Assembly: GCF_001194135.2 (NCBI RefSeq)
Contig: NC_068992.1
Span: 47,471,349-47,505,107 of the forward strand
Source of the DNA: Octopus bimaculoides
Taxonomy: Eukaryota
Length of the DNA: 33,759 nt
Direction of reading: 5' to 3'
Shown one piece after another: positions 1 through 33,759 of the stretch. Position 1 is the first letter of the stretch. The number at the start of each line of letters is the position of its first letter. A program made the position numbers and the translations under genes. The notes beneath the pieces are model-generated. The model did not search any database. It was not told the DNA's origin and worked only from the letters and a program-made list of their open reading frames with translations.

Positions 1-236
1 CTATGTGTGTGTGTGTCTTTAAGTCTCTGTGTGTTCCCCACCACCGCTTGCCAACCGGTTTTGATGTGCTTACATCCTCGTAACTTAGCGGTTTGGCAGA
101 AGAGAACCGATAGAATAACTACCACGTTTTTTTTTTAATATGTCCTGGTGTCGATTTGTTCGACTAAAACCATTCAAGGCGGTGTCCCAGCATAGCCACA
201 GTCAAATGACTGGAACAAGTAAAAGAGTAAAGAATG
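1..236 (+). mobile_element. 3' half of composite SINE family A (continues upstream of the window)
   Basis: (TG)n, then ccccaccaccgcttgccaaccgg...gtaacttagcggtttggcag...gtcaaatgactggaacaagtaaaagagta. This is the reverse complement of 2703-2900 and 20638-20810. Confidence 0.85.
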
Positions 237-384
237 AAAGAACATGCAAACCGTCCAATAGAAAATTACATCGGTAAAGGACCGGATTTCAGTTATATTC
301 CGTTTTGTTTATACAAAAGTGTTGTAGATTTGTTGAAAGCTTTTAGTTTGTATTTTAAAGATTGTTGAACCTTTTTCGTATTTT

Positions 385-532
385 GTGGATGTGAGGTAAG
401 AAGTTTACTCCTCAACCACATGGTTCCGGGTTCAGTCCCACTACGAGGCACCTTGGGCGTGTGTCTTCTACTACAGCTCCGGGCCGATGAAGACCTTTTG
501 AGTGGATTTCGTTGACGGAAACTGAAAGAACC

Positions 533-573
<41 letters not shown>

Positions 574-660
574 CGCATAAATACATACATGTGTGCGTGT
601 GTACGCATAAATACATACATGTGTGTGTGTGTGTGTGTGTGTAGTGTGAACGTTTGTATG
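385..660 (+). mobile_element. 5' half of SINE family A (tRNA-like head, CORE-like segment) plus (TA)/(TG) microsatellite; 3' half absent
   Basis: B-box-like ggttcagtccc, accttgggcgtgtgtctt and ...gacggaaactgaaagaa match the reverse complement of 2970-3128. They are followed by (TG)n with a duplicated unit cgcataaatacatacatgtgtg. Confidence 0.85.
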
Positions 661-661
661 T

Positions 662-801
662 ATATATAGTAATCTGGCTAAAGGTGGCATAAAGCGATTG
701 CATAGACATGACTTGCCAACACCAGTGAGGTCCTTTTCCTTATTTCCTAACAGTGCAATAGCTGTAATGTTAAAGATCCTTGGTTCTGTCCTTTTAGCCA
801 T
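662..801 (-). pseudogene. RhoGAPp190: Decayed N-terminal fragment of p190 RhoGAP (ARHGAP35/ARHGAP5 family) GTPase domain
   Basis: ATG at 801 reads MAKRTEPRIFNITAIALLGNKEKDLTGVGKSCLCNRFMPPLA. After a 1-nt shift it reads DYYI. The family consensus from memory is ...NISVxGLSGTEKEKGQxGxGKSCLCNRFxRPxADDYxxDH. GKSCLCNRF is exact; the GLSGTEK segment is altered; the sequence then runs into a microsatellite. Confidence 0.88.
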
Positions 802-1309
802 ATTAAGAAATGAGACCACATCATGCTGGTCTCTACTAGCACTACATTTTGTTAAGGGAACCCACTAATAATTGATTTCTTGCCTGCGTTATTCTGGTTA
901 AAATTTCTAAGGCATAGCTCTATGGTAGAAGAAAATATATAAAGAGTAATTTTACTTCAAAGTAGAAAAAAATTATAGTGAGTGAGATAAAGTTGTTAAT
1001 TGGGATCCTCTCCTATCTATTCTAAGATCAGCTAATAGCATGGTTCTCACATTCACCCTGGCAAAGGATAAAAAAGATCAGAGAATCTTCTAAGTTTTCT
1101 TTCACTTCCGGCGGTGTATATTTCACTTGTCACTGTTATTTATGACATATTTCATCTCAGTTACGTTTGTATGAATAAACGAGTGTATCTGAAGCATGTT
1201 TACTTCATGGCACCATCACAATTGTTCCTGCATTTCTACTGCTTTTAGTTTGTTTTTCTTTTTCTGTTTTTTAGCTACTATTTTCAGAAAGGTATATTTG
1301 TTACGCTGA

Positions 1310-1435
1310 ATCTCCCTGAGAACTATGTTAAGAGTTCGCATACCTGTGTGAAGTGCTCACATTAATTTCTCGAACAGGCTCTTTGGTTGAACGTATCAGC
1401 CGGGACACTTGTCGTTGTAACAGATAGAGAACCAG
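1310..1435 (+). mobile_element. 3' fragment of tRNA-derived SINE family C
   Basis: tctccctgagaactatgttaagagttcgcatacctgtgtgaagtgctcacattaatttctcgaacaggct...gtcgttgtaacagatagag aligns by eye with 17092-17224. Confidence 0.65.
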
Positions 1436-2702
1436 ATTCCATGATCAGTTCAGACTGGTACTCAGACTCTGAGGAAATCCAAACTCAAGAATTGAAAGTA
1501 GTCCCGGATAATTTCTCGTTTACTGTTAGTGAAAATGTTATTTATAAAGATACGATATTTACATTGATTTTTTTTAGCTAAAACTCTATGGCTACATTCT
1601 ACAGTACAATATAGCGTTGTGACATTCCGTAAAATATTTTTGTCATAGTAATAGAACTGTGTTTTTCAAAAAGTTCAACTCGTGAATGTACATGATTCAG
1701 CTGTGATGATCAATTTGTATAGAATGTTCTATTATTACAAGGTTGATACAATAATATGATTAGATGCACAGTAATGCATACAAACACGAAAAGAAAATAT
1801 TCGATCAAGTAATATAAAATTTAATATAAGCTGAATCTTCAATAACAGGCATCTGTATTTCGTGGTTCGCCTCATCGAGCGAAAGTGATTTACCACAGAA
1901 CATGCATACAACGTACATACAATCTGTGTTGCCTTAGGGATCATAAATTATTTGAAAGTAAATACGTAATACGATTGGTTATTGGAATGGATAGTATTAA
2001 GGTTTGTAAAGACGTTTTTTTATGAAAAGTGTTGCACAGCAGATGTATAAAGGATAGAATGAAAGACAGAGCAAAAGAGAAAAAAAAAAGCAGAAAGAAG
2101 AACATGAGAAAAAGAAATGAGAGAGAAACACAAATAATATTAATAAAGCGGCAACGGTGGTATAAATGCCGGCTTTAGCTACAGGAGAAAAGGAAAAGAT
2201 AATAATTTGCGAATATTAAAGACGTTACATATCTTTAGATTTAAAACATCTCTGTGTCAACAATGTTTTTGATTGAAAATTGAATATAGTGTGGACTTGG
2301 GTAGAAAGGAAAACGCAGGTAGTTTTTCTTTGGTAGGGGGTTAGTTGTTTTAAAGAGGGCTTATATAGCTGTTTGTTTGCAAATAGCAGTCAGTCGTGAA
2401 AGATAACGACATCGGTACAGAAAGTGAAGTTGTAGAAATATAACGAATAATAAAATTACATGTTGTGTTTATTAGGTATGTAAAGGACAACTGTGAAGTA
2501 TTGCATACGACTGAAGAACTTAATTAGAGAAACTTACGAAAATGTATTACTGTAGAAAGTATATAACAATGGCTGGAACAATGAGAATAACATGACTGTG
2601 TATATTCTTTTAAAAAATATACTCAACATAGAAAGATAATGATATAGCATGTTATAGTGTTTTGGGGAAAATATATGTATGTGCTTACAGAATTATGTAA
2701 AT

Positions 2703-2906
2703 TACTCTTTTACTTGTTTCAGTCATTTGACTGCGGCCATGCTGGAACACCACCTTTAGTCGAGAAAATTGACCCCAGGACTTATTCTTTGTAAGCCTAG
2801 TACTTATTCTTTCGGTCTCTTTTTGCCGAACCGCTAAGTTACGGGGACGTAAACACACCAGCATCGGTTGTCAAGCGATGGTGGGGGGACAAACACAGAC
2901 ACACAA

Positions 2907-2965
<59 letters not shown>

Positions 2966-3128
2966 TACGACGGGCTTCTTTCAGTTTCCGTCTACCAAAT
3001 CCACTCACAAGGCTTTGGTCGGCCCGAGGCTATAGTAGAAGACACTTGCCCAAGGTGCCACGCAATGGGACTGAACCCGGAACCATGTGGTTGGTAAGCA
3101 AGCTGCTTACCACACAGCCACTCCTGCC
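2703..3128 (-). mobile_element. Full-length composite SINE family A (tRNA head + CORE-like segment + internal (TA)n/(TG)n + 3' body)
   Basis: Minus strand: ggcaggagtggctgtgtggtaag (A-box-like), ggttcagtccc (B-box-like), accttgggcaagtgtctt (resembles the MIR CORE gaccttgggcaagtcactt), internal microsatellite, 3' end gtcaaatgactgaaacaagtaaaagagta. At least six related copies are in the window. Confidence 0.9.
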
Positions 3129-3479
3129 AGAACTTTTGTTCAAAGTAGTCGAAATGAATGTTATTTCCAAATATATTTGACAAAGTAGGGTATGCACTGC
3201 TATCTAGGTTTCTGGAAATGTCTGTTAGATGTTACAAAATTTATTGTGTTAGTCGTTAAACTAATACTTTTTAATGCATTTATTTACTAGTCACTTTTTA
3301 GAAAGATAAAATATAATTTACTCTATTGTCAATTAATTAATTAAAGTAACTATGTTTTTATATATTAGGTTACATCATATATTGTTATACTTCGGGATGG
3401 TAATTTTTTGCCAAATAAATACACGCACTGTATATTCTTTCTTCTCGCGTGTCTATAGACTAAGCAGAACAGGAGGAGA

Positions 3480-4750
3480 CACGTGAGATGGGGAGGCGCT
3501 GCAGAGGTCACAGGATTTGAGAGACAACAATGCTGCTGGCTAGAATACTTGCTTCGCGAAGTGTTTTGTCACAAGCTTTCAGGATTGTCTTTGTTAATTA
3601 GTGTCCCTGTTACCTCTTCTTCAGGTTACCTATCTTTTCTCTAGTTGCAAGACGATGGACTATAGGGATTGCCTAGAAATATCTTCACTCCAACACAGAG
3701 ATGACCGAAGAAGAGTTACTTCAATACTGAAGACGGACACCTTTCCATGCATTTGGATAACGCACTCCGCGATCATTGATGCTACTTATAATGAGAAAGT
3801 GACTTCATTTTGTCTTTTGTCTTCCTGGCCATTCCTGGAACTATATTGTTTTGGCAGCAGCAAAAGCAACAGCAGCCTTTCCTTTGTACCTGAAGGACCT
3901 GCTGTTGTTTCGACTCTTAATGTATGCTGTTTCGTCTACTTTTCACCAGTATAAAATGCTTTGAGATGATGTTTTACTTCAAGAAATGTAGCACTTTTCC
4001 TTTCTTTTCTACTCCACCTCTTGACCAATTTAAAGATCGAGTATATTTCCAGGATTACCTTCTGGCACTCGGATGTCATTAAGGTTACGAGATCGATCCT
4101 ACCCCATACTCACCCTTCCAAATCATTTCACAAATTTTCTTTCTCGCAGATTCGCAAATGTCATCACGGCTGTGTGTCTAGTTCCTCGCTCATACACGTG
4201 ACACTTACTCTCCCACATCAACGCTTAGTATACTGTAGCAGCTACTAATACTTCAGCTTGCACCATAGGAAAGCTGACTACATCATAACCACCTCCTCCT
4301 CTCCTATTTTTAGCATTAGTCTTATCATTCGGATAACTCTAGACTCTTCCGACGTATAAGCTCCCTGTCACGCATAGAATAATGCTTTTCTTTTTCATAT
4401 TCAAATCTCAAAACCCAGACTATTTTCCAGGGAGAAGCAGATACGTCGCTGTTTCCTTTAGTCACTCTCTTCAACAAAATATTCTGACTAAGAATTATGA
4501 CCTTACTTGACATATCGACTTATTGACCCTCTTTTACCTTGTCAAATCTGGTTCTTTCGAGTTCACAATTACACTAGCAAAGGATCTTGTATTCCGACAG
4601 CAGTAGCATTCCTATTCTTGCTATTCATATCACCGTCCACGAAGCTGTCATCACTGATTCATGACGACATTGTTAATATCCACAGTGATAACATTTATGT
4701 TATTGTACATAGAGTTAATATCTCACTTCACGTTTCTCAAAGAATCCTTT
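3480..4750 (-). mobile_element. Possible highly decayed non-LTR retroelement segment, family unresolved
   Basis: Higher-complexity sequence with broken minus-strand peptides (WK-VSVFSIEV, VGVKIFLGN) loosely resembling the C-terminus of a restriction-like endonuclease. Many stops and frameshifts. Confidence 0.3.
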
Positions 4751-5029
4751 GACTTATTTTTACAAAACACGAATTCTTGTCTATTTTTTTATTTTAAATA
4801 AGATTTTTTTTTTCTTTATGTAAAGTAGACATTTGTTTCCATTCCACTATGCACTGAAGATGTGTACATCAATCGCCAGTCTCCTTTTGTTATTAGCAAG
4901 GAAAACGTCATACTTAATTTTTTTTTTTTTTTTTTTTGGAGTGGTTTTTCATTGAGAAATTAACTAAGTTGAATTAACCAAAACAAAAGCAAAAACAAAG
5001 GTATTCAACATAAAGCAGTAAAAGAATTA

Positions 5030-5360
5030 AACAGAAAACCCAGTTTAAAACAGAAAGCCATTCACATGAGTACATAAGATCTAAGAGTATAAGATGAAGA
5101 ATTTATTTTAACTGATAAACGACAACAACAACAACAACAGATGCAATGAAACATATAATTCTAAACTTAAATCGGGACTAAAGAATGCTATGATAAAACG
5201 ATGGCAAGAAACACACCTACACGGCTATCACTAGAAAAAAATGAAACGGATAGAAGTAGATAAAGACATACAGGACATATAATGTGGAATTACCTAAAGG
5301 GGTCTGCAAAAGAAATTAGCAAGAATAATAATTTCTACAATAAATAATTTCCCCAAAAGA
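5030..5360 (+). mobile_element. Decayed R4/Dong-like non-LTR fragment (region C-terminal to RT)
   Basis: 5199-5231 reads RWQETHLHGYH, resembling the WxxKxLHGxY motif of R4/Dong ORFs. A-rich sense strand with in-frame stops. Confidence 0.45.
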
Positions 5361-5399
5361 GGAGAACTTCATTGGACTGCTTGTGGGAACGTCACAAAA

Positions 5400-6300
5400 C
5401 CGCAATTGCGTTGACTACTAGTACAAGTGCCCTTTCTTCTTCCTGTCCCTTCAGTTTATTAGCGTGCTTAGAGTAGCCCCATTCACCTTGTCTATTTTTG
5501 CCGCATTCACCCACCTTTCAATAAAATTGTTGGAAAGGCGGCACTTCCCTCTCCATCCTCACTTCCCTTTTCAAGTGAAACTTGAGAAAGGTGATCTCAG
5601 CTCTACTGAGCTATGCATTTATCTCATGTGGATGTGTTTGGTGCCCCAGATTCGTCTGCTCTGTTTTCTTACTTTTTCTAGCTGAGGTTTTATATACAAC
5701 CGTTCTGGTCTTTGTTTCACGCTATATGGATTCCAGGATGTTGAGCGTGACGTTTCGTCTAGATCTAGTGAGGAAGTTTTCTCTGGCTCTCTCTAGTTTT
5801 CAGTGACTTCCTGTTTATATAAACATACAAGATTCGATGACTCCTGAAGACCACATAGCTATCCAGAAACTGTTCTTCGATGTAGGCGCAAAGATGAAAG
5901 TCATAAAATTGGTGCTTTTGCGTAGATAGCACAGTTATTGTACATGTGACAGTAGAAATCGTTTGGCGGGGAGATATTCTTCCTAGAAGAGGTATAAAGT
6001 CATTTCTTGTTTCTTCAGCATTCACCGCTTGCCATATTCTGCTCCAAAGTTGACGACAAACCAAGTATCATCGCCACCATCACCTTTGTTTGGCTGTGTT
6101 CCTCGAGTTCTGATGTTACACGCCTTGCGGCACCAGCCAATCAACTAGATTTTAGATAAATTTCTCAAGCAAAGAAGCATACTCTTTTATATGTTGCTAC
6201 AGTCATGCTTCTTTCCTTGAGTGAATACGACACCCGTCTAGAACATCATTTTGAGTTGTAATCCTAGCACTTTTTGCAGCTTACTTTATATCATGTAGGT
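5400..6300 (-). mobile_element. Decayed LINE 3' region, probably L1/Tx1-like
   Basis: Minus strand FLKFHLKREVRMEREV (5542-5589), then shifted NNFIERWVNAAKIDKVNGATLST (5463-5531). This resembles the C-terminus of cephalopod Tx1-type ORF2 as I recall it. Upstream peptides (TKVMV, DFIPLLG) are generically LINE-like, so the clade is uncertain. Confidence 0.45.
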
Positions 6301-6677
6301 CTGCGTTATGGTCACTAGTGTTTATACCATGCAATTTTCAGTTTTTAAATTTCAAATTGTATTCCCTGTGTTTGTAAGTGTATATGTTTACTTAATTGTC
6401 GTATTTATTATTTTTTTCTTTTAATAATTTCTTAGATGATTGTTGGTTATATTGTTTTCATAAACAGAGGCTCAATTTTGGTGTTAATTTTAATGTTAAA
6501 TTTGTTTCCAGTTGTTCATTTTTTTTCATATTCTCACAGCTATTAAGGCCCAAATGTCCCCAATGTAAAAGATATAAATTATTCAAAAGATCAAAAACAT
6601 CCAAGACCTATTGTTACAGCAGATATTTTAGCAATAATTTTCTTAAAATGTCTGGAATCGAAAAATCAATTGCGAAA

Positions 6678-6820
6678 CACGCAGGCGTGGCTGTGCGGTA
6701 AGAAGCTTGCCTCTCAACCACATACTTCTGGGTTCAGTCCCACTATGTGGCACCTTGGGTAGTTGTTTTGCACTACAACCTCGGACCGGTCAAAGCCTTG
6801 TAAGTAGATTTGGTAGATTT

Positions 6821-6890
<70 letters not shown>
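6678..6890 (+). mobile_element. 5' half of SINE family A plus (TA)n 6823-6890
   Basis: cgcaggcgtggctgtgcggtaagaagcttg...ggttcagtcccactatgtggcaccttggg...aaagccttgtaagtagatttggtagatttgg, then (TA)n. Confidence 0.85.
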
Positions 6891-6892
<2 letters not shown>

Positions 6893-7145
6893 AAATGGGA
6901 CAAGAACGCAGACAGACAGTAAGATGATACAAGGAAGGGACAACACATCCAGACAGACGATACAAAGAAAACAAGGACGGGTCATTCGGGGTTTTCTTTC
7001 CTCACTCGAGTTCCAGATCATCTTTGCAATTTCTGTTGGTTATACTCGATATTGCTCCAATCTGGCCAGCCCCAAGGAAAAACTAAGCTAAGAGCATTAG
7101 ATTCTCTAGAAGAAAGCATTAGATTCCTTGGAAGAAATCAACGAA
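6891..7145. mobile_element. About 255-bp insert (Penelope-like terminal fragment, tentative) between the two halves of a family A SINE
   Basis: Unique-looking block starting directly after the (TA)n and ending just before the (TG)n. It contains an internal duplication of agcattagattc. The family assignment is from recalled resemblance only. Confidence 0.4.
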
Positions 7146-7149
7146 TGTA

Positions 7150-7382
7150 TACATGTGTGTGTGTATCTTTGTATCAGTGTTTGTGCTCCCTTCCCATCAC
7201 CGCTTGACAACCGGTGTTGGTATTCTTATGTCCCCATACCTTAGCAGTTTAGCAAATAAGACAGAATAAGTACTAAGCTTTAAAAAATAAGCTCTAGGTT
7301 CGATTTGTACGACTAAACCTCCTTGAAGGCGGTGCTCCAACATGGCCGCAGCCAAATGACTGAAACATGTAAAATATAAGAG
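7150..7382 (+). mobile_element. 3' half of SINE family A
   Basis: (TG)n...catcaccgcttgacaaccggtg...gaataagtactaagctt...aaggcggtgctccaacatggccgcagccaaatgactgaaacatgtaaaa, colinear with 1-236. Confidence 0.85.
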
Positions 7383-7439
7383 GTAAAACTATTCGGTTAA
7401 GAAATTTAATTATTTGAAACCGCATAACGAAGCAGTAGC

Positions 7440-8600
7440 TCACTTAGGACAGCTAAATCTTTGTTACAACTATACAAAAGAATTGAGCGGATATAGATCA
7501 GAGCCAAATACTAACGGATGATAAATGCTTTATTTTGCAGCCTAAGCCCTTCGTGTAATATCATGGAACAGACTAACCAAACATAGCGAAAAAGTGATTC
7601 CAAGTATTGTTCAGAATTAACAAGCATTAAATGCACGAAGAGATTTCAAAAGCAGACACAAAAAAAGCTTTGAAGGAGAAAGACAAATAGAAAAGAGACC
7701 TAGAAAACAACTAAAGGATACTAATACGATACAGTCCTCTCTACGATCACAATGGAATATAACACAAACAAGAACCACAGCACAATATACTCTGCAACCC
7801 AATAGACATGAAGTAATAGTAAACAAGGAATAGACACCGCCAACCATAACACTGCAAAGTAGTGGTAATAAAAAACAACAATTAAAGTTAGCACAAATGA
7901 ATGCAGTCATTTAGAAAATATGGCGGACGGATTTGAATAAATGTTTGACAAGATAAAGTGTACACAAATGATAGACAGAAGAGAAACCATTAAAATATCA
8001 TACAAGATAACAGAGTTCAAACAAAGAAAGCTAACTGTGCATTAGAAATAATTATAGAGCAAATGAATGAAAAAAGATATAACAGGCTTTAACCAATACA
8101 CCACAGCGTATGTGGTAACCAAAGCAGTAGGCGTCATTATAAAAGATAAAACCAGATGAACTAAGACAGATCGTGTTTCGAAAATACTCAACAGGGGATA
8201 ACTTGTAAGAGAAAAGAGAAATAACTAGAATAAATGAAATTGGAAATAGGCTCAGAAAAGTGTTACCCCAGAAAAACAAAATTACATAAAGAAATTTAAA
8301 ATTTAAGACGAACGTGATCTTAAAAATCACAAAAGAATTATTAATTCAACAAAGAAATATCAATTCAAAGCTCGTGTTGTCGAAAATTCAGATTTGAGGA
8401 TAGATTCAAATAACTGAAATAAAATAAAACTTTGCAAGAACATAAAGAATTAAATAACAAAACGATTATTATTGTTCGGAATGAATCAACCAAGAGACAA
8501 TAGAAATATTTTGGTGAAAAATGTGGAAAGAGAATGAAACAAAGCGCCAATTAATTAAATAAAGCAAAAACAAAATTAAATCATGTAGCACTTCGAAATG
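7440..8600 (+). mobile_element. Decayed R4/Dong-like non-LTR retrotransposon ORF (region N-terminal to RT)
   Basis: Strongly A-rich sense strand. 8500-8530 reads IEIFW*KMWK, matching the FWxxIW motif before RT in R4/Dong. Near 7500, RSEPNTNG**M resembles SxPxxRGYxKRM. Multiple stops. Confidence 0.55.
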
Positions 8601-9051
8601 GAAAAAATCCCAGCGTAAACATAATGGAAGCCATGATCGTCAAAAGGTTTGAAAATGCCATGGATTAGATAAAATCCTACATGTCTGCATAAAACACATG
8701 TACATCTTACACCCACAAACTAGCAAAATTTTCATAAAATATTAAGGTATTCACTTTCTCAAATACCTGAGTTACTGGCAAAAAGATGGGTTAAACAGCC
8801 CTACAAACGGATGACCCTGAATACAGGCTAATCCCATGCCTTTCTTTCTTGCATAAGCGCCTAATATCAGTGAATAAGATGATATGTAACCTCCTCGACC
8901 GAAATAATGTTCTTTTTGGACGAATAGGGGTGAGTTGTGTAGTTTCCCTGGCAAACAAAACGAATTTAGAAGACTTCAGGTAGAAACAGTTGTCTTGATG
9001 TGGATGTAAAAATTATCATCAGTTATTATATAATTACACTGTTACCTTATG

Positions 9052-9290
9052 ACGGCGCGTGGCCTGGTGGTTAGGGTGCTGCGCTCACGAGTGTGGGTTC
9101 GATTCCTCGACTGGGTGGTGATTTGTGTTCTTGAGCAAAACACTTCATCTGAAGTTGCTCTACAATCACTTCAACATCTGACCTGTGGCACACCGTACAC
9201 TTGTACAGATAGTGTCGATTTGCTGGAAGAAGTTAGCTGGTGCGCAACGTAAACATTTAATCGCGATAAGCAAATCATCCGTGCAGAGTT
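9052..9290 (+). mobile_element. tRNA-derived SINE (family C-like head)
   Basis: ggcgcgtggcctggtggttagggtg (A-box), gggttcgattcc (B-box), gtgttcttgagcaaaacactt. The head is similar to 16907-17010. Confidence 0.75.
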
Positions 9291-9396
9291 TTCTGCAAAA
9301 AACTGCATAAACGACTTTTTTTTTAAATCGAGGGAATACCATTACAGTGTTACGAACCATACGTTGGTTAACGCTCAAGGATAATGTAGAAGCGTG

Positions 9397-9428
<32 letters not shown>

Positions 9429-9911
9429 AAGAATGTAGTATTCTTGTTGAGAGGTTTATACACCAGCAAAAATCAACGCGTTGTTTTTTTTTTCCCCCTC
9501 TCACCAACGTGAACAAGTCCGCTTGCAGTCAGTGGACAGTTTTCTGAAAAAAACAAGGCCTCAGAACTACAAAACATTGTTTTCATGGGTACTGCCCACA
9601 TCCTAAGATAAACATTATGAACCTGAAAACACTTGATTCTCTTAAAGCTCTATCAAAACTGAAATTTCAGATACACTATATCGTTGGTAATCATAAATAA
9701 CATCCACAGTGAAATGTCCAACTTTCTGTTACTTGAAATCTCTGGGTGAAACCTGGAACTACTCTTATAAAACAAAGCAACAATAGCGTAAATAGGAAAA
9801 GTTTTAATCGGTTTCCCATCTTCGATAAAATGGACAGTCAACTTGCCACTAGCAAATTACTTTCTTTTTAAGGCATTATATAATGAGGTGTGCTTTCTAT
9901 TTGATTTTCAG

Positions 9912-10040
9912 GAATCGGACAACAAGGAGAAGTTTTAGTAATCCATAATGTCAGCCGATATTGTGACGATGTGTATGAATGTGTAGCCAAAAATGGTATT
10001 CCACCCGTTGTTAGTCGAAAAATAAAAGTTTCCGTCGATT
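9912..10040 (+). CDS. Internal exon of a lachesin/DIP/IgLON-like Ig cell-adhesion gene (second half of an Ig domain)
   Basis: Acceptor ttgattttcag|, donor |gtaagt, 129 nt, phase 1/1. Encodes (G)IGQQGEVLVIHNVSRYCDDVYECVAKNGIPPVVSRKIKVSVD(F): LxIxNV...YxCxAxNG Ig motif. It splices in frame to 12386 (T+TT = Phe, giving VDFAPEV). Confidence 0.93.
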
Positions 10041-10043
10041 GTA

Positions 10044-10050
<7 letters not shown>

Positions 10051-10097
<47 letters not shown>

Positions 10098-10184
10098 ATC
10101 TTCGTTCATCAGTTCACATCAATAATGATACTGGTATTTACAGGGACAGCTTTCTTCTGTTCCAGTGGATCTAGCATTTCTCAG

Positions 10185-10258
<74 letters not shown>
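10051..10258. repeat. Poly-T (10051-10093) and (CT)n (about 10191-10258)
   Basis: Directly visible runs just downstream of the 10040 donor. Confidence 0.95.
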
Positions 10259-10261
<3 letters not shown>

Positions 10262-11159
10262 CCAATCTGCCTGCTCCTGCCTTGTTCAGACACTATGGTA
10301 CCTTTATTGATGAAAGGCACCATAAAGTCCAAGTAGATTTCTCTGCAGTAAGACACTCTTATTATTCTACTTTAATGCCGGTGTCCTTAAGGAGAAACTG
10401 AAAGTATGTTTGCAGAGTTTGTGCTACCTACCGCCCTAAAGTTTACACACAAGCACACAACCAACAATTCATTTGTCATCCACTCTGGCAATTTGGCCGA
10501 CCCAGCAGAACTGGGTGCTGCAAGAAGAATGTGAAAGCTCTATAATACAACCCGATTACAGACTTCAATGTCTGAGAAAATGTTCTGAAAATGAACTCAC
10601 CGTATTTTGCGCCGATATTTCGATGGTATGTCTACTTAAGTATTTTGCAACTCACCAGCATCAACTTGGTTTCGATGCTTGTCCTGGAAAATTATGTTAT
10701 TGACTTGAATGTCCGATGTGAACAACTTTTGGGGACGTAACACCAAGGAATATCAACCTTTGAGAGTTAGCAGAGTTTGATCTTTAGACGCATCTTTGTA
10801 TGAGCTGTGTACTCCTTATGAAAGGTTAGTTGATTGGTTGGTTGGTTGGCTGGTTGGGTGGCTGGCTGGTATGCACTTTTGTTAGTCTTGGTACTTATAC
10901 TAAACCCGAGTAGCTGTGAACGAATATCTGTACTACTGTATCACAGATTCTGGTACTCGATGAGAGCACAGTCATCTGCAAACAACGACTCCATTTGTTA
11001 TGAACCAGAGCCTCCTCAAGTTGAAGAAACTACAGCCTCCGTCAACAATTGCTCTGGCAAACATAACCTCATAGAATTGCTGTATTATACATGAACGTGC
11101 TCTTCTTGAGAAAAATAACATTTTTCATTTGCTCTACTACTCAGTAAAATAGTACAGCC

Positions 11160-12010
11160 TCATTACAATAACACAACTCATGTAATATATATTCTACACC
11201 ATCACCTCATAATCTCATCCATATTGTCACGCACTAACCACTACATACAGACCACAATGAACGTGGCTCTCACTAGCTTTTCCGTTTTGTTATGTTTTCC
11301 TAAAAACAGCTAACTTGCAAGCGTTAAAGGTTAATGTTAATGGTGTTGAACTAGCCAGTCTTCCTGGGAAGGTAGTGAACACACCACTTACTTCAGAAGA
11401 AATCAATAAACAAGAAAAATGAGAACGCTCTTACATAATTCAGGCAACATATGTGAACGTTCACCTAAAGCAGAAAAATACGACTTGCATATTCTACACA
11501 AACATTACAACTCACACATCACCGTGTATAGTGTACTTTATATTACAACAGTCACGTCACATGTTCTATACATTGCACCACCAATATAACACAAATCATA
11601 TAGTACATAACATGTGTTATCCAATGTTGTTTAACTCAGCTATCACTACAAATATCTTACACAATCACCTTTTGAGTTCCTGTAACACCACTCACAGGCC
11701 ATGTATGCTCTACACAATCCCTTTGCAATGATATAGCAAAACTCACACAACACACAATTTGTATAATCACTTCACTGAGTATATTACACAATGCACATAC
11801 GATGTATTGTGATCATGGCTTGATAAAACAATAACGCAATGCACACGTAACACATTCTACTCAATAACTTACCAATATTATTGAATAATTTGTAAATTAT
11901 ATATTCTAAAGAATTTCCTCGGAATACTTACATTTCCGATGGTACACATTATACACCATCACATCACAGTCTGATAACACAAAACACAAAGCACATTCTT
12001 CCACACATTC
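11160..12010. repeat. Degenerate C/A-rich dispersed minisatellite (motif approx. catattctacacaatcac)
   Basis: Motif variants at 11189, 11488, 11560, 11651, 11705, 11780, 11851 and 11945. Confidence 0.55.
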
Positions 12011-12385
12011 ACCTCCAAGTTCTAATTGAATAAAATAGATACATGTATATTTTGGTTATGTTTTGAGTTCATTTCCCTAGAAATGTTTGGCTTTTTGCCA
12101 ACGAACCGGTGTAATATATTTTTCTAAGTTATCAAAGAAACGCCTGTTCAGATTGTCACAAAATGGTGGGATTTATGCTGCCGATTACCTGTTCATTGTA
12201 TCCAGGAAAGTAGTCTTTATTGAAGAAAGAACCGTTTGTCTGATTTGGATGTTTGCAACACAATGAACCTCGCTAAATTCACCGAAGGACCAGTTGATAG
12301 TGCCGAACTGGTTAGTATAATATTTTAACGTGATTCATAGTGTTTACATTATATGAAACTTTCGTTTTATCTTTTTTTTTTCCAG

Positions 12386-12673
12386 TTGCACCAGAGGTAC
12401 AGTTACGGAATAAACGAATTGGTCAAGTTAGTGGGCGAGAAACTATTTTAGATTGTCGAATTACTGCTTCACCGCAGGGTGTGACAGTATGGATGCGAAA
12501 CGGAAAAGAACTTGTTAACAATGAAAAATACAGCATTGAAGTATTTAATGAAGGAGGACATACTATAACTCTAAGTCTACGAATAACTCAAATTAAGGCC
12601 AGTGATTTTGGAGAATATACTTGTCTAGCATCGAATCACCTCGGAAGAGACAGAGAGACGATGGTACTTTACG
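12386..12673 (+). CDS. Internal exon of the lachesin-like gene (complete Ig domain, third-Ig type)
   Basis: Acceptor ctttttttttttccag|, donor |gtatgt, 288 nt, phase 1/1. Encodes (F)APEVQLRNKRIGQVSGRETILDCRITASPQGVTVWMRNGKELVNNEKYSIEVFNEGGHTITLSLRITQIKASDFGEYTCLASNHLGRDRETMVLY, with Ig Cys, Trp and DxGxYxC. The layout parallels lachesin EFAPxI..RLGQ..LxC. Confidence 0.95.
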
Positions 12674-12726
12674 GTATGTCGGAGCATTTTGCTTATTGTT
12701 ATCGTTAATATTACTGTGGTTGCTAA

Positions 12727-12942
12727 GGCAGCAAACTTTCAGAATCGTAAGGACGCCGGATAAAATGCTTAGCGGCATTTCGTCCGACTTAACATTAACG
12801 GTTCGAATTCCGTCGAGGTCCACTTTGCCTTTCATCCTTTCGGGATCGATAAAATAAGTACCAGTGAAAATCTGGGGTCGATATAGTCGACTTACCCCTC
12901 CCCTAAATTTGCTGGCCTTGTGCCAAAATGTGAAACCATTAT
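12727..12942 (+). mobile_element. SINE family B copy
   Basis: cagaatcgtaaggacgccggataaaatgcttagcggcatttcgtc...ggttcgaattcc...tttgcctttcatcctttcgggatcgataaaataagtaccag...ctggggtcgat matches 23922-24150. Confidence 0.85.
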
Positions 12943-13269
12943 TAATGCAGTTGCTATTTTCGTCGTTATTATTGTTTTTATTCAGATATTATGTTTTCAT
13001 CATTTTCATAGCATCAAATTTGTTTAAACTGTTTATAATATATAATAACTGCCATTTGTCAACAATAGTCTAGTTGTATTTAAAGAGACAAGAGATGTAA
13101 CTGGAAAGACCAGCTACTGTAAAGTTCACATTAATAATAGACGTCGAGTGTATATAGAATATATTTACTCGTTAATCGAAGAACCGAGAAGTGGGTAATT
13201 TTAGATATAAAGCCTAAAAGCCAGAAAGAGAAGAGAGCGATATTATAAGAAGAAAGTAAGTTAAATTTT

Positions 13270-13525
13270 CAGTTTATTTTTTCAATGATAACTTATAGCT
13301 GGTTGAAGTTACATTTTCCACTCTACCTGAATTCTAAACTGATTGGTACATGATCGAAGATATTTCAACCGTGATCACCTGTCTCCTTCACTGATGTACT
13401 ATATCAAGGATTACATTTTCCAAAGCCCTTCTTTTTCTAAGAAGGATTGGTGGGGATGATTTATGATATATATATAACTGCTATTTCTAGCAGGTTAAGG
13501 AACGCATAGAGCCTCCTTCAGAGCC
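13270..13525 (+). repeat. Interspersed repeat family D (degenerate)
   Basis: Shares actgctatttctagcag and a ...ttc(a/c)a(c)cgtga(t/g)cat(c)c... segment with 17270-17420. Confidence 0.45.
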
Positions 13526-14680
13526 ATGACAATACAGTTATAGTGAAGAGAGTTCAAGGGTGAGGAATTTTTGGCTATAAATACAGAATATTCAATAACT
13601 TGATTTGTTTTCTCCAAATTTTAATACGTTTTATATTTACCTGTTTTCTTTTCTTTTTTTTAAGACCTTCCAATTATACTTTTTTTTCTGCTTCATGTAG
13701 TTACTCATTTATTTATATCTACATGGAGTAGAAACAACATGTGTGTTTAGCATCATCAGTTATGTTTATTTTCAGTAAACATTTCAATGCTTCATTTACA
13801 TCATACGTACGTCTTGTGTCTTCCATCTTATTGCATATTTAAATAACGTTAACATGTATTTATATTATTCAGCCACATGTTTATTTAATAGCTATACAAG
13901 CATCTATTCCATGTGTTCGTGACCTGTGTTTTATGCAAATAGTTCTTTAGCTAACGTCAACGTGTTCCTTTTTGTTTTACGATGCTTCCTGTTTCATTTA
14001 AAACTAATGTTTTGTACGTTTCTTTCATTTGTTTTCCATTGTGCATATGTAATTTTATTTACCCAATGTCTTGTTACAGTCTCTCATTTATATATTAATT
14101 TTAGTCTGTTCTGTTTCCTGTGTAGCTTTTTATTTATTTCATGCTTCTAAGCGTCTCTTATTTAACTACACGTTTTTGTTATCATGTAGCCATGAGTTTA
14201 TTCCATGTATCCATGTTCTGGTAGTTCAACCAACTGTTTTGTATAAAATATAACTTCATGTATACCGCCATCCATCTCCGTGTTTCAAATTTGAGCCATG
14301 TATCCTAATGTGTATTTTTGTTGTTTTCATTTTCTTTTTTCATATTCTTTCACTCGTAAATCACTATATTCATTTCCAGCCCTTTTCATTGGTACATTCA
14401 TCCTGTGGCGAAACTGGTAGGTTGTGGGGATGAATTCGGCTGCGTGCTTTTCCCTAAAACTAACCAGAGTCATTTCTCTGCCTCCGAAAGTCATCATCGT
14501 TGAAAGCTTGTTTAAACGTAACACATTGTTGGTTTGACTGCACTTTCTATCATCGGGTCACCAATATAGAGAAAAATTTACTGATGTTGAAGTATTGGTA
14601 TAATGTTAGGCTGCACCTTGACCCATAATAAAACCAACTCCAACGTTGTTTAAATAACCTTTATTTTTACGGAAGTATAA

Positions 14681-15140
14681 GGTGGTGAGATGGCAGAATC
14701 GTTAGCAAACCGGGAACTATTCATATAATATCTGAAATCAGACACATCGTGAGAACAGAAAAGGTAGGAAGTGTGTTGGTGGGGGAGAAGACATAAAAGC
14801 AGGAAGTGTACAAAAGGAAGTTTAGAGGGAGTGTATTGTGAAGGTCAGTGTTTCAATTCAGTTCTTGAAGATAACACTTGGAGGTGGATAGGTATGAATG
14901 GGTATGACCCAATGCTAAGCTGGTAACAACTAATAGACAAATTAAAATAATAGACAAATAAGCGGCTTATCGTCTGTCTTCGCGTTCTCAATTCAAATTC
15001 CGCTGAGGCTGACTTTGCCTTTCATTCCTTTAGAGTCGATAAAATAAGTACCAGATGAGCACTGGGGTCGATCTAATCAACTTAGCTCATCCCCCGCCCC
15101 CGAAATTACTGGCTTTGTGGCAAAATTTGAAATTAATATT
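14681..15140 (+). mobile_element. SINE family B copy split by an about 245-bp purine-rich insert (14716-14958)
   Basis: Head ggtggtgagatggcagaatcgttagcaaaccggg ends at 14715. The body resumes near 14959 with agcggc...caattcaaattccgctgaggctgactttgcctttcat...gtcgataaaataagtaccag. Confidence 0.75.
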
Positions 15141-15849
15141 TACGTAGTTACATAATGGCTACCCAGTAGTGCTTTTTGTTGTATTCAAAGCATATGCAGT
15201 TCCTCGTTGCATTGATAACAGAAAGAGTTGACTTCGGGTGAAAGGCGAGAATAATACTCTACAAAACACAGTTGGAGATTCTTTTAACCCGGGGCGGAGC
15301 TGTATCCAAGGAAACTTATCTGTTTAAAGGGATTGTTACAGCCGAAGTGCGCTTTTGATTTGTTTATGACTAAGAATTCACTGGCTTCTTGCGTGATGAG
15401 AAGCAAAGATATTGTGTTCATGGTACGTACTTGGAGAAATGCATTGCAGATGAATTAACCTCAGCCGCGTGCAAGTGCAAGCTGCACGCGTCGAGTCCTT
15501 AACCACTTCTGCGTTAGCTCTGGCGCAATTTCCCTTGTATAACCCCTATATCGTAGATAAATGGTAGAACATTCTATAATATGAGAGAAGCGATGGTAAT
15601 CCTGCAAGCTAATTGGTTAGCATTCAGTGAATGTCGCCTGATCCTAGTTAATCAAACTGTAAGGTTTCGATTCAAGATTTCGCTACAATCCCATCAAATA
15701 TTTATTTGTTGCGATTTTATACTTCTTTAAGTGTCATCAATTTCTCTCCCTTAAATTGCGGATTATTTCATGTAACAATTTAACCGCTTTGTTTCGTTGT
15801 CTTACAACCCAAATGTTCTGTTTTTTTTTTTTAATTGATTTGTTCTGTT

Positions 15850-15855
<6 letters not shown>

Positions 15856-15903
<48 letters not shown>
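15856..15903. repeat. (GT)n microsatellite
   Basis: Directly visible. Confidence 0.95.
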
Positions 15904-15906
<3 letters not shown>

Positions 15907-16439
15907 TTCATTTGTTTTATTTTCTTGTAGTTCCCATGGCATTGGCGTTTAACTTTCATGCGCAAGCATGTGATATTCTCGTATTATCATGTTTTGTTTT
16001 AATCATTTCTTTGTTATTTTATGCGGTGTATATTTTCATACACTTTGTATCTTTGTTCTATCTGCTCACATGTTCACATTATGTATGCTTAAACGCACTT
16101 TGTTTTGTTTTGTTGCTACATTTTATTTTTCCAGTCAGTTACTAGACAGACAGATAGACAGACAGATAGATGGATTCGAGAACTTTTTATTAATCACTAC
16201 AGTTGTTTCTACCCATCTAATATCAGTTCTTCACAATTAATTTAAATGTATCTGTCGGTGTAGATGCGTCTCTTTAAGATCTGTCTCATTAAAATAAAGA
16301 TTGTTCTGCAAGAGATCTTCTCGGTTTGTGTGTAGAAAATCTGCAAATAAAGGGATACAGCTTCATTTTTATAGAACAATAAATAAATAACAGATGCAAA
16401 AAGAAACGAAGACACAATATATACAGAGAGGGATGTGAA

Positions 16440-16497
16440 TGTATACATACATACATACGTATATACATATACATCTACCTATATATATATATATCTA

Positions 16498-16548
<51 letters not shown>
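16440..16548. repeat. Compound (TACA)/(TA)n microsatellite
   Basis: Directly visible; interrupted twice by ctacct. Confidence 0.9.
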
Positions 16549-16551
<3 letters not shown>

Positions 16552-16906
16552 GGTGAGTTAAGATTAAAAAGTGTAGTACTAAATACTGCATGCAATAACT
16601 TTTTAGCTTTTTGAAACTTGCTTCCATGTAAGAGAATGCAGGCAGAAACCAACCTGTAACAGAGACTCTCTCAGAAAAAGGAGATAATTTAAAAAATTTA
16701 TTTTTTAAGTTAGTGTAAATTCTATGCATTGAACTGTTCAATACTTCACAGTGCCTAGTAGCTTATTTTTATTCCCGGAATGGGGGATCCTCGGACAGTA
16801 TTGAGTTCTAACTTTGCTTTAACTAGAACTCAAAAGTTTAGGGGACAACTGATCTCCATACTTAAAGACTAATGTTATCTCTGTTGTGGTGGTTTCTATT
16901 GCTGTT

Positions 16907-17224
16907 GCACGTGCCTTACTGGCTAGGGTTTTCGGCTCGCAATCGTAAGGTCATGAGTTCGATTCCCGGCGGCGCGTTATGACCTTGAGCAAGACACTTT
17001 ATTTCACATCGCTGCAGTCCACTCAGCTGGTAAAAATTATATGTACCTTTATTTCAAAGGGCCAGCCTCGTCACATTCTGTGTCACGCTAAATCTTCCTG
17101 AGAACTTCCTTAAGGGTACGCATGTCTGTAAAGTGCTCAGCTACTGGCACATTAATTTCACGAACGGGCTGTTCCGATGATTGGATCAACTGGAACGTTC
17201 GTCGTCGTAACCGACGGAGTGCCA
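16907..17224 (+). mobile_element. Near full-length tRNA-derived SINE family C
   Basis: gtgccttactggctagggtt (A-box-like), gagttcgattccc (B-box), ccttgagcaagacactt (CORE-like), 3' end gtcgtcgtaaccgacggagtgcca. Partial copies at 1310, 9052 and 28407. Confidence 0.8.
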
Positions 17225-17689
17225 GTTTGATATCTAATTCCAGATCAGGCCTAGGCGAACAAACCAATGCTAAAAATCAAAACGCGTTCCACCTGTGAGC
17301 ATCCTATGTTTCTGTTGGATAGTTCATATCAAGAACTATATTACTCACTGTATCCTTCCTTTTTATTAACATGATAAGGTGTAATTCGATGATGGCTTGA
17401 CTGCTATTTCTAGCAGATGTGTTTTCCGTATACTGGATTTTTAATTTCTAAATCACGTGACAAGACTTGAGTGTCATGCAACCCACCTATTTTGAGTAAA
17501 CCATGCGGCCTTATTTTTTTCAAGCTTATGGGAATTGCTGAGTTTTCAAGTCATCAAATAGATACTTCTAATCGTAGCACATAACCCCACTGAATCTATA
17601 TATGCCATCTCACCCATGACTGATGTAGACTAGACAGGTTTATGTCATCACAGTTATCGTCTGCTACATTCATTGCACTGCATGGCTTA

Positions 17690-18025
17690 TTCGTTTGACT
17701 ATTGTCTCAGTAACTCAATCACTCCATCCAACCATCTACTTACCCCTCGACTCTTAATCCATCCGTCCATCAACCGAAGAACTCATTCATATTTCCATCC
17801 ACCTATCTACCTTTCTTTACAACCCCCACTTCTTTTACAAACATCCACTCTTTACAATTGTGCACCCTTTATCATATTCCACCGATCAATCCAGCCATCC
17901 AGCCATCTATCCATCCTATTCTTTCACCTGTCCAATCAACCACCAATTGTCCCATCCATCTATCCACCGATCCCTCTGAATTCTTTCCATCCGAAAAATC
18001 CCTCCGTCCATCATCCATGCATCGA
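17690..18025. repeat. Degenerate (CATC)n low-complexity tract
   Basis: Recurrent ccatcc/catccatc units. It explains the H/P/S/I-rich spurious ORFs. Confidence 0.75.
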
Positions 18026-18599
18026 CAATTACATTTACTAATCCTTCTTAAAAGTCCACCGTTGTGACCTCCATAAGCCCCTGGCGAGCTGTCCACGTAG
18101 TCTAACATACAACTACCAGGCCACAATTTTTAAAAAATGACACTAGAAAATTACATAAGGCTACCATCTGCATAGGGAACAAATAGTTAAGTACATGCTA
18201 AAATACACAATGCTTAATCTTTTTTTTTTTTTTTTTGACTTTGTAAAGAATCCTCAATAACGCCAGTTACGTTTATTCTCGTTCTGAATGTAATTTCAAC
18301 CGATTAAGCATTTTTCGCTTCACTTCATCCAGTAAGTTAGCATACTGAATAACCTGCTCTTAACTCCTAGTTACACCCTACTCTGGTTATTAACCCGCCT
18401 TCAATTGCCAAGAAAACTTCACACCACTTTCGCCCACCACCACAACACACTTCTTTCATCCAGCACCATCACATCACTATCCCCACCACCACCACCACAT
18501 CCCTTTAACCTACCATTATATCATCCTCTCACAGACGTTCATTGAAGAATTACTAAGAAAATTTCCCGTTTGTTTTTCTTTTTCTTTTTTTCTTCTACC

Positions 18600-19050
18600 A
18601 TTATGGAAAAATATTTCAGAAAAAAGACGGACAACTCCGGCACCAACTGAGAATCGAACACACAAAAAGCGTCCTTTTATCAATTACACAAATACTGAAC
18701 ACCTGAGTGGCGGGCAAGAAGACATAAACTTGGATAAAAATATTATGGTGACCGTCAAAAATTTTTCTAACCAGTCATTTAAAAACGACCCTAGCCATCC
18801 ATTAGCGCCATGGTCAGGTAACTATTGTCTCCTTAAATCTTATTTCAGGCAAAGTCTTTAGACATTCATTAAGGATTTAAAAAACAAAACAAAACAATGG
18901 TAAATATTGAGTTGTGAAATGCTGTTTATCTTTCCTCCGTCTGCTTTAATTCGTTTTCTGTAACCAGTTCTGACGAGGTAAGTTTGAGACCGTGCGGTCA
19001 CCAGGCCAAAAATATAATACAACGAAATATGGATCTATGTTTATTAATGT
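18600..19050 (+). mobile_element. Possible Penelope-like element 3' fragment (decayed GIY-YIG C-terminus and terminal region)
   Basis: One frame reads TENRTHKKRPFINYTNTEHLS...PWSGNYCLLKSYF, loosely like the PLE endonuclease tail (TENxFKxRxxNHxxSF...STxLS...PY...CxLCxxEK). It is followed by ctgacgag at 18970. Confidence 0.3.
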
Positions 19051-19533
19051 TTGTTTCCAAAATACTGGTGGTGAAGTGACGCATTCTTTGACTGGCAATC
19101 ATTATTCTTTTCATGAAATGCAAAAAGTAAAGAAGGCGATCAGGAAAATGTTGATCGAAGACAATCTGTGTTTTTATAATTCTGTTATTGTGATTATTAT
19201 ATCTTCGGGGAGTACTAATTAACATTTATTTAGCATGCTGTTGTTGTTTAACCCCAGGTCAGATCTAATTATGCGGACCAATAATGAAAGTTGTTCCATT
19301 TGTAATCATCCCATTTTTCAGTCATACTCTATCTGGGACAACCTTATCCAATGTGCCCCTCTATTATCAAACAGTAAGATATCATTTCTAATAGATTGTC
19401 TAATCACAAAATACCTTCTCATCGGTTTAGAATAATTTCCCCCTTGTAACGACATATATATTTTGGATTAAACATCCATTACAACTCTAGTCAAAGGAAT
19501 GCAAAAATACTTTGCATTGATGCTAAGACTGCT

Positions 19534-19536
<3 letters not shown>

Positions 19537-19612
<76 letters not shown>
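19537..19612. repeat. (TAG)n microsatellite
   Basis: Directly visible; source of the poly-Thr ORF 19491-19766. Confidence 0.95.
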
Positions 19613-20637
19613 AGTTGGTGCACGCGCTGTAACAGAGTGCGTCACTGCATCCACTATTTGTTAGTGATTCTTTACTACGACAAGCGGATGACGCCTTTGC
19701 ACCATTCAGGCGACAACCCCCACTTATGGGTTTGTTTGGATAGTTGTTGGTGATGTGAGTTTTCATGGTCGGACTCCGAATCAGACCTCAATCTCATTTA
19801 GTTTTTTTTTTTTTTACGACGCGCAGAGGAAACGGAGGGTCTATTCTTTGACATGCCTCCCCACACAGCAAAATTATCAAGAGTTTTCTATGTTCTTATA
19901 TTTCTCCATGCTTTTCTCCATTCATGTCTCCACGCTTTTATATGTTTCGTCTGCTTTCCGAATTAAACATAGAATCTCAAGCAGTTACCTTTACAAACAG
20001 ACATAACAGATTATCTTAAACGATGTATAGCATCCTCTGTTATTAAGTAAACTGCTGTCTACACAACTTTTCCTTATTTCAAATACTCAACAAACTCTGA
20101 GCATTAACAGACAGCACTTCTAACTTACAAATGTTTCCTTTAACTTCTCTAAACACTTCTTTATTTCAAGATCTTCATCCCTATTCACGAGTTATCAGTA
20201 TGTAATTTTACCATACTTCCTTTATACTGGTGGCGCTAGTAGAAAACAAAACCATTAAGATCTTTAGAATATGTATCCAAGGTGTCCACAAACTGCTTAC
20301 CTCTAGTGGTGAGATAATAAAAGTTTTAAGATTTGTTATTAACGGGGATTTCCGGTGATTAATATCATCCTGCAGTTAATAGATTTCCTGTCCTTTCAAT
20401 TCCGAAGTGCCTATTTTGATACCAATACCGTTTCTCGGTTAATTCTATCTTCTGTAATAAGTAGTTCGGCAGTGAATACATACTATTAATTGTAAATGTC
20501 CTTCATGTCAATAATCCCTTACAATCAAACTTGGGAAACAGACGTAGAACACCTTAATCCAGATGTAGAACGTCTGGAACTTATCACCTACACTGATCTG
20601 ACTGTTACAACAATTTGTATTTATTATATCCTTCATA

Positions 20638-20980
20638 TACTCTTTTACTTGTTTCAGTAATTTGACTGTGGCAAATCGACCCCAAGACTTATTCCTTGTA
20701 AGCCTAGTACTTATTCTATCGGGCTCTTTTGCCGAACCGCTAAGTTACGGGGACGTAAACACACCAGCATCGGTTGTTAAGTGATGGTGGGGTGACAAAC
20801 ACAGACACACACACATATAAATATATATATATATATACGACGGGCTTATATCAGTTTCCGTCTACCAAATCCACTCACAAGGCTTTGGTCGGCCCGAGGC
20901 TATAGCAGAAGGCACTTGCCCAAGGTGCCACGCAGTGGGACTGAACCCAGAACCATGTGGTTAGTAAGCAAGCTACTTAC
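20638..20980 (-). mobile_element. SINE family A copy (slightly 5'-truncated, internal deletion)
   Basis: Colinear with 2703-3110. It lacks the catgctgg...ttagtcgag segment and the A-box end. Confidence 0.9.
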
Positions 20981-21715
20981 ATACAAACAGGAAAAAAGTT
21001 ATATCCTACTCAGTTTTTTTTTATATCCGGTCTTCAATGTATTTAAAAAGCTAACATCAACGATCAAGTCTTGACAATTGTTCTCTTTCTCGCAAAACCG
21101 AAACATTATAGAGACAGTAAAACAAAGAAAATGCAATTGGTGTACCGTAACCTTTATAATTTCGTTTTTAACTTTCAAGTTCCTAATGACTTCTAGCATC
21201 ATGCAACTCTTATCTTTACTTTAATATTATTAAAAATTATTCAACAGACACCAAAAAGTAAACAACTAAATGTTCTTCTTGCTTTCACTTTTTATTGCAT
21301 TTTTCTTCACCTACCATATCAGGTGCATTAACTAAAGTCATTCGGTTTTCAGGTAATGAAATTTAACAGGCATTTTTTCATCAAATATTAGGTGACAAAA
21401 AGTACTTAACAAAATAAACATATTCATTTATTTCGTCTAACAGAAATATGAATTGAAGAATTAATTTTCGATATTGAATTCATTTATTTTTCAGTTCATT
21501 TTGTATATGAGTATCTAAATGTCTAACATCACTTGTTGTTGCTCTTGTCGTTGTTAATCAGTTTCTTATTTTCTAGGTTATTAATCTCATGCTTACAGTT
21601 TATATTTACAATATTTATACCAAGGAAATTCTTCAGTAAGTTATATTTCTGATCATCGTCAGATGTCTTATTCCTTGATGTCTGCCTAGTTCCAGAATGG
21701 ATTCCAACAAGCAAC

Positions 21716-21818
21716 CTTTCTTCTTTTTCTTCTTCTTCTTTTTCTTCTTCTTCTTATTATTATTATTATTATTTTCTTCTACTTCTTCTCAGTATTATTA
21801 TTATTATTATTATTATTT
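21716..21818. repeat. Compound (TTC)n/(TTA)n microsatellite
   Basis: Directly visible. Confidence 0.85.
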
Positions 21819-22350
21819 TATGTTTGACTTTTGCTTTGTATTTGTACAAGTTGGCTCCAAGTCTTACCCGGAGACCTCAAGAAATAACAACTTAGAAGTT
21901 CATGTTGGTGTTATGCCTCTGGTGTCATATATTTGGTTTTGCACATAGTATTGTACTAGAGAATATTTAAGAAAACATAAGAAAATTATTAGTTTGTTTT
22001 AAAACATTTTTTACCCATGAACCTCATTGATTCCTATTTTGCTCTACTGGACTTCCATAACCATTCGATGTATATTTAAAACAATCATGTTATATTTTTA
22101 TAATTAAATATTTTTAGGAATTGTATAAAATGATATTTTGTGTGTTGTACAAGAATAACCATTTTATTGCCGATAAGTCTTAACAACTAAATATTATACG
22201 AACCCCACAGGGGCCATATGAATCCCGGTTTAGGGCCACTGGTTTATTATAATGGTGATATTCAGAGAATGAAATCATTTTACAAAATAATGCTGTTATA
22301 GACTAAGCCAAAGAAAGTCCTTAGCCAGAAATGCATTCCCCTTTAACCAC

Positions 22351-22475
22351 AAATCTATACCTTCCATCCATAAAGCCATAATCTACGTTTGCAAAGCAAT
22401 AGCCTTATTAATAAAGCCTTAATCTTTATTTTCAAAGCCACAGTACTTATTCACAAAGCGCTAGTGCCTGAAAGA
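22351..22475. repeat. Degenerate 21-bp tandem repeat (about 6 units beginning aaagcc)
   Basis: Unit starts at 22351, 22372, 22393, 22413, 22434 and 22455 (spacing 21, 21, 20, 21, 21). Confidence 0.65.
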
Positions 22476-22889
22476 TTCCTAGTTTCAGTCCAAACTAAGA
22501 CAATGTTTATATCAAGAAGCAGAACACTTGATGACAATTAGAGATGGAAGCACAATGTCGATGCAAATATTCAATTTATGTTATTGAGTGGCTTCAGTTA
22601 CTATCTTGATCTTTCAGTCACCCATCTTCGTTATGTCTGCTGGATGTATTAAGTAGTACACCATTACTACTGGCAGTTATCTCAATTGCATTCTTAAATC
22701 TGTCTGAAATCGAGAAAACAGTTTTAGAATTTTTTTTTCTAAGGTTAAGTGACAAGTGATTTGGTCTGGAGTCGCATGTTCTGGTGAAACATTTTTTTTC
22801 AGATTATGTTGTTTTTTCCTTCTTAGTAATTTTTCATAATACGATCAAAACACTATTACCCAGCAATATTTTATTAGTTGCGTATGTAC

Positions 22890-22972
22890 NNNNNNNNNNN
22901 NNNNNNNNNNNNNNNNNNNNNNNNNNNNNNNNNNNNNNNNNNNNNNNNNNNNNNNNNNNNNNNNNNNNNNNN
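22890..22972. other. Assembly gap (N) at a (TA)n tract
   Basis: Run of N flanked by TA repeats. Confidence 1.
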
Positions 22973-23025
<53 letters not shown>

Positions 23026-23117
23026 CCCACACACACGTCTTTATATATATGCATTTGAAGATAAACACTTAGTGAAGGTGTATGATGCAGTGGTTGGAGC
23101 ATCGGCCTCACAATGGT

Positions 23118-33759: not shown

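What the first reader, a model, noticed from the sequence alone, without database searches (positions are those of the whole stretch)
662..1111. Orphan antisense fragment of p190 RhoGAP GTPase domain, with upstream non-coding flank
Seen: the minus strand from ATG 801 encodes 42 aa including GVGKSCLCNRF, then DYYI after a 1-nt shift. Established: GKSCLCNRF is the P-loop-region signature of the N-terminal pseudo-GTPase domain of p190 RhoGAPs (ARHGAP35/ARHGAP5, fly RhoGAPp190), proteins of well over 1000 aa. Here only the first 140 nt are present. The normally conserved GLSGTEKEKG appears as ALLGNKEKD, there is a frameshift, and no donor GT follows. Upstream on the minus strand are a polypyrimidine tract plus CAG (tgatcttttttatcctttgccag, AG ending at 1058) and an ETS-type CCGGAAGTG (1103-1111). 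Inference: a dead duplicate copied together with either an intron end or the promoter/5' UTR, so not a classical 3'-anchored retrocopy. It probably lies antisense in an intron of the Ig gene.
Basis: partly seen in the sequence, partly recalled or inferred. Interest (0 to 1): 0.72.

Follow-up and report, generated by a model that had tools for sequence, protein, structure and literature searches.

The report
Dead octopus p190 RhoGAP gene fragment
This is a decayed, truncated copy of the first 0.44 kb (5' leader plus 47 codons) of the octopus p190 RhoGAP gene, lying away from the intact gene's first coding exon; it is an ordinary pseudogene fragment whose only unusual feature is how it may have been inserted.

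Summary
The minus strand from ATG 801 encodes MAKRTEPRIFNITAIALLGNKEKDLTGVGKSCLCNRFMPPLA. This is the N-terminus of p190 RhoGAP. The best match among 1.84 billion proteins is Octopus p190 (81% identity, E 3e-10).

An intact parent exon exists on octopus read-assembly contigs. It has 135 codons and is identical to the annotated proteins of three Octopus species. Window 664-1101 aligns to it at about 80% DNA identity, covering 288 nt upstream of the ATG plus the first 143 nt of coding sequence.

The copy is dead:
- It has nine amino-acid changes where cephalopods are almost invariant.
- It has a 3-nt deletion and a 2-nt frameshifting deletion.
- Substitutions are spread over all codon positions.
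- Codons 48-135 are missing.

- Homology starts exactly after an acceptor-like AG in the parent.
- A 15-nt direct repeat (650-664 and 1163-1177) brackets the block plus 61 extra bases.

Together these suggest a roughly 0.5-kb inserted piece, possibly from spliced RNA but with no poly(A). The ETS-like motif lies in the 61 extra bases, outside the homology. Placement in an Ig-gene intron is plausible but unproven. This is an ordinary relic of low interest.

The parts
664..801 (-). Decayed coding part. It corresponds to codons 1-47 of the p190 RhoGAP first coding exon. The ATG is at 801-799. A 3-nt deletion turns ACTGAA into AAT, a 2-nt deletion in codon 44 shifts the frame, and there are 15 point substitutions.
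802..1101 (-). Copied upstream non-coding flank, equal to parent L001 1920-2207. At least the proximal 78 nt are 5' UTR.
   Evidence: Alignments (p-distance 0.18). Similarity to the decapod mRNA L006 covers window 667-879.
1102..1162 (-). 61 nt of unknown origin between the homologous block and the right-hand direct repeat. It holds CCGGAAGTG at 1103-1111. It is a candidate for upstream 5' UTR exon sequence of the parent mRNA, or it may be filler DNA.
   Evidence: No match in L001-L006 or elsewhere in the window. Sequence printed.
650..664 (+). Left copy of the 15-nt direct repeat ACGTTTGTATGTATA, a candidate target-site duplication. It abuts the 3' end of p190 homology.
1163..1177 (+). Right copy of the 15-nt direct repeat, ACGTTTGTATGAATA (14 of 15 identical).
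385..649 (+). tRNA-type SINE (B-box-like GGTTCAGTCC) with an (AT)n(GT)n tail and a 30-nt tandem duplication. Its tail ends at the left direct repeat. It belongs to the flank, not to the p190 copy.
   Evidence: other copies at 2907-3121, 6687-6817, 20799-20980 and 23207-23356.

Best explanation
Window 664-1101 (minus strand) is a non-functional, decayed copy of the 5' end of the octopus p190 RhoGAP gene. It covers about 288 nt of 5' leader plus the first 47 codons of a 135-codon first coding exon. I infer that it arrived as a discrete piece of about 498 bp (665-1162) inserted next to a SINE tail, and that the insertion duplicated 15 bp of target. The most likely source is the 5' part of a spliced p190 transcript, reverse-transcribed by a LINE enzyme that primed internally, with no poly(A). 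The 61 extra bases would then be upstream 5' UTR exon sequence. Since insertion the copy has drifted neutrally. It cannot encode a GTPase-like domain and has no predicted function.

Shown: homology to p190, the intact parent exon, the decay, the truncation and the direct repeats.
Inferred: that the repeats are a target-site duplication, the RNA origin, and the identity of the 61 nt.
For: Identity:
- Best of 1.84 billion proteins is Octopus p190. The peptide also hits PDB entry 6d4g.

Intact parent:
- Contigs L001-L004 carry the ATG, 135 codons identical to the annotated protein, and a GTAAGT donor.
- The exon end is confirmed by a decapod mRNA whose similarity stops at L001 2611.

Decay:
- All Octopus species are identical over the first 60 aa, and cuttlefish differs at 2 positions. 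The copy has 9 amino-acid changes, a 3-nt deletion and a 2-nt frameshift within 47 codons.
- Its 15 substitutions fall 2, 7 and 6 at codon positions 1, 2 and 3. Octopus versus decapod shows 8 of 9 at position 3.
- Coding p-distance is 0.11 and upstream p-distance is 0.18, uniform along the flank. This fits a neutral copy set against a constrained parent.
- The copy shares 6 of 8 octopus-specific states, so it arose within octopods.

Discrete insert:
- The only direct pair matching at 14 of 15 or better in 2 kb brackets the block. None of 300 shuffles gives a bracketing pair.

RNA hint:
- Homology begins at L001 1920, immediately after an AG (1918-1919) that follows a strong pyrimidine tract.
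- The gene spans 180-205 kb, so an upstream UTR exon could lie far from the 1.9 kb of L001 that precedes the block.
- RTE-class LINEs are transcribed and polymorphic in octopus (PMC9115989).
Against: - No poly(A) or A-rich tail is present at either end of the insert.
- The 61 nt could not be matched to any p190 sequence, because the parent's upstream exon and mRNA 5' end were not retrievable.
- A first AG (1904-1905) lies 14 nt upstream of the AG that fits the boundary and would normally be the preferred acceptor.
- The repeat motif is microsatellite-like. Similar 15-mers occur at the ends of other microsatellites in the window, so chance is less remote than the shuffles suggest.
- The species of the window was not established. 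It was therefore not shown that the intact gene sits in the same genome.
- The window ends 660 nt downstream of the copy.
Confidence: 0.8

Rival explanations
1. The fragment arose by DNA-level duplication. A 0.44-kb piece of genomic DNA spanning the intron end or 5' UTR and the exon start was copied or captured during break repair or transposon activity. No RNA intermediate was involved.
For: The copy is colinear with contiguous parent genomic DNA for 431 nt. There is no poly(A). The copy is 3'-truncated, unlike LINE-made retrocopies. A Py-tract plus CAG lies inside the block and could be the real acceptor.
Against: Homology starts exactly after an acceptor-like AG in the parent. 15-nt direct repeats flank the block plus 61 unrelated nt. 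At least the proximal 78 nt, and probably about 100 nt, of the flank are transcribed 5' UTR in a decapod mRNA.
Confidence: 0.3
2. This is the true first coding exon, or an alternative one, of a functional p190 gene or paralogue. The indels would be assembly errors near microsatellites.
For: The ATG, its context and the GVGKSCLCNRF core are intact. The assembly is a draft with N gaps. The rest of a minus-strand gene would lie beyond the window's left edge.
Against: There are nine replacements at residues invariant across cephalopods, including G16A, S18L and G25D. Substitutions are not biased to third positions. The 2-nt deletion is not in a repeat run. Codons 48-135 of the same exon are replaced by unrelated sequence. 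An intact exon with different flanks exists on four independent octopus contigs.
Confidence: 0.03
3. The relic has been co-opted as a functional RNA or regulatory element. Examples would be an antisense transcript within the Ig gene, or a decoy carrying the conserved p190 5' UTR module.
For: The copy keeps the ATGTAG mini-uORF. It also keeps a 5' UTR hairpin with one G-C to A-T double change that preserves pairing.
Against: Divergence is the same in the conserved UTR module (0.179) and in the unconserved distal flank (0.184). One compensatory pair among roughly 14 substitutions is not unlikely; my rough estimate is p about 0.07. No Rfam family reaches threshold. No expression data are available.
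Confidence: 0.05

Closest known systems
Octopus p190 RhoGAP gene ('rho GTPase-activating protein 190/5/35' of O. sinensis, O. bimaculoides and O. vulgaris; orthologue of ARHGAP35/ARHGAP5 and fly RhoGAPp190)
   Same: The first 47 codons and 288 nt of leader are homologous at about 80% DNA identity. The GVGKSCLCNRF P-loop region is identical.
   Different: Only 438 nt of a gene spanning 180-205 kb and encoding 1450-1714 aa are present. The frame is broken, conserved residues are replaced, and no further exon lies in the window.
LINE-mediated processed pseudogenes (retrocopies)
   Same: It is a discrete insert flanked by a 15-nt direct repeat, which is within the usual size range for target-site duplications. 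It has a boundary at a splice-acceptor-like site and decays neutrally.
   Different: It has no poly(A), it is anchored at the 5' end and truncated at the 3' end, and the exon junction is not demonstrated.
Duplicated (non-processed) pseudogene fragments
   Same: It is colinear with parent genomic DNA including non-coding flank. It is truncated and decayed.
   Different: Such fragments do not normally carry flanking direct repeats or breakpoints at splice sites.

Membership tests
Functional p190 RhoGAP gene | N-terminal GTP-binding (class ii pseudoGTPase) domain of about 240 aa with an intact G1 region | tested here: not met
   Only residues 1-47 are homologous. GLSGTEKEKG has become ALLGNKEKD, and the frame shifts at codon 44. 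The domain definition comes from PMC6523970.
Functional p190 RhoGAP gene | FF, pG1/pG2 and RhoGAP domains downstream | tested here: not met
   tblastn with the 1649-aa and 1714-aa octopus proteins finds only 676-801 in the window. Sequence beyond the left edge of the window could not be examined.
Functional p190 RhoGAP gene | Purifying selection on the coding sequence | tested here: not met
   The 15 substitutions fall 2/7/6 by codon position and cause 9 amino-acid changes. True orthologues show 8 of 9 changes at third positions and 1 amino-acid change.
Processed pseudogene / retrocopy | Target-site duplication flanking the insert | tested here: met
   The repeat at 650-664 and 1163-1177 matches at 14 of 15. 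It is the only such pair in 2 kb, and 0 of 300 shuffles give a bracketing pair. Caveat: the motif is microsatellite-like.
Processed pseudogene / retrocopy | Exon-exon junction or absence of introns | tested here: inconclusive
   Homology starts right after an AG (L001 1918-1919) behind a Py tract. The parent's upstream exon could not be obtained.
Processed pseudogene / retrocopy | 3' poly(A) tail and 3' anchoring | tested here: not met
   No A-run is present at either end. The copy stops at coding nt 143 of an mRNA several kb long.
DNA-duplicated pseudogene fragment | Contains parent intron or intergenic DNA | tested here: inconclusive
   288 nt upstream of the ATG are copied. At least 78 nt of these are UTR. 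The status of the remainder is unknown.

The most novel reading that the evidence does not exclude
The piece is a 5'-anchored, spliced, poly(A)-less retro-fragment. An octopus LINE reverse transcriptase (for example RTE-type) primed by microhomology inside the p190 mRNA and copied up to its 5' end. That would be direct evidence that cephalopod LINEs mobilise host mRNAs in trans by internal priming.
Probability: 0.3. Interest if true: 0.4.

Novelty: new member of a known kind. Interest (0 to 1): 0.17.

Why it matters
It matters little on its own. It is one more gene relic in a repeat-rich cephalopod genome, and annotators should mask it so that it is not called as a p190-like gene or as an alternative first exon.

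If the spliced-RNA origin were confirmed, it would document trans-mobilisation of a host mRNA fragment by a non-L1 LINE system in a mollusc. It would also mark the transcription start and first exon of octopus p190.

Tried and rejected
- The word-indexed protein search with the 47-aa peptide found no candidates.
- Pfam gave no hit for the peptide.
- Exact-product look-ups of the window ORFs and the Ig ORF were not on record.
- DNA of the parent gene could not be fetched. Either the isoform was not on record or the gene range exceeded 100 kb.
- A scan of metagenome contigs for a 35-nt conserved exon string found nothing.
- The Rfam scan of 1-3300 gave only sub-threshold microRNA-family matches caused by microsatellites.
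- The decapod mRNA 5' UTR aligns only for about 78 nt (possibly 100 nt) before the ATG, so it cannot place the octopus exon start.
- No terminal inverted repeats flank the block, which argues against a DNA-transposon cargo.
- The search for further Ig exons upstream found only 9912-10040. That exon was seen by eye in the ORF print-out. tblastn with Ig queries and Pfam on plus-strand ORFs of 1-12385 gave no significant hits there.
- A chimeric query (p190 N-terminus plus the Ig exon) was used for the last protein search. It returned the parent exon ORF P0149. The best Ig match was only 91% identical and its introns do not align, so the species of the window stays unidentified.

Full report
**Observation**

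Reading the minus strand from ATG 801 gives MAKRTEPRIFNITAIALLGNKEKDLTGVGKSCLCNRFMPPLA, followed by junk that runs into a (CA)n microsatellite. PDYYI appears in the neighbouring frame. The peptide matches the N-terminal GTP-binding domain of p190RhoGAP in the PDB (6d4g E 1.9e-7; 3c5h E 6e-7). That domain is classed as a nucleotide-binding, catalytically inactive pseudoGTPase (PMC6523970).

An index-free HMMER search of 1.84 billion representative proteins found 13 hits. All those inspected are p190 N-termini, and the best is P0001 (81% identity, E 3.4e-10). P0001 is 'rho GTPase-activating protein 190 isoform X28 [Octopus sinensis]'. Near-identical proteins are annotated in O. bimaculoides and O. 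vulgaris.

**Source genome**

The window is draft eukaryotic sequence with two N gaps (22890-22972 and 32918-33166). It contains many microsatellites and several copies of a tRNA-type SINE. Together with the octopus-specific states described below, this indicates an octopod genome. I could not establish the species.

**The intact parent**

The p190 gene spans 205 kb in O. bimaculoides, 185 kb in O. sinensis and 180 kb in O. vulgaris. This was too long for its DNA to be served.

A protein search with the octopus N-terminus recovered P0149, a 153-aa ORF on four read-assembly contigs (L001-L004, runs SRR11869384-391). The contigs are identical where they overlap.

- In L001 the ATG is at 2208.
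- 135 codons are identical to the annotated protein.
- The exon ends at CAACTTG|GTAAGT.
- A decapod p190 mRNA (L006) aligns to L001 2130-2611 and stops exactly at that donor. This confirms the exon end and shows that at least the last 78 nt before the ATG are 5' UTR.

**Extent of the copy**

Window 664-1101 (minus strand) aligns to L001 1920-2350 at 79-81% identity (E about 1e-102 to 1e-108). That is 288 nt upstream of the ATG plus the first 143 coding nt. Nothing else in the window matches L001, the mRNA or the full-length protein. The copy lacks codons 48-135 of its own exon.

'No donor GT follows' is therefore expected and says nothing.

**State of the copy**

All Octopus p190 proteins are identical over the first 60 residues, and cuttlefish differs at two. 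Within 47 codons the copy has:

- nine replacements, including G16A, S18L, G25D and R40P;
- an in-frame 3-nt deletion (ACTGAA to AAT);
- a 2-nt deletion in codon 44 that shifts the frame.

Its 15 point differences fall 2, 7 and 6 at codon positions 1, 2 and 3 (my count from the alignment). Between octopus and decapod orthologues, 8 of 9 differences are at third positions and only one changes an amino acid.

The p-distance is 0.11 in the coding part and 0.18 in the upstream part. It is equal in the deeply conserved -78..-1 segment (0.179) and in the distal flank (0.184). This is the pattern expected when a copy drifts neutrally while its parent's coding sequence is held constant.

At 8 sites where octopus and decapod differ, the copy has the octopus state at 6. 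It therefore arose within the octopod lineage. Conclusion: this is a dead fragment.

**How it got there**

First, homology begins at L001 1920. This is the base after an AG (1918-1919) that follows the strongest pyrimidine tract of the region (ttttctttttttctcttctttcagattgatgctttaag|AAGAAAGC). The 14 nt between the first AG (1904-1905) and 1919 show no similarity to the window.

Second, a 15-nt direct repeat brackets the block. ACGTTTGTATGTATA (650-664) abuts the 3' end of homology. ACGTTTGTATGAATA (1163-1177) lies 61 nt beyond the 5' end.

- It is the only direct pair matching at 14 of 15 or better in 2 kb.
- About 0.29 such pairs are expected anywhere in the region.
- None of 300 first-order shuffles placed one in a bracketing position.

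I read this as a target-site duplication around a 498-bp insert (665-1162). The insert would consist of 61 nt of unknown origin plus the p190 block. At the 3' junction the parent (CATAT|GG) and the target (TATAC...) share a short AT run, which is compatible with microhomology priming or joining.

The most economical model is reverse transcription of the 5' part of a spliced p190 transcript. The 61 nt would then be upstream UTR exon sequence. Octopus genomes carry transcribed, polymorphic RTE-class LINEs (PMC9115989).

Caveats:

- There is no poly(A).
- The piece is 3'-truncated.
- The upstream exon could not be obtained to test the junction.
- The first AG would normally be the preferred acceptor.
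- The repeat motif resembles sequences at the ends of other microsatellites in the window (32863-32877 and 16442-16460).

I put the RNA origin at roughly even odds with a DNA-level fragment insertion.

CCGGAAGTG (1103-1111) is present once (0.06 expected). It lies in the 61 nt outside the homology, where the parent reads differently. It is not evidence of a copied promoter.

The Py-tract plus CAG (1058-1081) is inherited from the parent's tgatcttttatcag|GGTGAATG and lies 37 nt inside the block. Whether it is a used acceptor is unknown.

**Context**

On the plus strand, a SINE (385 to about 530) with an (AT)n(GT)n tail and a 30-nt tandem duplication ends at the left repeat. Positions 2-230 are another repeat copy. 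Everything between the fragment and the window edge is therefore repeat or unassigned sequence.

The plus-strand Ig gene has two exons in the window, 9912-10040 and 12386-12673. They splice in frame. The second matches the third Ig domain of Drosophila DIPs and of IgLON proteins. Because Ig1 and the first half of Ig2 were not found in 1-9900, they probably lie to the left of the window. That would place the fragment antisense in an intron. This is an inference only.

**Function and verdict**

No function is predicted. The conserved 5' UTR module (mini-uORF ATGTAG plus a 6-bp hairpin) survives in the copy with one pairing-preserving double change. The uniform decay and my rough chance estimate of about 0.07 argue against selection.

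This is an ordinary pseudogene fragment. It is a new instance of a known kind, with a mildly unusual insertion anatomy.

Noticed in passing
window 9912-10040 and 12386-12673 (+): Two exons of an Ig-superfamily gene splice in frame (…KIKVSVDF|APEVQL…). The second is most like Ig3 of Drosophila Dpr-interacting proteins and of IgLON proteins. A related exon (91% aa identity, 77% nt identity, introns unalignable) sits on contig L005 (ERR12921339).
   Followed up: partly
L001 2130-2207, L006 307-385, window 802-879 (-): The last 78 nt of the p190 5' UTR are conserved between octopus genomic DNA and a decapod mRNA. They contain a minimal uORF (ATGTAG) and a 6-bp hairpin (AGGCCA…TGGCCT) about 20-45 nt before the start codon. 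This may be a translational control element of p190 in cephalopods.
   Followed up: partly
window 385-649 (+); also 2907-3121, 6687-6817, 20799-20980, 23207-23356: Multiple copies of a tRNA-derived SINE (B-box-like GGTTCAGTCC) with (AT)n(GT)n tails. The copy next to the fragment carries a 30-nt tandem duplication (560-632). The microsatellites draw sub-threshold Rfam hits to the mir-297 and mir-466 families.
   Followed up: partly
window 2-230; also 2702-2921, 7153-7374, 20638-20819: A second interspersed repeat family of about 220 nt is present, ending in an A-run or (CA)n. Together with the SINE it accounts for most of the sequence between the p190 fragment and the window edge; 231-384 is unassigned.
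   Followed up: no
window 22890-22972 and 32918-33166: Assembly gaps (83 and 249 N) are flanked by AT/GT microsatellites. This marks the source as a scaffolded draft assembly.
   Followed up: no
proteins P0003, P0004, P0005, P0181, P0200 (other species): ORF read-throughs suggest that in some other animals the first p190 coding exon ends much earlier than in cephalopods (135 codons). It seems to end just after CNRF, after ADDY, or after HISVLSQ. The intron positions in this domain therefore vary among lineages.
   Followed up: no
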